Assembly (NCBI RefSeq): GCF_006345805.1
Contig: NC_043001.1
Coordinates: 93,186,001-93,250,000, forward strand
From: Octopus sinensis
Lineage: Eukaryota
Length of the DNA: 64,000 bases
Reading direction: 5' to 3'
Positions 1 to 64,000 of this stretch are shown here, one piece after another. The notes beneath the pieces were generated by a model. It made no database searches and was not told the DNA's origin. It worked only from the letters and a program-made list of their open reading frames with translations. Both the position numbers and the translations under genes were made by a program. The stretch's first letter is position 1; every line of letters begins with the position of its first letter.

Positions 1-278
1 TACATGCCGAAGACTACTTGGTGTAATTGATAATTATTCCAAATTAATTAATTTCACCCTTCATTATTACGGATAACCATATTTTATCTCAGTAGATGAC
101 CACAGCATCTTGTTTTGGCTGCACGCGGGTGGGAAGGGGCTGTTGACACAATCGTTTCATTCACAAATTTGAATTCGGTGATACTAGTTGAGGATTCTAG
201 CTCGCTCTGATACTGAGTTGAGTTGGTACCTCCTAGTATCTCAAAATTCAATATATAATCATTTATGATTATAGTATT

Positions 279-383
279 CCACGCTGAAGAGAAAAGAAGT
301 TTCGGTAAGATAGAATTATTTAATATTTAATATTTTAATTCTTATGCTTTCCTAAAACTTGATTTCGAAACGTACGTCCGTGG
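279..383 (+). ncRNA. Type I hammerhead ribozyme, copy 1 (predicted cleavage after C378)
   Basis: Stem I CCACG(279-283)/CGUGG(379-383); core CUGAAGA 284-290; stem II G291-C366, A292-U365, A293-U364, A294-U363, extending into a long hairpin; GAAA 367-370; stem III A-U, C-G with GUAC loop; GUC 376-378. Confidence 0.88.
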
Positions 384-878
384 ATAACTTTAAAATGTTT
401 GATAGATTGCGGTTAATTCATTCTCTCTACCTGTTTGTGTCAGCCTTCCAATTGCTGTTTTTACTGAGATCTCCCTTTTTAGTAGAAGAAATAGCTATAA
501 CCCTTTGACTGCTATTTCTAAAATCGGTATGTGGTAAGGCAATTCGTTGCTGAACCCTTATTGCTTAGTATTACTTAAATTTTCCTCAAATGAGGCTTTT
601 ACATGCCGAAGACTACTTGGTGGTAATTGATAATTATTCCAAATTAATTAATTTCACCCTTCATTATTACGGATAACCATATTTTATCTCAGTAGATGAC
701 CACAGCATCTTGTTTTGGCTGCACGCGGGTGGGAAGGGGCTGGTTGGCACAATCGTTTCATTCACAAATTTGAATTCGGTGATACTAGTTGAGGATTCTA
801 GCTCGCTCTGATACTGAGTTGAGTTGGTACCTCCTAGTATCTCAAAATTCAATATATAATCATTTATGATTATAGTAT

Positions 879-983
879 CCACGCTGAAGAGAAAAGAAGT
901 TTCGGTAAGATAGAATTATTTAATATTTAATATTTTAATTCTTATGCTTTCCTAAAACTTGATTTCGAAACGTACGTCCGTGG
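879..983 (+). ncRNA. Type I hammerhead ribozyme, copy 2 (cleavage after C978)
   Basis: Same CCACG-CUGAAGA...C-GAAAC-GUAC-GUC-CGUGG motif, core intact. Confidence 0.88.
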
Positions 984-1478
984 ATAACTTTAAAAATGTT
1001 TGATAGATTGCGGTTAATTCATTCTCTTTACCTGTTTGTGTCAGCCTTCCAATTGCTGTTTTTACTGAGATCTCCCTTTTTAGTAGAAGAAAAATAGCTA
1101 TAACCCTTGACTGCTATTTCTAAATTCGGTATGTGGTAAGGCATTCGTTGCTGAACCCTTATTGCTTAGTATTACTTAAATTTTCCTCAAATGAGGCTTT
1201 TACATGCCGAAGACTACTTGGTGTAATTGATAATTATTCCAAATTAATTAATTTCACCCTTCATTATTACGGATAACCATATTTTATCTCAGTAGATGAC
1301 CACAGCATCTTGTTTTGGCTGCACGCGGGTGGGAAGGGGCTGTTGACACAATCGTTTCATTCACAAATTTGAATTCGGTGATACTAGTTGAGGATTCTAG
1401 CTCGCTCTGATACTGAGTTGAGTTGGTACCTCCTAGTATCTCAAAATTCAATATATAATCATTATTGATTATAGTATT

Positions 1479-1583
1479 CCACGCTGAAGAGAAAAGAAGT
1501 TTCGGTAAGATAGAATTATTTAATATTTAATATTTTAATTCTTATGCTTTCCTAAAACTTGATTTCGAAACGTACGTCCGTGG
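1479..1583 (+). ncRNA. Type I hammerhead ribozyme, copy 3 (cleavage after C1578)
   Basis: Same motif, core intact. Confidence 0.88.
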
Positions 1584-2077
1584 ATAACTTTAAAAATGTT
1601 TGATAGATTGCGGTTAATTCATTCTCTCTTACCTGTTTGTGTCAGCCTTCCAATTGCTGTTTTTACTGAGATCTCCCTTTAGTAGTAGAAGAAATAGCTA
1701 TACCCTTTGACTGCTATTTCTAAATTCGGTATGTGGTAAGGCAATTCGTTGCTGAACCCTTATTGCTTAGTATTACTTAAATTTTCCTCAAATGAGGCTT
1801 TTACATGCCGAAGACTACTTGGTGTAATTGATAATTATTCCAAATTAATTAATTTCACCCTTCATTATTACGGATAACCATATTTTATCTCAGTAGATGA
1901 CCACAGCATCTGTTTTGGCTGCACGCGGGTGGGAAGGGGCTGTTGACACAATCGTTCATTCACAAATTTGAATTCGGTGATACTAGTTGAGGATTCTAGC
2001 TCGCTCTGATACTGAGTTGAGTTGGTACCTCCTAGTATCTCAAAATTCAATATATAATCATTTATGATTATAGTATT

Positions 2078-2182
2078 CCACGCTGAAGAGAAAAGAAGTT
2101 TCGGTAAGATAGAATTATTTAATATTTAATATTTTAATTCTTATGCTTTCCTAAAACTTGATTTCGAAACGTACGTCCGTGG
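2078..2182 (+). ncRNA. Type I hammerhead ribozyme, copy 4 (cleavage after C2177)
   Basis: Same motif, core intact. Confidence 0.88.
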
Positions 2183-2676
2183 ATAACTTTAAAAATGTTT
2201 GATAGATTGCGGTTAATTCATTCTCTCTTACCTGTTTGTGTCAGCCTTCCAATTGCTGTTTTTACTGAGATCTCCCTTTTTAGTAGAAGAAATAGCTATA
2301 ACCCTTTGACTGCTATTTCTAAATTCGGTATGTGGTAAGGCAATTCGTTGCTGAACCCTTATTGCTTAGTATTACTTAAATTTTCCTCAAATGAGGCTTT
2401 TACATGCCGAAGACTACTTGGTGTAATTGATAATTATTCCAAATTAATTAATTTCACCCTCTTATTACGGATAACCATATTTTATCTCAGTAGATGACCA
2501 CAGCATCTTGTTTTGGCTGCACGCGGGGGGGAAGGGGCTGTTGACACAATCGTTTCATTCACAAATTTGAATTCGGTGATACTAGTTGAGGATTCTAGCT
2601 CGCTCTGATACTGAGTTGAGTTGGTACCTCCTAGTATCTCAAAATTCAATATATAATCATTTATGATTATAGTATT

Positions 2677-2780
2677 CCACGCTGAAGAGAAAAGAAGTTT
2701 CGGTAAGATGAATTATTTAATATTTAATATTTTAATTCTTATGCTTTCCTAAAACTTGATTTCGAAACGTACGTCCGTGG
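2677..2780 (+). ncRNA. Type I hammerhead ribozyme, copy 5 (cleavage after C2775)
   Basis: Same motif, core intact; 1-nt deletion in distal stem II. Confidence 0.88.
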
Positions 2781-3086
2781 ATAACTTTAAAAATGTTTGA
2801 TAGATTGCGGTTAATTCATTCTCTCTTACCTGTTGTGTCAGCCTTCCAATTGCTGTTTTTACTGAGATCTCCCTTTTTAGTAGAAGAAATAGCTATAACC
2901 TTTGACTGCTATTTCTAAATTCGGTATGTGGTAAGGCAATTCGTTGCTGAACCCTTATTGCTTAGTATTACTTAAATTTTCCTCAAATGAGGCTTTTACA
3001 TGCCGAAGACTACTTGGTGTAATTGATAATTATTCCAAATTAATTAATTTCACCCTTCATTATTACGGATATATATATATATATAT

Positions 3087-3446
3087 CGTGGCACTCCGTC
3101 GTTTACGACGACGCAGGTTCCAGTTGATTTAATCAACAGAACAGCCTGCTCGTGAAGTTAACATGCAAGTGGCTGAGCACTTCATAGACACGCGTACCCT
3201 TAACATAATTCTCGGGGAGATTCAGCGTGACAAGACTGGCTCTTTGAAATACAGGTACAACAGAAACAGGATGAAAGAGTGAGAGAAAGTTGTGGTGAAA
3301 GAATACAGCCGGGTTCACCACGCCCCCCTGCTGGAGTCTCGTGGAGCTTTAGGTGTTTTCGCTCAATAAACATTGACAATGCTCGGTCTGGGAATCGGAA
3401 ACGCGATCCTATGACCTCGAGTCTGCTGCCCTAACCCCTGGGCCCT
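3087..3446 (-). mobile_element. tRNA-derived SINE adjacent to (AT)n
   Basis: Minus strand starts GGCCCAGGGGTTAGGGCAGCAGACTCGAGGTCATAGGATCGCG...CCGATTCCCAGACC (degenerate A/B boxes). The body (CGTGGCACTCCGTC...GAGTGAGAGAAAGTTGTGG) matches a common cephalopod repeat as I recall it. Confidence 0.7.
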
Positions 3447-3527
3447 TGCACCTCTACACACACACACACACGCACACACACTCATATATAATTATATATA
3501 AATATATATGTATTATATATAATTATG

Positions 3528-3575
<48 letters not shown>

Positions 3576-3689
3576 CATGCATACCCAACATATATCTCTG
3601 TGTGTATATGGGCGTGTGCGCGTGTGTACATGTACACACACAAGCATTCAATATCATTAACTATTTCAATATTTATTCAGAACTAAAGC

Positions 3690-4263
3690 ATATCACAGCC
3701 GGTTATCAAAAACAATGTCTGCTCGACGGAATTCTTCCACACATCTTTAAACAGGAACATAGGCTTAATTTAGACGGCTATGTAAATCTGTTGAAGACTG
3801 GTCAAAACCCTAGTTAGAGAGGGTTGCTGCTTGATGACTATATGTGTGGCAGCAGGATTCAGCTCTTTTCCAACCCACCAGAAAAAGTCAAGTTGTTGTC
3901 AGAGTTTCTCTACTACTTCACCAGTCTTAATTTCTGGCCTTCTAGTTGCTCCAATTGTAATCTCATGTGTCACGATTGAGAAAGACAGCAACCGCTCTGC
4001 CTGCTACACCACTAGCGAGCTGATGGCCAAGATTAAGGAGGTGTTCGAATATATTCTCACGGACACGATGAGGAATGCATGGGTCAGGCTTCGAAACCGC
4101 TTGGGGCCTTGGTAGAAGCTGAGGACAGCTACTTTGAGTAAACTGTTAATCCTCAGCCATAACCTAGTTAATGTTTTTTGATTTTTTTTCAAGTACTTTT
4201 ATTTTTCGATAGAATGTTGTGATTTCTTTTCTTTTATGCAAGCAAATTTAGCCTGAATACCCC
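3690..4263 (+). mobile_element. Degenerate Tc1/mariner-superfamily transposase C-terminal remnant
   Basis: Frameshifted peptides HIFKQEHRLNLDGYVNLLKT, YVWQQDSA (3841-3864), FWPSS..NCNLM, ELMAKIKEVFE and EAEDSYFE-stop. These correspond to the second catalytic D region and the WPPxSPDxNP motif. Confidence 0.85.
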
Positions 4264-5934
4264 GCACAATGCCATCCCCAGAAAAGGATGCCATGGGATA
4301 AATAGAGACAACAGCTCTTCTATGGAATACATCCATAGCACAAGGAATGCTGATAGAACATGTCAAGTCAAAAATTTCTTCCAAGTGGACATTGTTATTT
4401 AGGGTAAAAGTAAAGTACAGTTAAAGGAGTGTATGTATGGACAACTGCTTCAAATGGAAGTATGTCTGCCTTCCAAAGTGTGTTCATTTGTGTAACACAG
4501 CGATGCTTATGTGTAAACATATGTGAAATATATTGGGTTGGTAACATTAAAGACGAGGAAGAGCAAGAAGTGGATTGACAAATGGAAGTGTCTGTACACG
4601 TGTTTCTCTATAGTTATGTAGGTGTTCATAAAAGACGGAGGAGGGAAGACTTTTTTAAACTAACCTAAGGAAGAGCAAAAGTGTAATAAAAAAGCGAGAC
4701 GAAGTGAATATCAATGCATAACATACGAATGTTTATTTGTGAAATTGTGTGCTTGTGTGTGTATATGAGCGTGAAAAAGAGTGAGCGTGAGATAGAGAGA
4801 AGGAAAGAAGGAGAAAGAAAGACAAAAAGGAGAGGGTAAGTAGGGAAGAGCAAAAAGAGAGCATGAAATAAATTTCGAAGTGAAAGAAAAAGTATAAAGG
4901 GAACAAAAAGTGAGAATAGCGATCAGAAATACAGAGTAATTCCGATAAATGAGCATAAATGGAATTAGGCTTCCGATTTTCTTTTATCACTGGATACGTT
5001 ATCAGCTGTTACTTCCGGTTATGAAATAAAGATAGTACATGCGTAAAACATACGCGTACGCATAGGCATATACACTTAAATACACGCATACATGTATACG
5101 CACAAACATGTATACACAAATACACATACTCAGGTATAAAAATAACAAAAATACAATATCAAAACGAAATGAAATATACGCAAAAGAACTAAGTGATAAC
5201 GTTAGAAAATATGAATGCAGTAGGAAAATAACATGTAGAAAAATTTTGAACACTTAAAATGATAACTAAATGGAAATGTCGAACGAAAGATATTTGGAGG
5301 TGGAATGAGTATGCTACAAGACTAACAAAGATGAAAGAAGAAAATATATTAAAAACAAGGAGAGAAAAAAATATAAACTAAAATGCAGAAAGGCAGTAAT
5401 GAATTGTAAAACAATAACCATTAATGATACAATCATGAAATATGGACGTTGACCGAGAAATAGACGGTCGTAAAAGAAAGAGTTTGAAAGTAGGAAAACA
5501 GAAATGAAAAGAGTTAAAGATAACATCACGAAATATGGCAATGAATTAAATTATTATCTTAGCAACCAACTTCGTCTTCTTAATGTCTCATGGTGATTAT
5601 TGCACGATTGCAAAAGATTTCTTGAGACGAGACGCCGCTGACAGATATGTGAATATCGGTAGAGAAGTCATCGAGTTGATGTAGATATGTAGAGGATACA
5701 CCTACAGCGAATGAAATACTTTCATAGAATGTATATACGGATGTATATGTGGGTGTATGTAAATGGTTGAGCATGTGTGTGTGTGCGCGTGCGTGTGTGT
5801 ATGTGTGTGTGTGTGTGTGCGTGTCTGCACGCGCTCAAGCACGAAATGTAGCATATATAGCATTGATATTGGGTTTTGAACATGGTGATTAATTAATGAT
5901 TGTTCTATTCTCTGTCTCTGTCTGCATCTCTCGC

Positions 5935-5997
<63 letters not shown>

Positions 5998-6052
5998 GTG
6001 TGTGTATCTATATAAACATATATATGTGTATATATATACATATATATACGCG

Positions 6053-6124
<72 letters not shown>

Positions 6125-6219
6125 AACCTACCTACCTACCTACCTTTATACCTACCTACTACCTACCAACCTACCTACCTATCTACCTACCTACCTACCT
6201 ACCTACCTAGATATGTGTA

Positions 6220-6286
<67 letters not shown>

Positions 6287-6287
6287 A

Positions 6288-6382
<95 letters not shown>

Positions 6383-6385
6383 ATA
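6053..6385. repeat. Compound (TATC)n/(CCTA)n/(CT)n microsatellite
   Basis: Directly visible. Confidence 0.95.
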
Positions 6386-6955
6386 TTCATATGCAATTTA
6401 TTTCCTCTTCCTAATCAGTGTATTTCGCCTCCCACCTTTAGTTTTTGATATTCTATGTTCTGTTCTTCTCTTTCTCTGTTTCAGCCTATTTTATTAGCTT
6501 TAAAGTTGATGCTACACTGTATTAGATTAAATACTTTTTCTAATACCATTTGCTTTTTTTCTAGTTCTTAATCAAATGCACTGCACGACTGGAAGGAAGT
6601 ACGGATAAAAAACAAATGTATTTGAGTTTATCTGTATACGTGTGTGTACGTAGATGAAATTGTAGTATGCTAGTGTGTTGTTTGTATGAAAGATGATTAC
6701 TACAGATGTTAATGGCCGATTGCAAGAAAAAATACAAACAATATTTCACATTCTTTGAAATAATATTCTAACATCTATAGTGAATAGTTGCGAAGGATAT
6801 GATTGGTTATTCGGTTAAATTCCCTGGGTAGAGGCATGCAATCGGAAAGAAACCGAAACCTAAAACAATTTTTATGTTATGTATATAGACACATATAACT
6901 ATTTTGTATATAACTACATACTATTTTTTTAAAAGATGTACCAGACATGACTTAT

Positions 6956-7115
6956 AGGCGTGGATGTGTGGTAAGAAATCAATTTCCCAGCTGAATGGTT
7001 CCGGGTTCAGTCCCACTGCGTGGCAGCTTGGGCTTGTGTAATCTTCTAGAATTTCGGGTCGATCAAAACGCAGTGAATGGATTTGGAAGCCGAAACTGCA
7101 AAACACCTCTCGTGC
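6956..7115 (+). mobile_element. SINE family A, 5' (tRNA-like) half
   Basis: GTGTGGTAAG...GGTTCCGGGTTCAGTCCCACTGCGTGGCAGCTTGGGC...GAAACTGCAAAA; homologous to 21008-21160. Confidence 0.85.
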
Positions 7116-7140
7116 ATAGACAGACAGACAGACACACCAC

Positions 7141-7428
7141 ATATTTGTGTAACATTGTCCGTTTTTTCCGTCCTTGTTTTTGTATACATTCGCTGCTTTC
7201 TTCCAAGGAATCTAATGCTCTTAGCTTAGTTTTTCCTTGCGGCTGGCCAGATTGGAGCAATCTCAAGAAAAATCAGCCGAAATTGCGAGGATAATCTGCT
7301 GTTTCACTGAGGAAAGAAAACTTTCAATGACCCGTCCTTGTTTTCTTTGTATCGTCTATCTGGATGTTTTGTTGTCCCTTTTTGTATCACCTAGCTGTCC
7401 GGATGTCTTGCGTTCTTGTCCCATTTTG

Positions 7429-7430
<2 letters not shown>
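7141..7430. repeat. Probable interspersed repeat nested between the halves of SINE A, ending in (TA)n
   Basis: Sits between the SINE A head and tail; internal direct repeat CCGTCCTTGTTT (~7168 and ~7332); resembles a recurrent cephalopod repeat (recall only). Confidence 0.45.
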
Positions 7431-7469
<39 letters not shown>

Positions 7470-7665
7470 ATTCTCCCACCACTGCTTGACAACTGATGTT
7501 TATTTGGTTACATTCTCGTAACTTAACGGTTCGGGAAAAAGAGTTCGATGGAATGAGTACTAAACTTAGAAAAGAGCACTAAGGTGTATTTACTCGACTA
7601 AATCTTTCAATGTGTTAAACCAAAATGGCCGCAGTCTAATAACTAAAAGGGACAAAAGATAAAAG
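7470..7665 (+). mobile_element. SINE family A, 3' half (degenerate)
   Basis: CACCACTGCTTGACAACTGATG...CGTAACTTAACGGTTCGG...ATGGCCGCAGTC; homologous to 21440-21626. Confidence 0.75.
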
Positions 7666-7726
7666 AAGAAAGATATCTATGCATCTCTCCCTGTAAATAT
7701 ACACATACGTCCACACATACGCACAA

Positions 7727-7791
<65 letters not shown>

Positions 7792-8391
7792 GTATATCAA
7801 TGTATGTGCTTCTATAAGTGTGTATATTGCCGCCTTGTATAAAATTAAATATTTACATATTAACGTAAAATAAGACATGAATACGTAGTAATTTTACTTC
7901 CAGTTCCTTCCGAAGTTTCGCATGTTACTAATAAGATAATCTTCAAACAATTTCATGATAGAGAGACACTATTATCATATCAAAACTTACAATCAAATTG
8001 TTATACAATACATCTAATATATACATATTAACACACGGCGTATATATAAGCATGCATTCAATACACACATATATATATATAATACACACATACATACATA
8101 TATGTATGTGTGTGTGTGTGTGTGCGTGAGTGGGCGGGTGAGTGCTTGTCTGCCTGTCTGTGTATATAGGTATGCATATATAAATTTGTCTATAACTTGC
8201 TGCATTAGAAGGCATGGTAGCCAACATGTATAAATTAATATTTATGAGCGTATCAAGCGTATTTGCATATAACTTTGATATTGTGCATCCATTCATCGAT
8301 TTGCAGACATTAGCATACATACTTTTACGTATACATTCATAGAAAGCGCTTAGACCTATACACTTATAGACATACGTATGTATGTATAAGT

Positions 8392-8429
<38 letters not shown>

Positions 8430-9949
8430 GCATACACACACGCACACATATATATATATATATGTAGATACCTATATATATATGTATATATGTATGTATA
8501 AGCCCATATATATATGTATACAAACCCACGCACGACTACATACGCACACACATATATATACACATGCATATTTCGCTGTACCTCTAAATTAACTGTGACA
8601 CAAATACAACATTGTATTCCCCGTCTTTATAGTAATCTGACTGACATCATCGCTACAAAACCAGCTTAGAAGTGACACTAAGTTGTTACCCTTCATTTTC
8701 ACATAGATCATACTACATCGACCAAACTGATTGTCTGAAATTCTTTTAGCAAATGGTAGGACGCATTATCTATTGTCACATAACGCTTTTTCCCACCGCC
8801 TCTTTCTTCCTCTCTTCCAATTGTCATATTGATTCTTATTGGCTGCCAATCAAGTCTAACGTGCTAAATTGTCTTGACAGGCAATTTCTAGACTATTTCC
8901 CTTGGTATGCACTATATTAAACATTTTCTCTTCACATACTTTCTCCTTACCTTATGCTCTACTAAATTCTCCGCTATTCCACCAATCACTTGTACTTTTC
9001 ATCTTTATTTTATTGATATCTATAACTCGCTTTTAACAAACTAGCCTTCAAACAGCTACAGTTAAACCGAATTTATCTTTGAAAATCTATCTATATTGCT
9101 TTTCCAAAATTTGCCAGACAAATTCTTGATACATTTTATTTCTCTATAAGTTTTTTTGCTGTTTCTGTTGTGAAACACCTTCGATATTGTATTTACATTA
9201 TTTTTAAATACTGATATTGTTTTTAAATATTTTAAAGAAAAACGTCGTAGTAGTTTCTGCACATTTTTCGTCGAACATAAAAATATTATCGTTCTATGTT
9301 GTACTAGGAAATTGCGACGCTGTCTCTGTCCTGTTTTTAATCAAATTACTTCACTATTTCTGAACAGCCATCGATCATATTCACTCTCTGAACGTCTGCA
9401 CATTTTTAGCCAAACATTAAAATTGTGTTTTATGTATTTTGCTTAAATTGGAACACTTACATCTCCATGGTTTCCAATTCACATCACAGCAACCATTTAT
9501 GTTTAATTTAAGAAAAGAGAAAAGAAAAAACAACCCAAACGACAAAACAAAAAATACATTTTTAGCAGAGAATTTCAAGTCAGTCATCAAACTCACTTTT
9601 GAACAAATTTCTGACAAAAGCAACATACACCTCACATATACACCCGCGTACAAATAATTATACAAATAAACACACATAGATATACACGCGCACACATCTT
9701 CTTATGCTATCTATTTGTTGACACGAGTCCAAGCTGATGTCGTACAACTGACTAAAAAGTCGCGGTTTCATATTTTACATTCTTCAACGCTGACACAATT
9801 TTGTTTTGTATTTAATATCCTGTTCTTATTGATTAACCTCAGATAAGCCCTTTCTGGCAAACTTATAATCAAAAGCCTTCTGTTCCTGTCCCACCACTAA
9901 CTTTTTCAAGCATTAATTATTTAATACTGTGTTACCCTATAGATTATTA

Positions 9950-10035
9950 TTTTTTTAGGACGGTAGAATGTGATAAGAGAGAATTTTGATGGCTATTTTA
10001 GGCAAATAGAGTGACCACCAAGAGGTTTCCTTGCT
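9950..10035 (+). repeat. Short interspersed repeat family C (TTTTAGGACG...GCTATTT)
   Basis: Similar to 44895-44990 (+) and 42615-42690 (-). Confidence 0.55.
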
Positions 10036-12321
10036 GGAGTTATGATCAAGCACTAAATGTACATTTAGAGGATCCCTATTTTAAGTAGCTGTTACTGAGA
10101 GCTCCGTTTCTACTTGCGCTGGTACATGTGGGAAAGAGACAGAAACAACACACCGATATACATACTCACAGCTTGCCGTTCACTTACTCAGCCGCCTTTG
10201 AGAACCATTTCGATAATGTATCGAGATTCTCGATTGGATCAAGAACTAAGTGCAATGATTACTTCAGAGTCAAACTTATCACATACGAGCAGGCATCAAT
10301 CACTCGTATGATAGACAAAAGGATGTAACTAAGACAACAACGACAGCGGTGCTGATGACAACGATGTCTCGGCGACAATAATGCCCGACAACGAAGGGGA
10401 CAAACAGCAACAACAACGCTGAGAATGACGAAGATGGTAAGAGCAATACCGGCACCAAGAGAGATGAGAAAACAACAACTGGGTGTCTGTTGGCGCCAGA
10501 ATTGACCTATACACTACCAAAAAGATGTGTCCAACTGAAATACTACCAACCCTGCATGCAAGTCAAAGCATACTTTAAACTTTGCAACACAGTTTATATT
10601 TAAACGCCTGTTGCTCTGTTTAGCTTATGGCTTGGACAGTAAAATTCGAATAATTTCTCTTTGCGCATGTCTTCGTTTATCAATCAGGCAATAAGTAAAG
10701 AAGCAGCAGCTAAAGCACTATGCAGTCGCTCCTGCATGAGCAACAAAATTTCCCCAGATTGCGCATTACCGTTGTAGGAAAGAACACGCTAGATAATGTG
10801 GTAATGGATACATTGTGCCTAGGGAAAAGTCATAACAGTAGTAACTGGATTATCTTTTATAATACGTTTCCTTGATAGAGGCTCAGTTGAGACTAAACCA
10901 CAGCAAAGTGGTTGACTGAAATCGGAGTGACAGTTGTGAATTTCTTGTTTAATGTATTTTTCTTCACTTTCTGCAGTGATGTTATTGAAAAGACAAGAAC
11001 ATCACAACCACCTCTCTCTAATACAGAGTTTTTGCATAGAGTCAAAAAGAAACAAATTATGATTTCTAACGTTGGCACAAAATCACTCATTTTGTAGGAT
11101 GAGTATTATCGATGACATTGGCCTTCATTAGTGATGGTATTTTATTTTATCAAAATTCGGAAGGATCAAAGGCGAAGATGACTTTTAAAGAATTTGAACC
11201 CGAAACGAAGAGGGTTGCAACTAAATATCACATGGCATTTCATCCGAAGCTTTAAAGATTTTGTTGATTCAAAGCACTGAGCGTTAGAAAACAGCAAGTA
11301 AGCTTCTGATGGTTGGTATTTTCTTTCAGCTATGATGATAATATACCAGAGATATTCATGGAATCCGTCATATCCCATCTCACACCCTTACTGTAGAAGG
11401 TGCATATATCTAGTTGAACGAATCAACTCAAATATGAACACTTTTCCATTTTAAAGTTAAAATGTTACGCAAAATATACATTTGATCTAATTTCTTCAAA
11501 GATACCACAGAAGCGCACATTTAATCCTGTCATTTTGACTTCTCGGGAAACTTTTAATACACCAATGACTATTTCTTGTGATTCCTCTTGGGGCTGAATT
11601 TCACGAGAATTAATGATAAAGAGACATGTTCAGACAATGTGCAATGCAAATACTTTCTTGTAGGTACCGAAAATTGTTATTCCCGCTTCCCGCTGTTGTT
11701 GGTGTTACTTAGCTCCATTTCAGCTTTGTCCTAGCTATCTTTTCATCAAAAATATTCCCGCAGTAAGCATTCCGTCTTTTATTAAGTGTTTCTAAGACGG
11801 TGTTATTTCGCATGGTTGGTTCTTGTAAAGAGTGAAATGAGGAAGATTTGGCTGTTCTATAAACTGGTAAAATAACAACGTATATGGCTCTTCGTTGGTT
11901 CGTATACAACTGGGTACTATGGAATGATTGAAATGATATGATGCAAACAGCATTGACAGTACATGATTTCGAGTGTTTCATGAGCTTACGGTAACTGAGT
12001 AAAAATTCCTGTTACGAATAAATGCCACACAGCAAAATAATTTCTATACCATCACCAACAGCAGTTAACAAAAACAAACAAACAAACAAACAAGACTAAT
12101 ACATAAGAACAACAAAAATCAGAAAGGAAGTAATAACAAGACATAAACGCATTCTTAGAGTAACATCCAAACACAGAAACAAACACACGCAAACATACAA
12201 TGTGTCGAACACACACGTAGACATGTAGACACAAAGGAGGTATTTGTTTGAATATATAACTTCCCCTGAAGCTATTGTTCGAAGACATTTAGAAAATTAA
12301 TAGAAAGGAGTAGAGGACAGA

Positions 12322-12385
<64 letters not shown>

Positions 12386-13021
12386 ACACACACAGAGAGA
12401 GTGAGAGAGAGAGAGAGAGAGCGAAGTATATGAATGTTATAACATTTGGAAGTCGCCATCTACAATTCTAACATTAATAGTTTTGTTTAGTAACATGCCC
12501 ACGCAATCATTTATATAGTAAAACTTGGATAGGGAAGAAAGAAAGAGCGAAAGACGAAGGTATACAGAAAGGAACAAGGAGAGGGAGAGAGAGAGAGAGG
12601 GAGAAAGTGAGAGAGGAAAGAGAGAAGGGAGAGAGACTGGGCTAGAGAGAGTGTGAGAGAGAAACAGAAAACAGAAAAACGTAAGGCAAAGGAATGGAGG
12701 AAAGGAAGAGCGAAACCTATTTTGACAGAGCATTGGAATTAATCTTCTAAAATTACACCTATAAAAGCTCTGGAACACACATACACATACACACAAACAC
12801 ACACATATACACACATATGCATATATATATATATGTATGCACCATAATAAAAGTATTCACGTAGGTACCAATATATGCATAGGCCCATACATACGCACTC
12901 GCACACATTAGCAGATGCACACACCTACATATAGACACATTTACATGTACAAACACATCTACATACACACAAATATACATATGAACTTATATATATATGC
13001 ATGTATATATAAATATATACA

Positions 13022-13054
<33 letters not shown>

Positions 13055-13217
13055 GTGTGAGTGTGTGTTTGTGTGTGTGTATATATATGTATGTATGTAT
13101 GTATATATTTATATATACACTCACATATATATATGTATGCATATATAGATATATATATATATATATATATATGAACATATACATATATATAAAGATATAC
13201 ATACATATATATATCTG

Positions 13218-13295
<78 letters not shown>

Positions 13296-14032
13296 CTATA
13301 TATATATGTCTGTTTGTCTGACTGTCTGTCTGTCTGTCTGTCTGTCTGTCTGCCTGTCTGACTGTCTGTCTGTCTGTCTATCTATATACGCACATGTGTG
13401 TGTATGTATATATGTATGTATATGTTTACTTGCAATTGTTTTTATTTTTTCTATTTATCGTTTTCTCTTTCGAGAAGGCTAACACACGCACACAACACAT
13501 GCACAGACATACAAACATGCATATATATTTATATATATATATATTATATATATATATATTTCGATTACCCACAGGTATTTATGTGCACTCACTTCCGGTT
13601 GATAGACCAACTAAAAAGCTTTCTCAGCTTGCCGGCTCCTAGTTTCTCTAGCAGTAACTGCAGATTTATTTATTATGAAGCAAAACTATATTACCATCTA
13701 ATTCATCGTCATTGATTTCCCTTTTGTCCTTCGATAGAAAAATGAAGTAAAAAAGCAACAACAACATCTAAACAAGTAAAAGAAATAAAACTATAAAAAA
13801 TACGGAAATAAAAAAAAAAATACCCAGCACAGCAAAAATAAAAGCGAAATATAAATGTCTAACATGGAAAAAGTTAATCGTTCCAATCAATTCTTTTAGC
13901 AGTATATCCGGCCGTTTTTAAACTTCCGGCTATACGTAGAAGAACTTGCCGTGGAGAATGTTACTAGTGTAACTGTTTCGATATCTTACACCCCGTGCGA
14001 AAATCGAAAGTGGGAGAAAGAAAGAGAGAAAA

Positions 14033-14086
<54 letters not shown>

Positions 14087-14410
14087 TCTGAATGTGAATG
14101 AAGCAGAATGGGAAAGTATGTGACAAAAAAAAGAGAGGGGATTTCGGAGAGATAAACAATGAGAATAAGCGAGAGCGTGAGCTATAATATATATATATTA
14201 TATATATATATATATTATATAATTTTATCCAAACGGGAAACAAAAAAACAACAACAATGAACAATTACAGTATATTATTAATAGGCGCTCAGGAAATGGA
14301 ATATATATTATATATATATAGATAATATATAATATATAATATAATAAATCTATATATAATATATATATATACATACATATATATAACGTACATATAATTA
14401 CGTATATCAT

Positions 14411-14442
<32 letters not shown>

Positions 14443-14871
14443 TATATACACACTTATATATGTACATATATATGTATATATATATATACATATTATGTAT
14501 ATATATAGAGTATAGCATGATTAATATAATATAAAATATATATATCATAATATATGGCATATATATATATCATATATGATACACACACTCAAACACACAT
14601 ACATATGCGGAGAGAGAGAGAGAGAGAGAGAGAGAGCAGCGAAAAGGGAGAGAGATCAATTTAAAGTGAGATCGAGAAAGTACAAGGGAGTACGATGATG
14701 GAAGACAGAGAATGTGGAAGCAAAAGAAGATAATAATACAGAACTTTTGATCCCACCAGCATGGATCAAGTTACACGACTCCAATGCATCTGAAAGAAAA
14801 AAACCTGACATGAATTTGAATAATGACCAGGATATTTACATGTGGCAATTGTTTTTACTTGTACTAAATGC

Positions 14872-14950
14872 ATACATACATACATACATACATACATACA
14901 TACATACATACATACATACATACATACATACATACATACATACATACATG
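14872..14950. repeat. (TACA)n microsatellite
   Basis: Directly visible. Confidence 0.95.
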
Positions 14951-16146
14951 CGTACATGTTTCTGTGTGTGTATGACCGTATAAATCTAATGCGTTTCTGA
15001 AATATGGCTGTTTGTCTATGTAAGGCTAACTGAAAAAATTTACAAAATAAAACCATTTTCATCATTATTCACTGTCTTATAGTGAAAGTTTCTATAATGC
15101 ATTTATCGATTTGTACAGTACTAGCGTGTTTCAATTACATTGTAAATTATTCGTATATACGAACTGTTTAAGAATATTTCTGAAGCCATTAATGCTTCAA
15201 ATTATCTCCCATGCCCTTCGACACTCTTCTTTCATATTTCTTTCCAAATGCATTCGCTTGAAATGACAATACGTTGAATTTTGTTCAATATTTCAAATAT
15301 AATTATTTTTGTTCAATATTTAAAATAGAATTATTTTTATTCAATAAGCAAAATATAATACATTTTGTGATATCACCCTTCATAGACGTTCACAAATAAG
15401 CCGGTTATAGCTTAAAGCCATTCTATTCTTTATTTTATGCTGATTCTAGCAATCACTAAATTTTTTGTACGTGATCTTACACTCAAACAAACAAATACAC
15501 GCACACGCAGATACACACAGACACAGACACATAAGCACAAACAAACACACACAAACACTAGCACATACACACACAAACACACACACGCAGATACAGACAC
15601 GTAAAAACTTTAACGTTTGAAGCAAACAACAAGGAGCTAATTCGAAAATATGGAGAAAATTTTGATAAAACAGCCAAGACTATAGCACTTGTTTTTTCAA
15701 TATAATGTTACAGAAAAACTGTTCCCTGTAGAGTTGCATATCTTTACAGTGAAGAACTTCGGTTTGCAAACGTGTGGTTACAGGTTCAATATCACAATAT
15801 ACAAAATGGCAGATCGTTAGAAAAGAGAAATACAATAAAGAAAGAAAAAAACAAAGGGCAACTGATCAGGCCACAGAAGTTTGATGAAAGAACTCTGACC
15901 GAAATACAATTAATATGAAATAAGTTGAAGCAAATATATAGTGCGTGTGCTTTCATTGGCTAAATTGGCAACACGACCATCCCTAAATGCAACAATCTAT
16001 CTATCTGTCTGTCTGTCTCTCTGTCTGTCTATCTATCTGTGTATATATACACACATATTCATATATAAATATGTATATATAGGTAGATATACATATATAT
16101 GTGTGTGTGTGTGTTCACATACATACATACATACATGCATACAAAC

Positions 16147-16177
<31 letters not shown>

Positions 16178-17559
16178 CATACATACATATGTATGTATGC
16201 ACACATACGAACACATACATATATATAATATAAATAATATATGAATATATGCATATATACATACATATATGTACAAACCTACATATATATGTATATATAC
16301 ATGCATATATGGGTACAGGACATCAAAAAAAAAAAAACGTTGAACACAACGAGAAACGAAAACATAAAAACAAAAACATAGAAACGAACTTTGTTTCGAA
16401 CAACGTAAAAAACAAACAGAGAAACGAGACATAGAATATAAAGAATATTCCCCTTCTTCAGTTGTTCCTCTTTCATCTACTCCACGTTCCGAAATGCATG
16501 CATCTTATAGTAAAAACAGCTGTAAGGTAATGGATTTCATTATATCATTTCTTGTTCCCTTGTCAGTTAATTTGTTTTTACGCTCTATATTTGACCAACA
16601 CTTCTCGGAAGCGTATACATGTATTGAGTTCTATTACTCGGTTAGCAGTAATAGTGTGTCTGTCAAATATTAAGATATAGTTGTATATATAAATACCAAC
16701 ACAGACATAAATACACACACACACACACACGTACACATACAAATTTATACATATACATATATGCATGTACATGCGTACATACACACATACATACAAATAT
16801 TCATAAGCTGAAAATACTTGTATATTCGGAGCCATCAATCTCATCGTGCTGGCACACTCACGTCATACACATACATACGTACACACTAATACAATCCCCA
16901 CGCACTTATTTATATAATTAGTCTAGCTGTAAAATTGCTTTGAGATTAGCTATGTTGTGTTAAATTTATAATCGATGCAGGGTTTAAGGTAAGGTGTATA
17001 CTGGTTCTACATTTCCTGTGTCTGACACATCAATTAATACACTTTGTTGTATATTCTATCGAGTTGCTAGCTGTATAGTTTCTCTAGTATCGGTCATCGA
17101 AAGTATTAAAAAATTAACTCGAAATAAATATGTAGTGGAAAATAAAACCCAGCAAAAAAACATCAATAACAACAACGACAACAACAACAAATCAAGTAAT
17201 GCAATTTTATCCATATTAGCAAGATTTATTTTTATGCCAAATACTAACAACAACTCCAGACAGGTTTCATACTTAATCTGATCTCGCCATTGAAGCAAAA
17301 CAGTCTCTGTATTTACCAAAGTAATGTTAAAAGTATAACTTGATAAATATACAAGATAGTACTCATGTTGGCGTTGGAACAGAAACTTTGAGAAATTTAA
17401 TATCTCGGAGACGTCTTCATGAAATAAATAAGTAATATGTTAATATTAATATATTTAAAACGGGACATATTAAAAAGCCAACTATAAATAGGAAGTAAGT
17501 ATAATATGATATAAGTTAATAACTAATGTTATTTTCATTTTTTTAGGAAGTTCGTGAGA

Positions 17560-17602
17560 TGACTGTATACGTTTCGGCCTTAGTCTGACCGCATCAGCAA
17601 GG
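17560..17602 (-). ncRNA. Degenerate minimal hammerhead-like motif (Penelope pLTR type)
   Basis: Minus: CCUUG-CUGAUGC-GGUC-AGACUAA-GGCC-GAAAC-GUA. Stem II is present, A9 is missing and stem I is poor. Confidence 0.4.
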
Positions 17603-17630
17603 CATAATTTTTACTGTAATTGCGAGAGTA

Positions 17631-18041
17631 GTGATGAATGTTTCATTAAGTAAATGTAGAAGATTGCACATTAGCTGGTGTAGGAAAGTAGAACTGGATA
17701 AAATTTGAATGATTCAGAGATACCATCTGAATGAAAAAATAAAAACAGAAGAAACGGTTACACTGGAGTCAAAGAAATTTTTAGAAGAACGCTCAGCTGT
17801 TAAATAAGACTTGAAATTTCTCTCATATCACATCCTATCAACACAGTGGTGATGAATGTGTCATTAGAAGATTGCACATTAGCTGGTGTAGAACTGTATA
17901 AAACCTGAATGATTCAGAGATGCCATCCGAATGGAAATATAAAAACAAAGCAAACGGTTACACGGGAGTCAAAGAATTTTTGAGAAGAACGCTCAACTGC
18001 TTAATAAGACATTGAAATTTCTCTTACACCACATCCTATCA
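17631..18041. repeat. Diverged ~200-bp tandem duplication (17631-17840 / 17849-18041)
   Basis: Both copies read GTGATGAATG...AGAAGATTGCACATTAGCTGGTGTAG...GAATGATTCAGAGAT...GGAGTCAAAGAA...CACATCCTATCA. Confidence 0.9.
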
Positions 18042-18544
18042 GCATAAAACAAACAAAATCTTCAAAAACACTTCAGTCAATGTCATCCTAGAAAATTAGC
18101 AGGATTCATTTGAAATTGAATATTTTTGATAATAATTTTGCTGGATCAGTTGTGACCTGGAACTAAAAATGTCAACAACAACAACTTTAAAAAATGCCAG
18201 AAGGCAACAACGAGATAGGTTTTGTTAGTGTTTAAGTTAACCAAAATGAATAATGCAGCAACCACATCAGCTATGGTCTAGTGCAAGCATTCAGTATTAT
18301 AAAATCATAGTTTTAATAAAAACAATGCATCCTCCTTGAAATGACAGCTGTTAAACACTTGCAGGCCTTTCCGTAGCTGCATTCGAATCTCTCAGGAATA
18401 ATTAAATAAAACAATATAATAAAACAAAAACAATTTTTTTCTTCTGGAAGATTTTGTGAATAAGAGAATGTCAGACGTTCCCTGCAAACGCAGAAACCTG
18501 AACACTGACATTTTAAGGTATAAAACCCACAAGAGAAAATAAAG

Positions 18545-18622
<78 letters not shown>

Positions 18623-18699
18623 GGGAGAGAAAGAAGTATTAGAAGAGGAATGAGAGAGAAACAGAGAGAGAGAGAGAGAGAGAGAAAAAAGATAGAGAA

Positions 18700-18743
<44 letters not shown>

Positions 18744-19828
18744 ATTTCTTTATTCACCATAAGTTTGAAATAAAAATGGGGACGATACGAGGACGGACAA
18801 AACAAACATTGGGGTCACGGTATCGAATGCGACGAAACGTATGAATAAGGAGAGAAAGAGAGAGAGAGAGGGAGGGAGGGAGGTTTTAGGAGGGGAATGA
18901 GAGAGACATTGGGTGTATGAACAGTATCTCTCTCTTTCATAAAATTCTTGAAAGAAATTTCTAGACTAGACCTGTTCTAACATGAAAATCAACTAACAGT
19001 TTCTTCAAAATGCATTCTCAACTACGAGACAATCTGTATCATTTCATATAGCATATAGAGACAAGCTTTCATTATTAATGCAGATCTGTTACACACTCAC
19101 GCATCCACACTTTCACAAAAACACATGTACACACATACACACATGCCCACATACAATTTCCCTTCTATCGCTTTCTCTGTCTCTGCCTCTGTCTCTGTGT
19201 CTCCGTTTCTCTTTTAAATTACTTCTTTGTCTCTGTCTCGATTCAAGTATTGTCCGTAGGAAGCATAAATGAAGTTTGTGGATTCGTGTTGCCGTTTGTT
19301 ATTGACTTCAGTTTTATGTAAACACACCAGAAACAGCTTTTTGTATAGAAGTCATCTTTTACATCTGACAACCGCATCATAGATACATTTTCGTGCGTCT
19401 ACTTGGCGTTTTGGTTGGTTATGTAAGCGGCATTCTTTTATGTTGTTCTAGGTTCGGTTTGCTTTTGTAATTTTCTCCGCTCTTCTATTTCCAATCTTTT
19501 ATTGCGAAATGAAATAGTATCAGTGGATAATGGATAATGTTATGATGTTATTATTTAGTGTGATTCACTCACAGTTTGCCATTGTCCATCAAAACGGCTG
19601 GATAATTATATACATAAAAACATACATACATACATACATATATACATATATATATATATACATACAAACATATATATACATATATATATGTTTATATATA
19701 TATACACAAATATATATGTACATATATATGTTTATATATATATGTACATATATATGTCTATATATATATATGTATATATGTATGTATGTATATATTTATA
19801 TATCTATATATACATACACACATAAATA

Positions 19829-19860
<32 letters not shown>

Positions 19861-20741
19861 AATATATATATATATATCGGACATTTTACTTTTAACGCAA
19901 CTGATTATATATAAAGTATTCAGAAAAGATAGCAGAAGCATCGAATCATCCACGAGGTCGTAATTCTGATCAAAATCATGATCATGATGATCGTTATCTT
20001 TACGATGATCAGCGTTAGTATTCACAGAGTCTCCGTCAGCAATCACACCAAAACAACGTTAAGTGTGTATCGCACGCCATGTCACAAAGAAGAGTTTAAC
20101 AGCAAAGATTAGAGACGGTGGAAATAACAAAATCGGGCGTGAGAACAATAAAAGTAGTTTTGCATTGTGATAGATTTACAATGCCAAGAAAACATCACAG
20201 AGAGTAGAAACAATGCTCACAGCAGTAAACTAATCAGCGAGGGCGCCTCTAAGCAGTATATCATCTCTTCTTTCCAGAAGCACCAAACAGTCTTAGATAA
20301 AGCAGTCAATCCACTCCGCCATCGAAAAAGAAGGTAACTACGCTGTCGCTCGACATGCTAGAAACAATAGTGAGATCACTATGCCAAACAGACATATTTT
20401 CAAGGGATACGAGACAAACGACCTACACCTGGATACATCTCAGTCAACCACAACTCCCTACTTGAATGGGCCATGATACCACAAAACTTGACTAAAAGAA
20501 TGACTAAACACATCTTATCAGATGGAGTCAATCTTTGGCCGAAACATAGATAACTTAGTTATCACACACCCTGCTTGTAATGAACACATGGAGGAATGTG
20601 TTCTCATATATGATGAGTCCAAACGTGGTAGGATGATCACGGTTGAAATATCTTTGTCCAAAGTTACTCGGTTAGGGTTATGAAAGTCATAATAGTAACA
20701 GCAGGGCTAAATTATCTCTGATCATAAATCTACAACCACAT

Positions 20742-20923
20742 GAATTCAGAGCAGGTATGAGACTAAACAAAATCAACAATAACAAGATCGAGAGAGAGAG
20801 AGAGAGAGAGAAAGAAGTATTAGAAGAGGAATGAGAGAGAAAGAGAGAGAGAGAGAGAAAGAGATAGAGAGAGAGAATTCAGAGCAGGTATGAGACTAAA
20901 CAAAATCAACAATAACAAGATCG
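20742..20923. repeat. 49-bp direct repeat flanking a shortened copy of 18542-18746
   Basis: GAATTCAGAGCAGGTATGAGACTAAACAAAATCAACAATAACAAGATCG at 20742-20790 and 20875-20923. The insert contains AAGAAGTATTAGAAGAGGAATGAGAGAGAA, identical to 18631-18660. Confidence 0.92.
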
Positions 20924-21007
20924 TCAACTGCATAAACTTATCTTACCAATAGAACAATAATATCTATCTCACTCAATACAGAAATCTAAATAAATCAGGC
21001 ATTTATC

Positions 21008-21158
21008 GGGGCATGAGTGGCTGTGTGGTAAGTAGCTGGCTTACCAACCACATTGTTTCGGTTTCAGTCCCACTGCGTGGCCCTCTTCTGATATAGCCTC
21101 AGGTCGACCAAAGCCTTGTGAGTGAATTTTCTAGACGGAAACTGAAAGAAGCTCGTCG

Positions 21159-21249
<91 letters not shown>

Positions 21250-21350
21250 GTATGTATGTATGTAGTATGATATGTATGTATCTATGTATGTATCTATGTA
21301 TCTATGTATCTATGTATGTATGTATGTATGTATGTATGTATGTATGTATG

Positions 21351-21384
<34 letters not shown>

Positions 21385-21625
21385 TGTATGTATGTATGTA
21401 TGTATGTATGTATGTATGTATGTATGTATGTGTGTGTCTGTGTTTTTCCCATCCCCAACATCGCTTGAAAACCGATGTTCGTATATTTAAGTCCCCGTAA
21501 CATAGTGGTTTGGCACAAGGAACCGATACAATAAGGTCTAGGTTTACACAGAATAAGTGTTGATTGTTGATTTGTTCCACTAAAGAGGGTGCTCCAGCAT
21601 GACCGCAGTCAAATGACTGAAACAA

Positions 21626-21626
<1 letters not shown>
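21008..21626 (+). mobile_element. Full SINE family A with internal (TCTA)n/(TGTA)n microsatellite
   Basis: Head GAGTGGCTGTGTGGTAAGTAGC...TTCAGTCCCACTGCGTGG...GACGGAAACTGAAAGAAGCTCGTCGTA; tail ...GCTCCAGCATGACCGCAGTCAAATGACTGAAACAA. Confidence 0.9.
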
Positions 21627-21656
<30 letters not shown>

Positions 21657-21742
21657 CACATACATAAACGTCGAACGAGGAAGTAGCCTAAATACACAAT
21701 TAAAGATACATACATACATCCATACATACATACATACATACA

Positions 21743-21777
<35 letters not shown>

Positions 21778-24700
21778 GAATACATATACATAAATACATA
21801 CATCGCCCTCTTCAGTTGCAAAATACAAATTATTAACATTCAGGATATTCATTTATAATTTTTAGCAAATATTTCATGAGAGTTAGATGTCTATGTATGT
21901 ATGTATGTATGTATGTATGTATGTATGTATGTATGTATGTATGTATGTATGTATGTATGTATGTATGTATGTATGTATGCATGTATGTATGTATGTATGT
22001 AAGCATGTATGCATGCATGTATGTATGTATGTATGTATATATGTATATAAGCACAAGCACGCAGACACACACGCTCACACACATATATATATACACATAT
22101 ATATGCATGTGTATATGTATATGTGTATGTATGTAGGTAAGTATATATAATATGTGTTTGTGTATTGCATATTGAAATAAATATTGCGTTTTGATTAAAC
22201 AATATGGCGGTACAGTGTATTCGGAGCCCTGAATTTACGAATCGCAAATTATTGCTCGACTGAATTTCAATGAGCTATAAGTTATCTTGACCAGAGCCGA
22301 TCTGGAACTGTTCAACACCGAGAACAACGCACCACCTTGGATTGCATAGTTCCTAATCTTTCCCAGGAAAATAATTCTGCAAGAACATCCCTCTATCATG
22401 TTGATTATCAAACATTTTAACGATTCTTTATTCCTAGATGCATGCATATCAGTAAGAATGAGTGATAACACATTCGATTGTATCAGACCCTTGTGTCCTA
22501 TTGATATTCATTTAATCGACTCTGGAAAGATGAAAGCTCTGGTGATACTACTCATTATCTCTATTGGCTCGCTATTGGTTGCACCAAATCTATATCTCAA
22601 TAGCATACAATACAGTTAAAAATGTGGATCATAGGTTTAACTTATTTAACCTGTATTGAGAAGCGCTTAATTCTTATTATACATTCCATATCTGATAAGG
22701 GAAAATGATGAGTTTCTGCTGGTTGAGGTTTAAGTATTTCAACCTGTTGGCCTTATTGCTAACAGCTCTCATCTTACACTGGGGGTTAAATTTTTGACGC
22801 AAGCAAAGAAACTTAACGTCTCACTTGCAGAGACAAAATAACTAGAATTTGGTAGTCTTATAAGATATATTTCATTATGTAACTGGGAAAAATGTGAAGG
22901 TTTCATAGTAGACTTAAGCCAACTGTCCGTTGGGTTACTAGACAACGTATAGCTGCCCAAAACATATCAAAATGCTGCCCTGATTGTTCTTTTCAGATCA
23001 TTAAGAAACAATATGAAAAAAAATTACAGGTGACTCTAAAGAGATCATCCCAATTATTGAGTAAAGTGTTCTGTAATGATATATTTGGTTTATAATTTTT
23101 TATATAACACGGAAGTTATGATAGTGTGGATGAAAGGATCTTGTTTCAATTCACTGAGGGATTTATTCCCCTTTTCATCTAATATCAGATAAAAGAACTG
23201 TCCCTTACAAAAAAAAAAAAAACCCCAAAACAAAGAAAAAACCAAAAACCAAAAAACGAAACGAAACCAGAAAAGAAAGAAAACATATTCCATACAAAAA
23301 TAAGATAAATAAACCAACAGAAATCAGCTCAAAATCAAATGCATATGAATAATCGCATTCCAGTGACTGATCAAAATGGCCGTGCATAGCGAGGTTGCTT
23401 ATTTCTCGACTAAGCTAACTAACTGTTAAGTATAGACGGCGTTCTACACTGTTATTTGCACCGAGCGCTAATTTCCTACTCAGCAGCAACTCCACTAGAC
23501 TCTTGAATTACTACATTGTCTTTAGTCTTGCAGCAGATAATTCCATTTCATTTTAATATGGAGAGGAAAGAGGTGGGGGTGGGGGTGGAGGTGTGGGGGG
23601 TAATATGGAGATGGATAGAAGGAATAAAGTGGATGGATAGATGGATGGAGTGCACGGAGAGGCGTTGCAACACTGATGCAAATGAACTATTAAAGAGTAG
23701 AATTAAGTAGTACATATGAGGTTAGCTTTGATTTTTTTTTATTAAAAAAAAATTCAATTTTTTTTTTCGTTTTTGTTATCAGAATCATAATCGCCATCAC
23801 TGCCACCACCACTACTACTACTACCACCACCACCACCACCACCATCACCACCACCACCACCACCACCACTGTCATAATCATCATCATCATCATCATCATC
23901 AGAGTGTTTAGAGCTTTGCCATTAGATTTTAATTTTCTCTTTTTGTTCTCGACACCCATTTGTTCTATTCTTTCTTTATTTCCTCACCTTCCTTCCTTCT
24001 TCCCTTCTTTCTTTTATTCTAGTACTTCTTCTTCTTTCTTCTTCTTCTTTCTTCTTCTTCTTCTTCTTCTTCTTCTTCTTCCCCACTTCCTCTTCTTTCA
24101 TCTCATCCCCACCCCAGTTATCTTCCCTCGCCCTTTCCCTATTCTTGTTCTGTTTCTCTTCTTCGTCTTCGTCTTCTTCCACAACTAATACTTATTCCGT
24201 TCCATTCCCGTTGAATGCAGTGGCAACGGCATTACATGTACATATGCGCGTCCGCGTGAAGGGGTGGGGTTGGGGAGTAGGTTTGGAATAAAGTAAAATA
24301 ATTATCGAGCAAGTTGTCAGTCAGTGGCAGCGGTGAGAATGAAGGTAAGTGGAACGACAGGGGTGGGGGGATGAATCTGCTAGCGGTAATAACGATATGA
24401 TATTAAGCTTTGATCTGATTAAACGTCCGTCTAAATACTATCAATTTGGAAGTGCTTTTCGCAACGATAATTGCAGTTGGTTTATTAGGGAAACTACACA
24501 CTTCACCATTACACATTTCATGCTGCATTCTTTATATTCTCTGTAATAAGAAAATGATTCAGCACATCTCTGTTTAACCTGCAAATATTTCTTCAGTATT
24601 CTCTGTGTTGCTTTACATTATATTTTTCTGTTTTGTCATATCCACCGCAAGCTGTTGTCTCAGAACACATCAGACATGTTTTGGACGCAATGATATAAGC

Positions 24701-24927
24701 AGGCATATAAACGCTATTCTATATAACGACATGCTACAAACACCCATATAACATAAAAAATACCACCACACAAAGATAAAATATATAAGCTCTCCCCCAA
24801 TCGACCCGTTGCGTAGGTAGTACCTTCCAGCACATCTATTTATAACACACTGCATCGTTCGGCAACATCTCAATGCTCGTCATCAATCAGCTGAATTCAA
24901 ACACGTGCCAAAGACAGCCTAAAACTA

Positions 24928-25508
24928 TTGGGTTGTCCGGAAAGCTCGTGCCGATTTATTGTAGCTTACCTTTCGACTTATTTTAGAACATGATTCAGTC
25001 CGTAAAATAGGATTTGACTACACCTCCATTTAGAGCATAGTTTAAGCTATCTTTTCGTGGAAGAAGGTTTCTGTTCCTATAACCTATGTTTATTCTGTAA
25101 CCCTTTAATTCTGTAACCTGGGAGATAAGAAAGTTCATTTTCGGCAGCTGATGCTTTTCTTTTTCCGTAAAGGGAAAAATGCCTCACGAGCAACCAAAGA
25201 AATATGCGCGGTTTACGGTGATGTTTCTTTATCCGAACGAACTGTACGGAAGTGGTTCGCAAGGTTCCGAACTGGAGATTTTAGCCTTGTTGATAAAGAG
25301 CGATCAGGCAGATCATCCACTACAGATGATGACCAAATCAAGTCATTAATTGAAAATAACCCGCATTGCACAATCCGAGAATTGGCAGAAACATCAACCT
25401 ATCAAAATCTGTCGTTCATGAGCACCTGGTAAAGCTTGGGTAATGGCAAGTACTTTTTGACCTTTTTCTTTCCTTTAAAAATCGGCACGAACTTTCCAGA
25501 CAACCCAA
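24928..25508 (+). mobile_element. Internally deleted mariner element with ~30-bp TIRs and TA target duplication
   Basis: 5' TA|TTGGGTTGTCCGGAAAGCTCGTGCCGATTT and 3' AAATCGGCACGAACTTTCCAGACAACCCAA|TA (2 mismatches). Confidence 0.95.
25151..25432 (+). pseudogene. Mariner transposase N-terminal HTH fragment; DDD domain deleted
   Basis: (VHFRQL)MLFFFRKGKNASRATKEICAVYGDVSLSERTVRKWFARFRTGDFSLVDKERSGR is a typical Mos1-like DNA-binding domain. Confidence 0.92.
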
Positions 25509-25725
25509 TATATACCACACGGATCGAGCCTCAATAAACCAAAATGTCGACAATGAGGGGAACTTCTACGTTCCGCTAGAAATATCAGCAAAATATCTCA
25601 GTTAAACGTACAGACATAGAGGATAATGTAGTCTGAGATGATGAATTCTCTCAAGAAAGACGGGATGGAATCGGGGCTGAATATCTTTGACCATACATTT
25701 CGCTCGACCAGAGCTGACAGTTTAT

Positions 25726-25727
25726 TC

Positions 25728-25770
<43 letters not shown>

Positions 25771-25878
25771 CATCAACATCAACAACAACAACAACAACGA
25801 CGACGACGACGACGACGAACAACATCAACAACAACAACAGCAGCAGCAGCAGTAACAACAGCAACGACAACAACAACA
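25726..25878. repeat. (AAC)n/(GAC)n/(CAG)n trinucleotide tract
   Basis: Directly visible. Confidence 0.95.
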
Positions 25879-26224
25879 TGTAATGTCATCGACAATTCGT
25901 ATATGATATCGTATTACATATTGCTATATGTGATGCGTGATATAAACATCTCTCTCTCTCTATCTATCTATATATCTACCTATCTATCTATATACGTATA
26001 CATACATGCATATATGTATGCATACCTTTATGCATTATATATATAATGCATACAGGCATGTATATATATATATATATATACGAGAGGTATTGATATCTAG
26101 AAGACCCAACGTGTGTCAGGTAACGCTAAGTAAGTGCTATGAACAGACCGTAGTTAAACTCTTGGTTCGATAATGATACGAGTGAGGAGTCTAATGTGGG
26201 TCTCCTATTAGCATGCATATATGT

Positions 26225-26262
<38 letters not shown>

Positions 26263-26304
26263 AATAGCGACAAGCATATTTTGCTATAATTATGTTTTCG
26301 AAGA

Positions 26305-26440
26305 GTGGTGAATTGGCAGAGTGGTTTGATCATTGGATAGAACGCATTGTGGTATTTAATTTGCCTCTCTGCACTCTGAGTTCAAATCTAGCCCAAGTCG
26401 ATCTCCCCTTTCATCCATTCGGATTCTGCAAAAGAATTAC
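26305..26440 (+). mobile_element. SINE family B (degenerate)
   Basis: GGTGAATTGGCAGAG...CTGAGTTCAAATCTAGCCCAAGTCGATCTCCCCTTTCATCC; homologous to the reverse complement of 44730-44865. Confidence 0.75.
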
Positions 26441-26551
26441 CGATCAAAGACGGTGGAATGCGAGGCAATCGGAAAGTAGCCACTCCAGCATTTTGTTTTC
26501 TGACAGCAAAATCTGTCAGAACAATAGAACCATAGCGTATCAGCTTGAAGG

Positions 26552-26598
<47 letters not shown>

Positions 26599-28467
26599 AC
26601 ACACACAGAGTCATGACCAAAGGGGTGCATCTATATGTATACAGGATCATTTGCATGCATTTTATAAAACATTTAAAGGGACGTTATAAATGCCTTGTGC
26701 AATTTTAAATTATAAAAAAATTCAATTTGCTTAATTATTTTAAAATGGCTTTGCACCAAGTGTCGGCATGATATTAGGCTTCGTCGTTAAAGCAGGAGGC
26801 TTTTAGCAGCTTGAGATGAGGATCAAACCAATTAATTTCGATGTAATTACAACTCAAAAGGATTTGCTTACCTTCTCCGTCCATGGTAGTGGCAGAAATC
26901 TACTTATTAAAATGTAAGCAAGATTGCATGCAGTACAGCTCATTTACATAATGGTTTATGGTTGAGAGCCACACTTTAATTAGCACAGCAGAGAGTCAGC
27001 TATGAATAATTAATACACTCTCACACACACATACACACACAGTTCACGCGCGCTCACAGACACACACATTCCCACATTCCTACACATAATCATAAACATA
27101 CACGTCGGCATTATATGAATGAAATGACTATAAGCTAAGAGAAATAACTCATACTGGGCAGTAGCATATATTTGAGTAGCAATAATAATATGTTTAATTA
27201 TAGTATTAGATACAACAGGGGTATATTAAATACCGTGGAAGACAGATTTTTAATCTATTGAAATTTGTTCTGTTTCCCGAAATGGTGGAATAATCGCTTG
27301 GTGGTATTTGGGACCAACACCAATAAGAAAGGGAGATAATCTGAAGGAACATAAGATTTTATATACTGACATGTCACGAAGGAAAAAAGTAGTGCAATTG
27401 TCAAGACAAAAAAGACAAGAGGAGGTGTGGATGTGTTTCTGCCTATACTGTTTAATGGTTATCTTATCTCCAGCAGAGGGATACTCGGACATTTTATACT
27501 TTTATATACCTCGATAAATGAGCTGAGAGAAATAACTAAGTGTGGTCAGTGTTATGTATCGAAAGAATAAATGTAAACAAGTGTATATTATATACCAGAC
27601 AAAACAGATTCGTGATTTATTAAAATTTTTCTCTGCTTCCAAGGAGGGTAGAACAATCGATTGGTGAAACATATAGGCTGGCTGTGGAATTTATCAGCAC
27701 TTCATATTATTTGTGCTGACAGCCACTCTTCCTCTTTTAAAGTGCTGCATATATAAGGCGCAGTTGTTCATTTTGTGTATTACCCTACGGTGATCCTACC
27801 TGAGTTGTTTTAAAGTTAATAATCTATGATTTCTTGATTTCGAAGTGTTAAATTCCCCAAAGATAAACCACGCATGCTTTCTTTCTCAAATAAAAATAAA
27901 ATGTATATTTATAAAAAAGAAAAGACAATCATAATAAAACAGTGTTGATAAGCACATCCCGAAAATCATTGCAGCACATAAGCATATCCCTTTATTGTTT
28001 CGCCAATAAAACCAACTTCCAAACATTTTAGCTCCATTTTAACAGCAGCAATTTTCAATGCACCAATCTTCTGGCGCGATAAAACTGCACAAGTAATGAG
28101 GTATGGTCTTCAACTACTGACAGAATATTAACATGCAACCATAAAAATTTTTAATGCTACTCTCACTAGTGGTATATAATTCAATAAGTAGTTATTTGCA
28201 GCAACCATCTATCTCATCCTAAAAGAAACAAACCATCACGTAAAACCAGCAAAGAAAAAAAACAAAAACAAAAAAAACACTTATGGCACGTTCACTAAAA
28301 CATATATCATTCGGCTCCCCTACCATCGAATTTTTCGATCCTAGGGGTATTTTTTACCCACGAATGAAACGCTATTATTTATAGATGTATTTGCTTCGAG
28401 TTTCACGGAAACTAGTTCTCTCTAGAAGTTTCTAAATTCTTATGACGCCAACAATACACGCACCCAC

Positions 28468-28539
<72 letters not shown>

Positions 28540-28576
28540 GCACACACACACACACACACACAATAACAAATTATTA

Positions 28577-29093
28577 GCGCTAAGCATTGTTTATGTATGA
28601 ACGGAATTAGGTAAGTTGAAGTATGTTTGTCACATTTTCAACTGCTAAAAGGTAAATACACTGCAGTTACATGGAGAAAAGAATCTCTCTTATACCAAGA
28701 AGGTGTAAAAACACCCAGTCCGTTCAGGTTTGCCATCTATGAGGAATCTCAGACATCGATGTTTCAAGCTCTTTCATGTACCTAAGAGAGACAACTCTAA
28801 ACAGACTTATAAAGATACAGCTTTATGTATAATTCAGTCAGCACGTTGACTTATTTGCGCTAGTAGAATACCCGATCGAAGGAAAATTAGGAATTATCAG
28901 CGCTAAGCAGTGTTTATGTATGAGTAAAATTAGGTAAGAATTAGGCATGAGCAGAATTAGATAGCGATACTGAACGGACTGGATGTTTTTTTTTTTACCA
29001 TAAGAGAGATTTTTTTCTCCTCGGTAACTGCAACATATTTGCCTTTTAACAGTTGAAATATGTGACGAACATATATCAACTTACCTAATTCTG

Positions 29094-29099
<6 letters not shown>
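28577..29099. repeat. Foldback element: ~130-bp inverted arms (28596-28726 / 28971-29099) plus ~39-bp direct repeat (28577-28615 / 28900-28938)
   Basis: GAATTAGGTAAGTTGA...GCAGTTAC...AATCTCTCTTAT...CCAGTCCGTTCA recurs as its reverse complement; GCGCTAAGCA.TGTTTATGTATGA...AATTAGGTAAG occurs twice. Confidence 0.85.
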
Positions 29100-29125
<26 letters not shown>

Positions 29126-29130
<5 letters not shown>

Positions 29131-29173
29131 TCTTACCACCAAGAAAGTATTCTTTCTTAGTGGTAAGACCATA
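29126..29173. repeat. 48-bp near-perfect palindrome
   Basis: TATGGTCTTACCAC-C-AAGAAAG-TATT-CTTTCTT-A-GTGGTAAGACCATA. Confidence 0.92.
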
Positions 29174-29611
29174 GAGGGTCTTCTTCTAGCATAATGGATG
29201 TCAATTTAGTGGTCATCCCTCTCATATGTATATGTGATATAATGTTTCTGAATATTCAAATCTTTCAATATGCTAGACTACTGGATTTTAAAATAGATAT
29301 TAATCAAATTAATATTCAATTATTCACCTTATATATATATAAATTAACTAACAAACTATAACAGGTGTAAGGAATGCATGGTTGATTGTGTGGTGTGTGC
29401 TTCTGCGTATAGATATGCACACATACATTCCCAACAAATCTACTTAAATACCTGTATTCACTTATATATATATATATATATATAATATATATATATATAT
29501 ACGCCCAAACAAATCCCCCACCACAGATTTTAAAAGCTTACATACCTTAATGCAAAATTTCCTGTACCATTAAAGATGATTCTTAGTTATATACAAACAT
29601 ATGTACATAAA

Positions 29612-29699
<88 letters not shown>

Positions 29700-29834
29700 A
29701 TATCTACCTATCTATCTATCTCTGTCCTTTCTGTCTACAGATACATGCATACATACATATACATACATCGTTCTGTATGTATTTATGTGTATATACTCAC
29801 ACATATACGTACACACACATACACACATACATAT

Positions 29835-31042
<1,208 letters not shown>

Positions 31043-31511
31043 TACACACACAAGCACACACATATACAAACGCACACACACACACACATATATATATATA
31101 CATACATAAAGAAAAAGGAGTACGGTTGGAAATTTATTTATTTTTCGCTACAATTGTTTCGACGTAACGTGGTTCTACAAGAATACAGGTATGTGATCAT
31201 GCAACTGTTTGGTTGCATAATGAGAGATCTAGTTGTGTTTCCTCAGGCGATATACGACTCTTGTCTCCGTTTGTTTAAAATCGTCGACCTCAAGGCCACC
31301 TCTTCTATTCGTCGTGGCTTGAATTTAGTAGCGACTGATAGACCCATAGTGTGTGCCACGAGGGCGCGTTTGTCGGACTGCTAAGAACGGTAGTAGATGG
31401 CTACTCTACCACATTTTTAACAGAATATAATATGACTAACTTAAACACACACAGACACGTACATATATGTACGTATATACATATACGTCTATCAATGTGT
31501 CTATCTATCTA

Positions 31512-31685
31512 TCTTTTTTTCTTTTTTTCTTTTTTTTGTTCTTTTCTTCCTTTATTATTACGATCCCTCTGATCGATACGCCAAACCCCACTACGTTTAC
31601 CCCCACCCTTTTTTTCCACCCCCAAACCAAGCTCTACCTTGTAACTTGTCCCATCTGTGTGCAGCCCTGTGTGGCCAATAAAACT
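31512..31685 (+). mobile_element. 5'-truncated LINE 3' UTR (same family as 31953-33256)
   Basis: AGCTCTACCTTGTAACTTGTCCCATCTGTGTGCAGCCCTGTGTGGCCAATAAA matches 33200-33252; followed by (TATC)n. Confidence 0.85.
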
Positions 31686-31750
<65 letters not shown>

Positions 31751-31784
31751 CTATCGATCTATTGTCTGTCTGTCTGTCTGTCCC

Positions 31785-31815
<31 letters not shown>

Positions 31816-31822
31816 GTCAGTG

Positions 31823-31858
<36 letters not shown>

Positions 31859-31873
31859 AGTCAGTCAGTCTGT

Positions 31874-31952
<79 letters not shown>

Positions 31953-31954
<2 letters not shown>

Positions 31955-33256
31955 CGTTAAAGGAGGAGGGCTGGGCATGCCGTGGTTGATGATGCGCAGA
32001 CACGCGCTGAGACTGTGCTACATCTCTGGCTCTATGTAGACGACGGGTGAACAGGTGTGGTCGCCGTTTGTGAGGCACGCTTTCCCCGCAGCTCGTCTCA
32101 TGACCGAACTGCAGTCGTGGATAAAAAGAGGCCGAGGAAGGCGAATGGCACCAGCGAGTGTCGCGTTGCTCTCAAGCAACTCTGCCTTCCTGGTCGACCT
32201 TAAGTGACTTCACACAACACAACCAGCATTCCTATAGGGTTTAGTGGAGGGAGGTACGACGACGAGCTCGGGCGAACCTGGACGTCGACGAGGAGTACCT
32301 GACCCGCCTGTTCGGGACGACTTCGTTCGGGCCAGGGCCATGGACAACTTCCATAGATCCCTGGCCTGGCAGTGCTACCGAAAGCGCTACCCTTCGGGAT
32401 AAGCTCTCTACAGACACTGCTCGAGAAACACGGGGCCGACCTGCCCGAGATGCGGTCAGAGCGACGAAACCGTCTGCACGCACTCGTCAGTGTCCAAAAT
32501 TTCCGACCTGTGGCTTATGTCGAACAACTGCTGTCATGTGGGACGAGTCGGTTTATCACTGAGTCTATCGTCAATATTTCACGCCTCTTCCTTCAAACGG
32601 AAGGCAGAGCTATTTTCATCATCCTTGTGGCTATGGCGAAAGAATGTATCTGGTGGACGCGTCTGAAAGGATTGAGACAAACACTTTCCTCTCTGGTCAA
32701 TCTCTCATCAACTCTTCAAGTACCACTTGAAAAGGAAAGTGAGAGAAGAGGCAAGTTTTGTCTAGCGAATGTTTTTAAAAAAAGATGGGTGAATGTAGCA
32801 AGAATGGCACGTATGAATGACGAGCCACCTTGAGCATAGTCCTATGAACCCAGAAATCGAAAACATAGAGTTGCTTATTTGCAAAAAAAAAAAAAAAAAC
32901 AAATAATATAAATGGACTTCATTGACCGAGGTTACCGTGGTCTTTTCGCAGGCTTTCTTTCCACGGGAAACCTCACCTGTCCTCCCCTTTACACTTCATA
33001 TGCATGACATTTCTGTGATAACGATCCCTATTGATCATTTTTTTTTCCTCTCCCCCCCTTTTTTTTTTTTTTTTTTTTAACCCCCTTATTTTGTCCTCTT
33101 TCCTTCTCCTTTACGATCCCTTTTGAGTCGAAACCTCCCCCCTTCCCCCCCTTTTTTTTTTTTTTTTTTTTGTTTTTTTTTTTTTAATACTTCAAAGAAA
33201 GCTCTACCTTGTAATTGTTCTATCTGTGTGCAGCCCTGTGTGCGAATAAAGAAACA
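31953..33256 (+). mobile_element. 5'-truncated L1/Tx1-clade LINE: ORF2 C-terminus (zf-RVT) plus 3' UTR, frameshifted
   Basis: GGLGMPWLMMRRHALRL; PGPMDNFHRSLAWQCYRKALP; TCPRCGQSDET.LHAL..CP (CCHC zinc knuckle); pyrimidine-rich 3' UTR ending AATAAAGAAA then TATC. Confidence 0.88.
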
Positions 33257-33486
33257 TATCTATCTGCATATATACCCGTTTATTGTTACCCGTTGGTGAA
33301 AGAGTGGTCAGTTCCATAGTGGAGATTAATAATATATTTTATTGTGGTCGAGTGAGGCAAGTAATGTCTCATAACTTGTCTGAAGACCTTCAGCACCTAC
33401 AAGTAAAACTCAGTGTTGCAGGAGATTGATTCGACTCAAATAAAATACATTATGTATGCATGCATGTATGTATATATGTACACACA

Positions 33487-33589
<103 letters not shown>

Positions 33590-34845
33590 ACACACATATA
33601 CATATAGAACCGAATAGTTTCATGGTGAAGAACTTTCCAAGTGAGAAATGGTAAATGATCTATTATGAGACATGGCTGAATAATATATCTTTCCACGCTC
33701 GGAAGGCTTTTCAGCATGAAACCGTTCGGTAACCTGAATCGGCTGTCATGGGACTACATATCTAATATATTTAATAAGTAATATACTAACTCTATTACTG
33801 TTGTACGAGTGCCTGTTTGTTTTTTTCTGAGTTATGAAACACTATTGAACGGGGATGCACGCACACACACACACACACACGCACGCACAGTCACACTCAT
33901 ACACATTACACACACACACACATAGACATCACACACACGCATACACACACATATGTATGTATATGCACACATAGATATACATACATATATGTGTATATAT
34001 ATACATATACATACATACATACAAATACATATATATGTGTTTATATATGTATGTGTGTATGTATATGTTGTATAATATATATTTTTGACATGATTTATAG
34101 ATCTTACATATAATGTATAGACAACTTCTGAGTAATTACGTTTGTTTTATTTTGAAAAACAAATAAACAATAATGGAAACCCCTCTCTTTAAAAATAAGA
34201 AGCAAAAGAAAATGTCTGAACGTCTCAAATTATTAATACGATTATTACGTTTAATACGATAATACGATTATATTTTTTCGTTACAGACAAAACATTTTTG
34301 AAAAACTATTTACATCTATAACACGTTTCTATCAGTTCGGTATCGTAGTGTCATTAGATCTTATTATCAGACGTGTACTTAGTATCGCTTGGTTAGAACT
34401 GGGATAATTTTCTTCTAAACTAAAGGAACCATTGCGGCCGTGGCACAATGGATTAAACGAAGACATCGAGAGTTTAGAAATATAGCTTCTTATTTCGAAT
34501 TCCAACACAAATCTCTGAACGCATCAAATAATTCTATCGGAATCAAACGTCGTGTATGTATGTTTGTGTGTATGTATGTATGTAATGTATGTATGTATGT
34601 ATGTATGTATGTATGTATGTATGTATGTATGTATGTATGTATGTATGCAGTTGTATGTATGTATGTTGTATGTATATATGTATGTATGTTGTATGCATGT
34701 ATGTATATATATCTATCTATATCGATGTATACATGTACATCCATACACACACACACATATATGTGTATAAACATATATAATAGTAAAATGTAGCAGAACA
34801 AACACAAAGAATATTGACACCCTCAACCCTCATTCTATCTATCAG

Positions 34846-34944
<99 letters not shown>

Positions 34945-35222
34945 GCCTGCCTTCCTGTCTGCCTGTCTGTCTGTTTGTCTGTCCGTCTGTTTGTCTGTCT
35001 CTCTCTCTGTATATGTATATATATATGTATATATATAATAATAATATTAGGGAGTATAAATCCAAACTTACATGGAAAAATTCAATTTAGTATTAAATCA
35101 AATTCCACAATATAATATGGCATGATTTACGTCTATCATTGTTTGAATTACATAATAGTGATTTTTCTCTAATTTATATATATATTATATATATATATAT
35201 ATAATATATATAATTTATATAT

Positions 35223-35270
<48 letters not shown>

Positions 35271-35355
35271 ACAAACACATACAACACATTTATCTAATTA
35301 CATATGTATATATATATACACATATAAATGTCTGTGTGTTTGTGTGTATGTGCCA

Positions 35356-35579
35356 GTGCTTGTCCCTTCACCACCGCTTTTCAAGTGGTGGTGGTGTGTT
35401 TTATTTCCTTGTCTCACTTAGCTGTTCGACAAAAAGGACCGACTGCACTACTACCAAGCCCCATAAAAAAAAAACAAGTACCAGGGTCGATGCATTCGAC
35501 TAAAATTGTTTTTTATGGCAGTACTCCAGCATGGCCGCAGAGTAATGAATAAAACAAGTTAAACATAAGCAATAAAAGA
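35356..35579 (+). mobile_element. SINE family A, 3' half
   Basis: CACCACCGCTTTTCAAGTGG...GTACCAGGGTCGATGCATTCGACTAA...CTCCAGCATGGCCGCAG. Confidence 0.8.
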
Positions 35580-36086
35580 TAAGCCTCGGTGGATAGCTTC
35601 ATCTCTTATGACAAATTTAATAATTCGAAATACTCTTATAATGAAATTACCAAATAATATACAAACCAAAACGTTTAATATACAATGAAAGAAATATATA
35701 TATACAGAGTTAACTAATTACTAGTATATAAATCAGAGTAATGAATTATGTTTTACACTCTCATTATTATCGAAGATTTAATTAATGTTTTCAAAGTCCT
35801 CTCTCTCAATATCACACAATAAGCATTCTAAACATTATAAATCATCAATTCAGTACACAAATCTCATTAGGCAAACAAAATTTACTAGCTTCAAAACAGT
35901 TCTACTGAAATTATATAAACTACCAACAACACTTGTTAACTAATCTTGCTGTGTTGTGTCACGCACATATTAATCGGTTTATATTACAGTAATAATTTCA
36001 TCGCTCTATACGTTTTCAGTAGAGTGTCTGTTTTATGTGTACATATATGTTTGTGTGCATTTGTCTGTTCGTCTGTCTGTCTGTTT

Positions 36087-36140
<54 letters not shown>

Positions 36141-36141
<1 letters not shown>

Positions 36142-36435
36142 TAGCAGTATCGGTATCGCCCGGCGTTAATCGGGTTTGTAAGGGAAATAACTATATAAGC
36201 ATTTTTAGATAGTTACTTCCCTTATATAATAGCAAAAAATGCATTAAAAATGGGAAAAAATTATGGTAATATTTTCTTTTAATCGTAGACTCATCGTAGA
36301 CGCACGCTAATACCCAGAAGGGCTCGATATGAATCACGACTATAAGATACCCGGTTTTGGTTAAACTGCACCGCAAAATGTGGGACTAGTTAGGAATTTA
36401 AATCGTAGGAGACAGACACTCACACACAACTTACC
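36141..36435 (-). mobile_element. Non-autonomous Helitron-like element inserted in (TA)n
   Basis: CTAG terminus at 36141-36144 with nearby GC hairpin CCCGG-CGTTAA-TCGGG (36159-36174); the other end carries ACAGACACTCACACAC, as in Lep1-type Helitrons. Confidence 0.7.
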
Positions 36436-36456
36436 AATATATATATATATATATAT

Positions 36457-36519
<63 letters not shown>

Positions 36520-36573
36520 ATATATATATGCGTGTGTTATATGTATTGTGTGCGTGTGTGTGTATCACTGTCC

Positions 36574-36632
<59 letters not shown>

Positions 36633-36737
36633 GATCTATCTATCTATCTATATATCTATCTATTTATCTATCTATCTATCTCATACAATTATACGTACAA
36701 AAACACAAACGCACGTACATACACCTTTCTCTTATTC

Positions 36738-36958
36738 TTTTACTCTTTTAGTTGTTTCAGTCATTTGACTGCGGCCACGCTGGAGCACTGCCTTCAAGAA
36801 TTTTAGTCAAACATATCGACCTCAGGACAATTTTTTTAAAGCCTAGTATTTATTCTATCGGTATATTTTGCCGAACCACTAGATTATGGAGGCGTAAACA
36901 CGCCAACACCAGTTGTCAAGCGGTGAAGGGGGTATAAACACAACCACAAAGACACAGG

Positions 36959-36989
<31 letters not shown>

Positions 36990-37006
36990 ACACACACACA
37001 AACACA

Positions 37007-37044
<38 letters not shown>

Positions 37045-37228
37045 CGAACGCACACTCAAACGCGAACGCACACATACTCATAAATATATAATTATATATA
37101 CGATGGGGTTTCAGTTTCTATCTACCAAATTAATTCACAAGGCTTTCATTGACCCAAGGTGCTATGCAGTGGCACTGAACTCGGAACCATGTGTTTGGAA
37201 ACAAAATTTCTTATCACACAGCCTTGCC
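36738..37228 (-). mobile_element. SINE family A with internal (CA)n
   Basis: TTGTTTCAGTCATTTGACTGCGGCCACGCTGGAGCAC...; head reverse complement ...GGCACTGAACTCGGAACCATGTG...ACACAGCC. Confidence 0.88.
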
Positions 37229-37702
37229 TATACACACACACACACACACATATACACACGCGCGTGCACACACACACACATATGTATGACAGAAGAATTG
37301 CATCAGTGACTCAGTTACCAATGAGCCCCCCCAATCTTTAGGCGGTAGTGTTTGTTTGAGCGGTATAACCTCAACAAACACTGGTTCCATAAAACTTCCA
37401 CTTAAATGTTTGAATATGGTGCTTCGTCTTCACTGGATATTTGTATTTCTTATATGAGTGTTTGCTCGGATAATTCGTTCGTATTTTGTTGTACATAGAA
37501 CAATTTTTATCTAATGAAAAATTGTCTAAATAATAATAAAAATATTATAAATTCATGAAAATAATTCATTGACTTGAAGACCTATCATTAAAATTGTATT
37601 TATATTTTAATGTATTATAAAATTATTTTTATATATTTATTATTTTAGATTTCTTTTTACTACAAAGACTTCATATATGCATCAATCTACGTACGTACGT
37701 AC

Positions 37703-37803
<101 letters not shown>

Positions 37804-39466
37804 CATCTATCTATCTATCATTATCAGATGAAGAAATGTATAAGGTTACTAAATTATTGATTTAGCTGTCTTCTTACTAATTTTCGCCATTTGACTCTGG
37901 TTTTCTCCTCTAGTAGTAGTTTCTTAACTCAAACGTCTGTCTTTAGGAACACTCTCCCTTCTCGTTTCCCTTATCGATTCAAGTGCAATTCTTGACATCC
38001 ACTGTGGACAATTTTCGTAATTTTTAAAACGGTTTCTTATATTTCTTTGTGCCCCTATTGGCCTTGTATTTTTGCTGGTCATTTGCCATTTTGTTTGAGT
38101 GACTTCCATTCAAGTAAGTGAAGGTATATGCTTTCAAGACATTAGGAATAACCAGCGCACTTCAAGCATCTACAGAAGGCACTGCAAATTATAAAATACG
38201 GCAGTAGGTATCTAGGTCCATTACGTACGTGTGTACAGCAGGGTTGATTCATTAAAAATCAAACAAACTGAAGACATATTATGATAAAAAAAACCCAAAA
38301 TATATCATCATAAAAAGGCAATGTGTTGCATTACAACGGAAAGCAAAAGACAATTAACATTTCGGAAAAAAAGTCCTTTTGCAAGTAAGAGGAGCATAAA
38401 TTTTGTTTGTTTGTTATAAAATTATAAACAATGACTTCAGTGTATGTAGAAAAGAAAACTTCATTTATTTGAGATTAAGGCTTTTACTATGCTGCTACTC
38501 CCAGTTCCTAGTTCCCATGGAAGAACATACAGGCAGATAAATTTGATGTCTTGTAAAACGTTCATCGATATTCTTGTCAGTTTGGTGGTTTTAACGAAGC
38601 CAATAGTTGTCCACATTTGTTGAGGTGGGGGCTGTGATGGAATACTATTTAGTAACTCTGTGTAAACATCTATAACATATTTGTAGTTTTGTATGAGAGT
38701 ACAATCTACCATATGATCTTAAATATATCACTATAAGGTTATGTGTGTGTATATATATATATAGGGTTATATATGTACATATATACACACATACGTACAA
38801 GCATACACGTATGTATACAGGCACACACAGTCATACGTTCATGGATATAGACGTACATACCGAGACATTCACATATTTTTACAATGAATTCATAAGAACG
38901 CATACAACTTCAATTAATAGCTATTATACTAGATAGGAATAGAATGTCCTAGACAAAAGAATGAACGAAAAAGGAAATGAAGGAAAGAAAGAGAGTGTAA
39001 AATCAGAGTGAGATGAAGGAAAGTGTCGTCTCCTTCGATAAAATGCACCAATATTACAGTATCTATTATGGTTATTCTATTTCAGATGCTCTCTTTTGAC
39101 GTTCAGATAAGTTCTTGTTTCACTTCTCGACGACAAGAAAAGCGCACCAGACGGTGTATATATATGCACAAATGCATACACGTATATATTAATGTTTGTA
39201 TTTTATGCATAGTCATATACTAGAACAAACTTCGATTGATTGATCACGCAATACATTCATGTTGAGGATCGAATTTATTTTAACAGCAAAAAGTTTGATA
39301 GTGACTTCGAATTTTCGTGCATCGTTGATTTCGTGGGGGTAGTTTGGCAATACTTTTGAAGTCACTTTCAACATTTACTTTGTGTGGGTGTGCGCATCTG
39401 TGTATAATGTTTTCATGTGTATATAGCTTGGTGCTTGTGTGTGTCTGTAGGTACCTACATCACGTC

Positions 39467-39523
<57 letters not shown>

Positions 39524-40400
39524 ATGTATGTATATATGTATATGAGTGTGTGTGTGTTGTATCATATACAAAAACAGATAGACATACACACATATATATA
39601 TACATACAATGTACACTTGAGGTAGATCAGTCATTTTTCGATTCTCATACACAAAACCCACTAACCATTCATTTATATGACGTCATATTTGCGCATATTT
39701 AATTAGGCATTTACTGTAATATTCCTTTACCACGTCCTTCCTGTCTTCGCCTCATCTCGTGAACTTCCAGCCCTGCCTTCCTCTCCTCATCCTCTCCCGC
39801 CTTCTCAGCCTTATGATCACCATCACAATTATCATGCATACACATCCATACTCATCGATTCGTAAAGGACACCGCATTTACTTACAAATATAGTTTGGCA
39901 AGCTTGTTAGAGCATCGGGAAAAAAATGCCCCGCAGCACTCGTTCCAGCTATTTAGGTCCTGGTTTCAAATACCGAAGTAGATTAAAAAAAAATACTAGT
40001 CATGTCATAGAAAGCAATATATTTGACTTCTCGTAAAACTACATTTCCTATTTTAGAATTTTTCTTCATTCGCTTATATAACCATTCACCATCGGTTTCC
40101 TTCGTAGAATTCAAGCAATATTTCAAAAATATATCCAAACACCCAATATTTCTAAGGAAACGAAGTCTCTGATTAACCTCCGAACGATCAGATTTGTGTA
40201 ACCGGGAGTACTAGAATTGAGAGCTACTCATTTATGATATATCAAGGAATACTCCGCGCTAATGTATTGAGTTATGCAATTTATCATTTCTCCGTGAATC
40301 AACAGATTTATATGTATGCATGTATCAATGCATCCATCTGTCCGTCCGTCCGTCCGTCAGTCCGTCCGTCTGTCAGTCCGTCGGTCATTATGTCTGTCTG

Positions 40401-40473
<73 letters not shown>

Positions 40474-40479
40474 TATCTA

Positions 40480-40540
<61 letters not shown>

Positions 40541-40552
40541 CTAGCTAGCTAT

Positions 40553-40703
40553 CGTCCAACGTTGACTCCATTTTTCCCCGACCCTTTTGATCGGAATTTT
40601 ACTTTTTCCGCACCCTTTTTATTTTTCATTTTCGAAAAGAAAAGTTCTGCATTTGCACTTGCCCCTCTGTGTTCATCTCTGTGTGGCCAATAAAGAAAGT
40701 TAT
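40553..40703 (+). mobile_element. LINE 3' UTR remnant following (TATC)n
   Basis: TGCCCCTCTGTGTTCATCTCTGTGTGGCCAATAAAGAAA, similar to 31646-31682. Confidence 0.65.
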
Positions 40704-40711
40704 CTAACCTT

Positions 40712-41018
40712 GTCTTTTACTTATTTCAGTCATTAGACTGCGGTCACGTTGGGGCACTATCTTAAATCGACTGTAATACTTATTTTCATAAAGCTGGTAC
40801 TTATTCTGTGGGGCACTTCGCCAAACCACCAAGTTACGAGGACATAAACAAGACCGACTGCAAGTAATAGTGGGGAACAAAGACAACAAAAATACAATGA
40901 TGCGCTCACAAACACGTACACATACAAACATACAGACACACACACATACACAGGCACGCGAACGCAGAGACACAGACACACGCGCATACCACACACACAC
41001 ACTCTCATACACACACAT

Positions 41019-41071
<53 letters not shown>

Positions 41072-41205
41072 TATATACGACGGGCTTCTTTCAGTTTCCG
41101 TCTACCAAATCCACTCACAAGGCTTTGGTCAACCGAGGTCATAATAGAAGACATTTGTCCAGCTTGTCACGTAGTGGGACTGAATTAAACACCAACTGTT
41201 GGGGA
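40712..41205 (-). mobile_element. SINE family A with internal (CA)/(CT)n
   Basis: TTTCAGTCATTAGACTGCGG...; ACGACGGGCTTCTTTCAGTTTCCGTCTACCAAATCCACTCACAAGGCTTTGGTC...GTAGTGGGACTGAA. Confidence 0.88.
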
Positions 41206-41994
41206 AGCTAGTTTACACACACAAATGCATTCATCACCCAACCTAACGCCCACCATCTCGTTATTTCCTCTTCATCACCTACGTCCTCTTTCAATCTTGC
41301 ACTCACATTACAAACACATTACACCTTCAGATACATTATCTTCATCATCATCAGTCATTACACCAGTTCACTTAGAGACTGACATTATGTAATGAAATCA
41401 TCATTATTGCTATCATTGTGACAAATTTCCATTCATTTGGTAACATATAAAACCATCACACTTTATCATCACAATGTAATTATCCTCATTATTATTAATA
41501 TTATTATAATCACACCTACATATCCACTGAAAGATATCATGTAATCTTCCTTATGCCGTCATCGTATTTATAATCATTGTTATGACACCTTCACACGTAC
41601 ACGGTGACATTGTGCGCTATCCTCCACCTGCCTTCCTCCTTCCACTCCCTTTTTCGTCGTCCCCCCTCCTCATCCTCCCCCTCCTCCTCATCATCATCAC
41701 CATCGCCGCCGTTGTTGTCTTCATCGTCATGTTGAAGGCAGTGACCGTTGAAGTCGTCATAGCTCTCGACATCATCATCAAAACGTCGTCGTCGTCATCG
41801 TCATTATCATCATCATCATCATCATCATCATCATCTTCACTTTCTCATCATCGCAGCAACATTATTATCAACATCGTCGTTGTCGCCAATATCACCATTA
41901 TAACGGTCAGCATAGTATACACCATGAACACCCACACATATTAACCCTATTAAGTAACCTTCATCATTGTAGTTTTCAGAGTTAACATGCTATT

Positions 41995-42239
41995 CTTTTA
42001 CTTGTTTCAGTCATTTGACTGCGACCATGCTGGAACACCGTCTTTAGTCGAGCACATCGACTCCAAGACTTATTCTTTGTAAGCGTAGTACTTATTCTCT
42101 CGGGATCTTTTGCGGAACCGCTAGGTCACCAGGACGTAAACACACCAACATTGGTTGTCAAGCGATGATGGGGGTACAAACACAGACACACAAACATATA
42201 TACATACATACATACATACATACACATACATACATACAT

Positions 42240-42287
<48 letters not shown>

Positions 42288-42440
42288 ACACACACACACA
42301 CACACACATATAGGACGGGCTTCTTTCTGTTTCCGACTACCAAATCCACTCACAAGGCTATAGCAGAAGACACTTGCCTAAGGTGACACGCAGTGGGACT
42401 GAACCAAGAACCATGTGGTTGGTGTGGAAAAAAGTATACC
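41995..42440 (-). mobile_element. SINE family A with internal (CATA)n/(CA)n
   Basis: CTTGTTTCAGTCATTTGACTGCGACCATGCTGG...; ACGCAGTGGGACTGAACCAAGAACCATGTGGTTGG. Confidence 0.9.
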
Positions 42441-42818
42441 CTTATTCTAAGATTTGTTGCCTCTTTAACCCGCTGTCCATCGAGAACTCGTTCTATTATT
42501 TGGCCGAAAACTTGTTGAATTTTGGCTAACATAACCCATCGGTTTATGTGTTATGTTTATTTTCAAAGACCTAAACGTAAATGCTTGAAACTGTTATGAA
42601 GTCGTCTCTCCAAAGTCACTCGATCTGTTAGAAATAGCAGCCGAAATTTCTGTCAAATTATGTTCTAGCGTTTTAAAATTAGAGACGCTAGGTAATATCG
42701 GACTGGATTCCCTGAGTATTAGAAATGAAGGAAGAGAGTCACGGCTACATAAAAATCTACTGACGCATTTATATCTCTCTTTACAATCTATCGCTCTTGC
42801 ACTCTATCCGTCTCTCTG

Positions 42819-42851
<33 letters not shown>

Positions 42852-42862
42852 CAATTAATTTT

Positions 42863-42947
<85 letters not shown>

Positions 42948-42962
42948 ACGTGTACAAACATC

Positions 42963-42994
<32 letters not shown>

Positions 42995-43220
42995 CACACA
43001 CACACACATATATATACTTACACACACACATACATATTCACGTACATGCATGGTTACACATACATATTCGGATGCGATTGTTCGTTAGACATACATACCA
43101 CGAAAACTAGATAAAAGAACTAAACACTAGTTAATCTAAGTTCATCTTTAGGCTGTGGAAAACAAAGAGTTCAAAAATAAAGGCGAGCGTGTTATTAGGT
43201 TTTGACTGTTCGTTAGATCT

Positions 43221-43256
<36 letters not shown>

Positions 43257-43914
43257 ACACACATACACGCACAGATCGAAACTCACACGTGAAACACGCA
43301 GGGACATACAAACACGCGTATACAAATACATTTATACTTTCATTGTTATATATATAAATACGTATATATTCAGATTGTATATGAGTATATCAAATCATAT
43401 CTATTTTTTCTTTAGTAGTTCGTAATATGCAGGGATAGACGCATTTCGTAAGGGGGTTTCAGCCAGTGTCAAATCAGTACAGTTGATACGGGTCAGTTAT
43501 TGAAGGAAATTGGCGCCGTTGGAGAACCAGGGAGGGATACAATGTTCGGATTCATCTTATTCTACACAGACATTGCTTACATATACACACACCTACTTAT
43601 ACACTCACAGAAACATGGAGACACTAAGGAGTTAATATACGCACACAAGCATGTTTGTGTTATACGCGTATGTGCACACGTACATAATTATGAACGCGAT
43701 TCGAAAATAAAGATTCACACACACGTAACTTTATATTTATCAATGGAGTGTGTATACACGTGCGTGAGTGTGAACTTACACAAATAAATAGGTAGATCGA
43801 TAAACACACACACACATATACAGACACACTTATATATGTATATATATATGAATATGTATGAATACATATATATACATACATATATATATATATAAATATA
43901 TATATATACTCTCG

Positions 43915-44007
<93 letters not shown>

Positions 44008-44221
44008 CCTATCTATCTGTTTCTGTTTCTGTGCTTTACATATAGATGCACTAAGTAAACTAGTATGTTATACGAAGAGCTGTGAAAGTAATTACAAATG
44101 GGAGAACGGCGACGCCATTGCATGAATGATGATTGCTTCACGAATGACTTCGGAAGTGAATGCTTGACTTCGATACTGGATTGAAGCCATCGAATGTAAC
44201 GCGAAAGTTTATTATTGGTAT

Positions 44222-44230
44222 ATAATAATG

Positions 44231-44327
<97 letters not shown>
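44222..44327. repeat. (TAA)n microsatellite
   Basis: Directly visible. Confidence 0.95.
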
Positions 44328-44328
<1 letters not shown>

Positions 44329-44660
44329 GCACATCTGTGACAATATAATTAAGATGAATGAGTTGTAGAAAAAATGTAGAAAATAAATGGAACAGGAGAA
44401 ATATATGACGTTCAAAAAGTCAATGAATGGTAGCAAAAATACTTTTTACTTGTTTCAATCATTTGACTGTGGCCATGCTGGAGCACCACCTTTAATCAGA
44501 TAAAAGGAATATAAATAAATAAACGATTAAATATTAAAAAAAATTGTGAGATCGATGTTGTGATTGTTATTGAATAGCAGGCTAATCTTGATATAGCAGA
44601 TCTATGTGCAAGGATATTGTACCCGCGACCATCCCATCTTCTTGTAAATCAAGGACAGCA

Positions 44661-44865
44661 TTATTTTCTTATTTCTTTACTGCCCACAAGGGGCTACACA
44701 CAGAGGGGACAAACAAGGATGGGCAAACTGGTACTTATTTAATCGACCCCGAAAGAATGAAAGGCAAACTCGACCTCGGCGGAATTTGAACTCAGAACGT
44801 AGCGGCAGACGAAATACCGCCAAGCATTTCGCCCGGCGTGCTAACGTTTCTGCCAGCTCACCGCC
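44661..44865 (-). mobile_element. SINE family B with LINE-like 3' tail
   Basis: Head GGCGGTGAGCTGGCAGAAACGTTAGC...TTCTGAGTTCAAATTCCGCC (A/B-box-like); tail TTGTCCCCTCTGTGTGTAGCCCCTTGTGGGCAGTAAAGAAA. Confidence 0.9.
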
Positions 44866-45934
44866 TTTGATCACTTTGAAAACATTATTTTCTATCATTT
44901 TAATGCAAGACATTAAGGTGAACTTGGGAGAAATTTGGCTGCTATTTCTAACAATGTTTTGCGGCTACGCAGAGGCTTCCTCCTTAGCTATGTAAACCGT
45001 GAAGTGTTGAAATAGTAGATAACATGTCTGCTAGTTATATAAAGCTTACAAAAGTTTTTAATAACCTTGTATGAGATTTCATACAAGTTATACTGAAGTG
45101 AAGATCTACCAAGGGACACATGTAGAAAGAAAGTGTAAAAGAAAAAAGTTAAAGTACATTAAGTCCACAGCGGGATGTATCCCTCTTTATGCATGTTGTT
45201 TTTAGTTGGACTACTGATTTGTCAACGCTACTGTTCCTTCTTTACGCTCAATCGGTGCTCTGCCAATCTTTATGCTCGTATATACCAAATGAGTGGAATA
45301 GGGCTGCCCAGGGAGAAAACGCACCTAGAGGACTTGGAATCCAACCATGTTATGGTGGAGAGCCCAGTTGCATAACCACTCGACCTTGTACCTTCGATGT
45401 GCAGAAATAACCAGCGTTAGCTCAAGTCGGATAACTGCCATGATTCGAATTGACAGCACCCTCGTTCGACTGCAACCAACGAATGCAACAACGGCGTAAC
45501 GAGGAAAGTCCTCATTTCGTCAATCAATCTACTGGAACTAAGAACCGGAATGCTTCTGAAACCACACCCTACTATTTAGAAACATTGGGTAATGTAGTCC
45601 TTGATATACGAAACGATGCGAGGGTCATGGTTGGCGCATGTTTGATTATAGGAATACTCGATCGAATTTGATCTGTAGCTATGCAAAACAACACAAGCTG
45701 ATTAATATTAGTCTCGCAACACCGTGTCATTGAGAATATTCAAATCATGCCAGGCATAACAGTGTTCGGTATATATCTCAATACGTCACGCTACAATACT
45801 CACCAAATTAAGCACAAGCACACGTATACGTATGTGTAGGAATAGGAAACAATGGGATACTTGTGAAGAATGAATATTTCATCTATCTTCGTTGTTTCTA
45901 TTAAGCTTTCACAACACTGATAGCAACAACAGAC

Positions 45935-46010
<76 letters not shown>

Positions 46011-46564
46011 ATATATATATATGCATAATATATGCGGGTATATATTTATACACACATACACACACACATATGTATATGTTATATATATGTATAAATAACA
46101 TATGCATATATAAATGCATATATATATATATATATACATATATGTATATTTATTTGTATACACATATATGCGTGCGCGCACGTGTATGTATGTATACAGA
46201 GTCAATAACTACAATAATGATCTAAGAGTTGCAAGGGTAATTGGGAATAATTATGAAAACACAAATCAAAGAAATTTCTTTATCTCTTACTGATCGTGTC
46301 GGCTCTTTTCTCCGTGTAGATGTGCTGGGCGAGTTCATAGATGCTTGAGGTCAGTCGACTGACACCTAAGAAGAGAAAAGAAGAAATATTAGTCGGACTG
46401 ACAGCTTTATTTGATCATAGATACACAAATAAACTAAATGTCGAGTAGATGAATAAATAACTGAATAGTGATTATACTGTTTTGTAGCCGAAAATCAAAT
46501 GTTTAAGGGAAAACTTCATCTTAATTGAGTATTAAATAACTAAAATGTGTGATTATTTATGTAT

Positions 46565-46958
46565 ATATATATTATATAAAATCCGTTCTGTCTGTGTGTG
46601 TGTGTGTGTATCTTCTAGGATCTCGGGCATCCTCCATCCGATTGTGTTCAAATTTGATATGTAGATACCGATGGTATCAGGGCGTATATAAGTCTTTAAA
46701 AAAATCACAAAAATCGATTCCAAGTGAGAATGCGATCGATAAAGCCGTGGGAACATGCTTTTGTACGCGCAAGTACATCAGCTATTGCGATTGATACTAC
46801 GCGTGCGCGAGAAAAATGCACTTGCTGTTTGAGCAAAGAAAGCTGGCTGACTTGAAATAATGCCACAAAATGGGCCGATCGGAGAAGTTGTTTTGAGAAA
46901 ATTTGGCTTAAATGTTTGACAACTCAGCACCGTCCATTGGACGGCGGGCGTTTTGCCC

Positions 46959-46960
<2 letters not shown>
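46565..46960 (+). mobile_element. Non-autonomous Helitron-like element between (TA)n tracts
   Basis: 5' TCCGTTCTGTCTGTGTGTG; 3' tandem GC hairpins CCGTCC-ATT-GGACGG and CGGGC-GTTTT-GCCCG; no CTRR end visible. Confidence 0.55.
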
Positions 46961-47028
<68 letters not shown>

Positions 47029-48964
47029 TATATATATTATATATATATATATATATATCACAGCAGAATTCATCCTATTTCTCCGGACTGCCACGTTAGT
47101 TTGGCAATATATATATTTATGTATGTGTGTGTGTGTGTGTGTGTGCGTGCGTGCTTGTGTGTATGTGTATGTGTGTGTGTATGCATACATATGTATATGT
47201 GTGCATATTTAATTTAATGTCATGTAGGGCAGGCAGCCAATAGTTAACTTAGTGCTAACATATTCATTATGGGTACATTAAGAAGAGAATTACAGAGGGT
47301 CTATAGAATGAGAGAAAACTATTCTAATCAATAACTTATGATATTATTTAATTACTTTTGTCAGTATCAAAGGGAACTATAGGCAGCTTTTGGTATTATT
47401 CTGACCTCAGCAGTGAATCATGGCCGCGTAAATATACATTGACTACCGTAGGAAAATAGAATTACTTTAAAGAATAAATAATTCGAAGACTCCATCTACA
47501 CCAATCCACACATGTGCGTACACACGCACTCTGCTGTGCACACATAAGTGAGAATTTGATGAAGGAAAGCTACTCAGTAGTGGACGTAGATTATAATTAT
47601 TTAAAATTGGTCAGCCAAAGCTGAGTGACTGAAACTGCCAGTTTCAACAAAAGCTACTACGTATATTTTCACGGACGGAATATACGCTTATGATTGGTTA
47701 CTAGAGTACGAAATATGATCTCGGAGAATATCCTTACGGAAGACATGCAATGAAAGCTAGAAATAAATATAAAATTGTCAATATTGACAAGCGTATAATA
47801 TTTTCATGATCAAAGATGAAACTATCTATCTTGGAATGACCTAATTTATTTATAAACACTTTGAAGAAACGTGGATTTTGCATCACTGAACTATTTCATA
47901 TGATCCACTTTTACACTAAATTAGGCGTCTGAATGTATCTCAAATTGTCGGAATGTCATCAAAGCTCCGTTAATAAGCATAAAGAAAGGAAATCCTGATT
48001 TACCAAATGAAGCTTCCCTCTATCAAAGATCCATCTCCTCTTTAACCGTTATAACATCAATTGCCTGCTTTTGCTCAATTCCCACCTATGAGAATAGTTC
48101 ATCATCGTATATGACATATTGCGTGAGACCCAGTTAGAAATTTAAACTTTCAGTTACGAAAGCCACACACTTATATAGACAGCAATTTACACATCTATAA
48201 ACAATTCAAATACAACTATAACTCCATTTATTACAGTACACATACAGATAGACACATATTAATTCATACACACATATCATTACACTCATGTTGCATAGAA
48301 AATAAGCTAAACATAGAACTACATTCATATTCATGCGAATAGAAATTCGAACACACACAGAGACGTATACACACATACAAACATAACGCATACGCACATA
48401 CATACATAAACACAGATAACTGTTGAGAGAATTAAATTCTTTGCCTTATAAGCAATTCATATAACTTGCCAAGACGAGAGTTGAACTTTAGCCAGAAGAA
48501 GAAATGTCGATCGTAACTGTTAAGATATAATGTAATTGATATTAAGCCGGTTATTTTGTCTCCAACTTCAGAGATGTCAGCTGTAGTTTTGTGGATTGTC
48601 ACTGAGTGACAGACACTCATAACTTATTCATAACTCATCGACGCCATTACTTAATACTATGGCCAATACAGCTGCAGTTTTATTATGCAGACATCCGTTA
48701 TAGTAATGATAATGATGTGTAAAAAGGAAAAGAATGACGATGAATAAAATTATGATAAACAGATTTTACTCGATATCCTCGTAATTTTAATTTCCCGAGT
48801 TCAAATTCCACCCGAATTAAGTTTGCCTTTCGGTCACCCGTCTGTTGGAATAAATAATAACCAAGAACCGAATCGATTTTAAATGAATATACTTCCTTTC
48901 TGGCGCTAAAATCCGCAACATTATCTGCTAACATCTATAGCAACGACAAAAAAAAAGTAATAAT

Positions 48965-49157
48965 TACTTCTAATTTAGGTACGAGGCTACCAATTTTAAG
49001 GGAAGTGAGCTAGCCGATATTATCGAACCCCTATACTTGTCTGGTACATTATTTTATGGACCCCGTTTGGGGTGAAAGGCAGAGATGACCCTGATGAAAA
49101 TTGTTCTCAGTTCGTTGAGGAAGAACAAATGCTGCAAGACATTTTTCAGACGATTTA
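48965..49157 (-). mobile_element. SINE family B (degenerate)
   Basis: TAGGTACGAGGCTACCAATTTT...GACCCCG...GAAAGGCAGAGATGACC...AACGATTCTGCTAGCTCGC. Confidence 0.7.
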
Positions 49158-49188
49158 ACGATTCTGCTAGCTCGCAATAATAATAATA

Positions 49189-49223
<35 letters not shown>

Positions 49224-49256
49224 TTAATAATAATAATAATAATAATAAAAGTAATA

Positions 49257-49912
49257 ATTATATTCACTGGGTAATTTGCAAAAACCTGGATTTGTCCCAT
49301 GAAAAAACTGGTGGGAACACAAACCACCTCCAGTGCTTGAAAATGACCACATCTCACTCCTCTGAAACTTCACCATTCAAACTGACAGAAAGATAGATGC
49401 GAATAGGCCAGACATCATATTGAAAGACTTCAGACAAAGAACATGCCTCCTCATTGATATGACTGTCCCAATCGATGTAAACGTATCTGTCAAGACCTAC
49501 CAAAAACTGAGCAAATATAAAGATCTTGAAATAGAAATCAGCAAAATGTGGAACCTGAAGACTAAAACAATATCTGTTGTCATAGGTGCCCTGGGAATGA
49601 TAGCAAAAGGGGCTGATTGCTACCTAACTCAAATACCAGGAAACCCCAAAATGGCAGAAATTCAAAAGATAGTGCTCATGGGAACTGCTCATATCCTACG
49701 CAAAATACTTTCTATGTAATCTCAAGTTTTAAACAAACATAATTTTCGTATGTTTTTTTCTTTTTAGACATTCACTAGTACAACACTAAATACAAAACCA
49801 AATATATGGCACACTAGGCATAACAACAACATGAACTTCCAACCTGTTGTCTCTTGAGGTCTCTGGGTGAGACTTGGAGTCAACTTGTACAAATATAAAG
49901 CAAAAGTCAAAC
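49257..49912 (+). mobile_element. 5'-truncated R4/Dong-like retrotransposon: RLE domain plus 3' UTR, in (TAA)n
   Basis: IHWVICK...WWEHKPPPVLEND...TIQTDRKIDANRPDIILKD...LLIDMTVP...KLSKYKDL...VVIGALG...ILRKILSM-stop (PD-(D/E)xK restriction-like endonuclease); (TAA)n on both sides. Confidence 0.92.
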
Positions 49913-49960
49913 ACAATAATAATAATGATGATAATGATAATTTCTTTTATAATAATAATA

Positions 49961-50200
49961 AGCAGTTCCGGTCGATGAAAAAAGGTGGTAATAGTACCAA
50001 TAATTGTCGGAGCCCTGGGAACAGTGAGTAAAAATCTCGAGAAGTACATGGAACAAATAGGGGCTGCAATAAAGGTGGAACACTTGCAGAAAACAGCACT
50101 GCTTGGAACCGCTCGAAAAATAAGAGGTGTTCTCTTAGTTCACTGCTAGTGAACAGCTGGCACCGTAGTACATCTCCAGCCTTAGAAGCTGTGCAAAGGC
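49961..50200 (+). mobile_element. Second RLE retrotransposon 3' end (different subfamily)
   Basis: MKKVVIVPIIVGALGTVSKNLEKYMEQIGAAIKVEHLQKTALLGTAR, then a short UTR and (TAA)n. Confidence 0.88.
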
Positions 50201-50284
50201 AATGATAATAATAATAATAATAATAATAGTAATAGTAATAATAATAATAATAATAATAATGATAATAATAATAATAATAATAAT

Positions 50285-50361
<77 letters not shown>

Positions 50362-50366
50362 TAATA

Positions 50367-50460
50367 AGAAAGTAACTGTCATTCCAATAGTTGTTAATGC
50401 ATTGGGGACATTAACAACGAGATTTGAAAAATTTGATGGAGAAACTGGGATATTTATATA
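50367..50460 (+). mobile_element. Third RLE retrotransposon fragment
   Basis: RKVTVIPIVVNALGTLTTRFEK directly after (TAA)n. Confidence 0.7.
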
Positions 50461-50854
50461 AGCATCATCATCAACAATGACAGCAAAGACGTTACACTCA
50501 TGAAAGAGAAGCAGGCGCTTTCATTGCTCAAAGACTTAAAAAGTGTTGCATGGCTGCTATGTCAGTAAATGACAATAGCAGTATTTTTACAGCAACACGA
50601 CCAAAACTATCACAATAGCAACATTACATTAAATAACATATAAAAATACCCCAAATATCACAACATAATATTACACCATGTTAAGAAAATAATATTCAAT
50701 CTGAATAGGAGTTATCATGGGAAATATAAACAAAGAAACTGCTTGTGGAGACACCTATAACCAGATTGATGGACGGAATACCTATCTCTCCATAGTTACA
50801 AGGGAAGTAAGCCTTTTTAACCTTCCTCCTCCTGTCTAACTTAGCCTTATTTTA

Positions 50855-51660
50855 AGTAGACAGTATTAATGCTCGTGACATGGGATTACCATAGAAGTAG
50901 GGGTATCTGATCTACAATATCAGATTACTAGATATAGATATGGTGGCCATCAAAGAGACCAGAATTTTCCAGTCAAGAGTTGGGACACCCATTTTCGGTA
51001 GATACATAATGTACACACATCTAAATCGACCAGAATTGTGAAGTGGAGTGTTTGTATTATTCGAAAGGGCCTGAGGCTCACGATACCAGTTATTTTTCTG
51101 TACTCAGAAAGTTGGTGGTCCTGGGTGTGAGCCGTGGCGAAAATATTGCCTTCAGACTAGTAGTTGTATACATCCCTACAGACTTAGAAAATCAGATTTT
51201 TTCGGACAGTTTCCCTTGGATAGTTTTGCACTTTCGTGTTAGTGGAGACTATCTTGGATGCACATTTTGACTACATGAGACAAGGTTGCAAAATCCTCAA
51301 AAACCTCTTCAGACTTTACTACTGCTGACCGATGCCGAAAGGATTACCTGAATGTGCCAGTGTAGACATAAAGAAACTGTATCGGGCCATCTATATTATT
51401 TGTAGATAGGGTATTCAGTTGTCAGTAGATGAGAATAACATAAGTTGTCTTCAGTTAAGCATCATTGTCTAAACTGATCTCAAATTTGTGATTTGTACAG
51501 TCGACCTAAATGAGCTTCGCATCCAGGAACTTAGTAAAAGGAAGTGAATGCGTCTCTTCCGGTGCAGCAAGCTTCCAGAAACCGTATTTGGCGAATTAGC
51601 TAGGCGGGCGTTGATGGTGGGCGACAATCACCAGACACGAAATTTGGTTCGCATTGTAAA
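50855..51660 (+). mobile_element. Degenerate L1/Tx1-type APE endonuclease region
   Basis: SINARDM, DIDMVAIKETR and KLVVLGVSRGENIAFRLVVVYIPT motifs with frameshifts. Confidence 0.6.
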
Positions 51661-51675
51661 GGCCTTTCCTCTCAC

Positions 51676-51806
<131 letters not shown>

Positions 51807-51849
51807 AGTATTACCTTTCTTTGCATAACAGACGGACAGAACAGCCAGA

Positions 51850-52055
51850 CCGCAGTTAATCCAAACATGAAAACACGAAGAGAAAACACAACAACCCGAG
51901 GTCATGGAACAAGTATAATGTTATTGGACGCTCAGGAAAGGAAAGAAAGAAGGAGGATTTAACGTCTCGAGCGGAGCTCTTCGTCAGAAACATAGAAAAA
52001 GGAAAGATCCAAGGAAGGGAAGACGGAGGAAAAAATTGCCAACGATACACACGCG
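51850..52055 (-). mobile_element. Penelope pLTR-like repeat with mutated minimal HHR (51957-51991)
   Basis: Minus: GUUU-CUGACGA-A-GAGC-UCC-GCUC-GAGAC-GUU-AAAU (GAAA changed to GAGA); homologous to 60305-60495. Confidence 0.7.
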
Positions 52056-52857
52056 AGACATACAACTCAATGATGATTGAAAAATTGGACGTCTACAATT
52101 ATGCTTAACATGTTTGTGTACTCTGAAACTGTGAAAAGTCCTCCATTACGGAAAATGTCTTTGGAACACCATTCTTCTTCACAACAATGCGTGTGATAAA
52201 GCAAAAAAAAAAACAACAAAGAAACACTGAGCCTAAAATGGCGCTTTGCGTCATAGTTTATGCGTCGTAACGTTTCATCAGCTTTAGATACCGAATCCGT
52301 CATAGGCCACTATGAACCGCCGCTCTTATATTTAAACAACAAATATTACATTTCCTACATTTCCTAGTTGCCTCAGATGTTTTATTTATCACTTTCCCTC
52401 ATAGTGTGATTATGTTCCATTTCCTTTATATTGTAGTTCTTCTCTTACTACCTGGACCTTTGTTTCTCTACTTTTCTGACAACTCCGCATCACTCCTCTA
52501 TTCTTTCTTTTTATTTTATACATCAATATTATCTCGTTTGGTAATTTTTTCACATCCCCGTTGATTTGCTGAAGACACTTCTCTTTCTTCGTTTCCCACT
52601 TCTCCATGTTGAATCGTTGCTTCTCTCGCTTTTGTTGTTGTTTTCTTCATCTGTTTTTTTAATATTTACTTCTTGGTATTTTTCTTTTTCTCTTCCACGT
52701 CCGCCTTCTTTCTAATTCCAGCCTCACCACTATCCCTAGCGTCATTAGAACCACCATCAATATTACGTTTACTCTACCAATTCACCTCCTATCCACCTTA
52801 TACTTCACATCATCAATGGCACCGTCACCGCCGTCTTTGCCATCACCACCACTACCA

Positions 52858-52858
52858 C

Positions 52859-52935
<77 letters not shown>
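52858..52935. repeat. (CAT)n microsatellite
   Basis: Directly visible. Confidence 0.95.
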
Positions 52936-53490
52936 GTTTCCTCTCTTCTTCACCATCTTACAGTGACAAATGAATTGATGTATTAAAATGTTAGGCATTA
53001 ACCCGGATCAAAGGGTATTATCTATGAAAGCAATATGGAGATATGTAGAGGCGGAGTTAAAATGACTAAGCGATGTGGAGAAAACGGCAGAGAGGAAAGG
53101 AAAGCGAGAGCAAGAACATGATAGATACATAGAGTAACAGAGAGAGAGAGAAAGACCACGAGAGGGTGTACATGAGAGAGAATCTGTATGAGAAAGGAAG
53201 AATAACATGGCTAGAAGATAGCTGCACGAGTGTTGCTCAGATTAAATCAAACACCATCCACAGTTTAATCTGATATGTTACTGTCAGATTCCATTAAATG
53301 GTTATCCCTATTCAAACACCCGTATCTATCCATTCATATCTATGCATATGCATGTTGGTTTATTTGCCAATCTATTTGCTGTCTGCCTGTCTAGTTACGT
53401 ACGTATGTACGCACGTGTGTATGTACCAAATGTTTGCATGTATGTCGGAGTGTAAGTATGCATGTATGCACGTAATATTTGCATGTAAGT

Positions 53491-53725
53491 AAGGCAGGAA
53501 GTCGGTAGAATTGTTACAGCACGCCGGGCAAAATGCTTCGTGGTTTTCGTTTGTTTTTACGTTCTGAGTTCAAATTCTGCCAGGGTCGACTTTGCTTGTC
53601 ATCATAACGGTGTCGATAAAAAATTTAAAAAATGAAAAGCGAAAAATAATTAAGCACTTGGATCGATGTAATCGACTGGCCTCCTTCTATGAAATGTCTG
53701 GCTTAGTGCCAAAATTCGAAATCAA
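53491..53725 (+). mobile_element. SINE family B
   Basis: CACGCCGGGCAAAATGC...ACGTTCTGAGTTCAAATTCTGCCAGGGTCGACTTTGC...GATGTAATCGACT...GGCTTAGTGCCAAAATTCGAAATCAA. Confidence 0.8.
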
Positions 53726-54645
53726 TATTTGCATGTATATATCTAATATTTTCATGTTATGTAAGCATGTACGTATGTATTTTTAAATGTATAAACTTAA
53801 TATTTGCATGTAGATGTGTATGTTCGATTATATGTATGTACATAGTGTCAGGATACTCATCTCAGTACAGCATGTGAATGATTAGATCGTCACCGACTAT
53901 ATCAGTAACCCCACCAAGTTTGCTTGTTGAGAAGAGTAATTTTTGAAAACATGAGGGATTAATATCAACATCTGTCAAACTGGTGAATTCAGAAAACTCA
54001 ACGTCTATTCAATAGTGTGTATTTATGCATGTACATATACATATATATGTATATACAAATATGTGTATTTTTACAAGTGTTTGCAGATGCATATGGAATA
54101 CGATTCTTTTAATAGATAGCTGCAGTGCTTGTTGCCCCTTTTGATTTGCGTTGCTAACAAAATGACTCTGAACATTCAGGAAATTTTCTTCGGAGTGTTC
54201 AAGCATTTATCGATATAAAATCTAATGTGCTGATTTTTTTGTGTCTGGACTTTTTGAGGCGCATATTAAAAGTCGAACTTGTCAGCACCACAAACAGAGA
54301 GTAGACCTTGCTTTACGTTGGTCGGGGTATATGGCCTCTGCAAAAATGAAATACCGACATTTCGATAGTTTCCATACCCGTTAGAGTGCAATGAAAGTAT
54401 AGAAAAGGTACGAACAGTGGTGATCTTTCGATTGCCCGCGGACCTGCATTCCTCGTTTAGATGCCATTAGTGTCATGTAGGTGGAGTTTGGGTCTTGGCA
54501 TATTGGGGTATCTTCACCATTGTGAAAACTCACAACAAAAAGAGAGAATAGCAAGTAAATTATACACACTAGTGAGTGAACAGCTGCCATGTTGGTATCA
54601 AATTTATTATATATCTTACTACATATGTCGGTTACTCAGAAGACG

Positions 54646-54815
54646 GCGAGTTGGCTGGATCGTTAGCATGCCGATAAAAATGTTTATCAACATTTCGTCT
54701 AACTTTACGTTCGGTTTTCGAATTCAACCGAGGTCAACTTTGCATTTTATTCTTTCAAGGTTGACAAAATGTGTACCAGTTGATCACTGGTGTTGTGCAA
54801 TCGACTGGATCCCTC
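54646..54815 (+). mobile_element. SINE family B (degenerate)
   Basis: GGCGAGTTGGCTGGATCGTTAGCATGCCG...CCGAGGTCAACTTTGC...GTACCAGTTG...CAATCGACT. Confidence 0.75.
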
Positions 54816-56026
54816 CTTCAAGATTTCAGATCCTGAACCTACAGTAAGAAGGATATTTAGATATCCTTGGGTAGAATCTTATTATGAGTGTCTAATGTAT
54901 TTTCTCTTTTGAGGAGAAGGAAAAGAGCAATATATTTTCCTTCTTAAAAATCAATGATACTATTCAAATACAGACAAAGACTATCTATATTAGAACTGAT
55001 ACGTCGGAGCTGATATTCAAATAATCTACCCACACGAATATTTTTGTTGCCTACTTTCGATTTTGAATTCTGCAATAATTTTGAACAGAAACAGTGCGTT
55101 GAAAGCAACATTGTTATATCAGGGAAGAATCATAATATATAAATCTACCATTATAAAAACTCACCACCTGTTGTTTATCTTAGAATATATTTCACATCTT
55201 TTTTTGTTTCGAACTTCCTGAAAATAATGAAACACTATCCTCCGCAGAATGTCTGTTAACTGCAGTGTTAAGAATATGGTTATTTTGCTTTCTGATTTAT
55301 TACTGGTAGAATATGTAGAAGACAGTGTGACTAAAAGTTTCATATTTATTTCTGTATTAACTCTATAACTGGGAATCGTGTCTAATGTTTACACATTGGC
55401 GTTAAATTAATGCTGACTTATGAAATAACCATCTTTATGGATTTAATCAAGACACTTATGTTGCTTAAAGATTCATTTGCAACTAAAATTAAGAATAATG
55501 AAGAATCGATAAGATGTCAGACAGGCTATTGAAGACTAGCTGCTTCTTATCACGACAGGAGTGATGCATTATATCTATGATCAAAATGCTATAACAAAAA
55601 TGACTATGTCCACCTAATAACAATTAAGTACAGTCTCTAGGAACCGCTTAGCATTATAAACGCTATTGACTAGAAGCATGGAAAAAGTGGGAACCAAAGT
55701 CGAAGCAACGATGGGTTTGATCTCATTACCGCTACACACTGAACTTAAACAAGATGAGAACCAAATGCATTTGTGTGTTACATTATGTATATGTTTAATA
55801 CTCTGCACATCACCATACTTATTTTATACATGCTAACGCTATGAAGAATAATATAGTGGTTTGTACTCAGAACGAATAGTGACGTAACAACAAACTAAGC
55901 CGTTTAATTTCGCACTCCTGTTACTCAGGATTAAGAACAACTGAAACCAAAACATCGTTTCTACAATCACCGTAAATGCATACACACACACACGCACACA
56001 CACACACACGCACACACACACACACG

Positions 56027-56085
<59 letters not shown>

Positions 56086-56810
56086 CAGAGGCGACTCCAT
56101 GTCATCAGCTTCACTCCGGTTCACAAACTTCGCGTAAGACGCATGCCTGCTGGAAGAATTTCACGTTTTCCCGCAACATTTCTATCCCCAAATGGCCAAT
56201 TTTTTTTTTATATCTAACACTATGTCTTTCTCCATTTCTAGGTTAAGGGTAAAAATAAAGCAATCCTGCAAAGCACAACTGATCTTTACACATAGACGCA
56301 CAGAATAACAGCGGGATGTATAAAAAACAACAGCGATCTGACTGTCACTTGCACTTTTGACAAGAGATGCCACTTAGTTTTTTACACCTACCAGGCTCGT
56401 TCTTATTAACCCGAGTTGCTGGATATTTTTTCGTTCCTTTAAGGATATTGTAGAACGGAAACTTTTCATAGATTGGAATTTTAATCCCAATCTCTATAGA
56501 AATTTATTGTTTCAAGAAAAAAGTGAATTTGAATTACTTAAGATTTTTACGATTATAGATAACAATCCGGGTTGTAACTTCTGAGTTGGAATCAGGCGCG
56601 TGTGAATGATGTCGAGAGAACCTCTGCTACAAATGATATTTTTTGACACAGTGCACCTCTAAGACACCGCCAGACACTGAAAGAAAATAAATTACCTGCG
56701 ACCAGGCTCAATAAAAGGAGCCCGAGTTACTGGCTGCAATTACATACTTGATATTAGTGTTGGCAGAAATTAATTCAGCTTCCAAATACACGTTCACTTT
56801 ACTAAATTTA

Positions 56811-56840
56811 CACTCGGGCTAAGCTCGAACAGCCCGAGTG
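56811..56840. repeat. Perfect 10-bp GC-rich hairpin
   Basis: CACTCGGGCT-AAGCTCGAAC-AGCCCGAGTG; AGCCCGAGT also occurs at ~56720. Confidence 0.85.
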
Positions 56841-56877
56841 CCGGAGTCGCCATTGATATGTATACACACACACACAC

Positions 56878-56930
<53 letters not shown>

Positions 56931-57591
56931 AACACACATGCACACATATATGTATATGCACATACACATATATATGTACATATATACATATATATATATA
57001 TATATATAGTTGGATATGCATATACACATCCACACAGTCATATATATATACATGCAATAAACACGTCAATATATATATATATGTGTGTGTGTGTGCATGT
57101 GTGTGTGTGTGTGCGTGTGTGTGTATGTATAGATATGCACACACATATACATACAAACAAAGAACTTCAAGGCTGTATTTATAAACCTCAATTATTATAA
57201 CTGTTTATATATGTTACTCCGCCATAGGTGTATGTATGAGTGTGTGTGTGTGTGTGTATGTGTGTGTGTGTTTGCGTGTATATATGAACATAGATATACG
57301 TAAACGCACATTAACACACACATATAGACATATATACTTATAATTAGAGAGTGTGAGATAGAGAACTGAAATGTATATAGAACAGAGAGAAATGTCCATA
57401 GGTAGAGTGTAATACACCTGTAGGTAGAGACATGAATAATGAGAAGTTTGTGCCAATTCATGAAGTACTGTTGGAACCAGTCCCACTAGGTAATTGGAAT
57501 AAACAGAAAAATATCAGCTCCTAATTAGATGACACAGCATAGCCATACAATAACCATCCATCTATATTCACATGAAATAAGTACTCATCTA

Positions 57592-57753
<162 letters not shown>

Positions 57754-57771
57754 AACCTACTTATCTATCTA

Positions 57772-57811
<40 letters not shown>

Positions 57812-57852
57812 CCCACCTACCTACCTACCTACCTACCTACCTATCTATCTAT

Positions 57853-57979
57853 CTCTGCTCAATGCAGACTTGAAAATGTTGGCCAAGGTGTTAGCCAAGA
57901 GGTTGGCGCTTGTCCTCGAGAAACTGGTCGACAAGGCGCAAACGTGCTCCGTGCCGGGCCGGAGCATCCATGACAACCT
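57853..57979 (+). repeat. Exact 127-bp copy of RT segment 58586-58712 inside a microsatellite
   Basis: CTCTGCTCAATGCAGAC...CCATGACAACCT is identical in both places. Confidence 0.95.
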
Positions 57980-58219
57980 ACCTATCTACTTCCCATCCTT
58001 CCTATCTATCTATCTACTAGCCTACTTACCTACCCTTTCCAGGCTCCTCCCTCCCTTCCTATCCAAACACCTACCTACTTACCTTCCTACCTATCTACAT
58101 ACCTACCTACCTACCTCCCTACCTACCTCCCTACCTACATACTACCTACCTACCCACCTAACTCCCTACCTACCTCCATATCTATCTATCAATCTATCTA
58201 TCTATCTATCTATCAATCA

Positions 58220-58897
58220 ATGTGTGAGGCCTTTCAACAGCATTTTGCCCGACTGTTCGGGACGAGTGGCGGGCGAGAACGCAGGGTGGACTTCAGTGCC
58301 TACCTACACAGCCTGTCACGACTCTCAACAAGAGAGGCAGGGCGCTGCGTAAGTGCAATCACGACGGGATGCGATAGCAGAATGCTCGAGGGACAAATCG
58401 GGTTTCGATGGTCTACCTACGAGTTTACAGCTGTATGCCAGACTTGTTTGGAGACGTCTTGGCGGCAGTGTACTGCAACTGCCAGCAAAACGGGAGCATC
58501 CCCGGTTTTGTTAGCCAAGGAGCCGTAACGCTACTGAAGAAAGATCCAAAACAAGGTGACGTACTAGATAACTTTAGGCCCATCACTCTGCTCAATGCAG
58601 ACTTGAAAATGTTGGCCAAGGTGTTAGCCAAGAGGTTGGCGCTTGTCCTCGAGAAACTGGTCGACAAGGCGCAAACGTGCTCCGTGCCGGGCCGGAGCAT
58701 CCATGACAACCTCCATCTAATGCGCTACATCATAGACAGGGTAGTTAAGGAACCTGGCATGGGTGGGGTCCTGATCAATTTGGATTAATCGAAAGCTTTC
58801 GATAGGGTACACCATCGATAATTGGAGGCTGTGCTCATAGCGGCTGCTTTCGGTCCCGTCTTTCGCGGCAGGATACCTGCTTTATACAGAGGCATCT
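58220..58897 (+). pseudogene. L1/Tx1-clade reverse transcriptase fragment (inactivated)
   Basis: [23 protein letters not shown]...[14 protein letters not shown]...INLD*SKAFDRVHH; early non-LTR RT subdomains with stops and frameshifts. Confidence 0.93.
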
Positions 58898-59003
58898 GTA
58901 TGTACGTAAATATAGAACTGTACACGTATGAAGATATGTATATAAATACATATATGTATGTGTGTTTGTACACACGTGTACAAATATAAACATATGCATG
59001 TGC

Positions 59004-59034
<31 letters not shown>

Positions 59035-59177
59035 CCTATATATATATATATATACATATTTATACATGTATGCAAATGTATATGTATTATATGTACATTT
59101 ATCTATATGTTTGTGTGTGTTGTATAAGTGTGTGCGTGTGTGTGTCTGTATGTGTTTGCATGCATATATATATATTA

Positions 59178-59215
<38 letters not shown>

Positions 59216-59299
59216 GTACATTTATACATGTATACAAATATATATGCATTTTATGTATATATATCTATATGCGTGTGCGTATTTTTCTTTGGGTATGTG

Positions 59300-59495
59300 T
59301 TCGTGTCTCACCACTACTTGGCAATCGGTTTTGGTGTGTTTATGTCCCGTAACGTAGCAGTTCGGTATAAAAAGGTCGATGGAATAAATACTATGCTTAT
59401 AAAAAGAAGTAGAGGGTCAATTCGTTCCACTAAAATTTTTCAAGACAGTGTCCCAACATGATCGCAGTAAAATGATTTAAGCAAGTAAAAGATGA
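59300..59495 (+). mobile_element. SINE family A, 3' half
   Basis: CACCACTACTTGGCAATCGG...CCCGTAACGTAGCAGTTCGG...CCAACATGATCGCAGT. Confidence 0.75.
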
Positions 59496-59531
59496 AAGAT
59501 ACATACATACATACATATCCATACACACACA

Positions 59532-59610
<79 letters not shown>

Positions 59611-59773
59611 TAGTTGTATACTGTCAACTTAATGTGATAGTCCCATGAAGGGAATCACACCACTACTATTTAGCCCTAGGAAGCATCAACGCTTCCTGTC
59701 GGCCTTGACACATTGCCTTTGTCCTTACGTTTACAAGGGGGAGACAAGCACCCCACCCAGCTAAGCCTGCACC

Positions 59774-59812
59774 CAGAGACTAGTTTCTGAGTCTTTGCTC
59801 GTCATCAGTCTG
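59774..59812 (-). ncRNA. Minimal type I hammerhead-like ribozyme (Penelope type)
   Basis: Minus: CAGA-CUGAUGA-C-GAG-CAAAGA-CUC-A-GAAAC-UA-GUC-UCUG; stem I CAGA/UCUG, palindromic ACUAGU stem III; C.A mismatch at the base of stem II. Confidence 0.65.
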
Positions 59813-59904
59813 TAGTATCATGGCCTGCTAGTTGGAGATGCCTGTCTAGCCCTTGTAAACATATAAGAATTCTAGTGAAATAAATCCACTGATTACAAAA
59901 CTAG

Positions 59905-59981
59905 AAATATTACATTTCTAAATATCTCAGAGAGATATAAGCACTACTGCTTATGTCTCTTTGAGATATTTAGAAATGTAA

Positions 59982-59986
<5 letters not shown>
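59905..59986. repeat. 82-nt near-perfect hairpin (about 38-bp stem, 6-nt loop)
   Basis: AAATATTACATTTCTAAATATCTCA/TGAGATATTTAGAAATGTAATATTT perfect 25 bp; inner GAGAGATATAAGC/GCTTATGTCTCTT; loop ACTACT. Confidence 0.93.
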
Positions 59987-60020
<34 letters not shown>

Positions 60021-60023
60021 TAT

Positions 60024-60140
60024 GTAGAAGACCGTAGGCTCAAAACGTAAAAGACTTTTTCTATTCCTGAGCGTTATACTAATACATCTGTTTGTTTTGT
60101 ACAGCACCTATCGTCATCGTTTGTTTTTTCGTAAACTCTA

Positions 60141-60145
<5 letters not shown>
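60024..60145 (+). mobile_element. Penelope pLTR-like fragment in (TA)n with decayed HHR remnant
   Basis: GAAGACCGTAGGCTCAAAACGTAAAAGACTTTTTCTATTCCTGAGCGTTA; shares TTCCTGAGCGT with the 60305-60495 family. Confidence 0.55.
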
Positions 60146-60180
<35 letters not shown>

Positions 60181-60304
60181 TTCAGAAGAATATGATACCT
60201 AAGTTGAAGGCACCAGAATTTAGTATGGTATTATTCATATAATTTAAAATAAGGTGATTATATCATTGTTGCTTATTCTGATATATATGTATGTGTATAT
60301 TTCA

Positions 60305-60495
60305 AAATGTAACCACGTGCGTATCGTTGGCGATTTTCTTCTTCCGCCTTCCCTTCTTTTGGACTTTCCTCTATTTCTGAAGAAGAGCTTTGCTCGAAAC
60401 GTAAGATTTTCTTTCATTCCTTTCCTGAGCGTCTGATAATACAGTACTTGTACTACGTCCTTATATTGTTGTGTTTTCTTATTTGTTATTTCTTC
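60305..60495 (+). mobile_element. Penelope pLTR-like repeat with minimal HHR (60373-60407)
   Basis: AUUU-CUGAAGA-A-GAGC-UUU-GCUC-GAAAC-GUA-AGAU; loopless palindromic ACGU stem III. Confidence 0.72.
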
Positions 60496-61061
60496 TTTGT
60501 ATATATATAATATATAATATATATATATATTATATATATATATATATATACACGGATAATGCTATGTACGTACAATTATTTCGATAGATATATAGACAGG
60601 CAGACAAACAGATACATCGATAGATAAGCTGGCAGGCATTTTAAAAATCAATGCACGAATCTAAAGGTTATGTGTTCAGATCTTAACGAAGCCAATTAAT
60701 ATTGTACTGTACGAAAATATTTTGTATGAAAATATAATCCATATAAAACGTAGAAATTTCTCTGTGTATATATATATATATCAAATATTTGCATGTATAC
60801 GTCTATATGTTTATGAGTTCGTGTCTGTATGTGTGGGGTGGCTTGTGTCTTTGTATAAATATCTGTGTGTATATGGTGTGCAATGTCAGAGAATTTGGAA
60901 GGCTGCATCAATAAAAGTGAGAGTGAATATGATGTATCGATTATTCTCTTCTGTGCAACATACAAAGATTATTTATACGTACTATATACATATGCATGTC
61001 TGTCTCAGTCTCTGCACTTTTGTGTGTATGAATAAATAAGAATATACCAATATATGTAAGC

Positions 61062-61120
<59 letters not shown>

Positions 61121-61588
61121 TACATACACGCGTGCATATATACATATGTATATATGAATGTTTTTATACATATAAGTACAGGCACACACATACACACATA
61201 TGTATATGAAAGAGTAAGACTGTGTGTGTGGATATATATATATGTGCTGTATGTATGTGTGTGGGTATATATTTGGAGTGTGAGTGTTGTATTGCTTAAT
61301 TATTAGTTCCGATTATGCAGCTGTTCAATTTAAAGACATGACTTCCAGCATCATTTCAACTGTTTGGGCGAAACAGCTGTTATTTGAAAGTCAAATTACT
61401 GAACTTTGAAAGACCCAGGCATTGTTAAAATTTGTCATTATCTTCATAAACCCGCCTCTCTCCCCACTGTCTCTCTCTATTTTTCTCTCATGTTATGTCA
61501 CTTCTCTCTCTCTATGAATATATATATGTACGTGTATGTCTGTGTGGATAATCATAGATCGATATGTATGCATATATATATATATATA

Positions 61589-61640
<52 letters not shown>

Positions 61641-62765
61641 ACGATGGTGTTTCTTCCTTCCCCCTTTCTTTCGTTTAGAAAATCAGACACATGCAAAGCA
61701 GCATAATTTCTTCCACAGTCTTTTATTCAAGTTTTGGACAATATATACTGCGATATCCGCTGTCGTTCCAAGTTCGTTGACATCCGTCTAATGAGTAGCT
61801 TAAACGGTGATTATCTCACCGCATCACTTACTTGATATGACTAAATCTTTATCTGGCAGCATCACTCGAAATACTGATTAACCAATTAAACCAATGTTGT
61901 GATTCTTACATCAGTTTATAGCCGATGATTGAATACTTCAGTGATCTCATTTTCATAAAGTTCAAACCTCACTCATGCCACTTAATACATCAGTATAATC
62001 TTAGATACTCTCTACTCACAGCCCGTTCCCGCTATTTTCTGAGGTTGACTATTTTAATTGCTCAAACGATTAAAGGAGGCAAACAGCAGATTATAATTAG
62101 AATACACACGCATACACACATTCATATACGCATATGTATGTAGTATTATTTATTACCTATTACATATGTTTCATTACCTAATAGGAGTTACTGGTATGCA
62201 TATAAAATAAACATGTAAGATATAACCATTAGTGATTCTCTAATATATATATATATATTTATATATGAGGATAATATCGATATTTAAGTGTCGAAATTAT
62301 CAAGTGGCCAGCATGAAAGAAATACCTTACAAAGGTAAAAAAATTTTTAACAATTAAAAATGAGGGTGTCTATATAAATTTATATAATTCGTTATTATAT
62401 TCACTGCGGTGCTTATTTTAACCATGTCGTACTTATGCGGTGATTTGGCGGGCGATTCAGACTGGCTGTGTCCATACGTGCATATGTATGTATGTACGAC
62501 GCTCGTATATGTAAGTATATCGTTTGCTGTGCATATATATATCTGTATTTATGTACCCTTGATATATTCAATTGATGACGGTAAAGCTTATCTAAAGCAG
62601 AACCAGAAATCCTTGGATCTTGAATTATTCAATAATTTTTGCTTGTATGTTTTGTCCCTCCGCTTTACCTCATGGTGCGATATGAACATTTAACGTGGTA
62701 CTATAGTCAGTGTTTCGACTGCTATTTCGGCATGTTGGTGTCTTTTAGACACCCTCATTTTTAAT

Positions 62766-62797
<32 letters not shown>

Positions 62798-62798
<1 letters not shown>

Positions 62799-62917
62799 CA
62801 CGTGATCACGTGACCGACCAGATAATCAGATGTTGTTACACATCGCTGGTCACAATGCGTTCGCATTGTTTTAGCCTTCGAATGACGCAACCCCGCTGGC
62901 TAAGCGAGCAGACCAAT

Positions 62918-62918
<1 letters not shown>
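62798..62918. repeat. Interspersed repeat fragment in (TA)n, starting with the 16-bp palindrome TCACGTGATCACGTGA
   Basis: Palindrome directly visible; the body resembles a common cephalopod repeat (recall only). Confidence 0.6.
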
Positions 62919-62950
<32 letters not shown>

Positions 62951-62971
62951 TTGTGTGTGTGTGTGTGTGTG

Positions 62972-63005
<34 letters not shown>

Positions 63006-63258
63006 CTGTATATAATTTAGAGAAGACCCACTATTAAACAATTCAATAATGAAAGATGTTATTCACACCATATAGAAAACATATACTATAAAAATCTTGT
63101 ACTAAAAATCAAAAATAAATAGTAAATAGTAGTACTATTTACTATTAAATTATATACATATATATATATATGATATATTGTGAAATTTGATTTAAAATTG
63201 CTAAATTGAATTTTTCCCTGTAAGTTTGGAATTATATTCCCTATTATTATTATTATTA

Positions 63259-63818
63259 TTGAGTGAGAGAGCAGTGCATGCCATCAAAGTGACACTGGGG
63301 TAAAATATACGAAGCCCAATATACCCATCATGACTACACGTCTGATAAAGGTACACCAGGCACATGCATCACAACCATATGTGCGCGACATGGTGATCTC
63401 ATATCAAGATAAACAGCACATGACCTTGCAGGTGGGGCCCAGTTAGAATTTTCTTCAGATTGAGTAGCCCATCCCGCTCAAACGGTCCCTGATTAAGGGT
63501 TGTTTAAGGATGTTGAAAGAACCACCCATGTTTCCAGAGGTGAACTATTCAACCCCAAAGAATCCCTCTCAACACATGGCTATGATGCTCCCCCACTACT
63601 TCTGCTCGTGATCAGAGATGCACATATTGTCAGCCACGAAGGGACATGCTCAACTGGTTAAGGTCAAACAACTGACAAGCAAATCTGTGGTATTGAGCAG
63701 AATATTTGCTGTAGCCCATCTTTTATACCAAGACAAAACAATGTACATGATAACACTTCCAATCAGTTAAGATCAGAAGCCATGAGAGCCATTGCCTGGT
63801 ACTGCATCAGGGCATTTT
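63259..63818. mobile_element. ~560-bp non-coding element inserted in (TTA)n
   Basis: GC-richer unique block with sharp (TTA)n borders on both sides; matches an abundant octopus repeat as I recall it; no ORF. Confidence 0.7.
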
Positions 63819-63843
63819 ATTATTATTATTATTATTATTATTA

Positions 63844-63874
<31 letters not shown>

Positions 63875-64000
63875 GTTGTTGTTGTTGTTGTTATTATTAT
63901 TATTATTATATATTTAGACTTACCGTTGTTTCTGATATGCATTTTAGGTGCATTCATGGTTCAGTGTACTCAGTCTATTGATATTCCCTAATGAATAATC

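What the first reader, a model, noticed from the sequence alone, without database searches (positions are those of the whole stretch)
1..3070. Tandem ~600-bp array in which every unit encodes an intact type I hammerhead ribozyme: candidate cephalopod retrozyme / circRNA system
Seen: five near-identical units, each with CCACG-CUGAAGA-[stem II]-GAAA-C-GUAC-GUC-CGUGG and all catalytic core nucleotides intact. Predicted cleavage after 378, 978, 1578, 2177 and 2775 would give monomers of 600, 600, 599 and 598 nt. Known: metazoan retrozymes, newt satellite 2 and Schistosoma SM-alpha are tandem repeats with type I HHRs whose transcripts self-cleave to monomers that can circularise, and Penelope-like elements carry such HHRs in their pLTRs. 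Inferred: this is a non-autonomous, non-coding self-processing element, longer than the few-hundred-nt animal retrozymes I know of, probably mobilised by a Penelope-type RT. It ends in an (AT)n tract. I cannot confirm whether it has been described.
Basis: partly seen in the sequence, partly recalled or inferred. Interest (0 to 1): 0.93.

Follow-up and report, generated by a model that had tools for sequence, protein, structure and literature searches.

The report
Tandem 600-bp repeat carrying hammerhead ribozymes
The first 3 kb of the window is a head-to-tail array of a 600-bp non-coding repeat, and every unit carries a complete type I hammerhead self-cleaving RNA motif; this is most likely an ordinary member of the known animal "retrozyme" class, unusual only in having one very long ribozyme arm.

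Summary
Window 1-3069 is a tandem array (period 598-601 bp, about 99% identity, 5.1 units, cut by the window start). It has five exact copies of CCACG-CUGAAGA-[76 nt]-GAAA-CGUACG-UC|CGUGG, on the + strand only, and the predicted monomers are 600/600/599/598 nt.

Every hammerhead core position is canonical. Helix I runs 6 bp to an internal loop, helix II 4 bp to an internal loop, and helix III is 2 bp inside an 8-nt palindrome. That is the standard metazoan type I layout, except that loop 2 is replaced by a roughly 60-nt hairpin extension. This extension keeps Rfam Hammerhead_1 below its gathering score (21.6 vs 34 bits, E=0.003 in a local scan).

Folding predicts:
- helices I and II with probability of about 0.9 or more in the circular monomer;
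- a strongly structured 600-nt RNA (z = -5.7);
- a double hammerhead as the minimum-energy fold of a two-unit transcript.

The unit is non-coding, 34% GC, and the array ends at an (AT)9 tract.

Best reading: a non-LTR retrozyme or hammerhead satellite. This is a new member of a known kind. The 600-bp length is not exceptional, since published families span 51-972 bp. Cephalopod origin, Penelope-like mobilisation, expression and cleavage remain untested, and no relatives could be retrieved.

The parts
1..3069 (+). Tandem array of a ~600-bp non-coding unit: 4 complete units plus 2 partial ones. It is cut by the window start, so the true length and left junction are unknown.
278..384 (+). Hammerhead copy 1: helix I UCCACG/CGUGGA, core CUGAAGA 284-290, helix II 291-366, GAAA 367-370, palindrome ACGUACGU 370-377, cleavage after C378.
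876..986 (+). Hammerhead copy 2, cleavage after C978. A 1-nt deletion upstream of CCACG makes helix I 8 continuous bp.
1478..1584 (+). Hammerhead copy 3, cleavage after C1578. This copy was scanned against Rfam: RF00163, 21.6 bits, E=0.0029, model positions 1-45, with a 72-nt insertion in helix II.
2077..2183 (+). Hammerhead copy 4, cleavage after C2177. In the 1460-2200 transcript its palindrome 2169-2176 pairs with 1570-1577 of copy 3 (double hammerhead).
2676..2781 (+). Hammerhead copy 5, cleavage after C2775. A 1-nt deletion in the distal part of helix II leaves it 75 nt long.
1491..1566 (+). Helix II of copy 3 (the same in all copies): 4 bp (GAAA/UUUC), a 2x2 purine internal loop (AG/GA), 6 bp, then an AU-rich imperfect hairpin. 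It is 76 nt long where the Rfam model has about 14.
1579..2177 (+). One predicted self-cleaved monomer (599 nt), the unit of the proposed linear or circular RNA. For the 600-nt consensus: circular MFE -159.5 kcal/mol, z = -5.7, 64% of bases paired.
3069..3086 (.). (AT)9 microsatellite abutting the 3' end of the array. The junction falls at unit position ~297, not at the cleavage site.
60373..60407 (+). Context only: an unrelated 'minimal' type I hammerhead of the kind described for Penelope-like elements. It lies inside a ~190-bp short repeat at 60316-60500.
51862..52053 (-). Context only: a 75%-identical decayed copy of the short repeat at 60316-60500. Its hammerhead core carries A14G.

Best explanation
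This is a non-LTR retrozyme, equivalently a hammerhead-bearing satellite of the newt satellite 2 / Schistosoma Sm-alpha kind. It is a non-coding 600-bp unit, tandemly repeated, whose + strand transcript carries one type I hammerhead per unit.

Proposed mechanism:
1. Shown: the sequence has a fully canonical core, three helices and tandem phasing.
2. Predicted by folding: in a multimeric transcript two neighbouring hammerheads pair through their 8-nt palindrome ACGUACGU. [quoted passage not shown]
3. Predicted by folding: a lone monomer has a helix III too weak to form (pair probability about 0.04), so monomers are protected from re-cleavage.
4. Inferred from the published family: a host tRNA-ligase-type enzyme circularises the monomer into a highly base-paired circle.
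5. Inferred: a reverse transcriptase supplied in trans, with a Penelope-like element as the leading candidate, copies the circle by rolling circle. It primes at a nicked (TA)n target and so produces a tandem cDNA array whose end falls at an arbitrary phase of the unit, as seen at 3069.
For: - Core and phasing. There are five exact in-phase motifs with every core position canonical: C3-A9 = CUGAAGA, G12A13A14, A15.1-U16.1, C17, and the G10.1-C11.1 and C1.1-G2.1 pairs. Hits occur only in the array and only on the + strand, against 0.02 expected per shuffled window.
- Rfam. Hammerhead_1 aligns over the whole model (positions 1-45) with E=0.0029 when the motif is scanned alone. The Rfam consensus helix III 'ACGcgCGU' matches 'ACGUACGU' here.
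- Geometry. Helix I is 6 bp then an internal loop, helix II is 4 bp then an internal loop, and helix III is 2 bp with a palindromic tetraloop. This is the 'canonical metazoan type I' layout in PMC4209133.
- Monomer fold. The hammerhead fold lies within 1.1 kcal/mol of the MFE. In the circular monomer, helix I pairs have probability 0.89-1.0, helix II 0.94-0.99 and helix III 0.04.
- Dimer fold. Two copies co-fold into the double hammerhead, -57.2 vs 2 x -22.4 kcal/mol. The MFE of the natural 741-nt two-hammerhead transcript is that same structure, 4.8 kcal/mol better than with the palindromes unpaired.
- Overall structure. The circular monomer has z = -5.7 with 0 of 200 shuffles as stable; the minus strand gives z = -3.5; control segments lie mostly between -1.7 and +1.8.
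- Non-coding. The longest open frame is 80 aa, is not kept between units and has no homologue.
- Family traits. GC is 34%. Low GC, tandem type I hammerheads, lack of coding capacity and self-paired circles that leave the hammerhead free are the stated traits of metazoan retrozymes (PMC7229834).
- Junction. The array's 3' end abuts (AT)9, and (TA)n is a documented preferred target of PLEs (PMC8557442).
- Context. PLE-type minimal hammerhead elements lie next to (TA)n tracts in the same window.
Against: - Rfam gives no hit at the gathering threshold or at E<=10 on 3.2 kb. The local hit, at 21.6 bits, is below the 34-bit cut-off.
- No relatives were found in any searchable collection, so there is no covariation test and no evidence of more than one locus.
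- No other copy lies in the remaining 61 kb.
- No PLE RT or GIY-YIG ORF is in the window. The only RT fragment looks LINE-like.
- The left end of the array lies outside the window, so target-site duplication and the insertion mode cannot be read.
- (AT)>=6 tracts cover 3% of the window, so ending in one has p of about 0.03 by chance.
- Among the nine substitutions between units, 4 of the 6 at predicted paired sites break the pair. There is no sign of selection on structure within the array, although the copies are too young for this to be informative.
- There are no expression, cleavage or circularity data.
- The 60-nt extension replaces loop 2, so the usual loop1-loop2 tertiary contact cannot be confirmed.
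Confidence: 0.7

Rival explanations
1. This is a hammerhead-bearing satellite DNA amplified purely at the DNA level, by unequal crossing-over or replication slippage. Its transcripts may self-cleave, but there is no reverse transcription and no mobility.
For: Only one locus is seen in 64 kb. The units are about 99% identical, as expected from recent local homogenisation. No RT partner is nearby. No relatives were found elsewhere.
Against: The array ends at an arbitrary phase of the unit exactly at an (AT)n tract. That fits target-primed rolling-circle cDNA synthesis better than unequal exchange. Published work reinterprets such hammerhead satellites, including newt satellite 2, as retrozymes (PMC7229834). 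The tools used cannot see eukaryotic genomes, so 'one locus' is not a real measurement.
Confidence: 0.13
2. This is a tandem remnant of the pseudo-LTR of an autonomous Penelope-like element that has lost its ORF, rather than a dedicated non-autonomous family.
For: PLE pseudo-LTRs carry type I hammerheads, occur in partial tandems and favour (TA)n targets (PMC4209133, PMC8557442). A 2026 preprint finds that vertebrate retrozymes are sister to PLE pLTRs (10.64898/2026.07.22.740005).
Against: At least five ORF-less units lie in a row, with no RT/GIY-YIG trace in the array or the window. The hammerhead here has the canonical 6-bp/4-bp/2-bp layout rather than the 'minimal' PLE form, which does occur separately at 60373-60407. 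In practice this rival merges with the best explanation, since retrozymes are regarded as PLE derivatives.
Confidence: 0.08
3. This is a chance or decayed hammerhead-like motif in an ordinary tandem repeat. The RNA, if made at all, does not self-cleave.
For: The motif is below Rfam's gathering score. The 123-nt motif region alone folds only marginally better than shuffles, z = -1.33. Helix II is far longer than in any model. A permissive descriptor would produce hundreds of chance hits in a Gb-scale genome. Perreault et al. warn that consensus matches arise by chance in large databases (PMC3088659).
Against: The chance expectation is about 2e-4 per 600-bp unit. On top of that, none of the following was required by the descriptor: a zero-deviation core, the G10.1-C11.1 pair, the canonical 6/4/2 helix geometry, an 8-nt palindrome at helix III, a double hammerhead as the MFE of the natural dimer, a full-length Rfam alignment, and z = -5.7 for the whole unit.
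Confidence: 0.05
4. The copy number is an assembly artefact. One or two real units were expanded by a long-read assembler, so there is no real array.
For: Most differences between units are homopolymer-length indels, typical of long-read consensus error. The array also sits at the very start of the window.
Against: Units also differ by about 9 true substitutions, each private to one unit, which a simple loop expansion would not create. This rival does not bear on the reality of the hammerhead.
Confidence: 0.04

Closest known systems
Metazoan non-LTR retrozymes (Cervera and de la Pena 2020, PMC7229834; Li, Clavereau and Pollet 2026 preprint 10.64898/2026.07.22.740005)
   Same: Both are head-to-tail tandem repeats with one type I hammerhead per unit. 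Both have low GC (34% here, <45-50% published), no ORF and no LTR, PBS or PPT. The predicted circle is highly self-paired and leaves the hammerhead free to fold. The unit length lies within the published range of 51-972 bp.
   Different: Helix II is 76 nt, with loop 2 replaced by an internal loop plus a long hairpin, so the motif escapes Rfam's threshold. Expression, circularity and multi-locus distribution are not shown here. The host taxon is unverified, and I found no paper describing cephalopod retrozymes.
Newt/salamander satellite 2 and axolotl HHR_Amex1/2 repeats, which act as dimeric 'double hammerheads' (Forster et al. 1988, as cited in PMC4209133 and PMC7229834)
   Same: Helix III is very short and capped by a palindromic loop. 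The monomer is predicted to be inactive, and two tandem copies form an extended intermolecular helix III. Here that helix is 8 bp and the double hammerhead is the MFE of the dimer transcript.
   Different: The unit is 600 bp rather than about 330-350 bp. Helix III is 2 bp plus a tetraloop, as in Amex2 and invertebrate motifs, rather than 1 bp. Helix II is long. There is no sequence similarity.
Rfam RF00163 Hammerhead_1
   Same: The alignment covers the full model. All core nucleotides, the 6-bp helix I and the ACG..CGU helix III match the consensus.
   Different: The score is 21.6 bits against a gathering score of 34, because 72 nt are inserted where the model has 10 positions. The motif is not reported in normal annotation runs.
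Minimal hammerheads of Penelope-like elements (Cervera and de la Pena 2014, PMC4209133)
   Same: Both are type I, with a palindromic helix III region, a presumed dimeric mode of action and an association with (TA)n-targeting retroelements.
   Different: PLE minimal hammerheads lack a real helix III and loop-loop geometry, usually have an extra nucleotide before G10.1, and sit in pseudo-LTRs flanking an RT/GIY-YIG ORF. None of that applies to the array. A motif of that minimal kind does occur separately at 60373-60407.
Plant LTR retrozymes and viroid-like / HDV-like circular RNAs
   Same: All give rise to self-cleaved, circularisable non-coding RNAs of several hundred nt.
   Different: Plant retrozymes have type III hammerheads, LTRs, PBS and PPT, and GC >55%. 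Viroid-like agents carry ribozymes in both polarities. Here there is a type I motif on one strand only, encoded in genomic DNA.

Membership tests
Hammerhead ribozyme, type I | Conserved catalytic core: C3 U4 G5 A6 N7 G8 A9, G12 A13 A14, the A15.1-U16.1 pair, and H17 (not G) before the cleavage site | tested here: met
   CUGAAGA ... GAA-A...U-C is present in all five copies with no deviation.
Hammerhead ribozyme, type I | Three helices around the core with helix I open-ended, and a G10.1-C11.1 closing pair of helix II | tested here: met
   Helices I and II appear in the unconstrained MFE. The full hammerhead fold is within 1.1 kcal/mol of the MFE. Pair probabilities are 0.89-1.0 (helix I) and 0.94-0.99 (helix II) in the 600-nt circle.
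Hammerhead ribozyme, type I | Score at or above the curated Rfam RF00163 gathering threshold (34 bits) | tested here: not met
   There is no hit at the gathering threshold on the window or at E<=10 on 1-3200. Scanning 1465-1600 alone gives 21.6 bits, E=0.0029, with a 72-nt insertion in helix II.
Hammerhead ribozyme, type I | Tertiary contact between loop 1 (in helix I) and loop 2 (capping helix II) | tested here: inconclusive
   Internal loops sit at the canonical distances, 6 bp up helix I and 4 bp up helix II. However, loop 2 is an AG/GA internal loop and not a hairpin loop, and the contact nucleotides cannot be assigned from sequence.
Hammerhead ribozyme, type I | Compensatory base changes in the helices across relatives | not testable with these tools
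   No relatives could be retrieved. The five copies are identical in the motif apart from two 1-nt deletions.
Hammerhead ribozyme, type I | Site-specific, Mg2+-dependent self-cleavage | not testable with these tools
   This needs in vitro transcription of monomer and dimer constructs.
Metazoan non-LTR retrozyme | Head-to-tail tandem repeats (dimer to multimer), each unit with one type I hammerhead in the same phase | tested here: met
   There are 5.1 units and five in-phase motifs.
Metazoan non-LTR retrozyme | Unit size within the family's range, low GC, and no ORF, LTR, PBS or PPT | tested here: met
   The unit is 600 bp, against published ranges of 51-972 bp (10.64898/2026.07.22.740005) and 150 to >1000 nt (PMC7229834). 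GC is 0.343. The longest frame is 80 aa, is not conserved between units and has no homologue. There is no internal duplication.
Metazoan non-LTR retrozyme | The monomer RNA folds into a stable, highly self-paired structure | tested here: met
   The circular MFE is -159.5 vs -119.9 +/- 6.9 for shuffles, giving z = -5.7, with 64% of bases paired.
Metazoan non-LTR retrozyme | Expressed as linear and circular monomeric RNA | not testable with these tools
   No transcriptome of the (unidentified) source organism is available.
Metazoan non-LTR retrozyme | Dispersed in many loci (mobility) and co-occurring with autonomous Penelope-like elements | tested here: inconclusive
   There is a single locus in 64 kb and no PLE ORF in the window. 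Short repeats carrying PLE-type minimal hammerheads are present at 60316-60500 and 51862-52053.
Autonomous Penelope-like element | An ORF with an RT and a GIY-YIG endonuclease between pseudo-LTRs | tested here: not met
   There is no ORF >80 aa in the array. A Pfam scan of ten candidate frames found only Mos1 HTH_48 and one RVT_1 N-terminal fragment 55 kb away.
Viroid-like / HDV-like circular RNA agents | Ribozymes in both polarities, or a replicating RNA not encoded in host DNA | tested here: not met
   The motif is on the + strand only. There are no other ribozyme families in 1-3200 and no match in viral contigs.

The most novel reading that the evidence does not exclude
The element may represent a lineage of type I hammerheads in which loop 2 has been replaced by an internal loop plus a roughly 60-nt hairpin. 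The canonical 6-bp/4-bp spacing would be kept, and with it a different structural solution for the helix I-helix II contact. Such motifs fall below Rfam's threshold (21.6 vs 34 bits), so a whole population of long-helix-II hammerheads and their 600-nt circular RNAs could be missed systematically by standard genome annotation of the source lineage. That lineage may be cephalopods, where no retrozyme has been described in the literature I could search.
Probability: 0.3. Interest if true: 0.5.

Novelty: new member of a known kind. Interest (0 to 1): 0.33.

Why it matters
If confirmed, this adds one more animal lineage to the list of genomes encoding ribozyme-processed circular RNAs. It would also provide a natural hammerhead with a very long helix II, useful as a test case for how much the helix I-helix II contact can be rebuilt.

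The practical lesson is for annotation. Rfam's Hammerhead_1 at its gathering score does not see this motif, so counts of hammerheads in such genomes are underestimates (for example, the 235 reported for the giant squid, PMC6962438). The find does not open a new question, because tandem type I hammerhead repeats are already documented across most animal phyla.

Tried and rejected
- Rfam at the gathering score and at E<=10 on 3.2 kb gave no hammerhead. Only a scan restricted to 136 nt recovered RF00163.
- Searches for relatives all failed. An exact-pattern scan of JGI metagenome contigs with the whole motif gave 0. A pattern free of helix I gave 0 in metagenomes and 0 in viral contigs. A protein search with the longest open frame of the unit (80 aa) found no candidate.
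- Organism identification failed. A protein search with the LINE RT fragment gave two unnamed hits. Exact look-ups of two window ORFs found nothing on record. ARAGORN found no tRNA or tRNA-like SINE head.
- My guess that 3087-3460 is a tRNA-derived SINE got no support. Rfam gave no tRNA hit and there is no second copy in the window.
- I considered whether the 600-bp unit is a dimer of a 300-bp unit. No internal direct similarity was found, so I rejected this.
- I considered Pol III transcription. It is unlikely for multimers, since the + strand has seven runs of T>=4 per unit. A TATATAA box lies at unit position 474, about 25 nt upstream of the hammerhead. I leave this as speculation.
- I looked for structure-preserving substitutions among units. 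There are only nine substitutions and no bias, so this is uninformative.
- One folding control had an extreme z of -9.1 (62301-62900). It is explained by (AT)n tracts pairing with each other and is not a structured RNA.
Full report
**1. The observation**

Window 1-3069 is a tandem array.
- Direct-repeat families are spaced 596-601 bp apart.
They differ pairwise by 3-7 substitutions and 7-9 indel columns.
- BLAST of the consensus covers 1-3071 at 98.8-100% identity and finds no other copy in the remaining 61 kb.
- The array starts mid-unit at the window edge (unit position 223), so its real length and left junction are unknown.
- It ends at unit position ~297, directly against (AT)9 at 3069-3086.

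The string CCACG-CTGAAGA-[76 nt]-GAAA-CGTACG-TC-CGTGG occurs five times, at 279-383, 879-983, 1479-1583, 2078-2182 and 2677-2780. It is on the + strand only, and copy 5 has 75 nt in the bracket.

**2. Is it more than chance?**

I wrote a permissive type I descriptor: helix I >=5 bp, CUGANGA, helix II >=4 bp and up to 130 nt, GAAA, helix III >=2 bp, UH. It finds five hits in the window, all in the array. It finds 0.02 hits per dinucleotide-shuffled window over both strands, which is about 2e-4 for one 600-bp unit.

That figure alone would still allow hundreds of chance hits in a Gb-scale genome, and the five copies are a single event. The case therefore rests on features the descriptor did not demand:
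- The core has zero deviations: CUGAAGA, GAA, A15.1-U16.1, a GUC triplet, G10.1-C11.1 and C1.1-G2.1.
- Helix I is 6 bp followed by a 2x2 internal loop and 3 more pairs. Helix II is 4 bp followed by a 2x2 purine internal loop. Helix III is 2 bp with a GUAC loop, the whole forming the 8-nt palindrome ACGUACGU. PMC4209133 describes canonical metazoan type I hammerheads as exactly this: helix I 6 bp, helix II 4 bp, helix III 1-2 bp capped by a small palindromic loop.
- The motif is in phase with a tandem repeat, which is what gives a hammerhead a job.

**3. Rfam**

At the gathering threshold nothing is reported, and nothing at E<=10 on 1-3200. When only 1465-1600 is scanned, RF00163 Hammerhead_1 aligns over its whole length (positions 1-45) with 21.6 bits and E=0.0029. 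The gathering score is 34 bits. The alignment shows 72 nt inserted where the model has 10 helix II positions, and every other column agrees, including the model's ACGcgCGU helix III. The curated-threshold test is therefore formally not met, for an identifiable reason: a 76-nt helix II.

**4. Folding**

*Motif and monomer.*
- The 123-nt motif region folds into helices I and II without constraints. Its z-score is only -1.33.
- The fully constrained hammerhead is 1.1 kcal/mol above the MFE.
- The 600-nt consensus folded as a circle has an MFE of -159.5 kcal/mol, against -119.9 +/- 6.9 for 200 dinucleotide shuffles. That gives z = -5.7, with none of the shuffles as stable. 64% of bases are paired and GC is 34%.
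- The minus strand gives z = -3.5. Of 24 control segments from the same window, most lie between -1.7 and +1.8. The extreme control is explained by (AT)n tracts pairing with each other.
- In the circle, helix I pairs have probabilities of 0.89-1.0, helix II 0.94-0.99 and helix III only 0.04. The rest of the molecule is an extension of helix I. The hammerhead remains free to fold, as reported for most metazoan retrozyme circles (PMC7229834).

*Dimer.*
- Two motif copies co-fold into a domain-swapped double hammerhead with an 8-bp intermolecular helix III. The energy is -57.2 vs 2 x -22.4 kcal/mol.
- The unconstrained MFE of the natural two-hammerhead transcript 1460-2200 is that same structure. 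Bases 1570-1577 pair with 2169-2176, 1579-1583 with 2078-2082, and 1479-1483 with 2178-2182. It is 4.8 kcal/mol better than when the palindromes are kept unpaired.
- This is the behaviour known for newt and axolotl repeats, which cleave poorly as monomers and well as dimers (PMC7229834, PMC4209133).

**5. What it is not**

- It does not code. The longest open frame is 80 aa on the minus strand. It is not preserved between units and has no homologue among 5.8 billion proteins.
- It is not a dimer of a shorter unit.
- It has no ribozyme on the minus strand and no other Rfam family.
- It has no match in viral contigs.
- It is not an autonomous Penelope-like element. The array and window contain no RT/GIY-YIG ORF. 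A Pfam scan of ten candidate frames found only a Mos1-type HTH at 25109-25429 and an RVT_1 N-terminal fragment at 58378-58785, which looks LINE-like.

**6. Mechanism proposed**

The sequence anatomy is shown. The double-hammerhead switch is predicted by folding: cleavage occurs in multimers, and the monomer is protected because its own helix III does not form.

The remaining steps are inferred from the published family model (PMC7229834, PMC7761336). These are circularisation by a host RNA ligase, then rolling-circle reverse transcription by an RT supplied in trans, which yields tandem cDNA.

Two local observations fit that last step.
- The array ends at an arbitrary phase of the unit (position ~297) exactly at an (AT)9 tract, and (TA)n is a documented preferred target of PLEs (PMC8557442). 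However, (AT)>=6 tracts cover 3% of this window, so the coincidence is worth only p of about 0.03.
- The window contains an unrelated short repeat at 60316-60500 (+), with a 75%-identical decayed copy at 51862-52053 (-) and a degenerate copy near 60020-60140. It carries a 'minimal' type I hammerhead at 60373-60407 with the hallmarks given for PLE hammerheads: an extra nucleotide before G10.1, the G10.1-C11.1 pair, and an ACGU palindrome in place of helix III. It scored 0 hits in 200 shuffles, and its 3' ends lie at or near (TA)n tracts. This suggests PLE-type elements have been active in this genome. It does not link them to the 600-bp unit.

**7. Comparison with what is known**

The element meets every sequence-level criterion of metazoan non-LTR retrozymes. 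The criteria that need RNA or whole-genome data are untested.

A 2026 preprint reports consensus lengths of 51-972 bp, averaging 650 bp in ray-finned fish (10.64898/2026.07.22.740005). The 2020 paper mentions circles from 150 to >1000 nt.

What is unusual is helix II. In the papers I read I found no description of a natural type I hammerhead whose loop 2 is replaced by an internal loop and a roughly 60-nt hairpin (PMC3088659, PMC4209133, PMC7229834). That is absence of evidence in a limited search.

The 'cephalopod' attribution could not be tested. The window is AT-rich (34.9% GC) and extremely microsatellite-dense, and it carries mariner and LINE remnants. It is plainly an animal-type genome, but no tool returned a named relative. 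I found no paper on cephalopod retrozymes. The giant squid genome paper lists 235 Rfam Hammerhead_1 hits without further analysis (PMC6962438).

**8. Verdict**

This is a new member of a known kind, with one structural peculiarity, the long helix II, that makes it invisible to routine annotation. Interest is 0.33.

My probability for the retrozyme-type reading as a whole is about 0.7. Within it I give about 0.6 to double-hammerhead cleavage, about 0.5 to a circular RNA and about 0.4 to PLE mobilisation.

Noticed in passing
window 60373-60407 (+), within the repeat 60316-60500; related copies at 51862-52053 (-) and ~60020-60140 (+): A second, unrelated hammerhead-like motif of the 'minimal' Penelope-like-element type: AUUU-CUGAAGA-A-GAGC(UUU)GCUC-GAA-ACGU-A|AGAU. 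It lies inside a ~190-bp short interspersed repeat. It scored 0 hits in 200 shuffles with my descriptor, and Rfam gives no hit. The 51.9-kb copy keeps helix II (loop UUU->UCC) but has A14G. The copies' 3' ends lie at or near (TA)n tracts.
   Followed up: partly
window 876-986 and 2676-2781: Two hammerhead copies carry private 1-nt deletions. In copy 2, loss of a U removes the helix I internal loop and gives 8 continuous bp. In copy 5, loss of an A shortens the distal part of helix II to 75 nt. Either could be a long-read homopolymer error rather than a real variant.
   Followed up: partly
window 3087-3460: A distinct block directly follows the (AT)9 tract. It begins CGTGG, the same five bases that start the predicted monomer, probably by coincidence. 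On the minus strand it contains a B-box-like GTTTCCGATTCCC near 3400. I suspected a tRNA-derived SINE, but ARAGORN and Rfam give no tRNA hit and there is no second copy in the window.
   Followed up: partly
window 25109-25429 (+): Remnant of a mariner/Mos1-type transposase N-terminus (Pfam HTH_48, E=1.9e-21).
   Followed up: partly
window 57870-58010 and 58378-58785 (+): A LINE-like reverse transcriptase N-terminal fragment (RVT_1, E=7.7e-8). A stretch of about 40 aa ([37 protein letters not shown]) occurs twice about 700 bp apart, separated by tetranucleotide microsatellite. This is a local duplication or two truncated copies.
   Followed up: no
whole window: Microsatellite density is extreme. 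TRF reports more than 166 rows, and there are 83 (AT)>=6 tracts covering 3% of the window, plus many (TATC)n, (TCTA)n, (AC)n and (GA)n arrays. Window GC is 34.9%. (AT)n tracts pairing with each other give spurious folding z-scores, for example z = -9.1 for 62301-62900.
   Followed up: partly
unit position 474-480 (e.g. window 252-258, 1452-1458): A TATATAA box lies inside a 20-nt near-perfect palindrome (UAUAAUCAUUUAUGAUUAUA) about 25 nt upstream of each hammerhead. With seven T>=4 runs per unit arguing against Pol III, this may be a Pol II promoter element repeated in every unit. This is pure speculation.
   Followed up: no
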